From an uncultured Methanosarcinales archaeon (GTDB taxonomy: Archaea > Nanobdellota > Nanobdellia > Woesearchaeales > DATDXC01), in NCBI GenBank assembly GCA_964510025.1, contig CAZDZV010000010.1:1-58135 (forward strand): DNA of 58,135 bases, written 5' to 3'. Made by a program: the position numbers and the translations under genes. Below the pieces are notes generated by a model. It had not been told where the DNA came from and did no database searches. It saw only the letters and a list, made by a program, of their open reading frames with translations. This document shows, piece by piece, positions 1 to 58,135 of this stretch. How positions within the stretch are numbered: the first letter of the stretch is position 1; each line of letters opens with the position of its first letter.

Positions 1-320
1 AGCCTAAGATCGCTGAAGTGGGCAGGCAGCTTTATATTGATCTCAGAGGGCTTGTCGCACTGCACATTAAACGGCTCTGCGGCAGGTGAATATCCTTCTG
101 GAATATCATATCTTTGCTCTAACACAACCTGGCCTGTAACAGACGGCCTGATGAAAAAGAAACCAGCTACTATAATAAGGAGAGCTATGGATAGATATAA
201 TGGATGCTGGGGCTGGAGGTTGCCGGACCTTATGAGCGCCTTATTTATCTGCGACATTTTATAGCCTTTTTTCAGGTTTACCCTGATGTACTGCTGCATC
301 TGTCTTCTGGTCAGCTGCAT
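1..320 (-). CDS. Membrane-anchored protein, 3' part runs off the window (not in ORF track)
   Basis: Manual translation from ATG at 320: MQLTRRQMQQYIRVNLKKGYKMSQINKALIRSGNLQPQHPLYLSIALLIIVAGFFFIRPSVTGQVV..., open to position 1. The start overlaps the stop of the upstream HTH gene. One TM segment is followed by P-S-V-T-G. Confidence 0.8.
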   Translation of the reverse strand, partial: MQLTRRQMQQYIRVNLKKGYKMSQINKALIRSGNLQPQHPLYLSIALLIIVAGFFFIRPSVTGQVVLEQRYDIPEGYSPAAEPFNVQCDKPSEINIKLPAHFSDLR

Positions 321-553
321 CTTTTTAGGTATTCCTCGCCTTTATTGTTTATTGCAAAAATCTTGATATGATCAAGCTCAAACGCCAGGTCAACATAGCC
401 ATGGCCCCTGAGAAGCACTAGCTGGTGCCTTATTGTACGAAAATGAGTTCTTGTCTCTTTGGAAAGCTGATAGATGGTCTTTTTTCCCCTACGCAATCTC
501 TTTAGTATCGACAGCTGGATCTCTGAAAATTTTCTTTTCTTCCTGCCAAACAT
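311..553 (-). CDS. Winged helix-turn-helix (ArsR-like) transcriptional regulator
   Basis: ILKRLRRGKKTIYQLSKETRTHFRTIRHQLVLLRGHGYV is a wHTH pattern. TATA TTTATATA at 576-583 is 30 nt before ATG 553; the ORF track start at 559 is also possible. Confidence 0.75.
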   Translation of the reverse strand: MFGRKKRKFSEIQLSILKRLRRGKKTIYQLSKETRTHFRTIRHQLVLLRGHGYVDLAFELDHIKIFAINNKGEEYLKRCS

Positions 554-596
554 AGGCATGTCCTGGAAAAAGAGATATATAAATATTTTGATTTTG

Positions 597-652
597 GTGT
601 ATATAATATGAACTTATAGTGTATATTTTATGCACTTTTAGTGTATATAATA
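597..652. promoter_or_regulatory. About 2.5 tandem 22-bp imperfectly palindromic repeats, candidate operator array
   Basis: GTGTATAT starts at 597, 619 and 641 (period 22). The middle unit GTGTATATTTTATGCAC is an imperfect dyad. The array lies just upstream of the TATA box of the wHTH gene. Confidence 0.6.
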
Positions 653-655
653 GAA

Positions 656-1588
656 TCAAGGTATCCTTCGATATCTGGTGTTCATCAGCATCCAGTCTAG
701 GAAGGAAAATAACGGGGCCAGGAACATCAGCGTGACAGTAAGATCAACAGATATCTTCTTCTTTTTTGCCAGTATGATGCTTCTGTATGCTTCTGTTATC
801 TCTTCCTTGTTAGCGGCATAGATATACTCTGCATCTGTCAGCTGCGAGATGCGCTTGAGGGTCTCCTCATCCAGCTTCAGTGAGACATTCAGGCCAGCGG
901 GGCTGCCCCCTTCAGGAGTGCCTATGCCTATTGTAAAAACCTGGATATTGTTCCTGTTTGCGTAATCTATGGCTTCTGACAACCCAAGACCTATATTGCT
1001 CCTTCCGTCTGTGAGCAGCACAATTGTCCTTGCATTATCTCCTGAAAGCAGCAGATTAGAAGAGCTCACTATAGCCTCTCCCAGATCTGTGCCACCCACA
1101 TAGGATATCTCTATAGCTTGGATCTTGCCTTTCAGAAGATTCTTGTCTTCTGTCATCTCCTGTTCTACAAAAGCTGTACCTGAAAATGTTACCAGGCCCA
1201 CTTTTGTGGTCTTAGGGAGAGAGGAAACGAATTCAAGGGCAGCTGATTTTGCTGCCTCCAGCCTTGTGGGCTTCATGTCAGCGGCTGACATGCTGCTGGA
1301 GACATCAATAGCCAGTGCATAGTCTGATGAGGCTGCTGTGCCAAGATACGAGAAATGGGTTCCGGCTACAGCCAGCACAATGAAGCTTAATGTTGCAAGC
1401 CTTACTATCAGCTGGAGGGAATTTCTTGGCTGGATGTGGGGGCCTGAGATCCTGGACATTGCCACAAAATTCGCGAACTGCAACAGCCTTCCCCTTACAT
1501 ACCTAAGTGTTACATAATGCAGCATGATAAGAACAGGCAGGCTTAGCAGAAAGAACAGATAAAATGGCTTTGTAAAAGTTATCTCCAC
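656..1588 (-). CDS. BatA-like von Willebrand factor A membrane protein
   Basis: N-terminal F-x-x-P-x-x-L TM segment typical of BatA, MIDAS motif DVSSS...T...LLTDG, C-terminal TM. Lies downstream of moxR and DUF58. Confidence 0.88.
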   Translation of the reverse strand: MEITFTKPFYLFFLLSLPVLIMLHYVTLRYVRGRLLQFANFVAMSRISGPHIQPRNSLQLIVRLATLSFIVLAVAGTHFSYLGTAASSDYALAIDVSSSMSAADMKPTRLEAAKSAALEFVSSLPKTTKVGLVTFSGTAFVEQEMTEDKNLLKGKIQAIEISYVGGTDLGEAIVSSSNLLLSGDNARTIVLLTDGRSNIGLGLSEAIDYANRNNIQVFTIGIGTPEGGSPAGLNVSLKLDEETLKRISQLTDAEYIYAANKEEITEAYRSIILAKKKKISVDLTVTLMFLAPLFSFLDWMLMNTRYRRIP

Positions 1589-2466
1589 TTTGCCTGCCTC
1601 ATCCTAAACAGTCCTATTATCTTTTCCACAAAAGGCTCATCTGTCTGCAGAACAAGAAAATCTGCGCCTGTCTCGGTAAATATGGACAAAATGCGGTCTT
1701 CCTCCCTCTTGACCTCCTCTTCATAATATGACTTTATCACATTTGGGTCAATAAGCAATGATTGGTTTGAAAGAGGGTCTGCAATGGCTATCTGGCCCAT
1801 TCCTGCTGGAATGCTCCTGTCTATAGGATCCCTCACCATAATGCCTATAAGGGAAAACTTCGATGAAGCAAGCCTTATAATCTCTTCCCAGCCTGGCTTA
1901 AGGCCTATGAAATCTGACACTATTATAAGCAAGGTCCCTTTATTCAACAAGCCCAGAAGAGATTCTACTGCTGATTTGAGGTTAAAATCACCACCATAGG
2001 TATTTACCTTTGTAAGGTTATCCAGTAGAAGGGAATGAGACTGGAAGCCCTTCTTTGGCGGGACAAAATCCAGGAGCCTGCTGTTAAAGAAGCCAAATCC
2101 TATATTATCATCTGACTTGATAATGGTGTAGGCCAGGGCTGATACAAGCTCAGCTGCGTATTCGCACTTCAGCTTTGGCTGTGAGGTCAGTATCATCGTG
2201 TTAGAGACATCTATAAGAAAGAAAACGTCCAGATTTCTTTCCTCCACATACTGCCTTACCATAAGTTCCCCTGCTCTTGCTGAGGCCAGCTGGTCTATCA
2301 AAGATGCATCGTCGTCCGGAGAGTATTTCCTATATGAATCAAACTCCAATCCCCTGCCCTTGAATATGCTCTTGTACTTCCCAAGATGCTGGGTAGTGAC
2401 TTCATCCTTGGCAGCGATATCCAAAGATTCAAACCCTATCTTAAGGTCAAGCTTTATCCTTTTCAT
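1579..2466 (-). CDS. DUF58 family protein (MoxR-associated)
   Basis: GKYKSIFKGRGLEFDSYRKYSPDDD...ID...R, VRQYVEER, IDVSNTM, IVSDF motifs, plus position next to moxR. Confidence 0.88.
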   Translation of the reverse strand: MKRIKLDLKIGFESLDIAAKDEVTTQHLGKYKSIFKGRGLEFDSYRKYSPDDDASLIDQLASARAGELMVRQYVEERNLDVFFLIDVSNTMILTSQPKLKCEYAAELVSALAYTIIKSDDNIGFGFFNSRLLDFVPPKKGFQSHSLLLDNLTKVNTYGGDFNLKSAVESLLGLLNKGTLLIIVSDFIGLKPGWEEIIRLASSKFSLIGIMVRDPIDRSIPAGMGQIAIADPLSNQSLLIDPNVIKSYYEEEVKREEDRILSIFTETGADFLVLQTDEPFVEKIIGLFRMRQAKWR

Positions 2467-3437
2467 GGGATGTTTACTTTTGAAAGTATCTCCTTTATTA
2501 TCTTATCAGTTGTCACGTTATCAACCTGGGCCCTGTAGTTAAGAAGGATCCTGTGACGAAGAACATCTGCTGCCACATTTTTAACATTTTGAGGCGATAT
2601 ATAGCTTTGCCCCTGGAGAAAAGCATCTGCTTTTGCAGAGATAAAGAGAAATATTGATGCCCTTGGAGAGGCTCCAAGAGAGATATACTTCCCATAGGTA
2701 AGCTTATGCTCCCTGGGATTCCTTGTTGCGTCTACAATATCCACTATATACTTCTTGATCCTGCCTGTGTGGGTTATGCCATGTATCAGCTTCTGCATGG
2801 ATATTATGTCTGCTGGCTTCATTATGGGCTTAAGGTTGTACGAATCAAAATCCCTGAGCGATATATTCTGCTCGATTATCTGCTCTTCCTGGTGCTTCTC
2901 AGGATATGTGATCAGAAGCTTGAAGAGAAACCTGTCGGTCTGGGCTTCTGGAAGAGGATATGTGCCTGCGCTCTCTATAGGGTTCTGGGTAGCCATGACA
3001 AAGAAAGGGGGCTCAAGCTGGAAGGTATTCTTGCTTATAGAAACCTGCCTTTCAGCCATTGCTTCCAGGAGAGCAGACTGCGTTTTTGGTGGGGCCCTGT
3101 TTATCTCATCTGCCAGCACAAAATTTGTGAATACCGGCCCTTTTATGACTTCGAATCCTGACCTGCCTGATGACAAAGAAGTTATGCCTACGATATCAGA
3201 AGGAAGCAGATCAACAGTAAACTGTATCCTGCTGAAATCGCATCCTGTAAGGACAGCTATTGCCCTTACGATAAGCGTCTTGGCTATACCCGGAACGCCT
3301 TCGACAAGCACATGGCCATTGGCTATAAGTGCCCTGATTATGCCATCTACGACCTTTTCCTGGCCAACAACCACCTTTGACAGCTCCTGCCTGAGCAATT
3401 TTATCCGATCAAGATAAGACTTCATTTTTGCTTCCAT
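2463..3437 (-). CDS. moxR: MoxR family AAA+ ATPase
   Basis: GHVLVEGVPGIAKT (Walker A), RIQFTVDLLPSD, LADEINRAPPKTQSALLEAM, ATQNPIE, YPLPEAQTDRF, GASPRAS. Confidence 0.95.
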   Translation of the reverse strand: MEAKMKSYLDRIKLLRQELSKVVVGQEKVVDGIIRALIANGHVLVEGVPGIAKTLIVRAIAVLTGCDFSRIQFTVDLLPSDIVGITSLSSGRSGFEVIKGPVFTNFVLADEINRAPPKTQSALLEAMAERQVSISKNTFQLEPPFFVMATQNPIESAGTYPLPEAQTDRFLFKLLITYPEKHQEEQIIEQNISLRDFDSYNLKPIMKPADIISMQKLIHGITHTGRIKKYIVDIVDATRNPREHKLTYGKYISLGASPRASIFLFISAKADAFLQGQSYISPQNVKNVAADVLRHRILLNYRAQVDNVTTDKIIKEILSKVNIP

Positions 3438-3440
3438 TTT

Positions 3441-3947
3441 TTACACCTCAAGATTCTCTTCGATCAAATCCTCTGGCCAGCCAGCTGATAGCAGCCTTTT
3501 TTTTATCTCTTCTTCATCTAGACCATTTTCCAGAGCTTTCTTAATATAGTCTATAAGCTCTGGATACACCTTTTCGTCTGATAGCTCTAAATTTGTTGAG
3601 TTTGCCTGCTGAAGCCTCTGTTCAATAAAGCTAATGATCTTTACAAGGATGGACTCTATTGTTTCAGGGGGAGGACTTGTTATCCGATATTTGATATGCT
3701 CCAGCTCATGAATTATGTCCACAAGGCTTTGCTTTTCCTCTGAGGTGATGGGTTTTCTAGAAAGTATATGGCGTATCTCCTCTTTCGTGTACTCATGCTT
3801 GACCATATAGACATGCCTTATGACTACGTTGAGTATCCAGGTCATATCGTCTATTGTCTTGCTGTCATAGGGCCTTGCTCTAAGGTCATCAAGCTTGCCC
3901 AAAGCTGTCTTCAGTACGTCTATCTCCTCTTTTTTTTCCATCTTCAC
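3441..3947 (-). CDS. Hypothetical helical protein with C-terminal 'YI..L..G...I...L...GW' domain
   Basis: ORF coupled between the surface-protein gene and moxR. C-terminus LIDYIKKALENGLDEEEIKKRLLSAGWPEDLI. Confidence 0.7.
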   Translation of the reverse strand: MKMEKKEEIDVLKTALGKLDDLRARPYDSKTIDDMTWILNVVIRHVYMVKHEYTKEEIRHILSRKPITSEEKQSLVDIIHELEHIKYRITSPPPETIESILVKIISFIEQRLQQANSTNLELSDEKVYPELIDYIKKALENGLDEEEIKKRLLSAGWPEDLIEENLEV

Positions 3948-6900
3948 CTAGCCCAGATATCTTTTGGCTCTTCTTTTTTTGGCTCTGGCCTTGAAATAAT
4001 TTTTCTGGTTTTTAATATTTTTGCATTTATTTGGCCTGTTTCGGGCTTTCTCCTCCCTCTTCTGATCCAGAGCTCCATCAACAGCCAGATTATCAACGTA
4101 AGCAAGATCACTGCCATAACTATCTTTACTATGTCCATCTTTTTTGGGGCCGGCCTTGGAAGCTCCCTGTTTATGGCGGTTATCGTCTCCTTGCATGCGT
4201 TTATGGCTGATTCTACCAAAGCTTTTGCCTTTTCATGCTCTTCCATGTCCAGCGCGCTGTTGGCCTGTGTAATCACCTCCTGCAGCTCAAGGCACTCTGG
4301 ATTTTCCTTGAAAAGATCATAGGCAAATCTTATCTTCTCCACTATCTTTGTCTCGTTTGCCACTGAAACGTTTCTTTCTATGAGCTGGATTATAATCTTG
4401 GCCTCTTCAGTATATTCAGGGGAGTCTGATATTCCCACTATATCTATCTGATAGATCCCGGGATCTGTGTGAGATTCAATATTCAAGGTAAATGATTCAG
4501 ACGCCCCTGAGAGAAGACTGGCTATCTCTGTCTTTGTAGGGACAACAGAGATATCATCTGAATCAGACATTATATCTACATCTATGGCCTCAAAATCGAC
4601 TTCCCCAACATTTGACGCGATCACTCTGGCGTTTATGATGTCTTCTGAATACATCGTCAATGGAGAGGTTGTTATGAATTTCAGAGCCACAATCTTATCA
4701 AGGTATTCTGTCACTGTCCTTGATGAGCCTCCGCCGCCTCCGCCTGATGTTGATGTTGTTATAGTGATAGTCTCTGTCTCTGACCTGGTTGATTCTGCTA
4801 TCAGGAACACTGATAGGTTGGTAAGCGCAAACCTTATTGTGTTCCTGTCCTTGTCTATTATGGTGTCATTCACTTCCATCCATGTGCAGTTAGATGCTTC
4901 GCATTTATATACCTCGAGGTTATCCTCATCGTTGATTATATCTGTCTTGTTAGTGTAGTTGTAGATCACCTCTATGTGGTTATATAGAAGGGAGGAGTTA
5001 AGCTCAAACTGCTCTATGCTTTCCTTGTCATCAGGTATCGTAAGGATGTCGGATATATCATCAAACTCCAGGATGTCGGCTGTTGATTCATTCAGGGTGG
5101 CGTTGAAGATTGTGATGTCTGTCAGGTTTGTGTTCACATATACGTTGTAGTTGCCGGTAGGGGTGAGAGCGGATATCACAGAGCCATTGAACAGGGTGGC
5201 ATTGTTGTTTATGTCCCTAAGCTCTATTTTATTGCTGCCGTTGGCTCGCAGGGTTATCGATGCGTTGTTCCTGGAATAGAATGTCATCGATGCTGTATCG
5301 TTGAAGGTATTCTCATCAAATACAGTGGCATCAATGCTGTATGAGCCTAATGCAGTTGGGGTGTAGTTATAATGGTACCAGTAGGTCATATCTGAACTTG
5401 TGGTGTTGTATGGCGATAGGGCTTCATCGTTTACTGTCAGCGTGACTGCATCCAGCAGGAGAGAGATATTGAATACTAGCGTTATTTTCAGGGAGGTGTT
5501 GGCGTTCACGTATGTCCTCGTAGTATTCAGCCTTATTATCTTCGGAGGATCATACTGCTCTGGCTGGCCTGACAACGCAGGTTCTGTGAGGATGTATCTT
5601 GAGAGCGTGGTTCTTACCAAGGTGATCCTGTCCATGGTCTCATTCATGGTTATATTCTGCTTAACAAACGTGCAGTCTGACTCATCTTCGCAGCGATACA
5701 TGTCCATATTGCTCTCATCAGTAAGGGTGTGCGAGATTGATGAGTAGTTATATATCATCGTGAAGTTGTCGAAGCTCATGTTGGCCTCTATGTCAAACAT
5801 TGAAACCCTTCTTTCGCCTTCCGGCGGGTTTGTCTCATTCGTCCTTACCGTATGGCTTATCAGATCTGAAACATTTGCGTAAGAGATATTGGCAGCGTAG
5901 AATGATATGGACTTTGGCTCGTTTTCCAGACTGATATCCAGGTTGTATATTGATGCCTCTGGCAGTGCCCTGGATATTGTGGCAGCGTCTGACAGCACCT
6001 TTCCTGTGCAGGTCTCTTTTAACTGGATATTTGTGATTGAAGGACTGCTCCAGTTCACTGTCCTTGATTGTGATGCTTTCACAGTGAAATTTGTGGAGAA
6101 GGTCTGGTTTTCCATATCCATGACCGATGCAGTTAGGACATAAGTCCCTGTACTGTTAGTGGTAAAGGTAAAGTTAAACTGGGAGATGTAGTCATTGCTT
6201 CCGTTCTCATCTGTGCTATTTATGGAATGGTCAGCAGCTACTATATGTGCAGCTGGATTCAATACTGTAAGATTTACATTCTCTACCAGCGTATCGAGGT
6301 CAAAGTCTGTTATTATGTTGATCTTTGTTCCGTTGATGGTGTATGACTCATTAGCGCAGAAATAAGGCATTGTTGGGGGCAATGTTGAAGGCCTGCCCAG
6401 CCTCAGCCTTATGTTGTCGGTGATGTTGATATGACTGCCGACAGCATTATTGAAGCCGTATACTGTGACATTCAGGTAGCGGGGCGTTCCATTGGCCACA
6501 TTGTAGGTTGCATTATAGTCGGTTAATGTAAGGTTCGACAGCCAGAGCTGCTCTATGCCTGTAAGGTTATGTATGTGGAGAGTAACATTATTTATGTAGT
6601 CTTCTCCGTAGAGCACCGATACGGTGACGGTGATGTTTTGTCCTGGCCTTACTATCTCGTTGTTAAGCGGAGCAGATATGTTTATGACGCCTACTGTGTA
6701 CCATCTGGTTTCTGACTGGTTGGAATTATTTGCATTATCGTAGCATCTTATCGAAAGGTTGTACCTGCCCCCTGCCAAGGTAAGGGATTTGTTGCCGTAG
6801 GTTCCGTTCGCTGTGTATATCAGGCTGGTCTCCAGATCGTCTATGACCGTATAGCAGCTAAGGTTGCTATCCTGATCATCAAGGACAGTCCAGTTTAAGC

Positions 6901-9445
6901 TGATACCCTGGCCGCCTGCATCATTATCAGCGGGTGTTGGATCGAAGAATGTGATGTTCCATGGAGCTATCACATCTGCATAGAATGAAAGATTAGATGA
7001 TATATTGGTCCTGGTGGTGTCATTGGCGAAGATTGTAATGTTGACGTAGCGGCTCGGGAAGCTCTTGTTTATAGTCAGGATAGTGGAGTAATAGCTGCCG
7101 TTCTCTTCCATAAATGCCTTGTCAATCACCTGGCTTTCATAGTTGCCGCTCCACACAATATACCAGACGGAATCCAGCCCTATGATGTTTTCAAGGGTGG
7201 CATTCACCCTTAACGACTTCTGCAGGCCAATCGGAGAGGTCGCATTTGTTGATGTTCCGTCGGTTGTCCTGTTAACAGATGAGTAGGTCATCTCTAGCGG
7301 GGTTGTGCATGGTGTTATGAGCAATGCGCCTGGATCAGCTACAGCGCCTGCAAAGACGCTGGAGCAGTAGCTGTAGTTCAATGTGATTATGCCCTGCGGA
7401 TCCACAATCGAGGATGCGTTGTATATGCCTGTAAGATTCAGGACTTCTGAAGTAAGGTTGATCCTTGCTGTAGAGCCGTTGTAGCCTGTTGCTGTTATGT
7501 TGCCTGTTGAGGTTATTGAGTTTGTTGCGTTGATGAAGATTGTTCCTGCTGAGCCGTCATAAGGAGGATTATCAGAAACTGTATAAATCCCTCCACTAAC
7601 ATCAGCCAAATCACTTAAACTTATAGTTGGAGCATATAAGGCAATTCTTCCTCCTCCGCCAGCCCTATATCCGTCAGTTAGGGAATTTAATGCTCTTGCA
7701 GAAATTTTGCCCATTCCAGTAATACTCTCTGCAATTAACCATATACTACCTCCAGCCCCCCAATATCCTGCATCAGCAGTAATATTCCCATTAAAAACTA
7801 TCTCATTTGTAACATTTAATTTAATTGCTCCTCCCCCTGAATAATAAATCCTAATAGTCAAAGAAGTAATACCTCCCCCACTTCCTAAATCTAATGGCTC
7901 TGTCATAGAACCATAAGTTGCATCTGTATTTCCCCCTCCTTTTCCAGCATGTGTTCCCCCAATTTTAAGACCTCCTCCTCCCGGACCATACCCTGAACCA
8001 TAACCACTACCCATACCATCTGCTCTTATTGCTGAACTCTCATCAACATAAACCTTTTGAGCATTAATTTGAACACCATAACCTCCACTACCCTCATTAA
8101 CATTTGAACCATATATCCATAGTTTTGCCCCATTAGTCACATTTAAAATATTCATTGTATAATTTCCAGGATACAGAGCCATATCACTCTTTAATGTGAG
8201 ATTTATAGATGAATTCCATGGATGCCATAATGTTCCAGGAGTTCCTACACGATCCCCTTTACCCCCATCCAAAAGATAATATCCATTAAAAGAATCTGTG
8301 GTATAATTGATTGAAATCCTTCCTCCTCCCCCTCCCCCATCAGTAACAGAACCTGGAACACCATCTCCTCCTTCTGCAGATAAATTACCATCTCCATTAA
8401 AAGAACTTGAAATAATCCATATACTACCTCCCGCCCCCCCATTAATTAATTCTCCTCCATCACTAGATATAACTCCAGAAATATTAACCTCATTTGTAGA
8501 ATTAATAAAAACAATTCCTCCTCCTGGATGACCCTTTCCACCACTTCCAAAATCACTTGGCTGAATTGCAGAACCATAAGCTATTTTATTTTCATAAGTA
8601 TCTGTATACCCCCCATAACAAGCAGCATATGTTGAAGAACCACATGGCCCCATCCCAGCCATCCATCCCAGCCCATCCGTAACAATCTTCCCGCCAGCCC
8701 GCACATCAACATTATCCGCAAGTATGGAAACATTCCCAGCTGTTATGTTGCCGCCGGATTCTATAGTCAGGTTGCCTGCAAGTATAAGCGAGAATCCGCA
8801 GCCATGATGGGCGCCTTCTGGATAGCGGTCACTGGTGCAGTTGGATGTATCATTAATGAGTGAGCCGCCGTCCTTGATTACCAGATTATTCAGGTGATAT
8901 TCTGTATCATCCTGCAGATATTGGGGTGTTGTGATGTTGCATGTTGTTGATACAGAGCCTTTATCGCACAATAATCCTGTCAGATTCTGAGGCTGGCCCC
9001 AGATCTTTACCTCTCCGGCCCCCATATTGCCATCTCCGCTGCTCTTGATCCATAACCTAAGGTACTGTTTTTCCTGTGTAGAGAAATTGATATACTCGAC
9101 AAGGCCTGTTATGTTGCTCATCTGCCCTTCTGCTATAGCTGTCCATGTTTCTGCATCATCTGAAACAAGGACAGTGTAGTTTCCTGGTTCGGCATACCTG
9201 TAGACGTATTCAATCAGGTTTATTCTTTGGGGAGCTGAGAAATTCCACGTGAGGTTTGCGGTTGAAATATCGTCGTTTTGCCAGTACGATAGGTAATCTC
9301 CATCGTTTAAGTTGGGCGCTTCCCAATGATCCACATTTGAGCTTAAGGTTAGGTTTGTTGTAGTCAGATTGGCCAGATTCGTGGCATTCACAAATACCCT
9401 TATATCATTAAGCATCATATACTCAGTGTCTCCCATATTATCCAA
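3944..9445 (-). CDS. Giant surface glycoprotein (F5/8-type-C-like domain, Gly-rich repeats, Ig-like repeats, C-terminal TM); probably the 3' fragment of a larger gene
   Basis: 1833 aa with very dense N-x-S/T sequons, a discoidin-like segment (NLNDGDYLSYW...VSDDAETWT...YLRLWI), two G-rich GGGRI repeats, a duplicated module of roughly 270 aa, a TSGGGGGGSS linker, a C-terminal TM and a basic tail. No N-terminal signal peptide. Confidence 0.8.
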   Translation of the reverse strand: MDNMGDTEYMMLNDIRVFVNATNLANLTTTNLTLSSNVDHWEAPNLNDGDYLSYWQNDDISTANLTWNFSAPQRINLIEYVYRYAEPGNYTVLVSDDAETWTAIAEGQMSNITGLVEYINFSTQEKQYLRLWIKSSGDGNMGAGEVKIWGQPQNLTGLLCDKGSVSTTCNITTPQYLQDDTEYHLNNLVIKDGGSLINDTSNCTSDRYPEGAHHGCGFSLILAGNLTIESGGNITAGNVSILADNVDVRAGGKIVTDGLGWMAGMGPCGSSTYAACYGGYTDTYENKIAYGSAIQPSDFGSGGKGHPGGGIVFINSTNEVNISGVISSDGGELINGGAGGSIWIISSSFNGDGNLSAEGGDGVPGSVTDGGGGGGRISINYTTDSFNGYYLLDGGKGDRVGTPGTLWHPWNSSINLTLKSDMALYPGNYTMNILNVTNGAKLWIYGSNVNEGSGGYGVQINAQKVYVDESSAIRADGMGSGYGSGYGPGGGGLKIGGTHAGKGGGNTDATYGSMTEPLDLGSGGGITSLTIRIYYSGGGAIKLNVTNEIVFNGNITADAGYWGAGGSIWLIAESITGMGKISARALNSLTDGYRAGGGGRIALYAPTISLSDLADVSGGIYTVSDNPPYDGSAGTIFINATNSITSTGNITATGYNGSTARINLTSEVLNLTGIYNASSIVDPQGIITLNYSYCSSVFAGAVADPGALLITPCTTPLEMTYSSVNRTTDGTSTNATSPIGLQKSLRVNATLENIIGLDSVWYIVWSGNYESQVIDKAFMEENGSYYSTILTINKSFPSRYVNITIFANDTTRTNISSNLSFYADVIAPWNITFFDPTPADNDAGGQGISLNWTVLDDQDSNLSCYTVIDDLETSLIYTANGTYGNKSLTLAGGRYNLSIRCYDNANNSNQSETRWYTVGVINISAPLNNEIVRPGQNITVTVSVLYGEDYINNVTLHIHNLTGIEQLWLSNLTLTDYNATYNVANGTPRYLNVTVYGFNNAVGSHINITDNIRLRLGRPSTLPPTMPYFCANESYTINGTKINIITDFDLDTLVENVNLTVLNPAAHIVAADHSINSTDENGSNDYISQFNFTFTTNSTGTYVLTASVMDMENQTFSTNFTVKASQSRTVNWSSPSITNIQLKETCTGKVLSDAATISRALPEASIYNLDISLENEPKSISFYAANISYANVSDLISHTVRTNETNPPEGERRVSMFDIEANMSFDNFTMIYNYSSISHTLTDESNMDMYRCEDESDCTFVKQNITMNETMDRITLVRTTLSRYILTEPALSGQPEQYDPPKIIRLNTTRTYVNANTSLKITLVFNISLLLDAVTLTVNDEALSPYNTTSSDMTYWYHYNYTPTALGSYSIDATVFDENTFNDTASMTFYSRNNASITLRANGSNKIELRDINNNATLFNGSVISALTPTGNYNVYVNTNLTDITIFNATLNESTADILEFDDISDILTIPDDKESIEQFELNSSLLYNHIEVIYNYTNKTDIINDEDNLEVYKCEASNCTWMEVNDTIIDKDRNTIRFALTNLSVFLIAESTRSETETITITTSTSGGGGGGSSRTVTEYLDKIVALKFITTSPLTMYSEDIINARVIASNVGEVDFEAIDVDIMSDSDDISVVPTKTEIASLLSGASESFTLNIESHTDPGIYQIDIVGISDSPEYTEEAKIIIQLIERNVSVANETKIVEKIRFAYDLFKENPECLELQEVITQANSALDMEEHEKAKALVESAINACKETITAINRELPRPAPKKMDIVKIVMAVILLTLIIWLLMELWIRRGRRKPETGQINAKILKTRKIISRPEPKKEEPKDIWAR

Positions 9446-9456
9446 AAACTCAAACC

Positions 9457-10713
9457 TTATGTATCTTTTTGTCTGGCTTCCGAGGCTAATTGCGTAAGAT
9501 GCTGCAGAGTCCGGTGGGATGTCTCCACCACATCATAGGTTATTGAGCCTAGGCTAATAGATGTCCCGTTTGTCTGTATTATCAGCTTGAAGACACTCTG
9601 GTTTATCTCAATATTGCATGTCTCTGCACATTCATCCTCAAATACGCTTTCCTCTGTGTAGAAAACAGCGCCAAGCTGCCTGATATCTGAGTACCTAATG
9701 TCTGCATAGGGATCATCTAAATCAAGGCTGTAGTCTGCATAGATAAGCTGGGCTGTAATATTGTTATCATAAGATGCGCCATAGGAGCCGTAGTTTAGAT
9801 AGAAGCTGTCATCCCAGCTATCCTGCTCCGGTACTAGGTTTAAGATAGAGCAGCAGTCTTGACTGCCGTAACATAGCGCAGTTGTACCAGATGATGATTC
9901 TACCTGCCAGCTTGTGCACAGGAAGCTGGAATTAAGATTTATTGGTGAATGTTCGACCGTAAAGTCCACTATCTCGTCCAAGGCAGCGATTCCATCATCA
10001 TCTTCATCATAGCTTGTTCCAGACGCATAGTCTAGTGCTATGTCCAATGTGGAATTTTCATATGGTATCTCTGCAGGTCCTGAAGGTTCAGCTGGCACAG
10101 AGCCATAGTCTAAGCTGGAAGAGTCCAGGACCAGAAGATTCTCTGGATCCTGCTCCAGATAAATCTTGACAGGCCCCTGCTCTACAGCGCCGCTAAGCTG
10201 TATAGACAGTATCTTGCCTGGATTCTGGACAATCCACATGTATTCTGTGCTTTCATTTCTGACTATGTTAAGGGTATCGGTGTATGTCGCCTCCCTTGTT
10301 AGTGTTACATAACCCACTATTGCAGGTCGTAGCAAGAATGTGCTGAACAAGACCAGCACAAGCAATGTAAAGACAACAGCTATAGGCTTTATCTTCCTAT
10401 TTTCCTGTATAAGAGAGTTCACAAGCGATCCATCATAGCCATATAATGACAGCGCTTTCTCTATCTGGCTGAGGGAATAGCCTTTAGCCAGATTTTCCTT
10501 TATGTAGTTCCTCAGGATACCTTTTGTGGCTGCAGAATCATCTGCTTTCCTGGACATATAAAGCTCATGCCATTCTTCTCTTGTCTTTCCCTGTATCTTT
10601 TCTGCCAGGGCTTTCTTCAGCTTAGCATCGTCGATATAACCATTCTTGTAAGAGTACATTAGCTGCCTTAGCTCATCCTGGCTTCTCTTTCCAAGCTTTG
10701 TTATCTTATCCAT
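9457..10713 (-). CDS. Membrane-anchored extracellular protein; probably the 5' fragment of the giant surface-protein gene
   Basis: Cytoplasmic N-terminus with LRNYIKENLAKGYSLSQIEKAL..YG, TM followed by RPAIVG, then an acidic Cys-containing ectodomain. The last ~20 aa overlap the open frame of the next ORF. Confidence 0.75.
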   Translation of the reverse strand: MDKITKLGKRSQDELRQLMYSYKNGYIDDAKLKKALAEKIQGKTREEWHELYMSRKADDSAATKGILRNYIKENLAKGYSLSQIEKALSLYGYDGSLVNSLIQENRKIKPIAVVFTLLVLVLFSTFLLRPAIVGYVTLTREATYTDTLNIVRNESTEYMWIVQNPGKILSIQLSGAVEQGPVKIYLEQDPENLLVLDSSSLDYGSVPAEPSGPAEIPYENSTLDIALDYASGTSYDEDDDGIAALDEIVDFTVEHSPINLNSSFLCTSWQVESSSGTTALCYGSQDCCSILNLVPEQDSWDDSFYLNYGSYGASYDNNITAQLIYADYSLDLDDPYADIRYSDIRQLGAVFYTEESVFEDECAETCNIEINQSVFKLIIQTNGTSISLGSITYDVVETSHRTLQHLTQLASEARQKDT

Positions 10714-11227
10714 GCAGCTTTTTCCTCGCTCTGGCCATCACTGTCCATATTGTCTTGTTGTTGAGATTCAGCAGCTCCGCGATCCCGTTGTTGCTGAGAC
10801 CATATTCCTTCCTGAGATAGTAGCAGATGTTTTCAAGAACTGAAAGCCCCCTGTCTTTGATCACTTCCAAAGGTATCGAGTATTCGCTGTCCTGAGAAAG
10901 CTTCCCGCTGAATTTTCCGAGGGCTTTCTTGTATGTCGATGAAATTGTGTTCTGCTTACGGGCTGTGAGCAGAGATATCCTTTTGTTGGACAACCCCAGG
11001 TAATCGCGAAGATATAGGACAACAGCCTCAAAACAGCTTAGATATCTATTGAATATTGAAACAGGAATCTGGGGTTTCTGCTTTTTGATCGACCTCATGG
11101 CCTCAGGAATCGATAGGCCATACTTCTCCTGAAGGTACTTTTCCAAGGAGCCAATCTTCCTGATATCACTTTTAGACAGAGGATTAGAATAATCGCTATT
11201 GTGCTTCGCGTCAGCCCTGTTTTGCAT
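10706..11227 (-). CDS. Regulator with two tandem HTH (sigma70 region 4-like) repeats
   Basis: Internal duplication: IPVSIFNRYLSCFEAVVLYLRDYLGLSNKRISLLTARKQNTISSTYKKA versus IPLEVIKDRGLSVLENICYYLRKEYGLSNNGIAELLNLNNKTIWTVMARA. Confidence 0.75.
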   Translation of the reverse strand: MQNRADAKHNSDYSNPLSKSDIRKIGSLEKYLQEKYGLSIPEAMRSIKKQKPQIPVSIFNRYLSCFEAVVLYLRDYLGLSNKRISLLTARKQNTISSTYKKALGKFSGKLSQDSEYSIPLEVIKDRGLSVLENICYYLRKEYGLSNNGIAELLNLNNKTIWTVMARARKKLHG

Positions 11228-11230
11228 TAT

Positions 11231-11335
11231 TCTATTATGTAAGAAATGTTTATCTATATAAACTTTCTTATTTTCTATTATGTAAGAAAAGATATATTAA
11301 TTATTCTATTATGTAATATATTTATCTATTATGTA
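11231..11335. promoter_or_regulatory. Four exact direct repeats of TCTATTATGTA in a divergent promoter
   Basis: Copies start at 11231, 11274, 11305 and 11325. The first two extend to TTCTATTATGTAAGAAA and flank the TATA box at 11255-11262 (- strand). Confidence 0.7.
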
Positions 11336-11396
11336 CGAATAGTAAGATAACCGGAAAAACACAAGATTATTATATTACCTAAGGTAATGTAAAAAT

Positions 11397-11819
11397 ATGG
11401 CAGGGCCTGTTATCACAATCGGAAAGCCTTCGCAGCAAGGCCTGTTCAAGCATGAGAAAAACAGCAGCAATGACTATTCGAACGATATAAACAGCCTGTC
11501 AAGAAGGATCAGAATTCTGGAAGAAAGGAACAGCAACACGCAGAACAGGCTTGGAATCCTGGAGCAGAACATGCTTAGCAGACATAAGCAGCTAAACACG
11601 GAGATAAAGACTATATTGTCTGAGATGAATGAGCTGAAGAAGGATATTAGCGAGATAAAAGACAGGATGCTTACCCTTATCAAGGAGCTGCAGATGTCTG
11701 CAAAAAAAGAAGAGCTAAACATACTCAAGAAATACATAGAGCTTTGGGAGCCTATCAAGTTTGTGACACATAATGAAATCAGGGAAGTTATCGAAGAAAA
11801 CCTAAAAAAAAATAAATAG
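11397..11819 (+). CDS. Conserved hypothetical coiled-coil protein
   Basis: Heptad-rich 140 aa protein with a KYIELWEPIKFVT motif near the C-terminus. Confidence 0.75.
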   Translation: MAGPVITIGKPSQQGLFKHEKNSSNDYSNDINSLSRRIRILEERNSNTQNRLGILEQNMLSRHKQLNTEIKTILSEMNELKKDISEIKDRMLTLIKELQMSAKKEELNILKKYIELWEPIKFVTHNEIREVIEENLKKNK

Positions 11820-11859
11820 AAAAGTTTATATACATTATTAGGCAGATTTTAAGGCAAAG

Positions 11860-12348
11860 ATGGCGTTATTCGGAAAAAAAGAGGAACAGTACAACCAGGT
11901 TCCACCGCAGACAGGCGGCATGCCCCAGTACCAGCAGCAGCCTATGGACATGCAGAACCAGGGCTATTCAAGCCAGCAGATATATAGCCAGCAGGACCAG
12001 CAGGAACCTCTGGATGAACAGAGGATAGAAGAGATAACAGAAGCAATCATAGATGAGAAATGGAACGAGTTCTTGAAGGACATAAACAAGATGATAGAGT
12101 GGAAAGAGAGAACAGAGTCCAGGCTTGTCAGGATAGAGCAGGACATAAAAAACCTCAAGGGATCTTTTGAAGCGCTTCATAAAGGCGTTCTTGGAAAAAT
12201 ATCCGAATATGACCAGAATCTTGTTGAAGTGGGAACGGAGATAAAAGCCATGGAAAAAGTGTTCCAGAAGATACTTCCGACCTTCACTGAAAACGTCAAC
12301 AAGCTTTCCAGGCTGACAGATAATATTTCTCCCAAGAAAAAGAAATAG
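11860..12348 (+). CDS. Conserved hypothetical coiled-coil protein with Q/P-rich N-terminus
   Basis: IEEITEAIIDEKW motif followed by a coiled coil. Has its own TATA box (TTTATATA near 11825). Confidence 0.8.
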   Translation: MALFGKKEEQYNQVPPQTGGMPQYQQQPMDMQNQGYSSQQIYSQQDQQEPLDEQRIEEITEAIIDEKWNEFLKDINKMIEWKERTESRLVRIEQDIKNLKGSFEALHKGVLGKISEYDQNLVEVGTEIKAMEKVFQKILPTFTENVNKLSRLTDNISPKKKK

Positions 12349-12349
12349 G

Positions 12350-12859
12350 CTATTGTTTTGCAGCTAATAATCCTACTGTAAATACTGCTACCAGAAGTAT
12401 AAATATGGCCCCCAGCATATTTGGGTGAAAAATAACAGATGAGCTCTTGGAATAGTCTCTTGTAGTGTCGTTGTCTCCAGGCAGGGTGATCTCGTCCCTG
12501 ATGTATTGGAGCGCCCCAACAACAACAATCAGAAGGACTACAACGCCTACAACAGCTTTCGTAGGTCCGCTGATAATCTCTGTCCCTGTGCCCATTGTCT
12601 TGGCAGACATATTGATAAAAACTATGAATATCAGGATAACCGCAAACCAGGGAGCTATATACTGGATCACTCCTGTTGCGATAGGGGAAAAAAGCACAAA
12701 AAGTCCTATTATAAGGCCTATGATGACATTAACAGCCTGTTGATTCTCACCTAAGACCTTTGTATACTGCAGCAGAGCATAGACTGCCAGCCATACAAAA
12801 AGAAAGACAAAAAAAGAGGAAAAATGCTCTAATCCACTTATATCCAAAAATGTCGCCAT
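12350..12859 (-). CDS. Multi-pass membrane protein (paralog 3 of a tandem trio)
   Basis: About 5 TM segments; FVFLFVWLAVYALLQYTKVLG...N motif shared with its neighbours. Confidence 0.8.
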   Translation of the reverse strand: MATFLDISGLEHFSSFFVFLFVWLAVYALLQYTKVLGENQQAVNVIIGLIIGLFVLFSPIATGVIQYIAPWFAVILIFIVFINMSAKTMGTGTEIISGPTKAVVGVVVLLIVVVGALQYIRDEITLPGDNDTTRDYSKSSSVIFHPNMLGAIFILLVAVFTVGLLAAKQ

Positions 12860-12861
12860 TT

Positions 12862-13458
12862 TCAGTTCTTCTTGCCGCCGAAAAGCTTGCCGAAATCTAT
12901 GCCGAACCTGCTTAAGGTGGCCATATCCTCTTTTGTGTCAGAGGATACTACAAAGGATATTATGATGCCAAATATAAGAAGCATCACTATAATCGCTATG
13001 GCGTCAGAACCGAAAAAAGACTCAAACCAGCCGTAGCCTCCCCACCATCCTGCTGCGCCTCCGAAGATAAACACGATAACTACGATAGAAAATACTGCCA
13101 CCCAGGTTGGAGCTGCCATGCCGAAAAGGTTTGCCTCTCCGCCAAATATGCCTATCAGTATCAGCAGCATCACAACTGCAATCACAACTATAGAGACGCT
13201 TGGCAGAGCTGCATTAAGCACCTCAACCACGTCATAGCCTGCCGGGTACATGCCGGTTGCATGCGGTATGACAACAAGAAGACCGATAACAAGCCCAACT
13301 ATCACGTTGATATTCTTCCTATCCCCAAATATCTTTGTTTTCTGGAGGATGGCAAACATGACTGCAAAGATAAGCAGAAAAGGCAGCAGTATGTCCGTAA
13401 ATCCCCAAGCATCCAATGCCTCTAAAAAACCTTCAAGTTTATATGCGTTTGAAACCAT
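12862..13458 (-). CDS. Multi-pass membrane protein (paralog 2)
   Basis: LLPFLLIFAVMFAILQKTKIFG..KNIN motif; about 5 TM segments. Confidence 0.82.
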   Translation of the reverse strand: MVSNAYKLEGFLEALDAWGFTDILLPFLLIFAVMFAILQKTKIFGDRKNINVIVGLVIGLLVVIPHATGMYPAGYDVVEVLNAALPSVSIVVIAVVMLLILIGIFGGEANLFGMAAPTWVAVFSIVVIVFIFGGAAGWWGGYGWFESFFGSDAIAIIVMLLIFGIIISFVVSSDTKEDMATLSRFGIDFGKLFGGKKN

Positions 13459-13468
13459 TCTTTACACC

Positions 13469-14035
13469 TCAGCTATTTTTTTCGGATGTTGATTTTTTGG
13501 TTGTTGGCTCTCTCAATGCGTACATCATGAACAAGATTACTATTATGATAAGGACTATGGAACCTACTGCATCGCTGCCTGAGCCTCCTGCAGTTAGAAA
13601 ATCCCACATCTCATCCAGCCAGCCGACTGCATTGAGGAATATAAGCACTATTCCAATAAACATGATTATCATAAAGAATATCTGCCAGCCTCTTTCGTGA
13701 AGCCAGAACCCTTCCTTGTCTTCCTTGAAGAATGAGCCTGCCAGCAGCAAGAAAAGCACAGATGCCATAAGCAAGATAACGGTCTGGCTTGACACAACGG
13801 TTATTATGTCCACAAGCTCAGCTGATGCGATCACAAAGAAAGCTATGACAAATGAAGCCATCGCATTCAGGTTCTTTCTTGGATAGGACTCTCCATCTAT
13901 GGTCTCACTACCCAATATTTTTGTCTTTTCAAATATTGCAAAAAGTATAGTGAAAACAAGCAGAAATGGAAGCACAACGTCATATAGCCCTATCTCTTCA
14001 AAAAAGACTATTACGTTCCGGAACGCGGATGCCAT
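13469..14035 (-). CDS. Multi-pass membrane protein (paralog 1)
   Basis: VLPFLLVFTILFAIFEKTKILG...KNLN motif; about 5 TM segments. Confidence 0.82.
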   Translation of the reverse strand: MASAFRNVIVFFEEIGLYDVVLPFLLVFTILFAIFEKTKILGSETIDGESYPRKNLNAMASFVIAFFVIASAELVDIITVVSSQTVILLMASVLFLLLAGSFFKEDKEGFWLHERGWQIFFMIIMFIGIVLIFLNAVGWLDEMWDFLTAGGSGSDAVGSIVLIIIVILFMMYALREPTTKKSTSEKNS

Positions 14036-14098
14036 ATAGTCTAATCCTGGGATTATTTATATATAAAGGTTTCGTTTTAAAATAGAAGACCAGAAATT

Positions 14099-14800
14099 CT
14101 AATTTTTGTTTATCTCATCGAAGAGCTGCCTTAAAACATCTTCCTGCCAGCCTGCCCTTGCAAGCGTCTGCCAGATCTGATCCTGGGTATAGCCTTTTCT
14201 AAGGTTGGAGATGATATAATCCTTTATCTGCGAAGATCCTGCAGCTTTCTGCTTTTTTCCCGGTCTGGCAAGCAGAGCAAAAGCTCCACCTGCAAGGAGG
14301 ATTCCTGCAGTGACAGACAAGACAAGCATCCCAGAGCCAGCTAAAGGTGAAAAAAGATTCTTATTTTCAGGGTAATAATGCACCAGCAGGTCATCAGCAT
14401 TTTGCTGATAATCCTTTATAATGCCTACTGCCTTTTCCAGGTTCTTTGTATTGGAAGCAGCTATGATAAGATTCTTGTTATTTGTTGCAATGAGCATAGG
14501 GCCTACTTCCTTATTACCAATATTCTCTGCTATCTTTGTATTCTTATCAGAGACGCCCATTATGACCAAATGGTTATTGTGAGTAATCCTGTTGTCGAAG
14601 TTGCTTTTTGAAAGGCCCAGAAACTCCATTAATGAGTCTGCCTGCTGAAGGGCCTGCGAATCTATGCTTTTTGATATGACAAATGTATACAGTTTAGGAT
14701 TTGCCCTTATCTCATTTACCAGATCATAGACGGTCATCTGGCTTGAGACAATTATTGGCATAACCAAGAGTATTGCCATATATAGGAAAATCTTGTTCAT
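14099..14800 (-). CDS. Exported S-layer-like domain protein with TM anchor and cytoplasmic 'YI..L..GY...GW' domain
   Basis: Signal peptide MNKIFLYMAILLVMPIIVSS. NHLVIMG...N and NLIIAA segments resemble the archaeal S-layer C-terminal domain. TM, then IKDYIISNLRKGYTQDQIWQTLARAGW. Confidence 0.65.
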   Translation of the reverse strand: MNKIFLYMAILLVMPIIVSSQMTVYDLVNEIRANPKLYTFVISKSIDSQALQQADSLMEFLGLSKSNFDNRITHNNHLVIMGVSDKNTKIAENIGNKEVGPMLIATNNKNLIIAASNTKNLEKAVGIIKDYQQNADDLLVHYYPENKNLFSPLAGSGMLVLSVTAGILLAGGAFALLARPGKKQKAAGSSQIKDYIISNLRKGYTQDQIWQTLARAGWQEDVLRQLFDEINKN

Positions 14801-14889
14801 AGGGGCATTTATATCAATGCTATTATAAATAGTTTTTGGATTAAAACTGAAGATTTAAATAATAGTAAACTATTCTCTTATAAGAGAGA

Positions 14890-15199
14890 TTAAAGATGTA
14901 AATTAACCTTTAAATGGGTTGATTTACGCTAAAAAAAGCCCGTCACGAGAGTACTCAATTGAGCTTACGCTAAATGCAAGCTATGAGCTTGGGAGTTAGT
15001 GTTGCGGGCTACAATCATATTTAAAGGTTTTACAAGTCAAGAAAAGGATAAATAGGACAAATTTACTATTATAACGCTCAATTCAGCATTTTTATCTTAT
15101 ATTAAGGAAGAATAGAGCTTTTTAACTTTGTTCTATTTGTCATTTTACAGAAAAGTACGCCCAGATTTATCAGTACTAATTCTGTAAAGGAGGAAAAAA
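14890..15199 (+). ncRNA. Candidate structured RNA or long 5' leader of dnaG
   Basis: Four stem-loops at 14898-14927, 14937-15010, 15109-15134 and 15144-15188; the first three contain G-U pairs that work only on the + strand. TATA TTTAAATA near 14854. No ORF. Confidence 0.45.
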
Positions 15200-16420
15200 A
15201 TGGGAAAGATAAGCCCTGTAAGTTCAAAATATATAGTCCATTCATCTATAGAGATAGAGGGTGTTGTAGACAGGCCTGATGTCATCGGAGCGATATTCGG
15301 CCAGACAGAAGGTTTGCTGGGAAGTGACTTAGAACTGAGAGAACTACAAAGAAGCGGAAGGATAGGAAGGATTGAAGTAAATGTAGATACAAGAGGCGGG
15401 AAAACAAACGGGTCAATAGTGATTCCATCAAGCCTGGATAAGGCTGAGACAGCTATCGTAGCTGCTGCCTTAGAGGTTATACAAAGGATAGGTCCGTGCA
15501 ATGCCAAAATAAAGACACATAATATAGAAGATGTCAGGGTATCCAAAAGGAACTTTGTCATCGAAAGAGCAAAAGAACTGCTTAAGAATCTTATGGAAAA
15601 GGTCTTGCCTGATTCTCAGGAACTATCAGATGAGGTCGCATACTCTGTAAGAGTTATGGAGATACAGGAATACGGCAAGGAACGGCTTCCTGCCGGGCCA
15701 TCGATAGACGATTCAGATGAGATCGTTGTTGTAGAAGGCAGGGCAGATGTGCTTAATCTGCTGAAGCACGGCATAAAAAACTCGATCGCGATAAACGGAA
15801 CAAGCGTCCCTGAGACAATTGTGCAGCTAGGCAAAAAGAAGGTGATAACTGTTTTTGTTGACGGAGACAGGGGCGGGAAGCTTATAATCAAAGAGCTCCT
15901 GAATGTTGCAGAAATAGACTTTGTCTGTATGGCCCCTGACGGCAAAGAGGTAGAAGAGATAACAAAAAAAGAGATACATAAAGCTCTAAGAGGCAGGATC
16001 TCTGCGGAACAGGCCAAACTCGAGCTTGGAAAAGAGCTTGAAAGGCTCAATGGAAACAGACAAAAACAAAGATATGACTCAAGGCAGACAAAACAGCCCC
16101 CTAAATTTGTCAAGAAGAAGACGCTATCAGATGATGAGAAAAACAAGTTCAAAAGCATACTGGAAAGCCTAATAGGCACCAGAGGAGCACATGTTTTGGA
16201 CAGCAAGCTGAATATCCTTGGGAAGGTACCTATCAGTGAGCTCCAGACCACTATAAAGAGCCTAAGCTCAGGGATTTATGCTATTGTGTTTGACGGCATA
16301 ATAGACAAGGACCTTGTTAAGCGGGCAGAGATTTCCAATGTGAAATATCTCGTCGGTATGGACAGCAAGATCAAGCCTGGCGAAGCGAAGCTAGAGATAA
16401 TAACTGTCAACGATCTTTAA
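15200..16420 (+). CDS. dnaG: Archaeal DnaG-like protein (TOPRIM domain)
   Basis: GVVDRPDVIGAIFGQTEGLLG..LELRELQRSGRIGRI N-terminus; TOPRIM motifs VVEGRADV and DGDRGG; SD AGGAGG. Confidence 0.95.
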   Translation: MGKISPVSSKYIVHSSIEIEGVVDRPDVIGAIFGQTEGLLGSDLELRELQRSGRIGRIEVNVDTRGGKTNGSIVIPSSLDKAETAIVAAALEVIQRIGPCNAKIKTHNIEDVRVSKRNFVIERAKELLKNLMEKVLPDSQELSDEVAYSVRVMEIQEYGKERLPAGPSIDDSDEIVVVEGRADVLNLLKHGIKNSIAINGTSVPETIVQLGKKKVITVFVDGDRGGKLIIKELLNVAEIDFVCMAPDGKEVEEITKKEIHKALRGRISAEQAKLELGKELERLNGNRQKQRYDSRQTKQPPKFVKKKTLSDDEKNKFKSILESLIGTRGAHVLDSKLNILGKVPISELQTTIKSLSSGIYAIVFDGIIDKDLVKRAEISNVKYLVGMDSKIKPGEAKLEIITVNDL

Positions 16421-17513
16421 TATCCTTGGACAAGGTCTGGCTGCACTCGGTGAGCTGGTTCAGCTCACAGAACTTCTCTTTTATCGACTCGGCAGACCTT
16501 ATCCCGCTGAACTTAAGCTTGTTATTCACAATGAAAGAAGGATAGGATGTTATGGCCAGTTCCTGCTTAAGCTGCCCTTTCTCAGATGGCGCTACGGTTA
16601 TAAGACCGTATTCAATGCTGTCCCCGAACAAACCAAGAAGCTCCTGCATGTTTGATTCGACCTTGTCAGTGTCCTCTGGAAGCGTATATATATGGATGGT
16701 ATTGACCAGCTCGTCCCTATTGATAAAATAGCCTGTGCCTAACAATGTAGGCATTACAACATATTTATCATCAGCCTGCCTAAGTGCTGTCTTAAAGTCA
16801 TCAAAACTTTCGGTCTGGTTAACCCTGCTGCCCAATATGTAAGCAGGCAGGACCTCGATGCCATAATCAGCAGCAAGCCTGCGGCCCTCTGCAGAGGAAT
16901 AGTCTATATTCTCAACATCCAATGACAAGAACAGCTGAGTAAGAACATTTATCATCCTCGATGAATCACAGCTCACACAGTCGTCTGTCTCTATCACTGT
17001 CAACTCAACCGTGGTTGGATCCTTAAACACGCAGATAGCATCTGCTGTCCCTGGATTCTGGCATGATCCTATCTTGCCTTGTCTCATGCAGTCCTGATCA
17101 GAAGAACATAATGGCTCCAGTACTGTTTCTTCCGGTGCATCTATTTCGCCAGGCCCTTCAGCCGGCGATCTTGTGAGAAAGAAAACAACCAACAGCAAAG
17201 CTGCGACAGCAACACCTATTATAATCCTTTTATCAACAGAAGGTTCTTCTTCAGGGGCTTCCTTCACCCATTCTTTCTCCGGAATCTTCTCTTCCTCAAG
17301 CGGTTTCACTTCTTCTGGCCCTTTTATTTCGATCTTCTGCTCTTCCGGGACTTCCTGGACTGTCTGCCCTGCCTGGGACTCTTCCAGATGACTTATCTTC
17401 TTTTCGACCCTTTCCTTGCCTTTCTCGTATTCCTCTCTGCTGATAACTCCTGCATCCAGACTCTCTTTCAGAAACCTAAGCTGTTTTTCCAGCTTTTCTT
17501 TTTCTTCACTCAT
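16407..17513 (-). CDS. Membrane protein: SHOCT-like N-terminus, TM, Cys-rich and thioredoxin-like ectodomain
   Basis: LRFLKESLDAGVISREEYEKGKERV, a TM, CSSDQDC...C...C, a CVSC motif, YGIEVLPAY and ITSYPSFIVN (thioredoxin-type cis-Pro loops). Confidence 0.65.
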   Translation of the reverse strand: MSEEKEKLEKQLRFLKESLDAGVISREEYEKGKERVEKKISHLEESQAGQTVQEVPEEQKIEIKGPEEVKPLEEEKIPEKEWVKEAPEEEPSVDKRIIIGVAVAALLLVVFFLTRSPAEGPGEIDAPEETVLEPLCSSDQDCMRQGKIGSCQNPGTADAICVFKDPTTVELTVIETDDCVSCDSSRMINVLTQLFLSLDVENIDYSSAEGRRLAADYGIEVLPAYILGSRVNQTESFDDFKTALRQADDKYVVMPTLLGTGYFINRDELVNTIHIYTLPEDTDKVESNMQELLGLFGDSIEYGLITVAPSEKGQLKQELAITSYPSFIVNNKLKFSGIRSAESIKEKFCELNQLTECSQTLSKDIKDR

Positions 17514-18598
17514 TCTGACAGTTCACTGATAACCGAGCTAAGCTCCTGCTTTTCCTCTTCCATATCGCTGCCGCCGGCCCCGACCCTTACGTATCTACAG
17601 CCCATAACATAGGTAGGCACTGTACTCTTTGGATTATATTTCTGGAAGATATCCAGTTCAGATTTAGGTATGCCTGTTTCCATTTCTTCTGTGTAGATAT
17701 TCTGGCCTGTATCCAGCTCCCAGTGATAGACAACCACATCATAGTCTCCTACTGCATCATAAAAAGCTTTTTCCAGCTCATCGCATGACTTACATCCAGA
17801 TGTTGTGTACAGACGGACAACAGGCTTTCCGCCCTTGGTGCAGATCTCATCTCCTGTCTCTGTGAACGTCTCGATCTGATCGGTCTCATCTTCGATATCC
17901 TCCGGCAAAATATCTTCCGGCATATCTGCCTCCCCTGTAACAAACCGGGGGTTGATCGTAATATCAGACTTTGCCCTGAGCTGCCCTACATAGGTCTGAA
18001 TAGCGGCATTTGCCAGATCCTGATAGATAGAGTCATTTATCTGGCCCCTGACCATTTCGTAAGATACGTTTAATGGCTCAAGGTTTTGCTCATAAAAGGC
18101 CCTAATCTTGTTTTCGCTGACCTCTATCTTTGAAAGCAGCTCCTGCTCTAGCAGCTTATTAATCATCAGCTGGCTCCTGAGCTGCTGCCTTATCTCAAAT
18201 ATATCCATGTCGTTCTCACTGAGAAAATCCTCAAAATCCTGCTGCGAGTCAAACTGAATCTTCAACCTGTCCAGCTCCTGTTCCACCTCATCTTCTGCAA
18301 CACCTATGCCCTGGCTTTCTGCTTCCTGGACAAGAAGCCTGGTGTTAATCAGCTGATCTAACAGCATTTCCTTGGAAACCACTGCAGCATATTCATCTGG
18401 TATCCTGCTATATTGCTTATTCAGCTCAGCCAAGGGTATCTGCTCACCATTGACAACTGCAGCAGATTCTGTATGCGGGAGAATCTGGACATAAAAAAAA
18501 TATGCCACAGCTGCAACTGCAATTACCAAGAGTATTGTACCGATATATGGACTATAACGCCTTTTTTTAGAACGTTTCGGGGTTTTTTTCCTGACCAT
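17510..18598 (-). CDS. SurA N-terminal-like chaperone domain fused to a thioredoxin-like domain
   Basis: TM, then AAVVNGEQI...LLDQLINTRLLVQEAESQGIGVAEDEV...LRAKSDI, then CKSC and STVPTYV. Start moved to the ATG after the GGTGAGG SD. Confidence 0.75.
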   Translation of the reverse strand: MVRKKTPKRSKKRRYSPYIGTILLVIAVAAVAYFFYVQILPHTESAAVVNGEQIPLAELNKQYSRIPDEYAAVVSKEMLLDQLINTRLLVQEAESQGIGVAEDEVEQELDRLKIQFDSQQDFEDFLSENDMDIFEIRQQLRSQLMINKLLEQELLSKIEVSENKIRAFYEQNLEPLNVSYEMVRGQINDSIYQDLANAAIQTYVGQLRAKSDITINPRFVTGEADMPEDILPEDIEDETDQIETFTETGDEICTKGGKPVVRLYTTSGCKSCDELEKAFYDAVGDYDVVVYHWELDTGQNIYTEEMETGIPKSELDIFQKYNPKSTVPTYVMGCRYVRVGAGGSDMEEEKQELSSVISELSE

Positions 18599-18739
18599 AG
18601 TATGCCACCTCACCAAAAATTACTCTATCACCCCTATTGTGCCTAAGAAAACTTTATCCTAAATAAAGCTTTCTATTTTTCTTCACTACCAAATAGTTTC
18701 TATAAAGCTTTATATTAATTTTTCCCCTGTTTTCTGCTG

Positions 18740-20056
18740 ATGTATGATATCATAATCGGCCGAAGCGAGAAGGACAGGGAAGAGCAGGGCAGCAAGGGAG
18801 CGATATTTCTTGGCAAGCATTATGTAAAGATGGGCCAGACCACTTCCCTTTCCAACAAAATATACCTTGATGTTACCAGGAGCCATGTTGTATTTGTATG
18901 CGGAAAAAGAGGATCTGGAAAAAGCTATACAATGGGAGTAATAGCAGAAGGCATGGCAGACCTGCCAAAAGATATCAACAAAAACCTGGCTGTTGTCATG
19001 CTTGACACAATGGGAGTATACTGGACCATGAAATACCCTAACAAAAAGGAGGATAATCTTCTAAAAGAATGGGGGCTGGAGGGCAAAGCCTTAAATGTCC
19101 AGATATTTACGCCAAAGGGTTATTATAAGAGGTATAAGGATGAAGGCATCCCTACAGACTTTCCATTTTCTATCAGGCCTTCTGAGCTGGACGTACATGA
19201 CTGGTGCACAACTTTGGGCATAGACATCAACCAAGCGCATGGAATAGTGATTGAAAGGGCGCTGGAAAGCCTCAAGGGAAGGAACTACAGCATAAAGGAT
19301 ATGATCAAAGCGGTTCGGGAAGATAAAAGGTCGGAAAAATCTGTAAAGGATGCTGTTGAGAACAGATTTTTAGCGGCAGATGGCTGGGGCATCTTCGACA
19401 GTGAAGGTACTGCCTTCAACAAGCTTGTAGCAGGCGGACAGGTCACTGTGCTCGATGTCAGCTGCTATGCAACGATACCCGGCGCATCCGGAATAAGGGC
19501 CTTGGTCATCGGACTGGTAGCAGAAAAGCTCTTTTTGGAGAGGATGATCGAAAGGAAAAAGGAAGAGTACAGCGCGGTCCATGCAGCTACTCATTTTCTT
19601 GGTGAAAGAGATGAGGAAGAGAAGAACAAATTTCCGCTGGTATGGCTGATCGTGGACGAAGCACATGAATTTCTTCCAAACGACGGTTTTACTGTCGCCA
19701 CAAATCCGTTAGTCACGATACTGAGGGAAGGGAGGCAGCCAGGGATCAGCCTGATCCTGGCATCGCAGCAGCCCGGCAAGATACATACGGACGTGATGAC
19801 CCAGTCTGATGTAGTTATAGCCCACCGGATAACTGCGAACTATGATATACAGGCGATGGGTATGCTTATGCAGAGCTATATGAGGGAAGGGCTGGACAAG
19901 CAGCTGAACATACTGCCAAGGGTCAAAGGATCTGCAATCATCTTCGATGATATGAACGAAAGAATGTACTCTATGAGGGTAAGACCAAGATACACATGGC
20001 ATGGGGGGGAAGCTCCGAGCGCCATAAAGGAAAAGAAGAAAATTTTCAATTTCTAG
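18740..20056 (+). CDS. HerA-like / DUF87 P-loop ATPase
   Basis: HVVFVCGKRGSGKS (Walker A), LIVDEAH (Walker B), REGRQPG, SQQP. Confidence 0.85.
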   Translation: MYDIIIGRSEKDREEQGSKGAIFLGKHYVKMGQTTSLSNKIYLDVTRSHVVFVCGKRGSGKSYTMGVIAEGMADLPKDINKNLAVVMLDTMGVYWTMKYPNKKEDNLLKEWGLEGKALNVQIFTPKGYYKRYKDEGIPTDFPFSIRPSELDVHDWCTTLGIDINQAHGIVIERALESLKGRNYSIKDMIKAVREDKRSEKSVKDAVENRFLAADGWGIFDSEGTAFNKLVAGGQVTVLDVSCYATIPGASGIRALVIGLVAEKLFLERMIERKKEEYSAVHAATHFLGERDEEEKNKFPLVWLIVDEAHEFLPNDGFTVATNPLVTILREGRQPGISLILASQQPGKIHTDVMTQSDVVIAHRITANYDIQAMGMLMQSYMREGLDKQLNILPRVKGSAIIFDDMNERMYSMRVRPRYTWHGGEAPSAIKEKKKIFNF

Positions 20057-20104
20057 AAACTTTTAAATAATAGCGCGGCTTATTGCCCATCAGGGGTGTG
20101 CATA

Positions 20105-20398
20105 ATGAGTTTTTCAAAATCTTTTCCTAAGACTGCCGAAGGAAGCTCCTATCCGAAGTGGGTGGAGGTCTACCTGACCGAAGAAGAAGAATCAGATATG
20201 GAAAAGGCATGCAGAAACCAGAACATCGAGCTCATGAAAGAGTGTATCGATGATGCCAAAGAACTGATCGAAGAAAAAGGATTCAAGGGATTCAAGGAAG
20301 ATATATTGACGGTAGCTGTAAGCTTATTCGAAAAAAGGGCCTCCCACAGCGTCTATTGGAAAGAGAACAAGGCAAAAGAAAAATTTGATAAGATGTGA
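20105..20398 (+). CDS. Conserved hypothetical protein
   Basis: ORF with its own TATA (TTTAAATA near 20062); ATG 20105 is in frame with the ORF-track call. Confidence 0.7.
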   Translation: MSFSKSFPKTAEGSSYPKWVEVYLTEEEESDMEKACRNQNIELMKECIDDAKELIEEKGFKGFKEDILTVAVSLFEKRASHSVYWKENKAKEKFDKM

Positions 20399-20674
20399 TC
20401 ATCTCCTTTTTCTGTACGGGTGATCTAATGACTCCTCTGCTGCAAGCGGAGCTTTTGTCATAGACACAACTGATGCAATAAACATCATAACAAATATGAG
20501 CGTAAAGACAAAGCCAAATGCAAGGCCCCTGTCAAATAGAACCTGATTTGTCACCGGATCTATCTTCGCTCCAAACCAGCCGCTGAACCTCCCTGAGAAT
20601 GTAAAAACAACCGATATAATAAAGCCTACAATGCTTGTGATCATGAAACTTCCTTTCAACGGCAAAGAGCCCAT
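20399..20674 (-). CDS. Small two-TM membrane protein
   Basis: PLKGSFMITSIVGFIIS...GFVFTLIFVMMFIASVVSMT; GAGGTGG SD before ATG 20674. Confidence 0.7.
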   Translation of the reverse strand: MGSLPLKGSFMITSIVGFIISVVFTFSGRFSGWFGAKIDPVTNQVLFDRGLAFGFVFTLIFVMMFIASVVSMTKAPLAAEESLDHPYRKRR

Positions 20675-20721
20675 ATCTACCACCTCTAACTAGTCTTATC
20701 TGTCTTGATATATAAAATTTA

Positions 20722-21786
20722 TTATTTTACAAATTTTCTTGCTTTTACAATGTCTTTCTGCAGCTTCCCCATGAACCTGGTCATAAGCTCTAGGCAGCGC
20801 TGCTTATCCTCACCGCACAGCAGTCTGCCCGACTTGCAGTTTTCATATATCTCCTGCAGCTTGCTGTCATCTTCTATGAGATGCTGCTTGTAAAGCTCGA
20901 AGATAATGCATTTTTCAGGGATGCCCCCCTTTTTCTTCTGCTCTTCAACTGTATCTCTGCCGCCGGTAAGGGTCCTCATGATTTTCCTGGGAAGCTTTTC
21001 CTTATCTTCAGGAAGGTCTATGCATGATTCTGGCTTTGATTTTGACATCTTCAGGCTTCCATCAAGACTAGGTGTGTACTTGTGATAAATCCCGGAAGGC
21101 AGGAAAAATTTCCTGTCCTTCATCCTTCTTGCAGCGTCTCTGGTGAGCCTAATGTGGGGATCCTGGTCTACGCCGACCGGAATTACGCCTGGCATAGGTT
21201 CCTCTAATTGAGGATACAGTATGTCTCCTATCTGAGTGAGTGCAGACATTATCCGTGCAGGATCTGCCTGCCCATACACAGCCCTGAACTCATTCAATGT
21301 TATCTTATTTGAGGCTTCATAGGCGATCTTTATCACATCAGAATTCTCAGACTGGAAGTAGAAGGATGTCTTCTTAGGATTCAGGCCAAGAGCTATGTAA
21401 GCAGGTATATGAAATTCCATTGCATTTTTTCTTGCTTCCTCAAGGGAGATATTCCTGGCTGCTGCTGCCTCCAGATCAGCCACCAGACAATATGTTTTTG
21501 CACCCTGGCCCTGGAAATACGCTATATTCTCTACGACCATCTTTGTGCCAAAATGGATCTTCTTTGCAGTCGGCATTATACCTGAAAGAACATAGAAGGG
21601 CTTTTTCTCCTTCATCGCCTTCAGAACCGGCTTCATGTCCCTTTCTGAAAAGACAACTGAGCGCCTCATCAGCCTGTTGGGTTCAGGATAGCTGTGAGGA
21701 TCAAAAGCATCTAAACCAAAATCCTTGATTATCTTTACGTAATCTTCAACAAGCTCTGATCCGTATGGGTCTATAATCTTAGGCAT
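20722..21786 (-). CDS. trpS: Tryptophanyl-tRNA synthetase (archaeal type)
   Basis: HIGH-like HFGT, VIPVGVDQDPHIRLTRD, KMSKS, TGGRDTVEEQ, LLCGEDK. Confidence 0.93.
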   Translation of the reverse strand: MPKIIDPYGSELVEDYVKIIKDFGLDAFDPHSYPEPNRLMRRSVVFSERDMKPVLKAMKEKKPFYVLSGIMPTAKKIHFGTKMVVENIAYFQGQGAKTYCLVADLEAAAARNISLEEARKNAMEFHIPAYIALGLNPKKTSFYFQSENSDVIKIAYEASNKITLNEFRAVYGQADPARIMSALTQIGDILYPQLEEPMPGVIPVGVDQDPHIRLTRDAARRMKDRKFFLPSGIYHKYTPSLDGSLKMSKSKPESCIDLPEDKEKLPRKIMRTLTGGRDTVEEQKKKGGIPEKCIIFELYKQHLIEDDSKLQEIYENCKSGRLLCGEDKQRCLELMTRFMGKLQKDIVKARKFVK

Positions 21787-21834
21787 AGGTCAAAGAATTG
21801 CTACTTTAGTATTTAAAGTTTTGGTCTCTAAAAA

Positions 21835-23187
21835 TCAGGTTTTTGGCAGGTCCCTGAGAGCTTCATTTATCTTATCTGTAGGGTATGAGTAGTCATGAAG
21901 CTTGCCTGAAAAATATGCACCGTATGCAGCCAGATCAAAGTGCCCATGCCCTGAGTTGTTGAAGACAATCACCTTTTCCTCGCCTGTCTTTTTGCATCTG
22001 AGTGCCTCATCTATTACAGCTTTGACAGCATGGCTTGTCTCAGGAGCCACTATGAAACCTTCTGTCCTGGCAAAATCGACAGCTGCCTTGAAGCAGCCTA
22101 ATTGATGAAGGGCAACCGCACCTACAAGCTTCTGATTTACGAGGGCACTTATTATAGGCGCCATTCCATGGTATCTTAGGCCGCCTGCATGAATGCTCGG
22201 TGGTATAAAACCATGCCCTAAGGTATACATCTTTGCTATAGGCGCCATCTTTGCGGTATCCCCATAGTCGTAGGCAAACGGCCCTTTTGTCAAGGTAGGG
22301 CATGATGTCGGCTCCACAGCCAGAAATTTGATATCATTCTTTCCTGTCATCTTATCCTTGACAAAGGGCAGCATGAAGCCCCCGAAATTAGATCCTCCGC
22401 CCACGCAGCCGATCATGACATCCGGGCTTACATCTGCCATCTTGAGCTGCTCCTTGACCTCTAATCCCACTATTGTCTGGTGGAGCAGCACATGGTTGAG
22501 AACAGAACCGAGGCTATATTTTGTATTGTCATGCTTAACTGCATCTGCAACAGCTTCGCTTATGGCTATTCCAAGGCTCCCGGGACATTTGGGATCCTTC
22601 TTCAGGATGGCTTTTCCAGCTTCTGTATCAGGGCTTGGAGAGGGAACACATTCTGCACCCCAGGTCTGCATCATAAGCTTCCTGTAAGGTTTCTGGTCAT
22701 AACTGCACCTAACCATATACACCTTGCATTTTAAATCAAAAATTTTGCACGCAAACGCGAGCGACGAACCCCATTGGCCGGCACCTGTCTCCGTTGAGAG
22801 CCTTTCCACACCTTCCTTAAGGTTATAGTAAGCCTGCGCAACCGACGTGTTTGGCTTATGGGATCCTGGAGGCGAAACACCCTCCCACTTGTAAAATATC
22901 TTTGCAGGTGTCTTCAGGAATTTTTCAAGATGATGCGCCCTGTACAAAGGACTTGGCCTCCACATCTTATAGACCTCAATAAGCTCATTTGGAATTGCGA
23001 TCGTGGGCTCTGAAGAGACTTCCTGCTTAATCAGGCTCATCGGAAATATCGGGGCTAGATCTTCAGGACCTAGAGGCTCTTTTGTCACCGGATGCAATGG
23101 CGGATCCAAAGGCCTTGGCAGGTCAGGTAGTATGTTATACCATCTCTTCGGCATTTCATTTTCGTCTAGAACAAATTTTGTCTGCAT
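21835..23187 (-). CDS. trpB2: TrpB2-type tryptophan synthase beta-like protein
   Basis: [10 protein letters not shown]-terminus, SPPGSHKPN (PLP lysine), [28 protein letters not shown]. Confidence 0.93.
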
Positions 23188-23222
23188 GCTTATCCCCCCA
23201 TGATAGCTAAATCAGCTGCTAT

Positions 23223-23864
23223 TTAATAACTTTTTGCTGCCTCTCTCAGTTTTCTTATCGCGTTCTTACGGTCCTTTTCTCCGAAAACCGCAGAAGCTGC
23301 GACAAAGACATTTGCCCCTGCCTTAGCGGCAAGGCCTATCGTACTCGCATTGATGCCCCCGTCTATCTCTATGTCCATCTTTGGTCTCAGTTTTCTAAGC
23401 TCCCTGACCTTGGACAACACATCCGGGATAAATTTCTGCCCAGAGTATCCTGGATTCACAGACATTATCAACACCATGTCAAGACCGTCCAGATACCTGC
23501 CTATCTTGCTCAGCGGGGTTGCGGGCCTGAGCGATATTGAAGCTTTTACGCCCTTGCTTTTTATCAAGTCTATCGCCTTATCTACCGGATCCTTACATTC
23601 CTCGTGGATGGTGATGACAGATGCACCTGCATCTATGAAATCATCTATGTATCCGTCTTTTATAGGATAATCAACCATGAGATGAACATCTTTTGGAAGC
23701 TTTGTTCTGATTTTCTTTATTTCTTCAGCGAGGAAAGTCTTGGGCGGGACAAACTTTCCATCCATGATGTCTACATGCAAAAGATCAGAAAAGGGCTCAA
23801 TAAGATCAACCTCTTTCTGCAGATTTTTTCGGTCGGCAGAAAGTATACTTGGTGCTATCTTCAT
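23223..23864 (-). CDS. rpe: Ribulose-phosphate 3-epimerase
   Basis: IAPSILSAD, LHVDIMDG.FVP, DVHLMV, MSVNPGYSGQKF, IEIDGGIN. Confidence 0.95.
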   Translation of the reverse strand: MKIAPSILSADRKNLQKEVDLIEPFSDLLHVDIMDGKFVPPKTFLAEEIKKIRTKLPKDVHLMVDYPIKDGYIDDFIDAGASVITIHEECKDPVDKAIDLIKSKGVKASISLRPATPLSKIGRYLDGLDMVLIMSVNPGYSGQKFIPDVLSKVRELRKLRPKMDIEIDGGINASTIGLAAKAGANVFVAASAVFGEKDRKNAIRKLREAAKSY

Positions 23865-24700
23865 TTTGTTGCCAACTTCAGCTCTTTGATGAATTTCTCG
23901 ATCCTTCCTAACAGTCGCTTGCTGCGAAGATTTTTCTCGATGAGCCTAACCAAAGCCGAGCCTACGATTACGCCGTCAGCTCCTGCCTGACAGACTGATC
24001 TTACATGCCCTGGTTCGGAGATACCGAAACCGACACAGACAGGCAGCTTAGAACGGGCCTTGACCTTTGATATAAGCCTTAATGTGCTGTTTTCCAGGTC
24101 CTTCCTGGCGCCGGTCACACCTAACCTAGCAACCACATACACAAAACCGCGGCATTTCCTCAATATTTCCTTTAATCTGCCGGGATCTGTCAGGGGGCTT
24201 ACGATGAACACAGTATCCACCTTATGCGGTCTTGCTGCTGCTATGATATCATCTGATTCCTCCAGAGGAGCATCTGCTACAAGCACTGAAGTGACACCTG
24301 AAAGCCTGCACCTATAGAAAAAATTCTTGATGCCGTACTGGTAGACAAGATTATAATAAACAAGCAGCCCTATTGGTATGTCGGTATAGTCGCGCAGACG
24401 TTTTACGAATTTCAGGCACTTGGCTGTGTTAATCTGCTTTTTTAGGGCCCTCACATCTGCGCCCTGTATTGTCGTACCGTCTGCGATCGGGTCGGAGAAA
24501 GGGAAGCCCAGCTCAAGGATATCGGCACCTGCTTCAACCACTTTCCTGGCAATCTTCATTGATGTTTTGTAGTCTGGATCACCCACAACCAAAAAAGGGA
24601 TCAGGGCTTTTTCCCCTTTTCTCCTCAGCCTCCTGAATGTCCTTTTGTAGCTTGGCCTGATATTCAGAAGCTTCTTCAGGGATTTTTTAAGGTTCATCAT
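23861..24700 (-). CDS. trpA: Tryptophan synthase alpha chain
   Basis: ALIPFLVVGDP, LELGFPFSDPIADG.TIQ, GVTGAR, GFGIS, ADGVIVGSA. Start placed at the ATG after a GGAG SD. Confidence 0.95.
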   Translation of the reverse strand: MMNLKKSLKKLLNIRPSYKRTFRRLRRKGEKALIPFLVVGDPDYKTSMKIARKVVEAGADILELGFPFSDPIADGTTIQGADVRALKKQINTAKCLKFVKRLRDYTDIPIGLLVYYNLVYQYGIKNFFYRCRLSGVTSVLVADAPLEESDDIIAAARPHKVDTVFIVSPLTDPGRLKEILRKCRGFVYVVARLGVTGARKDLENSTLRLISKVKARSKLPVCVGFGISEPGHVRSVCQAGADGVIVGSALVRLIEKNLRSKRLLGRIEKFIKELKLATK

Positions 24701-25166
24701 TAATCTCCATATACATTTCTTTTGCCTCCTCTTCAAATCCGATTGCTTTCCAAGCGTCGACCCCTGATGTATTCATCGTGTCAGCCCTTAAATAAATATG
24801 TTCCATGCCTTTTTTCTTGAAAAATGCCTTTGTCTCTGATATCATATCTTTCATTATCCCCTTGCCCCTGTATGGCTCGGTAACATAACCGTCGCTTATA
24901 TAGCCCATCCTGTCCTCAACATATACTGGCGGGAATGCCTTGATAAATGCAAGCAGATATCCCACTGCCTTTTTTCCATCTTTGGCTATGAGCAAAATCG
25001 AATCAGGGGATTTTATATTTTCAGCAAAAAAATCCTTCACGATATCAGAAGAATTTTTTTTCAGGGGGTAGCTTGAATTGATATCCTGGTGAAAAGCCAT
25101 CAATTCTTTCCATAGCATAATCAGCTCGGGAAGATCTTCTGTGGCCGCATGTCTTACTGCTATCAT
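24687..25166 (-). CDS. GNAT family N-acetyltransferase
   Basis: [21 protein letters not shown] (motif A), N..G...WKAIGF. Confidence 0.85.
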
Positions 25167-26335
25167 TTCAATCCCTTAGCTACAGTCTGCATGTCTTTAT
25201 CTCCTCTTCCTGAAAGATTGATTATCAGGATATCCTCTTTTTTCATTTTCTTGGCTAACTTCACTGCGTGCGCAACTGCATGTGCTGATTCAAGAGCAGC
25301 TATTATTCCCTCCTCCTGACTCAGGAGCCTTAATGCTTTCAGGGTCTCCTTATCGGTGGCAAAGGTGTATTTTGCCCTTTTTATATCCCTAAGGTATGAA
25401 TGCTCAGGACCGACTGCTGAATAATCGAGACCTGCGCTAACTGAATGGGTGTCATATATCTGGCCATACTTGTCCTGCAGCACGTATGTCATTGTTCCGT
25501 GCAAGATGCCGACCCTGCCTAATTTCTTATCTGCAAACCTGGATGCATGCATGCCTGACCTGATGCCCTTGCCGCCTGCCTCCACGCCAATAAGCTCCAC
25601 ATCATCATCTATGAATGCCTTAAAGATACCGATAGCATTTGAACCGCCGCCCACACAGGCAACAATCTTATCTGGAAGCCTGTTTTCTGCAGCTAATATC
25701 TGCTCTCTTGCCTCTTTGCCGATCACACTTTGGAAATGGGCAACCATCTTAGGATATGGGTGCGGGCCCAGTACGCTGCCCAGAAGATAATGGGTACTCT
25801 CAACAGAGGCTGTCCAGTCTCTAAGAGCTTCATTTATAGCATCTTTCAGGGTTTTTCCTCCGGTTGAAACGGGGTTTACCTTAGCGCCAAGAAGCTTCAT
25901 GCGGAAGACATTTAGCTTTTGCCTCTCTATATCCACTGTGCCCATGTATATTTCGCATTCCATGCCCAGCTTAGCTGCTGCGGTGGCTGTAGCGACTCCG
26001 TGCTGGCCTGCTCCTGTCTCCGCAATGATCCTTTTTTTGCCCATGTATTTTGCGAGCAGCGCCTGTCCCATTGCGTTATTTATCTTATGGGCACCTGTAT
26101 GCGCAAGATCTTCTCTCTTGAGGTATATCTTGCAGCCAAGCTTTTCAGATAGCCTGTTGCAGAATGTCAAAGGAGTTGGTCTTCCTACATAATCCCTTAA
26201 CAGCCTGTTGAGCTCATCTTTGAACCTCTTATCATTATGATATCTGCCAAAGGCCGCTTCCAGTTCCTTAACTGCGGGTATCAGTGTTTCCGGAACAAAG
26301 ATTCCCCCATATTTTCCATAGTAGCCTTCTTTCAT
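25163..26335 (-). CDS. trpB: Tryptophan synthase beta chain (TrpB1)
   Basis: [52 protein letters not shown]. Confidence 0.97.
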
Positions 26336-26970
26336 GCTTTTGCCCTTTCGATAAACAGCTTTATCAGTTTATGGTCTTTTTTCCCATCCTTTCTCCTGAC
26401 ACCTGAGTTTGTGTCAACAGCATAAGGCTTCACCTTTTTAATCGCCTTATCAACGTTGTCAGGGGTGAGGCCGCCTGCCAGAAAGACCGGCCTGTCAATA
26501 GTCTCAACAATCGCTTTGCTTATCTCCCAGTTATGGGTCTTTCCTGTGCCCCCTTTCCTGCCCTTAAGCTGGGTGTCAAGCAGGATGTAATCTGCGTAAG
26601 GAGCATAATGCTTCGCTTCAGAGAGAGATTTCTTGCCTTTCACATTAATTGTTTTCGTCAGCCTGGTGTTCTTCAGCGCCTTCCTGATCCTCTTCATCTC
26701 TTTTATATCAATATCATTATGGAGCTGGATCATATCCGGATTGATCTCTGTTGCTATTTCGATCACCTTTTTTGATCTCTTTTCATAGGTAACATATACT
26801 GACTTTACCTCCAGCGGGAGCTTTGAGATTATTTCCTTCGCCTGCTGCCGGCTCACTTTATCCTTTGCAAAACTGATCTCGACCAAAAAGCCCACATAGT
26901 CGGCGCCCAGAAGTACCGCGCTTATAGCATCAGGAGTATTGGTGATACCACATATCTTCACCTTCGTCAT
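26332..26970 (-). CDS. trpF: Phosphoribosylanthranilate isomerase
   Basis: [15 protein letters not shown]...[26 protein letters not shown]. Confidence 0.95.
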
Positions 26971-27719
26971 AGCAGTTCCCCTACTTTCTCCTTCACGTTT
27001 TCTGATATGACTATGGCTGTCCCTATCAAGACTGCATCCACAAGCGATCTAATCTCAGCTATCTGCTGTTTCGACTCATACCCTGATTCGGCAACCACAA
27101 CCCTTTTCTTTATCTTTTTTGCCAGCTTCTTCACGGTATCCAAATCAATCTTCATTGACTTCAGGTTGCGGTTATTAATGCCTATGATCTCAGCCTTTGT
27201 CTTCAGAACCTTGCTGAGCTCTTTTGCATCATGGACCTCTACAAGGCAGTCCATCCTGTACTTCTTGGCGATTGCTATAAACTCGTCTATCTCTTTCCTG
27301 TCCAAGACTGAAGCTATAAGCAGGATGGCATCCGCACCATAGTATCTCGACTCATATATCTGGTATTTGTCGATGATAAAATCCTTTCGAAGTATGGGCT
27401 TACGCGTGTTTTTCCTGATCTTCTTGATGAGGGCCACATTGCCCCCGAAAAATACCTCATCTGTAACAACAGATATTGCTGCTACTTTCGCCTTGTCATA
27501 AAGCCTGGCCATGTCTATAAAATCAAAATCCTTCCTCAGCAGCCCCCGCGAAGGCGATGCCCTCTTAAGTTCGCCTATTATCTTTATCCCCCTTGCAGAT
27601 ATGGCTTTCTTGAAATCCCTGTTTGAGTTCTTTATGTATTTTCTGAATGTCCGCAACGGATGCAGCTTTTTTCTAGCCTTGACTTCTGCTTTCTTGTTCT
27701 TGACTATCTTTTTTATCAT
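26967..27719 (-). CDS. trpC: Indole-3-glycerol phosphate synthase
   Basis: [47 protein letters not shown]. Confidence 0.95.
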
Positions 27720-28726
27720 CTTGAAAATTCAACCAGTGCCCTCAACTTTTTCATCGCTGACCCTGAATCGATTGCTTTTTCTGCCTTAGAAATGCCTGTT
27801 CTCATGTTGGTAACTTTCTCAGCTGCAAATAACGCCATGGCTGCATTAAGCAACACTATGTCTCTCTTGGGCCCTTTCTCCTTTCCATCCAGGATATCAA
27901 GGATTATCTGCCTGTTCTCATCAGGAGAGCCGCCCTTAATCTCTTCGAGGTCTGCTATCCTTATCCCGAAATCAGTAGGCTTGATGCTATAGCTATGTAT
28001 ATGCCCTTTCTTATACTCTGCTACCTTTGTCTCGCCTGACAGGGTGATCTCATCCATGCCCCCGCCATTGACAACCACAGCATGCCTGCAGCCAAGATTT
28101 CCAAGCACCTCAGCGAGCGGCTCAACAAGCGCCTCATCAAACACGCCCATTAGCTCATATGGCGCTTCTGCAGGATTTGTCAGCGGACCAAGTATATTGA
28201 ATACTGTCCTGACGCCTAGCTCTTTTCGAGGTCCGATAGCATATTTCATAGCTCCGTGGAATTTGGGGGCAAACATATAGCCTATCCCTACATTAGATAT
28301 GCATTCTTCTACTCTTGCCGGATCAAGCATTATGTTTACACCGAGAGCTGAAAGGACATCTGCAGAGCCGGATTTTGATGAAACGCCCTTGTTGCCGTGC
28401 TTTGCAACAGGGACCCCTGCCCCTGCAACCACAAAAGCTGCTGCAGTAGAAACATTGAACGTGCCTGTCCTGTCTCCCCCTGTGCCAACAACATCTACAA
28501 GCTGTGAATGGTTTTTGGGCCTGATCCTTGACGCCTTTTCCCTCATCACCTTAGCACAGGCTGTTATCTCATCGATGGTCTCGCCTTTTAACCTTAAAGC
28601 TATCAAAAATCCTGCAATCTGGGCATCGGTTGCTTTTCCAGACATAATCTGATTCATGACTGCTTCAGCTTCAACCGGAGCTAGGTCTTTTTTATCTACA
28701 AGCTTTTGTATGGCTTCTTTTATCAT
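27716..28726 (-). CDS. trpD: Anthranilate phosphoribosyltransferase
   Basis: [37 protein letters not shown]. Confidence 0.96.
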
Positions 28727-29304
28727 TTTGAAACGGACCTGATAATATTTTCAATCAGCAAACCGCCTATGGGAGTAAGTATGCTTTCAGGATGGAACTG
28801 CACGCCAAAGACAGGAAATTTCTTATGCCGGATGCCCATGACAAGACGCTTAAACCTTGTCCTGGCTGAAACTTCCAAGCAGTAGGGTATATCTACGCCG
28901 ATAAGAGAATGGTACCTGCCTGCCTGGAAAGGGTTTTCAAGTCTCTTGAATATCCCTGTATTATCATGCTGGATCCTTGAGGGCTTTCCATGGATTATGC
29001 GGGGGGCCCTGTTCACTATCCCCCCAAATGCCTCGATTATGCACTGGTGGCCGAGACATACGCCAAATATTGGTATCTTCTCATGGTATTCCTTGATTAT
29101 CTTTATTGAGTTGCCTGCTTCGCTTGGGAGACCTGGGCCTGGGCTGATAACCAAGAGGTTAGGTTTAAACCTTTTTATCTCCTTATGGAGGAAGTCCATA
29201 TCAACATTATTCCTGTAGACAAGAACCTCACAATCACGCTTCTCAAATTCATCCACGAGATTATATGTAAATGAGTCAAAATTATCTATAAACAGGACCC
29301 TCAC
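28723..29304 (-). CDS. trpG: Anthranilate synthase component II (glutamine amidotransferase)
   Basis: [34 protein letters not shown]. Confidence 0.95.
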
Positions 29305-30902
29305 TTGAAACCACCTGCTTCATTGATCGCCTTCAAACAGGCTCTTGCTTTTTTCTCTGTCTCAAAAAACTCTGCTTTGGCCACTGAATCATAGACAATG
29401 CCTGCTCCGACGCGAATGTATGCTTTTTTGCCTTTTAGGCGCATACTCCTTATGACTATGCAAGAGTCAAAATCCCCGCTTGGGGATATGTAGCCTACTG
29501 CGCCGCCATAAAACCCTCTTTTTGTCTTCTCTACCTGGCGTATAAGCTTCATGGCCTCGACTTTTGGGGCTCCTGTAAGGGTTCCCATATTCATAGATGC
29601 CAAGTATGCATGGAGCGCATCAAGATCGTCCTTCAGGATGCCCTGCACGTTCGAGACAAGGTGCTGGACATGGCTGTATTTTTCAACAACATACGGCTCG
29701 TTAACGTATCTTGTCCCTGGTTTTGATATCCTGGCCACATCATTTCTTGCCAGGTCTATAAGCATCGTGTGCTCCGCCAGCTCTTTCTTATCGATCTTTA
29801 GCTCAGCCTCATATCTTGAATCAAGGTCCTGATCTATACCGCCGTTGACTATGCCCCTGGGCTTTGTGCCTGCGATGGGCCGGATCTCAACTATCTTCTC
29901 TTTTTCACCCTGCACCCTGAGAAACATCTCAGGCGAGGAGCCCAGCAAAATACCGTTGCTGTTGTTTATGAAAAACATATAGGGGCTTGGATTCAGGGAA
30001 CGAAGCTTCCTGTAGATATCAAGCGGCTCTGAATTGTAGTTTGTGGTTATTGTCCTTGAGGGAACAACCTGAAAAATGTCGCCTTTGATTATATGGTTCT
30101 TAAGCTTCCTTACTGTATCCATGAACTGCTCTTTTGAAGTATCGGTCATCAGGTCCTGCTTTTTCTTTTTGAGCTTTTTGGGCTTGGGTACCTTTTCATT
30201 AAATTTCTTTTCATAAAACTCTATGGATTTAAGGCAATCCTTGTATATCTTGGCCCTGTTCTTATCTGTAATAAGGGCATTTGCGATAAGGTAAGTTTTC
30301 TGGTTCTTGTGGTCCATCATAAAAAGGTTGTCAACAAAATAGAGCTCGTAATCAGGATCTTTCAGGATGTCCTCCTTGTTCTGGGGCAGATCCTCGAACT
30401 GGTCAATAAAGTCATAGCTGATGCTTCCAAAAAGGCCGCAGTAGGGTATAACCGGCTTTTCAGTTGGCTTGAACTTGAATGCTATTGTCCTGATGATATC
30501 TATATGCGTCTTCAGCTTAAGCCTTTTTTCTTCATCTACTGTCTTTCTTTTCGGCTTGAGGAGGCCTTTTATGGCCTTTTTCCTATATACCATCTTATTG
30601 CAGAACTTGAGATCAGCCTTGAGAGACGCTAGCAGCTTTTCACCAAGCTTGTTCAGTGCAGCTATCTCAAACTCTTCTTTATAGCCTTTAAGCCGCAGGC
30701 ATGGAGATGCTGTTCCAAGGCTTATTTCACCATACTTCTCCACAATATCGGCAGATTCCAGAAGGATAGAATTGGACTTGCGGCCATAGTTGGAGAGCTT
30801 TGCGAAGTAGTCTACTGGATCCTGGATATTATCGACTATCTTGAAGACAGGTATAACTGTTCCAGGCTTTGCATTTTGTATTTTCTCTTTAAAATTATCC
30901 AT
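29301..30902 (-). CDS. trpE: Anthranilate synthase component I
   Basis: LLES-X10-S and NPSPYM Trp-feedback motifs, GSSPE, PIAGTKPRG, EH.MLIDLARND, MNMGTLTGAPK. Confidence 0.95.
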   Translation of the reverse strand: MDNFKEKIQNAKPGTVIPVFKIVDNIQDPVDYFAKLSNYGRKSNSILLESADIVEKYGEISLGTASPCLRLKGYKEEFEIAALNKLGEKLLASLKADLKFCNKMVYRKKAIKGLLKPKRKTVDEEKRLKLKTHIDIIRTIAFKFKPTEKPVIPYCGLFGSISYDFIDQFEDLPQNKEDILKDPDYELYFVDNLFMMDHKNQKTYLIANALITDKNRAKIYKDCLKSIEFYEKKFNEKVPKPKKLKKKKQDLMTDTSKEQFMDTVRKLKNHIIKGDIFQVVPSRTITTNYNSEPLDIYRKLRSLNPSPYMFFINNSNGILLGSSPEMFLRVQGEKEKIVEIRPIAGTKPRGIVNGGIDQDLDSRYEAELKIDKKELAEHTMLIDLARNDVARISKPGTRYVNEPYVVEKYSHVQHLVSNVQGILKDDLDALHAYLASMNMGTLTGAPKVEAMKLIRQVEKTKRGFYGGAVGYISPSGDFDSCIVIRSMRLKGKKAYIRVGAGIVYDSVAKAEFFETEKKARACLKAINEAGGFK

Positions 30903-31093
30903 ATTCCTGCTCCACCCCTTGATTGAGCCTTAAACTGTTGATATTATTTAAAGTTTTTTGTTGAAATGATAGTAACAAAAAGGAGATAAGGCTTAAATGA
31001 GCTTTAAAATGTTTAATAAGGGTTAAAATTAATTCTTTTGTTTTTTTCAGAATGAATAATTCTTTATAATATAATAGAAACTCAAAAAATTCC

Positions 31094-31123
31094 TTAGAGC
31101 CACCGATAACCACTCATTTTCAT
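31094..31123 (-). CDS. Putative trp leader peptide MKMSGYRWL
   Basis: ATG AAA ATG AGT GGT TAT CGG TGG CTC TAA. TATA TTTAAATA (31147-31154) is 31 nt before the ATG, a T6 tract follows the stop, and the ORF lies upstream of trpE. Confidence 0.5.
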   Translation of the reverse strand: MKMSGYRWL

Positions 31124-31233
31124 ATAAATTCAGAATAACAGTTTAATATTTAAAATTTTGTTTTTTGTATTTTATTTCTTATTGGTAGTAACAAAGAGAA
31201 AGGTTTATAAATGAATTAGCAATCCTGTAGGTT

Positions 31234-31515
31234 ATGAATACGGCAAACCAAACTGCAGTTAGTGATACACAGAGCTTGATGCAAGCTCTTGGAATGAAAG
31301 GAGAAGTGACTGCATCGCAGGTTGAAACAGCACTGGATGGAATTGATTCAGGATGCATTCCACTACCAAGAAGGCGTACAGATGATTTTCTTGTTGAAGT
31401 TGCCTATCTGGGTGTTGATGCAGCAACTGCCATGAGACATCTGGGAAGAGATCCTGAAGCAAGGTCATTATATGCAGGTTTATATAGAACTGCCTGTAGA
31501 CATGGACTAATGTGA
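31234..31515 (+). CDS. Hypothetical protein
   Basis: 93-aa ORF with TATA TTTATAAA about 30 nt upstream. Confidence 0.6.
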   Translation: MNTANQTAVSDTQSLMQALGMKGEVTASQVETALDGIDSGCIPLPRRRTDDFLVEVAYLGVDAATAMRHLGRDPEARSLYAGLYRTACRHGLM

Positions 31516-31519
31516 TATC

Positions 31520-31891
31520 TTAACAAATCTTTTCTCCATGTCTCAGCCTAGACCAGAGCTTCCATCTGAACTTGGAATCCAAAGCTTCATTGTAGCCCAT
31601 TATGATCTTAGGCTTGCTGCCTTCTGGTGCTATGTCTCTTTTCCAGTTCCTTGTTATGCTCTTGATGCATCTATCCAGCTTTTCCTGGTCTTCTTCCAAT
31701 TGATAATAGAACAGTCTTTTCTCTTCTGCTTTTCTGTACAGGGAGCTAGCCTGCTCCCTGGGTGAATGATCTTGCGGTATCTCAAATGTAAGGAACTGCG
31801 GCTTGTCTTGGATCACATATGTCTTATAGCCAGCTTGTGCAACAGCTGACAGCAGAATAAAGATTAATAATACAGATAGCCTGATTTCAAT
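31520..31891 (-). CDS. Hypothetical secreted protein (frame extends 25 codons beyond the ORF-track GTG into a signal peptide)
   Basis: In-frame upstream sequence IEIRLSVLLIFILLSAVAQAGYKTY, bounded by TAG at 31895-31897. No ATG in the extension. Confidence 0.5.
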   Translation of the reverse strand: MEIRLSVLLIFILLSAVAQAGYKTYVIQDKPQFLTFEIPQDHSPREQASSLYRKAEEKRLFYYQLEEDQEKLDRCIKSITRNWKRDIAPEGSKPKIIMGYNEALDSKFRWKLWSRLRHGEKIC

Positions 31892-31969
31892 CCCCTATTC
31901 TAAGGAATAGGCTGTTTCTTTTAAAGTTTTCCAAAAGATTATTAAATGAACAGCCTAACAAAATAGAAA

Positions 31970-32860
31970 ATGAAGCATACGCTTAAAATAACCTTAATTC
32001 TTGTGATGGTGTTCCTAGCGGCCCAGATAGTCGGGCTTGGTGTGCTGAATGCATACATCGATCATGAGGCATCCCTACAGCAGGGCAGCGCTGTTTTTAA
32101 AGAACTGCCTTATGATATGGAAAGGCCGCCGATCGAGGAGCAAAGCTCTTTTGTGTATATCCTAGTTGCAATATTGATAGGAACGTTCCTGGTGTTCCTG
32201 CTGATAAGATTCAGGAAGAAGAACCTCTGGAAGATCTGGTTCTTAATGGCAGTTATCCTATGCCTCGGATTTGCTTTTTCAGCATTTTTGCCGCAGCTTA
32301 TCGCATTAGCTTTGGCAATAGTGCTCGGAGCATGGAAGGTATTCAAGCCTAATACGCTTATCCATAATTTGACCGAGGTATTTGTATACGGAGGATTAGC
32401 GGCTATATTTGTACCCATAATGAATCTTTTTGCTGCCTTTATGCTTCTGTTGTTGATATCTATCTATGACATGATCGCTGTCTGGAAGAGCAAGCATATG
32501 GTCAAGATGGCTAAGTTCCAGACAGAATCCAAGTTGTTTGCTGGACTGTCCATACCTTATAAGAAAGCAAAACAAGTGATAGGGGCAGGCAGGCTGAAGA
32601 AACAAAGGACAGCTATCCTGGGTGGCGGAGATATTGGATTTCCTCTGCTGTTTGCAGGAGTTGTGCTTAAGAATCTGATGTCAGGCAATACAGCCGCTAT
32701 GGCCTTTGTCAAGGTGATGGCTATACCTTTAGCAACAAGCTTTGCTCTTCTTATACTCCTGATAAAAGGAAAAGAAAACAAGTTTTACCCGGCAATGCCG
32801 TTCTTAAGCCTGGGCTGCGCTATTGGCTATCTGATGGTGCTACTCCTTGAGCTTCTGTGA
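31970..32860 (+). CDS. Presenilin/signal peptide peptidase-like intramembrane aspartyl protease (A22)
   Basis: Multi-TM; YD (SIYDMIAV), GxGD (LGGGDIG) and PAL-like (YPAMPF) motifs. Confidence 0.9.
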   Translation: MKHTLKITLILVMVFLAAQIVGLGVLNAYIDHEASLQQGSAVFKELPYDMERPPIEEQSSFVYILVAILIGTFLVFLLIRFRKKNLWKIWFLMAVILCLGFAFSAFLPQLIALALAIVLGAWKVFKPNTLIHNLTEVFVYGGLAAIFVPIMNLFAAFMLLLLISIYDMIAVWKSKHMVKMAKFQTESKLFAGLSIPYKKAKQVIGAGRLKKQRTAILGGGDIGFPLLFAGVVLKNLMSGNTAAMAFVKVMAIPLATSFALLILLIKGKENKFYPAMPFLSLGCAIGYLMVLLLELL

Positions 32861-33746
32861 TTGTCTTCTGGGTTTCTTTAGCTTCTGGCTTTTCAGTCTT
32901 TGCTGATTCTGGCTCTTTTGTGATCTCAACCTTTTTCTGTCTGCTAAAGGTGCCAAAGGTCCTTTGGCCCTGCTGCGCTGAATAAGATACCGGGCTTAGC
33001 ACCATGCCGTCTTTTGCTGCTATTGTCTGTATCCCTGTCTGCTTCTGAATCTCTCTGGCCACATACAATGGATCTGACTCAAGCATCCTCTTGCCAAAAC
33101 CTGTTATCACAGCAAGCCTGGGATTCACCTTTTTTATAATCTTCACTGCGTCTTCCCTGCTTAAGCCCTTAGTGTCTTTTTCGGGATTCTTGATCTTCAG
33201 GATAAGTATCCCTGAGTCCTTATATTGCTCTGCTATCTCCACGGAGTATTTTGTATCAGACGTATATGAGAGGGTGAAGCTGGGCGTATAAAACTTGAAA
33301 CCAAGAGAATCGATATCACCTGCAATTGTCTTTAAGGCCTGTATCTCTATATCATTAATAGCCACACGCTGGCCTGGCTGCATTACGATAAACCTTTCCA
33401 GAAAATTCTTCTGCTCATTCAAGAGGAACGGGTGCTCCTTTTCTGACCCGCTGATTATCTTTTTTGATGTCACAAGGACACCTTTCTTGTCAAAGCCAGA
33501 ATAAGTCATTGTGTCGATGACTGCGTTGATGTCATTGCAGTTGTATAGGTCTGTATTAGAAGCCAAGACTGCTGTGTTGGCCCTTAGGCTTATGCCGACT
33601 AAGCCTGCAGCCTGCAGCGCGCCTGGACCTGGATCTATATGGAACTGGTTGTCATTCACCTGGATGATGATGCCTCCAGCAGACCTAATACCTTTGCCTA
33701 CAACATAAGAATCAGCTCCTGTGCCCAAGAAGATTATTGATGATAT
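32820..33746 (-). CDS. Metallo-beta-lactamase-fold protein with degenerate metal site
   Basis: IIFLGTG, IDPGPG and YTSDT motifs are present, but HxHxDH is replaced by NTDLYN. The N-terminus extends upstream of TTG 33728 to an ATA codon after a GGGGG SD. Confidence 0.7.
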   Translation of the reverse strand: MSSIIFLGTGADSYVVGKGIRSAGGIIIQVNDNQFHIDPGPGALQAAGLVGISLRANTAVLASNTDLYNCNDINAVIDTMTYSGFDKKGVLVTSKKIISGSEKEHPFLLNEQKNFLERFIVMQPGQRVAINDIEIQALKTIAGDIDSLGFKFYTPSFTLSYTSDTKYSVEIAEQYKDSGILILKIKNPEKDTKGLSREDAVKIIKKVNPRLAVITGFGKRMLESDPLYVAREIQKQTGIQTIAAKDGMVLSPVSYSAQQGQRTFGTFSRQKKVEITKEPESAKTEKPEAKETQKTITEAQGVAPSDSQ

Positions 33747-33908
33747 TTTTATCCCCCTGGCACAGATATCTTTTTGGCTTAATAAAGTTTTCTAAAATAC
33801 AAAAGGCTGCAGGCATGGGGCTGCCTTGTCTGATACATAATACTATCTCCGTTCCATTAGGCTGCCCAAATGCGAAAGCTTTTTAATGTGCATTTGGTTC
33901 TTTAGTGC

Positions 33909-34181
33909 GGGAAGACTAGGCTGGGAGGTTAGCGCTCTCCTGTTACCGTAAACACGCTTTAGACGGAGCCGAAACCAGAGGAGAGGCATTGGCTGTTATT
34001 TTTGGTCTTGAGCTGGACGTTGAGACTCTGTCCTCTGGGATTGATATTTTAGTGAAGCAGGTCAGGTCAGGAATGAAGCAGCCTTAAGCTTCAATATTGA
34101 TGCTCGGAGGGTAGCGGAGTTGAGAAAGGCTTGAGGTAACCAAGGATAGTGGTCTCTGTCCATCTTTTGGTGCGTCTTCCT
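33909..34181 (+). ncRNA. ffs: Archaeal signal recognition particle (7S) RNA
   Basis: 5' GGGAAGACTAGGCTGGGAGGTTAG Alu-like start; helix-8 signature CAGG-TCA-GGAA-TGA-AGCAG near 34063-34081; terminal helix GGGAAGAC/GTCTTCCT; helix 5 CCAGAGG/TCTTTTGG; about 273 nt; TATA-like element upstream. Confidence 0.92.
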
Positions 34182-35073
34182 ACTTTACATAACTAAGCCA
34201 GTTCTCATATTTCTTGTTCTTTCCATGCACTATGTCCATAAACAGGCCCCTGATCTTCTCTGTTATCGGACCCTGGCCTATGGCCTTATCATCCAGAGAG
34301 GCTATTGCTGTAACTTCCGCAGCAGTACCTGTGAAGAAAGCTTCATCTGCCTTATAGATATCGTCCAAAGCGAGCTCTGTCTCCTCAACCTCTATCCCTA
34401 AGTCTATTGCAATCTCGATAACAGACCTTCTGGTTATGCCCTGCAATATATTGCCCAATCTAGGAGTGAGAAGCTTTCCCTCCTTCACTATGAATATATT
34501 CTCTCCTGGCCCTTCTGCAACCTTGCCATTATAGTCAAGCAGAAGAGCTTCCTGATAGCCATGTGCTTTTACTTCGCATGAAGCAAAGATCGAATTTACG
34601 TAGTGGCCGCATATCTTTGCCTCTGAGTGCGTCGATTCAGGATGTATCCTGATAAATCCGGATGTCTTGACTTTTACTGCCTCATCTCCAAGATAAGAGC
34701 CCCAGGGCCATACAGCTATCGAAACGTTTACCGGCGCCCCTTTTGGATCCAGGCCCATCTTACCGTAGCCATAGAAGAAGAGAGGCCTGATATATCCAGA
34801 CCTGATCTGATTCTTCCTTATGGTCTCCAAAATAGCATTATTAATTTCATCCTCTGTGAATGGAACCTCCATCATGGCTTTCTTGGCCCCATTGAACAGC
34901 CGCCTGGTATGGTCCTGCAACCTAAATACAGCCGGGCCTTTTTCTGTGTCATAGAAGCGGATGCCTTCAAAAACACCCAGGCCATAGTGAAGCGTATGTG
35001 TAAGCACATGAACCTTGGCTTCCTTCCAAGGTACAAATTTTCCATCCATCCAGATAAATTTGGTTTCTTCCAT
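34180..35073 (-). CDS. ilvE: Branched-chain amino acid aminotransferase
   Basis: LHYGLGVFEGIR, YIRP, AKICGHY (PLP lysine), EGPGENIF, ILQGITR, FFTGTAAEV. Confidence 0.96.
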   Translation of the reverse strand: MEETKFIWMDGKFVPWKEAKVHVLTHTLHYGLGVFEGIRFYDTEKGPAVFRLQDHTRRLFNGAKKAMMEVPFTEDEINNAILETIRKNQIRSGYIRPLFFYGYGKMGLDPKGAPVNVSIAVWPWGSYLGDEAVKVKTSGFIRIHPESTHSEAKICGHYVNSIFASCEVKAHGYQEALLLDYNGKVAEGPGENIFIVKEGKLLTPRLGNILQGITRRSVIEIAIDLGIEVEETELALDDIYKADEAFFTGTAAEVTAIASLDDKAIGQGPITEKIRGLFMDIVHGKNKKYENWLSYVK

Positions 35074-35116
35074 TTTACATGATAGAATAGATTTTTATTT
35101 AAAAATATTTTGTTAA

Positions 35117-35980
35117 TTAAGAAACAAACCAGAGGATCATGGGGATAGCCACCAGGCTTAGGATTGTAGTCAGAAGCACTATAGATGAAACCAGGGCAGC
35201 ATCTTTCCGATATTTTGCTGTAAGTATCATTGACATGACAGCAGATGGCATAGATGCCTGGATCAAGATGATATTTCTAGCCAGCCCTTCAATCGAAAAC
35301 AGGCTTATAACCGAAAGAGCTATTATGAATCCCCCGACAATCCTAAACAGAGAAGCAAGAACAGCTATCCTTATCTTTTTCAGCCTTATCTCTGTGAGCT
35401 TATAGCCAAGGACCATCAGAGCCAGCGGAATGGTAATCTGGCCTATTGTCTGGACAGGCTTAAAGAGTATCTCATGCACCGGAATCTTCAAAAGGCTGAA
35501 TATCAGGCCCCCTATAACGGCATAGATTAAAGGTATCCTGAACGCTTCTCTTATGCTGTTCTTCTTGTGGATTATATATATACCGAAACTGAATAAGAAC
35601 AGGGAGTTCATCATGTCAAACACAACAGCCCTAGACAGACCAGCGATGCCGAATGCAAATAAAGCTATCGGGTAGCCCATATAGCCAGTGTTGCCGACGA
35701 CCATCGGCAGATATAGTCCCTTCATATCTGACTTTGCGATTTTCAATATTAAGAAAACTAACAAGGTCAATGCAAGAATAATGCCGACAGCTGCCAGCGC
35801 TATTGTCATGAAATCTGAGAGATCGATGTCGCTACGTGAGATGGAGGCAAAGATCAAGCATGGCGCTGTGATATAGACGATAAGATTTATGTATGGTTCT
35901 ATGCTGATCCTTTTGAACCTTCCCAGCAGATAGCCTGCCAGGATAATCAGAAAAACAGGAACAACTGTGACTATTATCAT
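35117..35980 (-). CDS. AEC (auxin efflux carrier)-family transporter
   Basis: About 10 TM segments; PCLIF, GNTGYMGYPI, TIPLALMVLG, MPSAV motifs. Confidence 0.88.
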   Translation of the reverse strand: MIIVTVVPVFLIILAGYLLGRFKRISIEPYINLIVYITAPCLIFASISRSDIDLSDFMTIALAAVGIILALTLLVFLILKIAKSDMKGLYLPMVVGNTGYMGYPIALFAFGIAGLSRAVVFDMMNSLFLFSFGIYIIHKKNSIREAFRIPLIYAVIGGLIFSLLKIPVHEILFKPVQTIGQITIPLALMVLGYKLTEIRLKKIRIAVLASLFRIVGGFIIALSVISLFSIEGLARNIILIQASMPSAVMSMILTAKYRKDAALVSSIVLLTTILSLVAIPMILWFVS

Positions 35981-36005
35981 GAAGAAAAAAGAAAAAAAGG
36001 ATTAT

Positions 36006-37082
36006 TTAAAGGTTATGCTGCTCTGGGCTGATAGCTAGTCTTGTTTGAGTAGCATAATGCCTTAAGATGCGCTCGATCGCTTGAATTCCAAGTCGGCCGC
36101 TCTTTACCGGATCATCCATATCCTTGAACTTTGGATCCTCTATCTCAAGGGTGGCAAACGGTATGCCGAAGCCACGAGCTATAGGGATTATGATCCCCCA
36201 TTGTACGCTATCATACGGTTGCCCAGGCACTGCGTGTTCATAATTTGTCCTTTTACCCCACTCATTGCCATCCAGGCCCAGCAATCTGCCGTCTATGCCA
36301 TCTACCCACAAGCCTTCATCAAGGCATTCAGCACCTTTTGCATGTATGGAAAATATCCTGCCCTGTGCTCCGAAATATGCTACGTCACGAGCAACAAGAT
36401 CCATCCTTCCTGCAAGCTGCCATATCCTGTGGGATGGGTCATATTCCAGGCCAAAAGAATCTCCCAGGCCTGCCTGGTCTGTTGCCTGAAAGCAAGCCTG
36501 CCAGTATCTAGGCGAGGACATAAGATTGTTGACAGGCCTGTCAGATGCTTCCCAACCTTCCATGGGGCAGTTTTCAATCATTATCCTGACCCCTTTTTCC
36601 TTCGCATAGCCAACCAGCGGCAGGAAATGCTCCTTGAATAGTTCGTAATTCTGCTGCATCCTAACATTTGGGTCAGCTCCTACAAAAGTGGCAACCAAGG
36701 GGCCTGCTGGCATTATTTCCCTTAGCCCATATGCTGCATCGATCACTTTTCTGAGATGATTTCTGTTGGCCTCTCCTGTTTCTGGATGCAGCTGATTGTC
36801 ATAGGTGCCTAGATGAGTTATAGCTACACCCAAGTCTCTGCTCATTGCCATTACTTCCGCAGCTCTTGACTCTGAAAGCGGCTCTGTAAGATCCAAGGTG
36901 TTAGCCACCCAGTCTTTTCTGGCGCCTGCTCCAATATCATCGATCTGTCCTGCCTGGAAAGCAGCCACTTCCAAGCCATCCAAGCCGATCCTTTCAGCTT
37001 CTTTCATCCAATCCTCTAAAGACATGGCTGGACCGCATGCTGTCAAGGCACCAATCATCATGTCTGGTACTTGCTTTACCAT
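36006..37082 (-). CDS. Sugar phosphate isomerase/epimerase (xylose-isomerase-like TIM barrel)
   Basis: GLDGLEV, YDNQLHP, IENCPMEGW, YDPSH, IHAKG, PG...V.W, EIED. SD GGAGTGA before ATG 37082. Confidence 0.8.
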   Translation of the reverse strand: MVKQVPDMMIGALTACGPAMSLEDWMKEAERIGLDGLEVAAFQAGQIDDIGAGARKDWVANTLDLTEPLSESRAAEVMAMSRDLGVAITHLGTYDNQLHPETGEANRNHLRKVIDAAYGLREIMPAGPLVATFVGADPNVRMQQNYELFKEHFLPLVGYAKEKGVRIMIENCPMEGWEASDRPVNNLMSSPRYWQACFQATDQAGLGDSFGLEYDPSHRIWQLAGRMDLVARDVAYFGAQGRIFSIHAKGAECLDEGLWVDGIDGRLLGLDGNEWGKRTNYEHAVPGQPYDSVQWGIIIPIARGFGIPFATLEIEDPKFKDMDDPVKSGRLGIQAIERILRHYATQTRLAISPEQHNL

Positions 37083-37247
37083 TTTATCACTCCTCCGTTT
37101 TGTTGAATCCATTAAACCGTAATTTATCCGATTAAAAATCAGACCTATATAAATAATTTATGGATTTCTTCGACGAGAAAAATGTCCCAAGGTGGTGACG
37201 AAAATCAGTACGGCCATAAATGGAAACTACAACAAAATTCTCTGGCC

Positions 37248-38888
37248 CTATTTCCCATAGCAGTTCTTTCCGATAAATTTCTGCCTGAAGGTCTTGAGGA
37301 ATGGGGTCATCTCACGCTGCGGAGGCCTTACCTCTTTAAGCCTTGCGTCTATCTGTCCATCTGTAAGCTTTACGTTGAGCTTTCTGTTAGGAACATCAAT
37401 CTCGATCACGTCTCCGTCCTTTATTGCAGCTATTGCTCCGCCATTAAATGCTTCCATCTCAACATGTCCTACGCATGGCCCTGATGTTCCGCCAGAGAAC
37501 CTTCCATCTGTTATAAGCGCCACTTTCTTGTAGCCGGCTCCTTTAATGGCATCAGTAGGGGTCAGCATCTCGGGCATGCCTGGTGCTCCTGCAGGGCCCA
37601 TAAAGCTCAAGACTACTACATCGCCTTCCCCTATCTTTTTCTGCTCGATTGCCTCAAGCAGGTCTGCCTCTGAAGTAAAGACCTTTGCTGGGCCTGAATG
37701 CTGCATCATCTCAGGCTGGACCGCTGTCTGCTTTATCACAGAAGAATCTGCAATGTTTCCTCTCAGCACAGCTATCCCTCCCTGCCTAAAGAAAGGATTA
37801 TCCAAGGGCCTTATAACATCATCATCCAGGACCCTGCCTTGTGCTGCGATCTCCTTTATTGTTTTTCCGTTGACTGTTGGAGAATCCTTGAGCATGCCTT
37901 TTATACGGGACAGTACCCCGGAAATTCCCCCTGCCCTGTAAAGATCTGCCATCTCATAGTCGCCAGCAGGTATGAGCTTGCATATGTTTGGAGTCTCCTT
38001 AGCTACATTGTCAAACATGCGTATGTCTATGTCAATACCAAGTTCTCTTGCTATTGCTGGAATGTGCAAGACAGCGTTTGTTGAGCCCCCCATTGTCATA
38101 TCCACCCTTATGCCATTTTCAAACGCTTGTTTTGTCATGATATTGGAGGGCCTTATATTCTTCTTCACCAGCTCGACGATCTTCTTTCCGGTCTCATAAG
38201 CTTGTTTCTTCTTTTCAGGATCCAGAGCAGGCGTAGCAGCACATCCGGTCAGAGACATGCCTACTGTCTCTGTGAAGCACGCCATTGTGTTTGCCGTATA
38301 TAGGCCAACACATGATCCTGCTCCGCAGCCCATGCAGCCCCTCATCTGCTGCTCTGCCTGTTCTTCTGTAATCTTGCCAGCTTTGACCTGTCCTGTCAAT
38401 CCAAATCCCTGTATAGGGTGGCATTTCTTGCCGTCCTTGATGTTGGCTTTCATGGGGCCGCCTGTCAGCATTATCGCTGGGATGTCCAGACGGCCTGCTG
38501 CCATGAGCATCCCCGGAGTTATCTTATCGCAGTTCGTGACACCAACCCAACCGTCCAGGGAGTGAGACAGCATCATTATCTCTATGTTATCTGCTATGTG
38601 CTCTCGTGATGGTAGGCTTAGCCTCATCTCTACGTACATGGCAATACCGTCGCAGACACCCGGAACACCCCATTCAAAGGGAACCCCTCCGGCATCCCTT
38701 ATGCCCTTTTTTACCTCTTTTGTAAGCTCATTAAGGTGGATGTGGCCTGGAATGATATCGTTATAGGAATTAGCTATGCCAATAAATGGCTTGTTCTTAT
38801 CAAAATCCTCTGGCTTTACGCCCGAAGACATAAGCAAGGCCCTATGTGGAAGGGTCTCAGCCCCTTTCTTAAGTATTTCTGAACGCAT
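37248..38888 (-). CDS. ilvD: Dihydroxy-acid dehydratase
   Basis: IPGHIHL, VCDGIAM, SLPSRE, CDKITPG, GAGSC.GLYTANTM, GGSTN, GAPGMPEML, TDGRFSGG. Confidence 0.96.
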   Translation of the reverse strand: MRSEILKKGAETLPHRALLMSSGVKPEDFDKNKPFIGIANSYNDIIPGHIHLNELTKEVKKGIRDAGGVPFEWGVPGVCDGIAMYVEMRLSLPSREHIADNIEIMMLSHSLDGWVGVTNCDKITPGMLMAAGRLDIPAIMLTGGPMKANIKDGKKCHPIQGFGLTGQVKAGKITEEQAEQQMRGCMGCGAGSCVGLYTANTMACFTETVGMSLTGCAATPALDPEKKKQAYETGKKIVELVKKNIRPSNIMTKQAFENGIRVDMTMGGSTNAVLHIPAIARELGIDIDIRMFDNVAKETPNICKLIPAGDYEMADLYRAGGISGVLSRIKGMLKDSPTVNGKTIKEIAAQGRVLDDDVIRPLDNPFFRQGGIAVLRGNIADSSVIKQTAVQPEMMQHSGPAKVFTSEADLLEAIEQKKIGEGDVVVLSFMGPAGAPGMPEMLTPTDAIKGAGYKKVALITDGRFSGGTSGPCVGHVEMEAFNGGAIAAIKDGDVIEIDVPNRKLNVKLTDGQIDARLKEVRPPQREMTPFLKTFRQKFIGKNCYGK

Positions 38889-38932
38889 TATATCACCGCG
38901 AATAGTGAAGACAGCTGAGTATATAAATATAT

Positions 38933-38953
38933 GTTGTACTTTTTAAGTACAAC
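38933..38953. promoter_or_regulatory. Palindromic operator GTTGTAC-N7-GTACAAC (ilvD promoter)
   Basis: GTTGTAC TTTTTAA GTACAAC directly upstream of the ilvD TATA box; identical arms recur at 51650-51670. Confidence 0.75.
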
Positions 38954-39377
38954 TTAATAGGTCTAAGCCTGTGGCTCTATCATAGGCTCTTTTTGCGTCT
39001 GTTTTAAGCTCAAATATAATGGCTTCTATTATCAAGAAAGTTTTTGAGTTTTTTCTGATGCATCCGATGTTGACCAAATCTTGCCTGCCGATAGCTGCAT
39101 GCAGATGTATCTTTGGCTCATCACCTTTCCAGAATATTGTTCCGATGCCCACTAGCTCTCTCTGGTCATCAAATCCAGCCATTATCGGGTCTGGAGGAAT
39201 CTTCTTTTCCTTATCCCCTACGACTATCTCTGAGCTTTCCAGCGAACCTATGAAATTGATAAGTCCTGCACCTATCTCCTCATCCTTAACCAGCGCATTT
39301 AGCTGCTCGAGAAAATCATCACCATGCTCAAACCTGACTATGAAGACACGTCCAATATCTGCCTTTTTGTACTGCAT
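38943..39377 (-). CDS. PPC / DUF296 (AF0104-ALDC fold) protein
   Basis: VRFEHGDD, FIGSL, ELVGIGTI, IHLHAAIG motifs. Confidence 0.85.
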   Translation of the reverse strand: MQYKKADIGRVFIVRFEHGDDFLEQLNALVKDEEIGAGLINFIGSLESSEIVVGDKEKKIPPDPIMAGFDDQRELVGIGTIFWKGDEPKIHLHAAIGRQDLVNIGCIRKNSKTFLIIEAIIFELKTDAKRAYDRATGLDLLSCT

Positions 39378-39451
39378 CCTGTTTATGAATTAAAGCTCAT
39401 TTTTAAACTTAATCAAAAAAATATATAAATAGGTATTTTGGAAAGGATGAT

Positions 39452-40222
39452 ATGCAGACATGCGCCTTAGGAAGCGGCTCATCAGGCAACAGTTTTTTTG
39501 TACAGGCTAACGGATGCTCTTTTCTAATCGATGCTGGGCTGAGCAGAAAGCAGATAGTGCAGCGGATGCGGATGATAGGCAAGGAGCCTTCTCAGCTTGC
39601 TGGTATATTCATAAGCCATGAGCATTCTGACCATATAAGGGGAGTGGATGTATTGGCAAGGAAGTATTCTATCCCGGTTTACGTGACCAAGGGATGCTAT
39701 AGCAGTTGCTGGATATGCTCTGACGACAAGCTGATAAACATTATTGAGAAAGACAAGGCCATCACGTTAGGCGGTGTGGAAGTCCTGCCGTTTTCCAAGA
39801 ATCATGATGCCACTGATCCTGTAAGCTATGCCATCATGCATAAAGACAGGAAAATAAGCATAATGACAGACATTGGCGTAGCTTGCCAAAACATAATAAA
39901 GCATACACAGGAATCAAATGTTATTTTTCTGGAATCCAATCATGATATCACTATGCTGGAGAACGGGCCCTATCCAGCTTATCTCAAGAAAAGGATTGCA
40001 TCTGACAACGGGCATCTCAGCAACTATCATGCTGCATTGCTCATCCTGCAGTATGCAACAAGAAAGTTAAGGCACCTTGTATTAAGCCACCTGAGCGAGA
40101 ACAACAATACAGAAGAACTGGCTCTGCAGACAATGAACAGCCTGATAATTAACAGGAAAGACCTTGATGTAGATGTCATAATCTCTGGAAGACACAATCC
40201 TACCAAACTTATTCAGGTCTGA
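39452..40222 (+). CDS. MBL-fold metallo-hydrolase (YycJ/WalJ-like)
   Basis: LGSGSSGN, LIDAG, SHEHSDH, HDA, LESNHD, YP.YLK.RI, GHLSN, HLSENNN. Confidence 0.9.
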   Translation: MQTCALGSGSSGNSFFVQANGCSFLIDAGLSRKQIVQRMRMIGKEPSQLAGIFISHEHSDHIRGVDVLARKYSIPVYVTKGCYSSCWICSDDKLINIIEKDKAITLGGVEVLPFSKNHDATDPVSYAIMHKDRKISIMTDIGVACQNIIKHTQESNVIFLESNHDITMLENGPYPAYLKKRIASDNGHLSNYHAALLILQYATRKLRHLVLSHLSENNNTEELALQTMNSLIINRKDLDVDVIISGRHNPTKLIQV

Positions 40223-41676
40223 GCACGATAAAGGAAGATATTTCCTGCCTGTGGGTGTCTGATCGGCCCTTCACATAACACTCCGGGTATTTCAAGTGGC
40301 TTCTTGGTATTCAGGACCAATGTATGGTTGCTGTAGGCTGGCGTCCTCACGAAATGATATGCAATTACAGCGGAGATTGTCGTTCGGTCGAGTGGTGTAC
40401 CATCTGGCATGTTGGTCTCAATAACATCTGGCATGACCCAACTTCCTTTTCTTTTTCCAGAAGGCAATGCAAGCTCATGAAACTCAAACAATGTAGCCAT
40501 TGATACGTCTCCCGGAAGACGCCTGCGGGGATTCTTTGGAGACGATGCATTATAGACCAGGAGCCTGTATCTTGAACTATTCAGGCGATATTCCGCCCTG
40601 CATACTTTCTGCTGCTCTTCGGAAAGATTTTCTCCTGGCACAGCTAAATCCAGGGAATCATCTGCTAAAGGAATTATCCTGCAATTGGAGGTCAGATCAA
40701 AATACTGGGCGCGGCCTTCTAGATGAGCCCGGATATTTGTCAGCTCTCTCAGCCGCTTGCCTGCTAAGTCACCGGCATATTCAGCCGATATGTCCGCTTC
40801 CCTAGCAAGTATCTGTAAAACAAGAGGATCCTTGCAGCATTGGATGCGGCCGATGAGGTTCTGCAAATATGCCCTTACTTTGTGCCTGTCTAACTGGNNN
40901 NNNNNNNGGCTTGCAACATTGTAATGAAGCTCGCCTGTCGAGGGTTCCAATCTTGATATTGTGACCTCAGCCGGACCAGCTATAGCGTTAGGAAGGGCAA
41001 AAACAGGAAATGCCCCATGCTGCTCTGCCGGTTCAGCGAATATAAATGTATCATCAATCGCTGCACAATAGGCATCCAGCCTTCTTTTCTTGACTGATAT
41101 GTCTGTAGGCTCTGTATGCACCCTGAATTCTGCATCAAATATTTTTTCTTCGCCCCCAAGATGCTCTGCCAGCTTTCCCAAACCATATATTGCTTTGTTT
41201 ATTGTGAGCATAGTAGCATTATATGACCGCAGCACAGGCGGCCCTATTTTTGTAGCTGGCCTTTCCCTTTCCTCGGCAAAAAGTCCGGCTAGCTGTTCAA
41301 GGAGTCTATCCTTAAATGCCACCAAATCAGAATATGGTGTTGAGGACTCATGCAATGATGCGGCTATTGACCTGTATTCTGCTGCCTGGGCTCTGACAAA
41401 CCTACCCAATCCAAAGGTATTTTTTCCTGCCACGAGATGGCAATTCCTGACACGACCACAAGAACTGACTGGCATTGCATAAACAGTAGATTCTTCAAGC
41501 GGCGGCAAATCAAGCACTACAGCTTCGCCATCCGGCGAAATAATCCTATTCCCATCTAGGCGTAGTTCATAGATTAAATGGGAAAAGGTGGGATGGCGCG
41601 GAAATAGCGCCCTGGAACCCTCTTCTATCAATATCCTCAGAGCAACTTGATCCAGTGTTGTTATGGCTGTATCCAT
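40213..41676 (-). CDS. Hypothetical protein spanning an assembly gap
   Basis: Long ORF with no recognisable motif. Continuity across the Ns at 40898-40907 is unverified. Confidence 0.5.
   Translation of the reverse strand: MDTAITTLDQVALRILIEEGSRALFPRHPTFSHLIYELRLDGNRIISPDGEAVVLDLPPLEESTVYAMPVSSCGRVRNCHLVAGKNTFGLGRFVRAQAAEYRSIAASLHESSTPYSDLVAFKDRLLEQLAGLFAEERERPATKIGPPVLRSYNATMLTINKAIYGLGKLAEHLGGEEKIFDAEFRVHTEPTDISVKKRRLDAYCAAIDDTFIFAEPAEQHGAFPVFALPNAIAGPAEVTISRLEPSTGELHYNVASXXXXQLDRHKVRAYLQNLIGRIQCCKDPLVLQILAREADISAEYAGDLAGKRLRELTNIRAHLEGRAQYFDLTSNCRIIPLADDSLDLAVPGENLSEEQQKVCRAEYRLNSSRYRLLVYNASSPKNPRRRLPGDVSMATLFEFHELALPSGKRKGSWVMPDVIETNMPDGTPLDRTTISAVIAYHFVRTPAYSNHTLVLNTKKPLEIPGVLCEGPIRHPQAGNIFLYRAQT
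40898..40907. other. Scaffold gap (10 N)
   Basis: Run of N bases. Confidence 0.99.
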
Positions 41677-41727
41677 CTTATATTACCTAAAAGTAGTTAA
41701 ATAATAGTTGATTTAAAAATTTATTGT

Positions 41728-42345
41728 TCAGAACACATAGTTAGTCAGAGTACCGACATCTTCTATCTTTACCTCGACCCTGTCTCCTTTTTTCATCGGT
41801 CCTATGCCTGGAGGAGTGCCGGTTGATATAATATCTCCAGGAAGCAATGTCATAACACCAGATATAAATGAAATAAGCTCTTCAACTGTAAATATAAATT
41901 CATCGGTATTTGAGTCCTGCTTTATCTTGCCATTAAGGAAGCTTTGGATGCGAAGATTATTTGGGTCAATGTTCTTCCAGGGAACAATCCTTGGTCCGGC
42001 TGGGCAGAATGTGTCGAACGACTTTGCTCTTGTCCATTGCCCATCCAGCTTCTGCAGGTCCCTGGCTGTCACATCGTTAACACAAGTAAAGCCTTTTACA
42101 TATCTTTTTGCCTGTGATTTTCTTATGTTTCTTGCTTTCCTGCCTATCACTAGGCCAAGCTCTGCTTCATAATCAACCCGTTTAGACTGGTACGGATAGA
42201 TGATTTTATCATAATTACCGGCAAGTGTTGTCGGGGGCTTAAGAAAGATTATAGGGTGGTGGGGGGTGTTCATCCTAAGCTCTTTAGCGTGAGAATGGTA
42301 GTTCAAGCCTACGCATACTATCTTTGATGGTTGAGAGACATTCAT
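41728..42345 (-). CDS. Fumarylacetoacetate hydrolase family protein
   Basis: KIVCVGLNY..H, FLKP, DYEAEL, NDVTARD, KSFDTFCP, GDIISTGTP. Confidence 0.93.
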   Translation of the reverse strand: MNVSQPSKIVCVGLNYHSHAKELRMNTPHHPIIFLKPPTTLAGNYDKIIYPYQSKRVDYEAELGLVIGRKARNIRKSQAKRYVKGFTCVNDVTARDLQKLDGQWTRAKSFDTFCPAGPRIVPWKNIDPNNLRIQSFLNGKIKQDSNTDEFIFTVEELISFISGVMTLLPGDIISTGTPPGIGPMKKGDRVEVKIEDVGTLTNYVF

Positions 42346-42385
42346 GTTGAAAAAATAGCGGCATGACTAAATAAACTTTACTGTT

Positions 42386-44323
42386 CTAGGCTGTCTTTTG
42401 GGCAGGGAAATGATAGTGCTGCATCAGGGTGTCATATACCCCTGCTCCGCTGGAAAGTAGGTGCACTGTTGAGGCAACATATTCAGGAACTTTTCTGGTG
42501 CGGATGCCGGTCTGGATTAGTCCATAAGCATTATTCTGAAAATCTGTATCTCCGATTATCAGTATCGGCTTTCCTTCCCTGTTTAGCTTGTTCTTTGTCG
42601 CGCATTCGAACAGCTCAAACAAGGTACCTAAGCCCCCTTCAAAGACCATGTAGACTGCTGATGCGTCGATCATAGCGCCCTGACGCACATTCAAATCGTC
42701 TTCTGTAAAAGGCATGAATATATCAGGATTCTCAGATTGCGGCTGTTCTGCCAGCACCAGATTGATCGTACCGACCCTAAGGCTATATCTTCTTGCTGCC
42801 TTGCTGGCTGCTGTCATCATCGCTGGTCCTCCTCCGTTGAAAATATAGCCAGTTCCTCCTGTGAATCTAGACCATCCTTCAATCGCATCTTCCAAGTCAG
42901 CTGCATCCCTATCGCTGCAGACAGCAGAGGAACCGAAACAGGAGGCAATGCTATTTGAAGAATCGGCGTGATCATACAATACTCTCTCATCCACGCCCCC
43001 ATCGGCCCGCATAAAACCCACCCTATGAAAAAAAAGCCTGCCCATTTTTTGGTGGTTCCATACAAATTCAATACCTAGGTCAGTCATATAAAGGAGATTT
43101 TCATAATCAGCTGAAGTAAAGGTATCATTAACATCAGGCGCAAAGGTGAATTGGATTGAGCCTATTTTGCCCCTGCGCTCCGGATCTGAGAAAATTTGAA
43201 GAATGTCCCTTCTGGGCGGCGTCTTGAAACAAAAATGATATCTTCCTGGAGAAGGATCAGGCATATCCCTTATCTTTCTTCCTAGTTCAGCTAGATCTTC
43301 TGCGCTTGAGCTATCTACATCCATAAAGGGGACAGTGTCCCCTGGATCCCCTTCAATAGCTGGAACGTAAAGGTACACTTCATTCTTTGGATTATATGGC
43401 AGTTGCGGCTGGGCCCCTGATATATTTATATCCGGGACCACTATCTTTGACTTAAGCTTCACAACTTCATCATTATAGAACCTTGCTCTAACGTGATCAA
43501 CCGGAACATCTTGTTTGCCGTTTCCTTTCAGTTCTATGTGCAGTATTGCTGCAGAATGGGGGGATACATGCATCGCTTGGGTGTGTCTGATACCATCACC
43601 CTGATCATGGAGTATCAGAAGGGAATATTCCTCAGGCCTTACCCATGTATGGGTTACAATGCCCCCATCTGCAGGCACCACTAAGCTGTCCACGTCCTGC
43701 ACAAACTGGTATTGGGCTAGTTTGTGGCGCGAATGCCTATCGCTGAGTATTTCTATTAAATCCCTTACATTCATCCTCATTTCGTTGGGCACATATCTTT
43801 TATTGGAGAGAGTCAGCCTTACTGTACCATCCAATTCAGAACCTGTCCTAAGCCTTACCCTTCCCTGCTCTATCTTGGTTGTCAGCTCATCTGCAGTAGC
43901 AATCCTTTCTGGCCTGACAGCGACCAATTTGGCCACTTTCCATCCCTGATAAGCAACAGTATCGATCCAGCTTCCATCCCTTGGCAAAAAATCCGGCATA
44001 TATGGTCTTATGGCAGCCCTAAAATAAATTGAATCACCAGAAGGAAAAAAGGCCTGATTCCCCTCCCCTATAAGCTTAAGGTCCAGCCCTAACCTTGCTA
44101 CCCTGCTCCTAAGATCTGCTATCACTTCAGCGCCATCCTGTGCCAAAGTCTCAAGAAAATACTCTAAATGTATGTTATGCTCAAAAGGTATCCGGACCTG
44201 CACTTCCAAACGATCCTCAAACCGAGCTGGTTCCCCTACCACCAATCCATCAGGTGAAACAGATTTATTCAGCAGCTGCATGACTGCAGGAGATTCATGT
44301 TGCTTTAAAAAAGTTACTATCAC
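42386..44323 (-). CDS. Multidomain protein with C-terminal LOG/SLOG-family domain
   Basis: C-terminal CFGSS, NGGGPAMMTAA, RQGAMIDAS, EGGLGTLFE (variant of PGGxGTxxE) and KPILII. The N-terminal ~450 aa are unassigned. Confidence 0.7.
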   Translation of the reverse strand: MIVTFLKQHESPAVMQLLNKSVSPDGLVVGEPARFEDRLEVQVRIPFEHNIHLEYFLETLAQDGAEVIADLRSRVARLGLDLKLIGEGNQAFFPSGDSIYFRAAIRPYMPDFLPRDGSWIDTVAYQGWKVAKLVAVRPERIATADELTTKIEQGRVRLRTGSELDGTVRLTLSNKRYVPNEMRMNVRDLIEILSDRHSRHKLAQYQFVQDVDSLVVPADGGIVTHTWVRPEEYSLLILHDQGDGIRHTQAMHVSPHSAAILHIELKGNGKQDVPVDHVRARFYNDEVVKLKSKIVVPDINISGAQPQLPYNPKNEVYLYVPAIEGDPGDTVPFMDVDSSSAEDLAELGRKIRDMPDPSPGRYHFCFKTPPRRDILQIFSDPERRGKIGSIQFTFAPDVNDTFTSADYENLLYMTDLGIEFVWNHQKMGRLFFHRVGFMRADGGVDERVLYDHADSSNSIASCFGSSAVCSDRDAADLEDAIEGWSRFTGGTGYIFNGGGPAMMTAASKAARRYSLRVGTINLVLAEQPQSENPDIFMPFTEDDLNVRQGAMIDASAVYMVFEGGLGTLFELFECATKNKLNREGKPILIIGDTDFQNNAYGLIQTGIRTRKVPEYVASTVHLLSSGAGVYDTLMQHYHFPAQKTA

Positions 44324-44431
44324 TTAATAATAAAAAAAATTTTAAAATTTAAAAGACAGTTTGAAAGCAGCAAAATTTAAAAAGCTGCCAGAATATAAAC
44401 CAAGAATATTAACCAAAAAAAGAGGTTTCCG

Positions 44432-45727
44432 ATGAAGCTACCTAAACTAAGCAGCGATCTTCTAGTTAAGCTCGCTTTCTTTTATCATAACAAACGGCCA
44501 GAGGACATGGATTTCATTGAGCATAAAATCAGGGAGATCCTCGAGATCCAGGAGCTTTGCCTGCTGCTCAGGAAGCTGAGAGGCACTGAGCTTGATACTG
44601 TTTCAAAAAAGATTCAATCAGCCATCATATTCAGGCATATCAAAACAGACATGTTCAAGGTCTTTACGCTAATGCACAGCCTTGTAAGGGAACTAAACAT
44701 CCTGACAGGTATCTTTGAACCGCACCTGATAGAATACAAGATAGGGTCAAGGAATTACATTAAAAAGAATGTCAAAAAGGTAAATGAGATAAACAGCCTC
44801 TTCAAAAAGAGAGGGAAAAGGGAAAAGAAGCTTGAATTTGCAAACAAGAACTTCCTGATGGACAAGCTGCTGAACAATGCCTTTAAGTTTATCATGGCGT
44901 TGCATAACGGGAAGATTGTAGGCTTCAGCTTCTGCGAACCTTTGCAGCTTGAGTATGAGTGGCCTAACATATATGAGGTAAGAGGCCTGGTCATCGATCC
45001 CAGATACAAAGGATATGGTATCGGAGAAAACCTTATGGTACTGGGTGAGAGAAATATCATTGCCAGCACAGAGAACGATGAAAACGTCGACTATCTGATT
45101 TCGATAGTGCCTTCCAGCGAAACTGTGACCCTGTTGTACCTTCAAAAGCTCGGCTATAAGCCTATTGCCATAGACATTGGCGGACTGTATGATTACTACG
45201 GGTATACAGAGCCCAAGAAAGAGAAATATTCCAATTTTGTTTTCTTCATCAATGATTTCAAAAAAACAGTAGAGAACTCTGAGGAGACTGTCTACCTGCA
45301 AAAAGAAGACTATTGGTTTCTGAAAATACTGTATTTCTTTCTTGGGTGCCGAAGGAAGCTTATAATATCAGAAGGCCAGGAGATAAGAAGGAATAAGCTT
45401 GAGGTCATCAAGACAGAGACAGGCATTATCAAGAGTGAAGGCAAGGGCTCGTACTTCGTTGACCTCACAAGACAAGATGCGCCTGGTGTGGCCCGTTACC
45501 TGAAGAACATCGGATTTTATCTTAGCGGCGTCCTGCCTGTCGCCAGGAAGGGAGAGGGAAGAAAAGACTATGCATACTATAGGTATCTGTCTAAAGATAA
45601 GCCGGTATCAGAAAAGATATTTGACATGCGATACCTTAATGATAACAAATTCAGACTGTTCAAGACATATCTTCAGAAAAGATCAATAGAGAATTTCAGG
45701 CAAAGGTTCAAAAATCTTTCTCAGTGA
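44432..45727 (+). CDS. GNAT-domain protein with long N- and C-terminal extensions
   Basis: NGKIVGF, EVRGLVIDPRYKGYGIGENL (motif A), LQKLGY; a second degenerate half (LKNIGFYLSGVLP). Confidence 0.7.
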   Translation: MKLPKLSSDLLVKLAFFYHNKRPEDMDFIEHKIREILEIQELCLLLRKLRGTELDTVSKKIQSAIIFRHIKTDMFKVFTLMHSLVRELNILTGIFEPHLIEYKIGSRNYIKKNVKKVNEINSLFKKRGKREKKLEFANKNFLMDKLLNNAFKFIMALHNGKIVGFSFCEPLQLEYEWPNIYEVRGLVIDPRYKGYGIGENLMVLGERNIIASTENDENVDYLISIVPSSETVTLLYLQKLGYKPIAIDIGGLYDYYGYTEPKKEKYSNFVFFINDFKKTVENSEETVYLQKEDYWFLKILYFFLGCRRKLIISEGQEIRRNKLEVIKTETGIIKSEGKGSYFVDLTRQDAPGVARYLKNIGFYLSGVLPVARKGEGRKDYAYYRYLSKDKPVSEKIFDMRYLNDNKFRLFKTYLQKRSIENFRQRFKNLSQ

Positions 45728-47372
45728 TGCCAAACTGCTCTGTCGGACCATAGTCCTCTTCAGGCTTCACGTGTATATCTATAATGGAAGACCTCCTGCT
45801 TTTTCTTGCTGACTGCAGGCACGGGTAGATGTCTGATGGCCTGTTCACCTCGTATCCCTTCAACCCATACGCTTCAGCAACCTTAGCGAAGTCTGGCTTT
45901 TTTCCAAGGTTCACTGAAGAGTATCTACCATAGACTTTCTTCTGCCACTGCCTTACCATCCCCAGATATTGGTTGTTGCATAGCACGGTAATAACCTTGA
46001 TGCCTTCCTTTGCGAGCACAGCCAGCTCCTGGATAACCATCTGCAAAGAGCCGTCTCCGTCAATGTTGATGACTTCAGAATCAGGCTTTGCTGTCTTTGC
46101 GCCTATAGAGGCTGGCAAGCCAAACCCCATTGTACCGTCACCTCCGCTAGAGATAAAGGATCTAGGAGATTTTCTCGGGATATATCTTTCAGCCATAGTC
46201 TGATGACAGCCAACGCCTGTGACAACGATATCTTCATCTTTGACAAATCTTTTAAGCTCATAAAAGATACGCTTATAGTCAATTGGCTTAGAATCATAAT
46301 CAAGCTTTTCATCATACTCTATTGTGCGCAATCTTCTTAAGGTGGATACCCATGGTGTATCTCTCTGGCCCATAAACTTATGCCTGATTATGGCCAAAAG
46401 CTTCTGCAAAACCAGTTTTGCATCCCCTCTCAATGCAAGCTCAACCTGTTTGTTCCTGTTTATCTCAGAAGGCTCAACGTCTATATGGATCAATGTTGCA
46501 TTTTTTGCAAACTCATCTGGATCAGTAGCTATCCTATTAGAGAACCTGCATCCTATAGCTAGTATCAGGTCTGAATTCTCTATTGCATAGTTGGCTATTT
46601 TTGTCCCGTACATGCCTGCCATGCCTAAAGACAACGGATGATTATCTGGAAATGCGCTTTTTGCCATCATTGTCCTCGCTACAGGGATCTTCAGCAGATT
46701 GACCAGTTCAGACAATTCCTTGCCAGCGTTTGCCCAGATGATGCCCCCGCCTATCAGGATAAGGGGCCTTTCTGCATACAATACAAGAGAAGCTGCCTGG
46801 CTGAGCTTCGGCTCCTGGCCAAGGAACCTGGGTTTTGGGACAGGGAACCTGGCCGGCATCCTTTTTCTGCATCTGCCTTCCTGAGCATCTTTGGGCAGGT
46901 CAATATATACAGGACCGGGCCTTGCTTCAGTAGACAACCTAAATGCCTTGTCTATCATCGCAAATGCCTTGTTTGGATCCCTAAGCTGGAAATGGCCTTT
47001 GCAGGTATGTTTGGTAATCTCATCCATAGCCACCTCCTGGAATGACTCATGCCCTATCAGCTTGGTAGGAACCTGGCCAGCCATAGCAATAATAGGTGTA
47101 GAGTCCATAAAGGAAGTAAGCAAGCCGGTTATGAGGTTGCTAGCTCCAGGTCCTGAAGTCGCTATGCATACTCCTGGTATCCCTGATGCCCTGGCAAACC
47201 CATCAGCAGCATGCGCTGCACATTGCTCATGCCTGACAAGAATGTTCCTTATATGCCTAGAATAATCCATAAAAGCGTCAAATACAGGCACTATGCTGCC
47301 GCCCGGATAGCCGAATGTAGTCTTAACTCTGTGCTTGATAAGCGACCTGACTACAGCCTGTGCACCGTTCAT
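45708..47372 (-). CDS. ilvB: Acetolactate synthase large subunit (second paralog)
   Basis: FGYPGG, RHEQ, TSGPGASN, RPGPVYIDLPKD, GDGS...NN ThDP motif. Confidence 0.9.
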   Translation of the reverse strand: MNGAQAVVRSLIKHRVKTTFGYPGGSIVPVFDAFMDYSRHIRNILVRHEQCAAHAADGFARASGIPGVCIATSGPGASNLITGLLTSFMDSTPIIAMAGQVPTKLIGHESFQEVAMDEITKHTCKGHFQLRDPNKAFAMIDKAFRLSTEARPGPVYIDLPKDAQEGRCRKRMPARFPVPKPRFLGQEPKLSQAASLVLYAERPLILIGGGIIWANAGKELSELVNLLKIPVARTMMAKSAFPDNHPLSLGMAGMYGTKIANYAIENSDLILAIGCRFSNRIATDPDEFAKNATLIHIDVEPSEINRNKQVELALRGDAKLVLQKLLAIIRHKFMGQRDTPWVSTLRRLRTIEYDEKLDYDSKPIDYKRIFYELKRFVKDEDIVVTGVGCHQTMAERYIPRKSPRSFISSGGDGTMGFGLPASIGAKTAKPDSEVINIDGDGSLQMVIQELAVLAKEGIKVITVLCNNQYLGMVRQWQKKVYGRYSSVNLGKKPDFAKVAEAYGLKGYEVNRPSDIYPCLQSARKSRRSSIIDIHVKPEEDYGPTEQFGITEKDF

Positions 47373-47379
47373 ATTAGCT

Positions 47380-48378
47380 TCAGCTTTTCTCAAAAAGGCT
47401 CCGTATCTTGTCTCCTGTAATCTCTATCGGGTGCTTTCCTATCTTCTCTCTGCTTGCCTTAAGGAAAGGGATGCCTTTCTTGTATTCTCCTATCCATTCT
47501 TTTGCGAATTCCCCATTCTCTACCCTCTCTAAAGCCTTCTTCATCTTTTCCTTGACTTCGGGGCCTATAATCTTGTGCCCGACAGACCACATCCCGTACT
47601 CTGCTGTATTTGAGATTACTTCTGCCATACGTTTTATCCCTCCCTCAATAACCAAATCAACGATCAGCTTCACTTCATGGACACATTCAAAATACGCCAT
47701 TTCAGGAGGATATCCTGCCTCTACAAGAGTCTCGAAGCCTGCCTTCATCAGCTCGACCAAGCCGCCGCACAGCACTGCCTGCTCGCCAAAGAGATCCTCA
47801 TAGGTCTCCTGCTCAAATGTGCATTCAATAACACCGGCCTTTGTGTAGTGCATAGCTTTGGCAAGAGCAAGTGCGATGTCTTTGGCTTTTCCTGAAGCGT
47901 CCTGATGCACTGCAACCAGTGCAGGAACCCCGAATCCCTGAAGATATGCCTTTCTTTCCTCTGTTCCGGGCGCCTTCGGGGCTACCATGATAACATCTGC
48001 CTCTTTTGGAGGAATAATCCTCTTAAAACAAATATTGAATCCATGCGAAAAATACAATGTCTTACCAGATTTCATATGCTGCTTTATCTCTTTTTCATAT
48101 ATATCTGCCTGTATCTCATCTGGAAGAAGTATCTGGAGTATGTCGGCTTTTTCTGCAGCCTCCCCTATAGACATTGTCTCGAACCCATCTTGTTTGGCTT
48201 TTGTCCAGCTTGCATTTGGTGTGCCAGCTATCTTTTCTGTCTCACCAATGATAACTTTCACTCCCGAATCCTTGAGCATATTTGCCTGTGCAGCGCCCTG
48301 AGCGCCGTAGCCGATAGTGGCAACAGTCTTGTCCTTCAGGATGCTCTCGTCAACATCTTCATCGTACATAACTTTCAT
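47380..48378 (-). CDS. ilvC: Ketol-acid reductoisomerase
   Basis: IGYGAQG, LLPDE, SHGFNI, APKAPG, DLFGEQAVLCGG, AYFEC.HE, SNTAEYG. Confidence 0.96.
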   Translation of the reverse strand: MKVMYDEDVDESILKDKTVATIGYGAQGAAQANMLKDSGVKVIIGETEKIAGTPNASWTKAKQDGFETMSIGEAAEKADILQILLPDEIQADIYEKEIKQHMKSGKTLYFSHGFNICFKRIIPPKEADVIMVAPKAPGTEERKAYLQGFGVPALVAVHQDASGKAKDIALALAKAMHYTKAGVIECTFEQETYEDLFGEQAVLCGGLVELMKAGFETLVEAGYPPEMAYFECVHEVKLIVDLVIEGGIKRMAEVISNTAEYGMWSVGHKIIGPEVKEKMKKALERVENGEFAKEWIGEYKKGIPFLKASREKIGKHPIEITGDKIRSLFEKS

Positions 48379-48416
48379 TTTACCAACCTCCTATTTTTCC
48401 TGCTATTTAAAATTTT

Positions 48417-48656
48417 CTATCTCAGATATTTGGCTACGATCATCGTTGAAGTGATTGTAACATCAGGAATAGCCCTTATCTTTTCCGTCAAGATTGAATC
48501 CAGGTCCTCTATCCTGTCTGTCTGTATCCTGGCTATGATATCCCATTCCCCATACAGCTCATTGATATCCTTCAGCTCCCTTAGTTGCTGCAGCTTTTCT
48601 ACAACGTCCCTTTCTGAGCCGACCGTCACCTTTATCAAGATATATGCTTCAGCCAT
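48417..48656 (-). CDS. Stand-alone Lrp/AsnC ligand-binding (RAM) domain protein
   Basis: AYILIKV..G, LYGEWDII, IRAIPDV..TSTMIV; no HTH. Confidence 0.85.
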   Translation of the reverse strand: MAEAYILIKVTVGSERDVVEKLQQLRELKDINELYGEWDIIARIQTDRIEDLDSILTEKIRAIPDVTITSTMIVAKYLR

Positions 48657-48657
48657 T

Positions 48658-49782
48658 TCAGTCACCTATCTTCACAGCAACAGCATCGCCCATATCTGAG
48701 CAGGCATTTTTGCCGCCCAGGTCTTTTGTCCTTATCTTGCCTTCCTTAAGTACTGATTCTATGGAATCGACTACCTGTCTCGCTGCTTTTGGTTCTCCAA
48801 TCTCATCCAACAACATAGCACCTGCCCAGATAGTTGCCAGCGGATTAGCTACATTCATACCTTTGTATTTTGGAGCAGATCCGTGTATTGGCTCAAACAT
48901 AGAGATGCCATCTGGATTTATGTTTCCGCCTGGAGCCAGGCCTAGCCCACCCTGTATCATAGCCCCCAGGTCTGTTATTATATCTCCAAACATATTTGGC
49001 GTTGTGACTACCTTAAACCACTCCGGATTTTTCACAAACCACATCGTTATTGCATCCACAAACATGAACTCCGGCTTTATGTTTTTGTAGGATTTTTGAA
49101 TTTCAACTATCCTTTCTCTCCAAAAGCTATAGATATCAGAAAGAACATTTGCCTTGTCTACAAAATAGGCTGTTTGTGCTTTTTCCTTGTTAGCCAGGTC
49201 AAATCCATATTTTATGACCCTGTCAGCACCTTTTTTGCTCATCACCCCTATCTGAAAGGCTATTTCGTCTGTGTTTTCAATGTCAAGGTCAAATTTAACC
49301 TTGTATAGTTCCCTCAATACCTCAAGATTAGCCTTGTTTTTGCCCGGCTTTTTTCTGCTGCCTATGCCTACGTAGAAATCTTCGGTATTTTCCCTGACAA
49401 CAGTGAAGTTAATGTCTTTTGGAGTTTTGCCTTTTAGCGGGCAGTCTACACCTTCCAGTAGCTTAATTGGCCTAAGATTCACATACTGGTCAAAATAAAA
49501 TCTTGTTTTTAGTAAGATGCCCTTTTCCAAAACACCTGGCTTGCATCTTGGATCGCCCAATGCACCAAGATAGATTGCTTTGCATGTTTGTTTGATCTCT
49601 TTTAGGGTATCTTCTGTTATCAGTTCTCCTGTTTTGAGATATTTTTCAGCGCCATTGTCGTATTCTATCCATTCAATATCAAAGTTATTTTTTTCTGCTG
49701 CCTTATCCAGTACCTTGGTGCCTTCCCTGATGATTTCAGGGACGATTCCGTCTCCGGGTATTTTTGCAATCTTGTATTTCAT
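48658..49782 (-). CDS. leuB: 3-isopropylmalate dehydrogenase family enzyme
   Basis: [45 protein letters not shown]; directly follows leuCD. Confidence 0.88.
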
Positions 49783-49821
49783 TTTTTTTCAATGTTTCCT
49801 GATAGGGAAATTGGGTGGTGT

Positions 49822-50352
49822 TTAGAGCTGTCTATGCCTGTTTCTATCGGAAGTCCCCCGGCTTCCTGTGCGGTTTTTTCCTATGTAGCTAAGCAAGCCT
49901 CCTGCTTTGATTATATCTATAGCAAACTTCGGAAAGGGGGTAAATTTATATTCTTTTTTGTTTTTTGCTTGAATGATAATTCCTTTTTCGATATCTATCT
50001 CCAGTTCATCGCCATCCCTGATTTTCCTCGAAATTCCCTTGCATTCAATTGCGTAAAAACCGTTGTTTATGCAGTTTCTGAAAAATATCCTGGCGAAAGA
50101 GCTGGCTATTACTGCCTTTATGCCGGCACCTCTCAGCGCCCAGACTGCATGCTCCCTGCTAGAACCGCATCCAAAATTATTCCCTGCTACAATAAAATCT
50201 CCCGGCTTCACTTTCTTGACAAAGCCTTCGTCTAGGTCTTCCAGCGCGTGCTGAGCCAGCTCTTCTTCATTGTCTGTGTTGAGGTATCTTGCAGGAATGA
50301 TTAGATCTGTATCTATATCATCTCTGTTGTAGACATGGGCTTTGCCCCTCAT
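49822..50352 (-). CDS. leuD: 3-isopropylmalate dehydratase small subunit
   Basis: [33 protein letters not shown]. Confidence 0.93.
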
Positions 50353-51614
50353 TTTATGTACCTCCTCGGATCTGCAATCTTCCCTTCAATAGCTGATGCA
50401 GCTACTGTTGCTGGTGATGCCAGGTAAACCTCAGATTTCGGATGGCCCATCCTCCCCACAAAATTCCTATTGGTTGAGGAGATGCATCTCTCTCCTTCGG
50501 CCAAGATGCCCATATGGCCTCCAAGACATGCACCGCATGTAGGTGTAGAGACAGCTGCGCCAAAGTCCATGAATATGTCAAGCAAACCTTCATGGTTTGC
50601 CTGTTTCCAGATTTCTGTCGTTGCCGGCACTACAATCATCCTTGTATCCTTGGCAATTTTTTCACCTTTTACTGTCGCGGCCGCTATTCTTAAGTCTTCT
50701 ATCCTTCCATTTGTGCAGCTTCCGAGCCATGCCTGGTCAATTTTGATCCCTTTGATCTCTGAGACTGGTCTTCCGTTGCTGGGCAGGCTAGGCAGTGCAA
50801 CTACTGGTTCTAGTTTTGAGATGTCACATTCCTTAACATGGGAATATTCAGCATCCTTGTCAGATCTGACTATCTGATATTTCTTTTCAGTCCGCTTCTT
50901 AACATAGCCTGCAATCTTTTCATCTGCTTCCATTATGCCGGACTTAGCTCCTGCTTCTATTGCCATGTTTGTTATTGTCATCCTTGCCTCTACTGAAAGC
51001 TGCCTTATTGCAGGACCAGTAAATTCCATTGCCTTGTACAAGGCCCCATCTACCCCGATGTCAGATATTATGTGGAGTATTATATCCTTAGAGTACACGC
51101 CTCTGGGCAACTTCCCATCTAGTACAAATTTCATAGACTCCGGAACCTTGAACCATAGATTTCCTGTGGCTAAGGCCGCTGCAAGATCTGTCGAGCCGAC
51201 ACCTGTTGAAAAGGCTCCGAAAGCGCCATATGTACAAGTATGAGAATCAGCGCCTATGATCAGTTCGCCCGGCAAGATGTGGCCCTGTTCGGGCAGCAAG
51301 GCATGACAGACACCATGTTTTCCCACTTCGTAATAATTCTTGATGTCGCATTTCTGCACCCAGCGCCTCAGCCTTCTGGCAAGCTCTGCCGACTTAATAT
51401 CCTTGTTAGGGACAAAATGATCCGGCGTCACTATCACCTTTTCTTTGTTGAATACCTTGTTAATGCCCCTTTCATCTAGCATAGAAATTGCAGGGGGGGT
51501 CGTCACATCATGGCACATTATTATATCTATAGCTGCATTGATTATTTCTCCAGGCTTCACAGATTCCTTATCAGAGTGTTGGGCCAGTATCTTTTCAGTT
51601 ATTGTCATTGACAT
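50349..51614 (-). CDS. leuC: 3-isopropylmalate dehydratase large subunit
   Basis: [47 protein letters not shown] 51614 is 30 nt from the TATA box. Confidence 0.94.
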
Positions 51615-51649
51615 ACAGAACAATAAATCCTGCACATATATAAATATAT

Positions 51650-51670
51650 GTTGTACTATTTATGTACAAC
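51650..51670. promoter_or_regulatory. Palindromic operator GTTGTAC-N7-GTACAAC between divergent leuC and TrmB-like promoters
   Basis: GTTGTAC TATTTAT GTACAAC, with the same arms, spacing and TATA-adjacent context as at 38933. Confidence 0.78.
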
Positions 51671-51711
51671 TTTTGGAAAAATTTAAATATCCTGTCACTC
51701 TACCAATGAAT

Positions 51712-52434
51712 ATGGAACCTGTACTGATAAAGGCCGGATTGACATCAAATGAATCAGCCATATACCTTCTGCTGCTGAAATCAGAGGAAGCTATTGCATC
51801 TGACATAGCCAAAAAGACCAACATATCAAGACCACACGTATATGATTCTATAAACAGGCTTATAGAAAAGGGGCTGGTATCTTATGTGATAAAAAACAGC
51901 AAAAAATACTTCAGGGCGGCAAATCCGGAGGAACTCATAAACTATATGGACGAAGAAAAGGACAAGATTGAAAACAAGAAAAAAGACATCAGGAAGATCC
52001 TGCCTGATTTAGAGAAGATCCATAAAGATAAAAAAGCAAAAACATCTGTAGAAGTATTTGAGGGCAAAGAAGGCCTGAAGACCGTGCTTATGGATATTGT
52101 CAACTATGGAAAAAATTTTATCGCTTTCGGAGCTACCCACAAATTCGAAGAGGTCCTTCCTGTATTTTCCAAGATATTTGTAAAACGAAGAGAACAGAAG
52201 AAGATATACGGCAATATACTGGTGGTCAAGGGGGAGAAGCCTGTGAAAACCAGGATGAACAATTACAGGTGGATACCAAAGGAGTACTCGATGCCCAGCT
52301 CTACAATCATTTACGGCAACAAGACAGCGACGCTCCTATGGAGCGGCATCCTCGGCATAGTGATAGACAGCAAAGAGGTCGCTGATTCATACAGAAGCTA
52401 TTTTAAGCTGCTGTGGAAGATTGGGAAGGAATAG
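51712..52434 (+). CDS. TrmB-family transcriptional regulator
   Basis: GLTSNESAIYLLLL...DIAKKTNISRPHVYDSINRLIEKGLV (TrmB HTH), VEVFEGKEG, C-terminal effector domain (IYGNK...SYFKLLW). TATA at 51682, 30 nt before ATG 51712. Confidence 0.88.
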   Translation: MEPVLIKAGLTSNESAIYLLLLKSEEAIASDIAKKTNISRPHVYDSINRLIEKGLVSYVIKNSKKYFRAANPEELINYMDEEKDKIENKKKDIRKILPDLEKIHKDKKAKTSVEVFEGKEGLKTVLMDIVNYGKNFIAFGATHKFEEVLPVFSKIFVKRREQKKIYGNILVVKGEKPVKTRMNNYRWIPKEYSMPSSTIIYGNKTATLLWSGILGIVIDSKEVADSYRSYFKLLWKIGKE

Positions 52435-52698
52435 TCAGCCAAACCTATAATATTTCCTTATCGGCTCTTTGATTTTCCAGGTGCATTTAAGGCCCTCTGG
52501 AAAGACAACAAAATCACCTTTTCCAAAGCTTGCCTTTTCTCCGTCTTCCTGGATTACCTCTGCCTTCCCTTCAAGGATGAGGCATGTCTCTTTTTCGTCA
52601 TAGCTCCATGGAAACTCTGAGACTTCTTTCTGCCAGATGCCCCATGACTCAGCTTCTTTCTTCTCATGGTCAGATGGCTTCCTGATCTCTATTTTCAT
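52435..52698 (-). CDS. Cupin_3 / DUF861 family protein
   Basis: WGIWQKEVSEFPWSY..ETCLILEG...GD.VVFP.G..CTW.I..PIRK.Y. Confidence 0.88.
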   Translation of the reverse strand: MKIEIRKPSDHEKKEAESWGIWQKEVSEFPWSYDEKETCLILEGKAEVIQEDGEKASFGKGDFVVFPEGLKCTWKIKEPIRKYYRFG

Positions 52699-52747
52699 CT
52701 TTATTTAGTAAAAACTGAAATATTTATATATTTTTTCATATTAGGGG

Positions 52748-53359
52748 TTGCTTATGCTGACTGAGATAGTAGCTTTTTTGGTTATGTTGAATCCGTTTGC
52801 CTTGTTCTTATATCTAGAACCGGTAATGGAGCAGCTAAAGGACAAAATATTCTACAAAGTGCTCCTCAGAGCCAGCCTAATATCCCTAGCAATATTCTTT
52901 GTCTTCCTTCTATCCGGCACTTTCCTTTTTGAAAACGTTTTCAGAATCGACTTTGAGGCTTTCAGGATATTCGGGGGCATTGTAATATTCTCTTTTGCTT
53001 ACTTTTATATCGTAAAGGGGCATAAGGCGCTTATCACCATGAAAGAAAATCTAGATGACCTTGCCGCTGAGATTGCCCTGCCATTCATGATAGGTGCCGG
53101 GACCATCTCATTGACAATCATCATGGGAAAGATGTTTGACATGCTAAGCGGACTTCTGCTCCTGATAGCAATCCTAGGGACCAACTACCTGATAATAATG
53201 TTCCTGAAATACCTAAGAGACAATCTGGCCAAAAAGAAGCTGAAGATAGCATTTGACAAGAATATGGAGATATTGCTAAGGCTAAATGGTTTTTTTGTAG
53301 GAGCTATCGGGGTAAATATGGTACTAACAGGGATACAAAATATAATGCTAGCCCCTTGA
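52748..53359 (+). CDS. MarC family integral membrane protein
   Basis: NPF, FRIFGGI, ALPFMIGAGTIS, RLNGFFVGAIGV; about 6 TM segments. Confidence 0.85.
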   Translation: MLMLTEIVAFLVMLNPFALFLYLEPVMEQLKDKIFYKVLLRASLISLAIFFVFLLSGTFLFENVFRIDFEAFRIFGGIVIFSFAYFYIVKGHKALITMKENLDDLAAEIALPFMIGAGTISLTIIMGKMFDMLSGLLLLIAILGTNYLIIMFLKYLRDNLAKKKLKIAFDKNMEILLRLNGFFVGAIGVNMVLTGIQNIMLAP

Positions 53360-53836
53360 AACTGCGGTTACGCCTGTCCTCGATATCTCTTTTATTCCGA
53401 ACTGCTTCATGAGGTCAATGAAGGCGTCTATCTTAGCTGGCTCACCTATCAGCTCTGCTGTTACCGATTTCTGTGTGATATCAACTATCTTAGTCTTATA
53501 GATTTTGGTGTACCTTAAAATCTCTTCTTTGGCCTTTTTGTTCGGAATTGCCACCTTGATGAGGCAGAGCTCACGGATAACTGACCTATCCTCCGGCATC
53601 TCGATAACTTTTATTGTGTCTACCAGCTTATTCACCTGCTTTTCTACCTGCTCGAGCGTGGCATCATCCCCGATAACTGTAAAAACCATCTTGCTGATGC
53701 CTTTCTTTGTCGTCTTTCCAACTGTTATAGTGTCTATGTTAAACCCTCTTCTGGCAAACATGCCTGCAATCCTTGTCAGAACCCCTGGCTGATCCTCAAC
53801 CAGCATAGCAATCACATGACGTCTTTCCTTGCTCAT
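53348..53836 (-). CDS. ilvN: Acetolactate synthase small (regulatory) subunit
   Basis: LVEDQPGVLTRIAGMFARRGFNI, EQVEKQVNKLVD, REL.LIKV, EISRTG. Confidence 0.95.
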   Translation of the reverse strand: MSKERRHVIAMLVEDQPGVLTRIAGMFARRGFNIDTITVGKTTKKGISKMVFTVIGDDATLEQVEKQVNKLVDTIKVIEMPEDRSVIRELCLIKVAIPNKKAKEEILRYTKIYKTKIVDITQKSVTAELIGEPAKIDAFIDLMKQFGIKEISRTGVTAVSRG

Positions 53837-53837
53837 T

Positions 53838-55553
53838 TTATTCACCTTTGAAAAATTTTCCAGGAGCGGCCATACAACCACCAAAAGCATCCTTTATGTG
53901 GCCTCCGGGCGGCAGCATCGGCAGAATATTTGATTCTTTTTCTATCAATACATCTATCAAGGTTGTCTCTTTGTTCTTTAGTGCCTTTTTCAGCGAAGGA
54001 ACCAGCTCCTCTTTCTTCTTGACCTTAATGCCGTCCAAGCCGTAGGCCTGCGCAACCTTTACAAAATCTGGACTTTCCCCTAGTGAAACTTCTGAATAAC
54101 GCTTTTCAAAGAACAGTTCAAGCCACTGCCGGACCATGCCAAGCCACGAATTGTTCATTATAATGGGGATGACTTTGATCCCTGCTTCCTTTACTGTCGC
54201 CAGCTCCTGGATAGTCATCTGGAAAGATCCATCTCCATCTACCAGAAAAACATTTGCATCTGGTTTAGCTACCTTTGCGCCGATGGCTGCCGGAAAGCCA
54301 AAACCCATTGTTCCTGCTCCGCCAGAGCTGATGAATGTCCGGGGCTTCCTAAGCCTCAAGAAATGCCCAGCAAACATCTGATGCTGCCCTACTCCTGTTA
54401 CAACTATATCATCAGGCTTCAAAACTGAATTCAGCGCCTGCATCACATCTTTAGGGTGGATCCTTGCTGTTTTTGGCACTTCGACGCATCGGTCGCAGCA
54501 AGCCTTGAATTCCTTTATTTCACTAATCCATTTTTCTTTCGGCTTTGGCTTAAGTTTCTTAAGCTCCCTGACCAGCTCCACTAGGACATTCTTTGCATCT
54601 CCAACTATAGGTATATCTACAGAAACATTCTTTCCTATCTCAGCCGGATCTATGTCAGCATGGATTACCTTAGCATTTTCTGCATAGGTCTTCAAGCTGC
54701 CTGTAATTCTGTCAGAGAACCTGCAGCCTAAAGTGATAAGAAGGTCGGTCTTTACAGTAGCATAGTTGGCTATTTTCCTTCCGTGCATCCCTACAGAGCC
54801 AAGACTAAGCGGATGATATTCGTCAAAAACCCCTTTGGCCATGTATGTAGTTGTAACCGGTATCTGTGCAAGATCTACGAGCTCGTGCAGCTCTTTTGAA
54901 GCCCCTGATATAAGGACGCCCTGGCCGATTAGCAGCAGAGGCCTTTCAGATGAGACTACAGCTTCAGCTGCCCGCTTAACCTGTAGCGGATTAGGCTTTA
55001 TTGTAGGCTGAAATCCTGGAATCTTGATTTCCTTTGGAAATGGCTCTGTCACTTCACCGGATTGAGTGTCTTTGGGCAGGTCTATGTAGATGGGGCCTGG
55101 CCTGCCCTCAGTGGCAATCTTGAAAGCCTTCATGACTGTTGAAGCCATCTGATTTGGAGACCTAACCTGAAAATTATGCTTGGTGATAGGCAGGGTGATG
55201 CCCATCATATCTGTTTCCTGGAATGCATCATTTCCGATCAAGGCAGTTGGCACCTGACCGCCCAGTGCAATAATAGGAACAGAATCCATATAAGCATCTG
55301 CTATACCTGTGACTAAGTTGCAGGCTCCTGGCCCAGAGGTCGCTATGCATACAGCCGGCTTTCCAGATGCTCTTGCATATCCTTCTGCAGCATGCGCTGC
55401 AGCCTGCTCATGCCTAACTAGGACATTCCTAATCTTTCCTTTATAATCTAGATAAGCGTCAAACAAAGGTATGACAGATCCACCTGGAAATCCAAATGTG
55501 ACGTCAACTCCCTGTTTGAGCAATGTCTCAACCAATGCGTGTGCTCCATTCAT
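53838..55553 (-). CDS. ilvB: Acetolactate synthase large subunit (biosynthetic type)
   Basis: FGFPGG, RHEQ, TSGPGA.N, DAFQE, GMHG, VGQHQM, GDGSFQM...NN, GMVRQW. Confidence 0.95.
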   Translation of the reverse strand: MNGAHALVETLLKQGVDVTFGFPGGSVIPLFDAYLDYKGKIRNVLVRHEQAAAHAAEGYARASGKPAVCIATSGPGACNLVTGIADAYMDSVPIIALGGQVPTALIGNDAFQETDMMGITLPITKHNFQVRSPNQMASTVMKAFKIATEGRPGPIYIDLPKDTQSGEVTEPFPKEIKIPGFQPTIKPNPLQVKRAAEAVVSSERPLLLIGQGVLISGASKELHELVDLAQIPVTTTYMAKGVFDEYHPLSLGSVGMHGRKIANYATVKTDLLITLGCRFSDRITGSLKTYAENAKVIHADIDPAEIGKNVSVDIPIVGDAKNVLVELVRELKKLKPKPKEKWISEIKEFKACCDRCVEVPKTARIHPKDVMQALNSVLKPDDIVVTGVGQHQMFAGHFLRLRKPRTFISSGGAGTMGFGFPAAIGAKVAKPDANVFLVDGDGSFQMTIQELATVKEAGIKVIPIIMNNSWLGMVRQWLELFFEKRYSEVSLGESPDFVKVAQAYGLDGIKVKKKEELVPSLKKALKNKETTLIDVLIEKESNILPMLPPGGHIKDAFGGCMAAPGKFFKGE

Positions 55554-55579
55554 TTTTTTCTACCTCCAAAGGCTAAATG

Positions 55580-55609
55580 CACTTTCTCAGTGGTGTTCTG
55601 AGCAAAGTG
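55580..55609 (-). other. Intergenic stem-loop between leuA and ilvB
   Basis: CACTTT-G-CTCAG-AACACCA-CTGAG-AAAGTG: an 11-bp stem with one bulge. Confidence 0.55.
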
Positions 55610-55611
55610 TG

Positions 55612-57165
55612 TCAATGCTGTGCATGTATCCTTTTCTTCTTGAAGTTAAGGGCTTTGTTGATACCTTTTACAAGGGCAACTCCTGAAGCCATGATGATAT
55701 CTTCATTGACAGCTTCTGCCTTAAAGATGTTCCCTTTAGCATCCTGGACCTTGATCGATACATCAGCCAAAGCGTCAGTACCTCCTGTAATTGCCTTAAG
55801 CCCGTATTCCTTAAGCTTGATGGACGGGTCTATCATCCTGCTAATCGCATGAGCCACAGCATCTACGGGGCCAACGCCCCTGCCCCTCCCTGTATTTAAT
55901 TTGCCGTCTATAACCAACGACACAACAGCTTCAGGTGTTGTCTTATTTCCTGCTGTGACCTTTATCTCATCAAGCTTGATGATCTCCTCTTCTTCTGAGA
56001 GCTCCCCTGCTATGTCTGTCGCTATTGCTATTATGTCTTCCCTCATGACTTCTTTCTGCTTGTCGGCCAAATCCTTAACCTTAGCAATTACCCTTTCTAT
56101 CTGGGCTTTTGAAAAATCATACCCCATCTCCTTTAATATGGATTCAACAGCATGCTTTCCGGAGTGCTTACCGATAACTATGTTGGTACCGACCCAGCCG
56201 ATCTCCTCTGGTTTCATAATCTCGTAGGTCTGCTTGCTTGTCAAAATACCGTGCTGGTGTATACCTGCTTCGTGTGCAAATGCATTTCCACCTACAATTG
56301 CCTTGTTTCTCTGTACCTGTAAGCCGGTTAAAGATGAGACCAGCTGAGATGTTCTGAATATTTCCTTTGTTTTTATCCCTGTGGTGAAGCCTCTAAAAAA
56401 ATCCTTCCTGGTCCTTATATTCATCACGATCTCTTCCATGCTGCAGTTACCTGCCCTCTCCCCTATACCATTTATTGTGCATTCTACCTGTGTTGCACCA
56501 TTTTTTACAGCTTCAAGCGAATTAGCCACAGCAAGACCAAGGTCATTATGGCAATGTACACTGATTACCACCTTGTTCTTCTTAATCAAGGTGCCCAGCT
56601 TCTCAAACACATACCGTATCCTATGGCCAAATTCCTCTGGTTCAGCATAACCAACTGTATCAGGTATGTTTATAGTAGTCGCCCCTGCCTCAATTGCTGC
56701 ACGTGCCACATCGCACATATAATCCAGGTCTGTCCTTGCTGCATCTTCTGGAGAAAATTCGATGTCATCACAGTAGGATTTTGCATGCTTGACAGAATCA
56801 ATGGTCATCCGGATTATTTCTTGTTTGGATTTTCTAAGCTTTTTCTGCCTGTGGATATCAGATGTGGCGATGAAAGTATGTATTCTTGGCCTTCCGGAGT
56901 ACTTCACAGCTTGCCAGGTCCTATCGATATCTGCTTTCTTTGTCCTTGCCAATCCGCATATTATAGGGCCTTGGACTTTTTTGGCTATAGCCTTAACTGC
57001 CTCGAAATCACCTTCAGAGCTTATAGGAAAACCTGCTTCGATCACATCCACACCTAACTTGGCTAGCTGCTTCGCTACGATGATCTTCTCCTGATGCGTC
57101 AGAGACGCACCCGGAGACTGTTCTCCATCTCTTAGGGTTGTGTCGAAAATGATAATTTTTGGCAT
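55612..57165 (-). CDS. leuA: 2-isopropylmalate synthase
   Basis: DTTLRDGEQSPG, IEAGFP, HTFIATS, PDTVG, HCHNDLG, GERAGN, HEAGIHQ, C-terminal regulatory domain (GPVDA). SD AAGGTGA before ATG 57165. Confidence 0.94.
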   Translation of the reverse strand: MPKIIIFDTTLRDGEQSPGASLTHQEKIIVAKQLAKLGVDVIEAGFPISSEGDFEAVKAIAKKVQGPIICGLARTKKADIDRTWQAVKYSGRPRIHTFIATSDIHRQKKLRKSKQEIIRMTIDSVKHAKSYCDDIEFSPEDAARTDLDYMCDVARAAIEAGATTINIPDTVGYAEPEEFGHRIRYVFEKLGTLIKKNKVVISVHCHNDLGLAVANSLEAVKNGATQVECTINGIGERAGNCSMEEIVMNIRTRKDFFRGFTTGIKTKEIFRTSQLVSSLTGLQVQRNKAIVGGNAFAHEAGIHQHGILTSKQTYEIMKPEEIGWVGTNIVIGKHSGKHAVESILKEMGYDFSKAQIERVIAKVKDLADKQKEVMREDIIAIATDIAGELSEEEEIIKLDEIKVTAGNKTTPEAVVSLVIDGKLNTGRGRGVGPVDAVAHAISRMIDPSIKLKEYGLKAITGGTDALADVSIKVQDAKGNIFKAEAVNEDIIMASGVALVKGINKALNFKKKRIHAQH

Positions 57166-57207
57166 TATATTCACCTTTAGGTTTAAATTTTATAAAATTT
57201 GTCCTTG

Positions 57208-57237
57208 GCCCTCAGTCCTTGTAGTAAGAACTAGGGC
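57208..57237 (-). promoter_or_regulatory. Attenuator-like hairpin immediately after the leader ORF
   Basis: GCCCT-AGTTCTT-ACTAC-AAGGACT-G-AGGGC, a 12-bp stem starting 1 nt after the leader stop. A second CAAGGAC just downstream offers an alternative pairing. Confidence 0.6.
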
Positions 57238-57238
57238 A

Positions 57239-57301
57239 TCATAACACTAGAAGCAATGAAACTAGCAAAAACCCATTGTCAGCCTTGCCAGTCGATTTCA
57301 T
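57239..57301 (-). CDS. Putative leu/ilv leader peptide MKSTGKADNGFLLVSLLLVL
   Basis: 20 codons; the last 9 are TTG CTA GTT TCA TTG CTT CTA GTG TTA (6 Leu, 2 Val). TATA TTTAAATA at 57326-57333 is 32 nt before the ATG. Directly upstream of leuA. Confidence 0.72.
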   Translation of the reverse strand: MKSTGKADNGFLLVSLLLVL

Positions 57302-57359
57302 AATCCTATGGAAATCATTAGGTTATATTTAAAGGTATGTATTAAAAAAAGAAAAAAAA

Positions 57360-58022
57360 TTATAATTTCTTTAGCATCTTCGACATAATCTTATCTGCAT
57401 GCTTCCTTATGCCTAAGCCAAATCCAATTCCGATGGCCAACGATAAAGCCAGGACAATTCCAGATAAGATTATCAGCAAGGTTGTTTCAGCCAAAGCTAT
57501 CTGTATCCCTATCTCCTTCAAAGCTATACTCAAGAAGAAGATTATAATCACAATCTTTACGATTGAACCGATCAGCTTTATGCCTTTTACCTTTTTGGCC
57601 TTTAAGACTTTATCTTCAGCAAAATCAGCAAGAACCATGCCAACTATCATGATGATCACTGCTGCCAGAAGATGAGGCAACCAAGATGCCACGCTGTTCA
57701 GCATCATTGACAGTTCGCCAAGGTTGATCAAGCTAGCTGCTGGCGATAGGAATGCGATAAATATCCACCACTTCACCAGGGCTCCTAAAATATATGGGGC
57801 ATCCAGGCCTCCTAGAGAATCTGCCCTTCCTGTCTTAACAAGCCATTTTTGAAGCTTTGTGTGCTCTAAGCCTTTTCTAACAACCAATCCCACAAATAAT
57901 CCAATAAAATAGCCTATCACTATGGTTAGCAAAGCTGCCAGCAAGCCAGGCAGATAGCTCACAACAGAATTCCACAGATTAACTGCTGGATCCAAGATTG
58001 CCATTTCTGCAATTGTTTCCAT
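57360..58022 (-). CDS. Mechanosensitive-channel-associated TM-helix repeat protein (CmpX-like)
   Basis: Repeated (Y/W)LP.LLAA...++.G motif, ALSLAIGIGFGLG; SD GAGGTGA before ATG 58022. Confidence 0.78.
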   Translation of the reverse strand: METIAEMAILDPAVNLWNSVVSYLPGLLAALLTIVIGYFIGLFVGLVVRKGLEHTKLQKWLVKTGRADSLGGLDAPYILGALVKWWIFIAFLSPAASLINLGELSMMLNSVASWLPHLLAAVIIMIVGMVLADFAEDKVLKAKKVKGIKLIGSIVKIVIIIFFLSIALKEIGIQIALAETTLLIILSGIVLALSLAIGIGFGLGIRKHADKIMSKMLKKL

Positions 58023-58135
58023 TAATATCACCTCTTTTTTTATCATTTTGACATTAATCAAATATAAAGTTTTCGATAAAATTGGGATTTATCAGATAAA
58101 TAGACACTTTAATATCAAGGAAAATGTCTTTAAAG

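Follow-up and report, generated by a model that had tools for sequence, protein, structure and literature searches.

A conserved Leu/Val-rich leader ORF with two covarying helices ahead of leuA-ilvB-ilvN in a DPANN archaeon, a probable peptide-based sensor of charged tRNA supply

Introduction

In bacteria, leader-peptide attenuation is textbook knowledge; the mechanism rests on coupled transcription and translation. Its classical ribosome-mediated forms include the E. coli transcription attenuators ivbL (ilvBN), leuL (leu; Rfam Leu_leader, RF00512) and ilvL (ilvGMEDA), which have in common a short ORF, enriched in end-product codons, before a branched-chain operon. In Corynebacterium glutamicum, the leader peptide of the ilvBNC attenuator, reportedly described by Morbach and co-workers in 2000, is said to be made without a ribosome-binding site, and three hairpins, terminator included, reportedly belong to this element. 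Short ORFs read by ribosomes also act by other routes. In mycobacteria, leaderless short ORFs carry a polycysteine tract that pairs with the Shine-Dalgarno (SD) region of the next gene, giving translational control, and these loci share one build, termed a 'ribulon' (bioRxiv 10.1101/834739). At ermC, a ribosome stalled in the leader ORF alters a hairpin hiding the SD of the next gene; the signal is a drug-bound ribosome and a 2:3 alternative pairing is required (PMC10219788). An archaeal leader-peptide attenuator was not found in a full-text literature search, most subscription journals being outside its reach. Here we describe a leader ahead of the leuA-ilvB-ilvN genes of a DPANN archaeon and compare it with these systems.

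Anatomy of the leader

The window, that is, the whole stretch of 58,135 nt that was analysed, carries leuA, ilvB and ilvN on the minus strand (53348..57165), as assigned with Pfam and NCBIfam. leuA (57165-55612) scores 712 bits on the 2-isopropylmalate synthase model NF002086 of NCBIfam, whose cut-off is 532, and is followed by ilvB (55553-53838) and ilvN (53890-53348). Ahead of leuA, sequence and comparison with relatives delimit an upstream ORF (uORF) of 20 codons plus a TGA stop (57301..57239, minus strand; stop at 57241-57239), with the predicted peptide MKSTGKADNGFLLVSLLLVL. Its N-terminal half is polar and variable, and its C-terminal part is a Leu/Val run, LLVSLLLVL (codons 12-20; 57242..57268, minus strand), which ends on the last sense codon. 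The nine codons of this run, TTG CTA GTT TCA TTG CTT CTA GTG TTA, specify six Leu with four different codons, two Val and one Ser. One nucleotide past the stop begins a GC-based helix of 12 bp with one bulge, H2 (57208..57237, minus strand), which runs from G57237 to C57208.

The uORF is placed like a leaderless gene. A TATA box, TTTAAATA (57326..57333, minus strand; promoter P1 of the leader), has its first base (57333) 32 nt ahead of the uORF ATG and leaves 24 nt between its 3' end and the ATG; 207 gene ATGs of this genome lie 22-24 nt behind such a box, forming a leaderless peak, and the spacing of the uORF is repeated in 28 of 31 related loci. Translation of the uORF probably starts from a leaderless 5' end. 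leuA itself is preceded by the SD-like AAAGGTGA (57171..57178, minus strand). Such motifs stand ahead of leuA in 24 of 30 related loci, which implies a transcript starting upstream, and in just 13 of the 207 leaderless-spaced genes of this genome. Since AAAGGTGA could be used only on a transcript begun upstream, it would serve the one made from P1. The ORF with its Leu- and Val-rich end, the hairpin behind its stop, the leaderless-type placement and the leuA SD had all been claimed in the first-pass annotation and are all present; the arrangement of leader ORF and hairpin before leuA is real.

A second TATA box, TTTATAAA (57189..57196, minus strand), lies 23 nt ahead of the leuA ATG and occurs in 12 of 30 related loci, chiefly among the closer relatives. 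It probably marks a second promoter, P2, yielding basal leaderless leuA mRNA, so some leuA expression may bypass the leader. The same stretch had earlier been described as part of a dyad, AAATTTTATAAAATTT (57200-57185), which turned out to be mainly this box at leaderless spacing; we dropped it as a symmetric element because the symmetry outside the TATA-like box is not kept in relatives.

The likeness to bacterial leuL/ilvL leaders proposed for this layout held in part. An end-product-rich uORF before the operon is shared with E. coli, as is the way in which a mix of Leu and Val accompanies an acetohydroxyacid synthase (AHAS) operon, Leu alone the leu genes and Ile the Ile branch. The details of the layout differ, because the archaeal uORF follows a TATA box at leaderless spacing, its run sits at the very C-terminus and reaches the stop, and the hairpin touches that stop. 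Unlike the E. coli leaders, the archaeal one also showed no terminator/antiterminator alternative, no canonical terminator and no Rfam match, and its host, an archaeon, has a different termination machinery. Like the leader reported for C. glutamicum ilvBNC, it would be a branched-chain leader peptide made without an SD before ilvB, C. glutamicum being, in contrast, a bacterium. Rfam searches of the whole window at gathering thresholds returned the archaeal SRP RNA alone, with no leader family and no Leu_leader, and a search of 57100-57400 at E <= 10 gave two chance snoRNA matches (E = 6-7) and no leader family.

Conservation of the leader and composition of its run

Taken from this genome alone, the evidence for the uORF is weak, because equal richness in Leu, Val or Ile (at least 7 of these in a window of 9 residues) is seen in 58 of the 2791 ATG ORFs of 8-60 aa that lie between genes. 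Comparison with relatives across 31 distinct loci places the leader clearly above chance. In all 31, leuA is preceded by a short ORF whose beginning is polar and variable and whose C-terminal part is a Leu/Val run; the loci span two DPANN phyla as judged by their record labels. Nanoarchaeota/Woesearchaeota is the label that relatives carry. The 31 loci include all 12 leuA orthologues (61-82% identity) found among 60 relatives and 19 additional distinct public loci. In an even sample of 300 genomes of the phylum, four had an orthologue and all four had the leader; in the second phylum, among loci with at least 44% identity, the leader was present in 21 of 28 and was not found in the other 7. 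A pick blind to composition, guided by TATA spacing alone, returned the same ORF in 28 of the 31 loci.

The leaders vary in length from 16 to 44 codons, with the frame open from the leaderless-spaced ATG to the foot of H2. Leu is kept through all six synonymous codons (TTA 43, TTG 26, CTT 28, CTC 5, CTA 41 and CTG 46, counted over the final ten codons in each of the 31 leaders) while the N-terminal halves diverge. The last sense codon is also the last Leu, Val or Ile codon in 26 of 30 leaders, and in 30 of 30 that codon lies at most two codons from the stop. The first-pass annotation had looked to relatives for a Leu/Val-run uORF outlasting synonymous change and for covarying hairpins, and both were found, which supports its main interpretation.

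The composition of the run matches the operon: runs contain Val where ilvB comes after leuA, and Leu stands alone where it does not. The last eight residues of the leuA leaders hold 148 Leu, 63 Val and 7 Ile out of 232 (Leu plus Val, 211). When at least two Val were scored against a downstream ilvB, 37 loci had both, 9 had neither, 1 had ilvB alone and 2 were Val-rich without ilvB; these loci stem from related genomes, so Fisher values for the association are overstated. Of the two Val-rich entries lacking ilvB, one, L013, is wrongly filed, as it does have an ilvB that overlaps leuA.

A sister leader in the same genome extends this correspondence to the Ile pathway. It encodes MNQSRNIDIISIIIA, with an Ile run (contig C1:195209-195256), and precedes a citramalate synthase gene (TIGR00977, 554.7 bits against a cut-off of 450), lying 39 nt ahead of the first aligned residue of the enzyme, the ATG being a few nucleotides upstream of that residue. 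Its TATA spacing is that of the leuA leader and a hairpin abuts its stop. The composition-blind pick recovered Ile-run leaders at 9 of 11 related citramalate-synthase loci, and the last eight residues of the citramalate-synthase leaders contain 43 Ile and 7 Leu or Val out of 80.

Helices H1 and H2 and the alternatives

Within the uORF, the minimum free energy structure contains a second helix, H1 (57261..57292, minus strand), formed by ACTGGCAA (57292-57285, codons 4-6) and TTGCTAGT (57268-57261), the latter being the first Leu-Leu-Val codons of the run. Both helices covary. In the alignment of relatives, 82% of the cells of H1 are paired and three of its pairs changed on both sides; for H2, 94.8% of the cells are paired and four pairs changed on both sides. 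Taken together, the helices have 89% of cells paired versus 23-53% with the partners slid, seven pairs changed on both sides and a covariation score matched in 0 of 500 shuffles. The pairing of H1 is also specific to each locus, with -12.35 kcal/mol for native versus -10.40 for cross-locus partners (0 of 5000 permutations as low). H2 folds with -15.1 kcal/mol (z = -2.83 versus shuffles) and was the sole helix recovered by RNAalifold over the relatives. Its start falls within -3 to +3 nt of the stop in 30 of 31 loci, and the stem sequences of distant relatives are unrelated. Folded as a whole, the 156-nt leader was not unusual (z = -1.40).

The closest rival explanation, which we judge unlikely, is classical attenuation of the bacterial type, in which H2 plus a T-rich stretch would be a terminator and a stalled ribosome would favour an antiterminator, with read-through into leuA. 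In its favour, closer relatives have runs of T4-T6 about 10-14 nt past H2 (L004, L035, L040, L047 and L062), and a U-rich, CATTGTTTCT-type motif stands behind H2 in both leader types. Four or more T within 35 nt behind H2 are nevertheless present in a mere 12 of 30 loci (five or more in 8 of 30), and in the leuA leader of this genome, which has no canonical hairpin-plus-U-run terminator, the T4 starts 10 nt past H2 and is merged with TATA box 2. Furthermore, five candidate alternative pairings (run with the H2 3' arm, N-terminal region with the H2 5' arm, and the start region with the post-H2 region or with either arm of H2) showed no locus-specific complementarity in a cross-locus test (p = 0.30-0.84). 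The pairing of the N-terminal region with the run, H1, was the sole locus-specific one among those tested, and mutually exclusive terminator and antiterminator helices were not detected at the leuA leaders. A duplicated CAAGGAC had previously been put forward as allowing an alternative pairing, a reading that does not carry over to the relatives, where the duplication, whose second copy is present here, is absent. The sign is wrong as well: in the first co-transcriptional round a fast ribosome that terminates at the stop would keep H2 from folding, and stalling would free it, so that H2 acting as a terminator would shut the operon in starvation, and the bacterial-type reading therefore fails. 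Archaeal termination, moreover, is not known to require hairpins.

Less probable still is an element made of RNA only, in which H1 and H2 would bind a protein or a metabolite, or a short P1 transcript would be a trans-acting small RNA, with the reading frame incidental. The covariation of both helices would fit it, as would a CAnYG motif that 18 of 30 loci keep at the 3' edge of H2, and relatives having both T-runs and TATA box 2 could make P1-uORF-H2 as a separate short transcript. The frame that stays open over all 31 loci, the Leu and Val kept through every synonymous codon, the composition that tracks the pathway and the lack of an Rfam family match speak against it.

The run is also unlike a membrane segment in composition. 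The hydrophobic 9-mers of the proteome contain 17.7% Leu, 14.9% Ala, 14.7% Ile, 13.3% Gly, 11.5% Val and 9.3% Phe, and 1 of 2936 has at least eight Leu plus Val, as also 1 of 2936 has at least six Ile. The least probable explanation, that of a small hydrophobic peptide with its own job (inserted in the membrane or binding LeuA or AHAS) and merely co-transcribed with leuA, can draw on a conserved ORF with a hydrophobic tail and on small membrane peptides being common, but it fits poorly with a tail whose 7-17 residues are few for a membrane span and nearly all Leu and Val, with residues that shift with the pathway (Ile at citramalate synthase, no Val without ilvB) and with an N-terminal half that covaries as RNA and is not conserved as protein.

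Proposed mechanism

We therefore favour the reading of the leader as a peptide-based sensor of Leu- and Val-tRNA supply for leuA-ilvB-ilvN, and consider an occupancy model of this kind likely. Its sensor part is well supported by the comparisons above; from the same comparisons we infer that the leader regulates the leuA operon. In this model, P1 transcription would begin at or beside the uORF ATG, and a ribosome loaded on the bare 5' end would have to read the terminal Leu/Val codon run. With charged tRNA ample, the ribosome would clear the run, terminate and leave, H1 and H2 would fold, and the folded H1 would hinder the loading of fresh ribosomes at the 5' end. Under a shortage of Leu or Val, ribosomes would dwell on the run, H1 would stay open, and more of them would load and queue. 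As H2 begins 1 nt past the stop, a ribosome on the last codons or on the stop would have to melt it, and one kept there would prevent the base of H2 from closing; expression of the genes behind would then depend on the state of this helix. Translation of the uORF, stalling on the run, the direction in which H2 acts and the output are thus predicted steps of the model.

The distance from the end of H2 to the leuA ATG is 42 nt here and 36-306 nt in the other relatives except L012, where H2 ends 4 nt ahead of that ATG. In this genome neither the SD nor the start of leuA lies inside H2, and the leuA start is too far behind it for masking, which points to an output that acts at a distance, such as premature termination, processing or mRNA stability. 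P2 would supply the basal leaderless leuA mRNA. Pairing of the run with the leuA SD region, as the tract of the mycobacterial ORFs is described to do, was not specific to the locus (native -9.62 versus cross-locus -9.71 kcal/mol, permutation p = 0.56), the complementarity being of a generic pyrimidine-purine kind. The two systems share a leaderless-spaced first cistron, a codon tract at its 3' end, occurrence at several loci and, in our model, ribosome occupancy as the signal; they differ in that here the run has its conserved partner in the 5' part of the uORF and a separate hairpin stands at the stop (bioRxiv 10.1101/834739).

The citramalate-synthase leader of this genome may have another output. 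The 3' arm of its H2 holds an SD-like GGAAAGGAG, and this H2 ends 14 nt from the ATG, which makes masking of the start region a likely output there. In this, a feature of that leader only, it resembles ermC (PMC10219788), from which the leuA leader, with its start region outside H2, differs.

A broader reading, which we put forward tentatively and hold to be somewhat short of an even chance, is that archaea own a widespread class of ribosome-read amino-acid sensors unlike bacterial attenuators in their working. It would cover the versions described here from two DPANN phyla, with runs of Leu/Val, of Leu only or of Ile. Each would consist of a leaderless uORF with a terminal run, gated by a helix of its own 5' codons with that run, and of a stop-codon helix opened by ribosome occupancy, with no terminator/antiterminator switch. 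Factor-dependent (FttA/aCPSF1-type) termination, 5'-end mRNA decay or start-site masking could be the outputs. One beta-CASP ORF, of 645 aa, is present in the genome. If true, these conserved, pathway-matched leaders would mean that a second domain of life also senses charged tRNA by the ribosome, and does so with leaderless mRNAs and a hairpin-free termination system. DPANN archaea are usually regarded as host-dependent, and the few lineages that keep branched-chain synthesis (4 of the 300 other genomes of the phylum sampled) would appear to regulate it by end-product supply. The leaders offer a compact natural test case for the interplay of archaeal ribosome, RNA polymerase and termination or decay factors, and their elements are short (about 130 nt) and portable enough for reporter assays in cultivable archaea.

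Related and flanking elements

In this genome, leaders of this kind were absent before leuC, ilvC, ilvD, ilvE and the class I tRNA synthetases, and runs of His, Thr, Phe, Met, Arg or Pro were not found upstream of genes; the list obtained for Trp was noise. A candidate second small ORF starting from NTG behind H2 was dropped by eye, its first triplet often being GCG or ACG. Upstream of the leader lies a membrane-protein gene (57360-58061; Pfam match to MS_channel_1st_1), and directly behind its stop is a T8-C-T7 run (57344..57359, minus strand). Oligo-T termination is known in archaea, and we take this run to be a terminator of that type, which likely parts the upstream gene from the leader unit.

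Lastly, among 21 LeuA loci with bacterial record labels, 18 had no short ORF rich in Leu, Val or Ile and three (L063, L064 and L065) had one. Two bacterial-labelled loci gave merely part of an upstream membrane gene, and L076, also labelled bacterial, carries a Leu leader of the classical bacterial kind that includes a hairpin-plus-U terminator.

Organisation of the leuA leader

The first-pass annotation had described an upstream box, a short upstream ORF (uORF), a hairpin and a duplicated CAAGGAC ahead of leuA, and this layout was borne out by the minus strand between 57165 and 57340. The TATA box TTTAAATA (57333-57326, minus strand) precedes a uORF of 20 codons, MKSTGKADNGFLLVSLLLVL (minus strand, ATG at 57301, TGA at 57241-57239), and one base past the TGA starts a 12-bp hairpin with one bulge, H2 (G57237 to C57208, minus strand; -15.1 kcal/mol, z = -2.83). 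Further 3' on the same strand come the second CAAGGAC, AAATTTTATAAAATTT, AAAGGTGA and the leuA ATG at 57165. The leuA product is 2-isopropylmalate synthase (NCBIfam NF002086, 712 bits, cut-off 532) and both acetolactate synthase subunits are encoded behind it, while the gene preceding the leader codes for a membrane protein and carries a T8CT7 run at its end. The genome (1.70 Mb, 43.4% G+C) has relatives labelled Nanoarchaeota/Woesearchaeota. At gathering thresholds, archaeal SRP RNA (RF01857, 150.5 bits; 33909-34181, plus strand) was the sole Rfam family in the window, and no family matched the leader region. LeuA also scores above the threshold of the bacterial leuA model TIGR00973 (661 against 598.7 bits), and its closest relatives beyond DPANN are bacterial (Omnitrophota and Planctomycetales, 52-55% identity, among loci L052-L074); the leuA operon may be bacterial in origin, though its leader is built in archaeal style.

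In this genome 207 genes have a TATA-like octamer 22-24 nt ahead of their ATG, a sharply peaked spacing that is the mark of leaderless transcripts, and just 13 of them have an SD-like motif inside the spacer; the uORF ATG, at 24 nt from its TATA box, falls within this peak. From this genome alone the uORF is not beyond chance; of the 2791 intergenic frames that open with ATG and span 8-60 codons, 58 contain at least 7 Leu, Val or Ile within nine residues, and the fold of the leader as a whole is no more stable than that of shuffled sequences (z = -1.40). Its position is informative all the same, as only two of the 43 intergenic short frames at leaderless spacing pair a terminal branched-chain run with a strong stop hairpin.

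Conservation of the leader and match with the pathway

Sixty relatives yielded 12 leuA orthologues (61-82% identity), all of which have an upstream short frame, with a polar, variable N-terminal part and a Leu/Val run at the C-terminus. Public contigs yielded 19 further distinct leader loci, one labelled Iainarchaeum, and a blind pick by TATA spacing, ignoring composition, returned exactly the leader frame and no other in 28 of the 31 loci. Among 300 genomes sampled evenly from the phylum, just four had the orthologue, all with the leader; one of these, the unpublished G278, has a leader identical to that of public locus L047. Of 121 genomes from the phylum to which the Iainarchaeum-labelled genome belongs, 41 had a LeuA-like match; at identities of 44% or more (28 loci) the leader was present in 21 loci and absent from 7. 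Paralogue-type LeuA genes of three relatives (L015-L017, 40-46% identity) were without a leader. The 31 leaders differ in frame length (16-44 codons), but their stop is constantly at the hairpin foot. The proposed check, a Leu/Val-rich short ORF kept upstream of leuA despite synonymous change, came out positively in 31 loci that use all six Leu codons (TTA 43, TTG 26, CTT 28, CTC 5, CTA 41 and CTG 46 in the last ten codons), and all four Val codons likewise occur there. Codon variety and the constant stop position speak for a translated frame rather than for an RNA element alone. In L008 and L036 an additional small ORF lies between leader and leuA, whose distance can reach 190-310 nt in these loci; the one in L008, whose 53-aa product contains CxxC and CP motifs, overlaps the start of leuA.

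The strongest evidence is the match between run composition and pathway. A second leader in this genome, MNQSRNIDIISIIIA (contig C1:195209-195256, plus strand, locus L030, outside the window), which has its TATA box at a spacing of 24 nt and a hairpin immediately behind the stop, lies a short way upstream of the gene for citramalate synthase (NCBIfam TIGR00977, 554.7 bits, cut-off 450), the entry to isoleucine synthesis. The blind pick gave an Ile-run leader before citramalate synthase in 9 of 11 related loci, and L029 also has one, overlooked by the TATA pattern. The terminal eight residues comprise 43 Ile and 7 Leu plus Val of 80 in the citramalate-synthase leaders, and 148 Leu, 63 Val and 7 Ile of 232 in the leuA leaders. 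Furthermore, Val is found in the run where ilvB is behind leuA and is absent otherwise (at least 2 Val in the last ten residues against ilvB downstream; table rows 37, 1 and 2, 9). One ilvB-minus, Val-rich entry, L013, is misfiled, its ilvB overlapping leuA; the true exceptions are L116 (ilvB-minus, Val-rich) and L120 (the opposite direction). The p-values for composition against pathway (7e-35 and 3e-7) are illustrations and not probabilities, because the genomes are related. In composition the tail does not resemble a membrane segment: just one of 2936 hydrophobic 9-mers of the predicted proteome has Leu plus Val of at least 8; one has at least 6 Ile.

Helices of the leader RNA

H2 starts within -3 to +3 nt of the stop in 30 of 31 loci and at +7 in L012; L036, with Ns in its sequence, is unreliable. 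Its stem sequences are wholly different in distant relatives, and its z-score averages -2.26 over the 31 loci (below -2 in 19). A second helix, H1 (57261-57292, minus strand), is formed by codons 4-6 and the first Leu-Leu-Val codons, and its matched changes include GGCAA/TTGCT versus GGTAA/TTACT, and TAACA/TGTTA. Covariation, which the first-pass annotation had proposed as a check, was found for both H1 and H2: in a 14-sequence alignment 89% of cells were paired, compared with 23-53% after sliding the partners, both sides had changed in seven pairs, and none of 500 shuffles reached the covariation score. Over 24 loci, the 5' region paired better with the run of its own locus than with that of others (-12.35 versus -10.40 kcal/mol; 0 of 5000 permutations). 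Same-locus pairing was no better than cross-locus pairing between the run and the SD region, or, in these 24 loci, between the H2 arms or flank and the start region or uORF. The alternative pairing suggested near H2 was therefore not recovered, and no terminator/antiterminator alternative was found, as run, H2 arms and flanks show nothing locus-specific beyond H1.

In the 35 nt past H2, 12 of 30 loci have a T4+ run and 8 have a T5+ run, chiefly in closer relatives. A CAnYG motif stands at the H2 3' edge in 18 of 30 loci, lengthened to CATTGTTTCT in several leaders of both leuA and citramalate synthase; this conserved U-rich motif, CAnYG and often CATTGTTTCT, lies directly 3' of H2 in L005, L041, L046, L026, L029, L031 and others, among both Leu/Val and Ile leaders. 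In 24 of 30 loci leuA has an SD-like motif ahead of it, and it is therefore normally read from a transcript starting upstream. In addition, TTTATAAA is placed as in a leaderless promoter, 22-24 nt ahead of the leuA ATG, in 12 of 30 loci, this genome included. What had been read as a dyad (57185-57200) is mainly this second TATA box, 23 nt before the leuA ATG here. A TATA box at leaderless spacing with an SD within the spacer is shared by leuA of this genome, 11 of 30 related leuA loci and 13 of the 207 leaderless-spaced genes. This combination suggests that leuA mRNA is of two kinds, a leadered one starting at the leader promoter and a leaderless one from the putative second promoter.

Proposed mechanism

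The comparative sequence data give good support to the leader as a sensor, in which ribosome position on the end-product codons would decide the folding of H1 and H2; its role as a regulator is putative. Taking H2 for the terminator of a bacterial-style attenuator gives the wrong sign, since a fast ribosome at the stop would cover the H2 5' arm while the polymerase is just downstream, whereas a stalled one would leave H2 free to fold. We prefer a reading based on ribosome occupancy, which uses every conserved feature. A leaderless ribosome would decode the terminal run of end-product codons, and its position would determine whether H1 and H2 are folded. Once the leader is cleared H1 would close the 5' end; a ribosome dwelling on the run would keep H1 open, so that more ribosomes load and queue. 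Because the run extends to the last codon in 26 of 30 loci, a long stay at the H2 foot would hold H2 open. Folded H2 would lower expression and open H2 would raise it. At citramalate synthase of this genome, masking of the start by H2 is plausible because the SD-like GGAAAGGAG lies in the H2 3' arm and 14 nt separate the H2 end from the ATG. The distance from H2 to the leuA start is 42 nt in this genome, 4 nt in L012 and 36-306 nt in other relatives, some of which have a small gene in between; at leuA, the target of H2 would be termination, processing or stability. A single beta-CASP ORF is present in the genome; at 645 aa it has the size of the archaeal termination factor FttA/aCPSF1.

Comparison with known leaders

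The E. coli ivbL, leuL and ilvL leaders are nearest in function, but that type is defined by alternative helices and a hairpin-U terminator, neither of which was found in the archaeal leader. A useful contrast is L076, a relative labelled bacterial, whose Leu leader is of the classical kind and ends in a hairpin-plus-U terminator. Nearest in build are the mycobacterial leaderless poly-Cys short ORFs, in which ribosomes stalled in the 3'-terminal tract avert an inhibitory duplex (10.1101/834739); the tract-to-SD pairing that defines them was not detected in the archaeal leader. No report of an archaeal leader-peptide attenuator was found in the full-text literature searched, which leaves out most subscription journals; one introduction states, without an example, that uORFs regulate genes in archaea too (PMC10219788). 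This window adds a DPANN case, Leu/Val and Ile leaders paired in one genome, the Val-ilvB link and the negative tests for alternative pairings.

A possible second control layer and other short frames

The palindrome GTTGTAC-N7-GTACAAC has just two copies of that form in the genome, one (about 38934-38952) just upstream of the TATA box of ilvD (37248-38888, minus strand) and one (about 51651-51669) just upstream of that of leuC (50349-51635, minus strand), which adjoins a TrmB-family gene (51445-52434, plus strand). The palindrome probably serves a regulatory protein as its operator, which would put the branched-chain genes under two control layers.

Three leaderless-spaced frames share the start MPRWHN or MPWWHN (C1:36019-36141, minus; C8:52293-52418, plus; C18:11370-11396, minus) and may represent an element that recurs in the genome, either an RNA or a promoter-proximal one. 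Another frame at this spacing, MMVNCICC (C3:134155-134181, plus; L088), has Cys at three of its last four codons and is followed after 25 nt by a tRNA-like gene whose anticodon is GCA (Cys); the frame could be due to chance or be a Cys-related leader.
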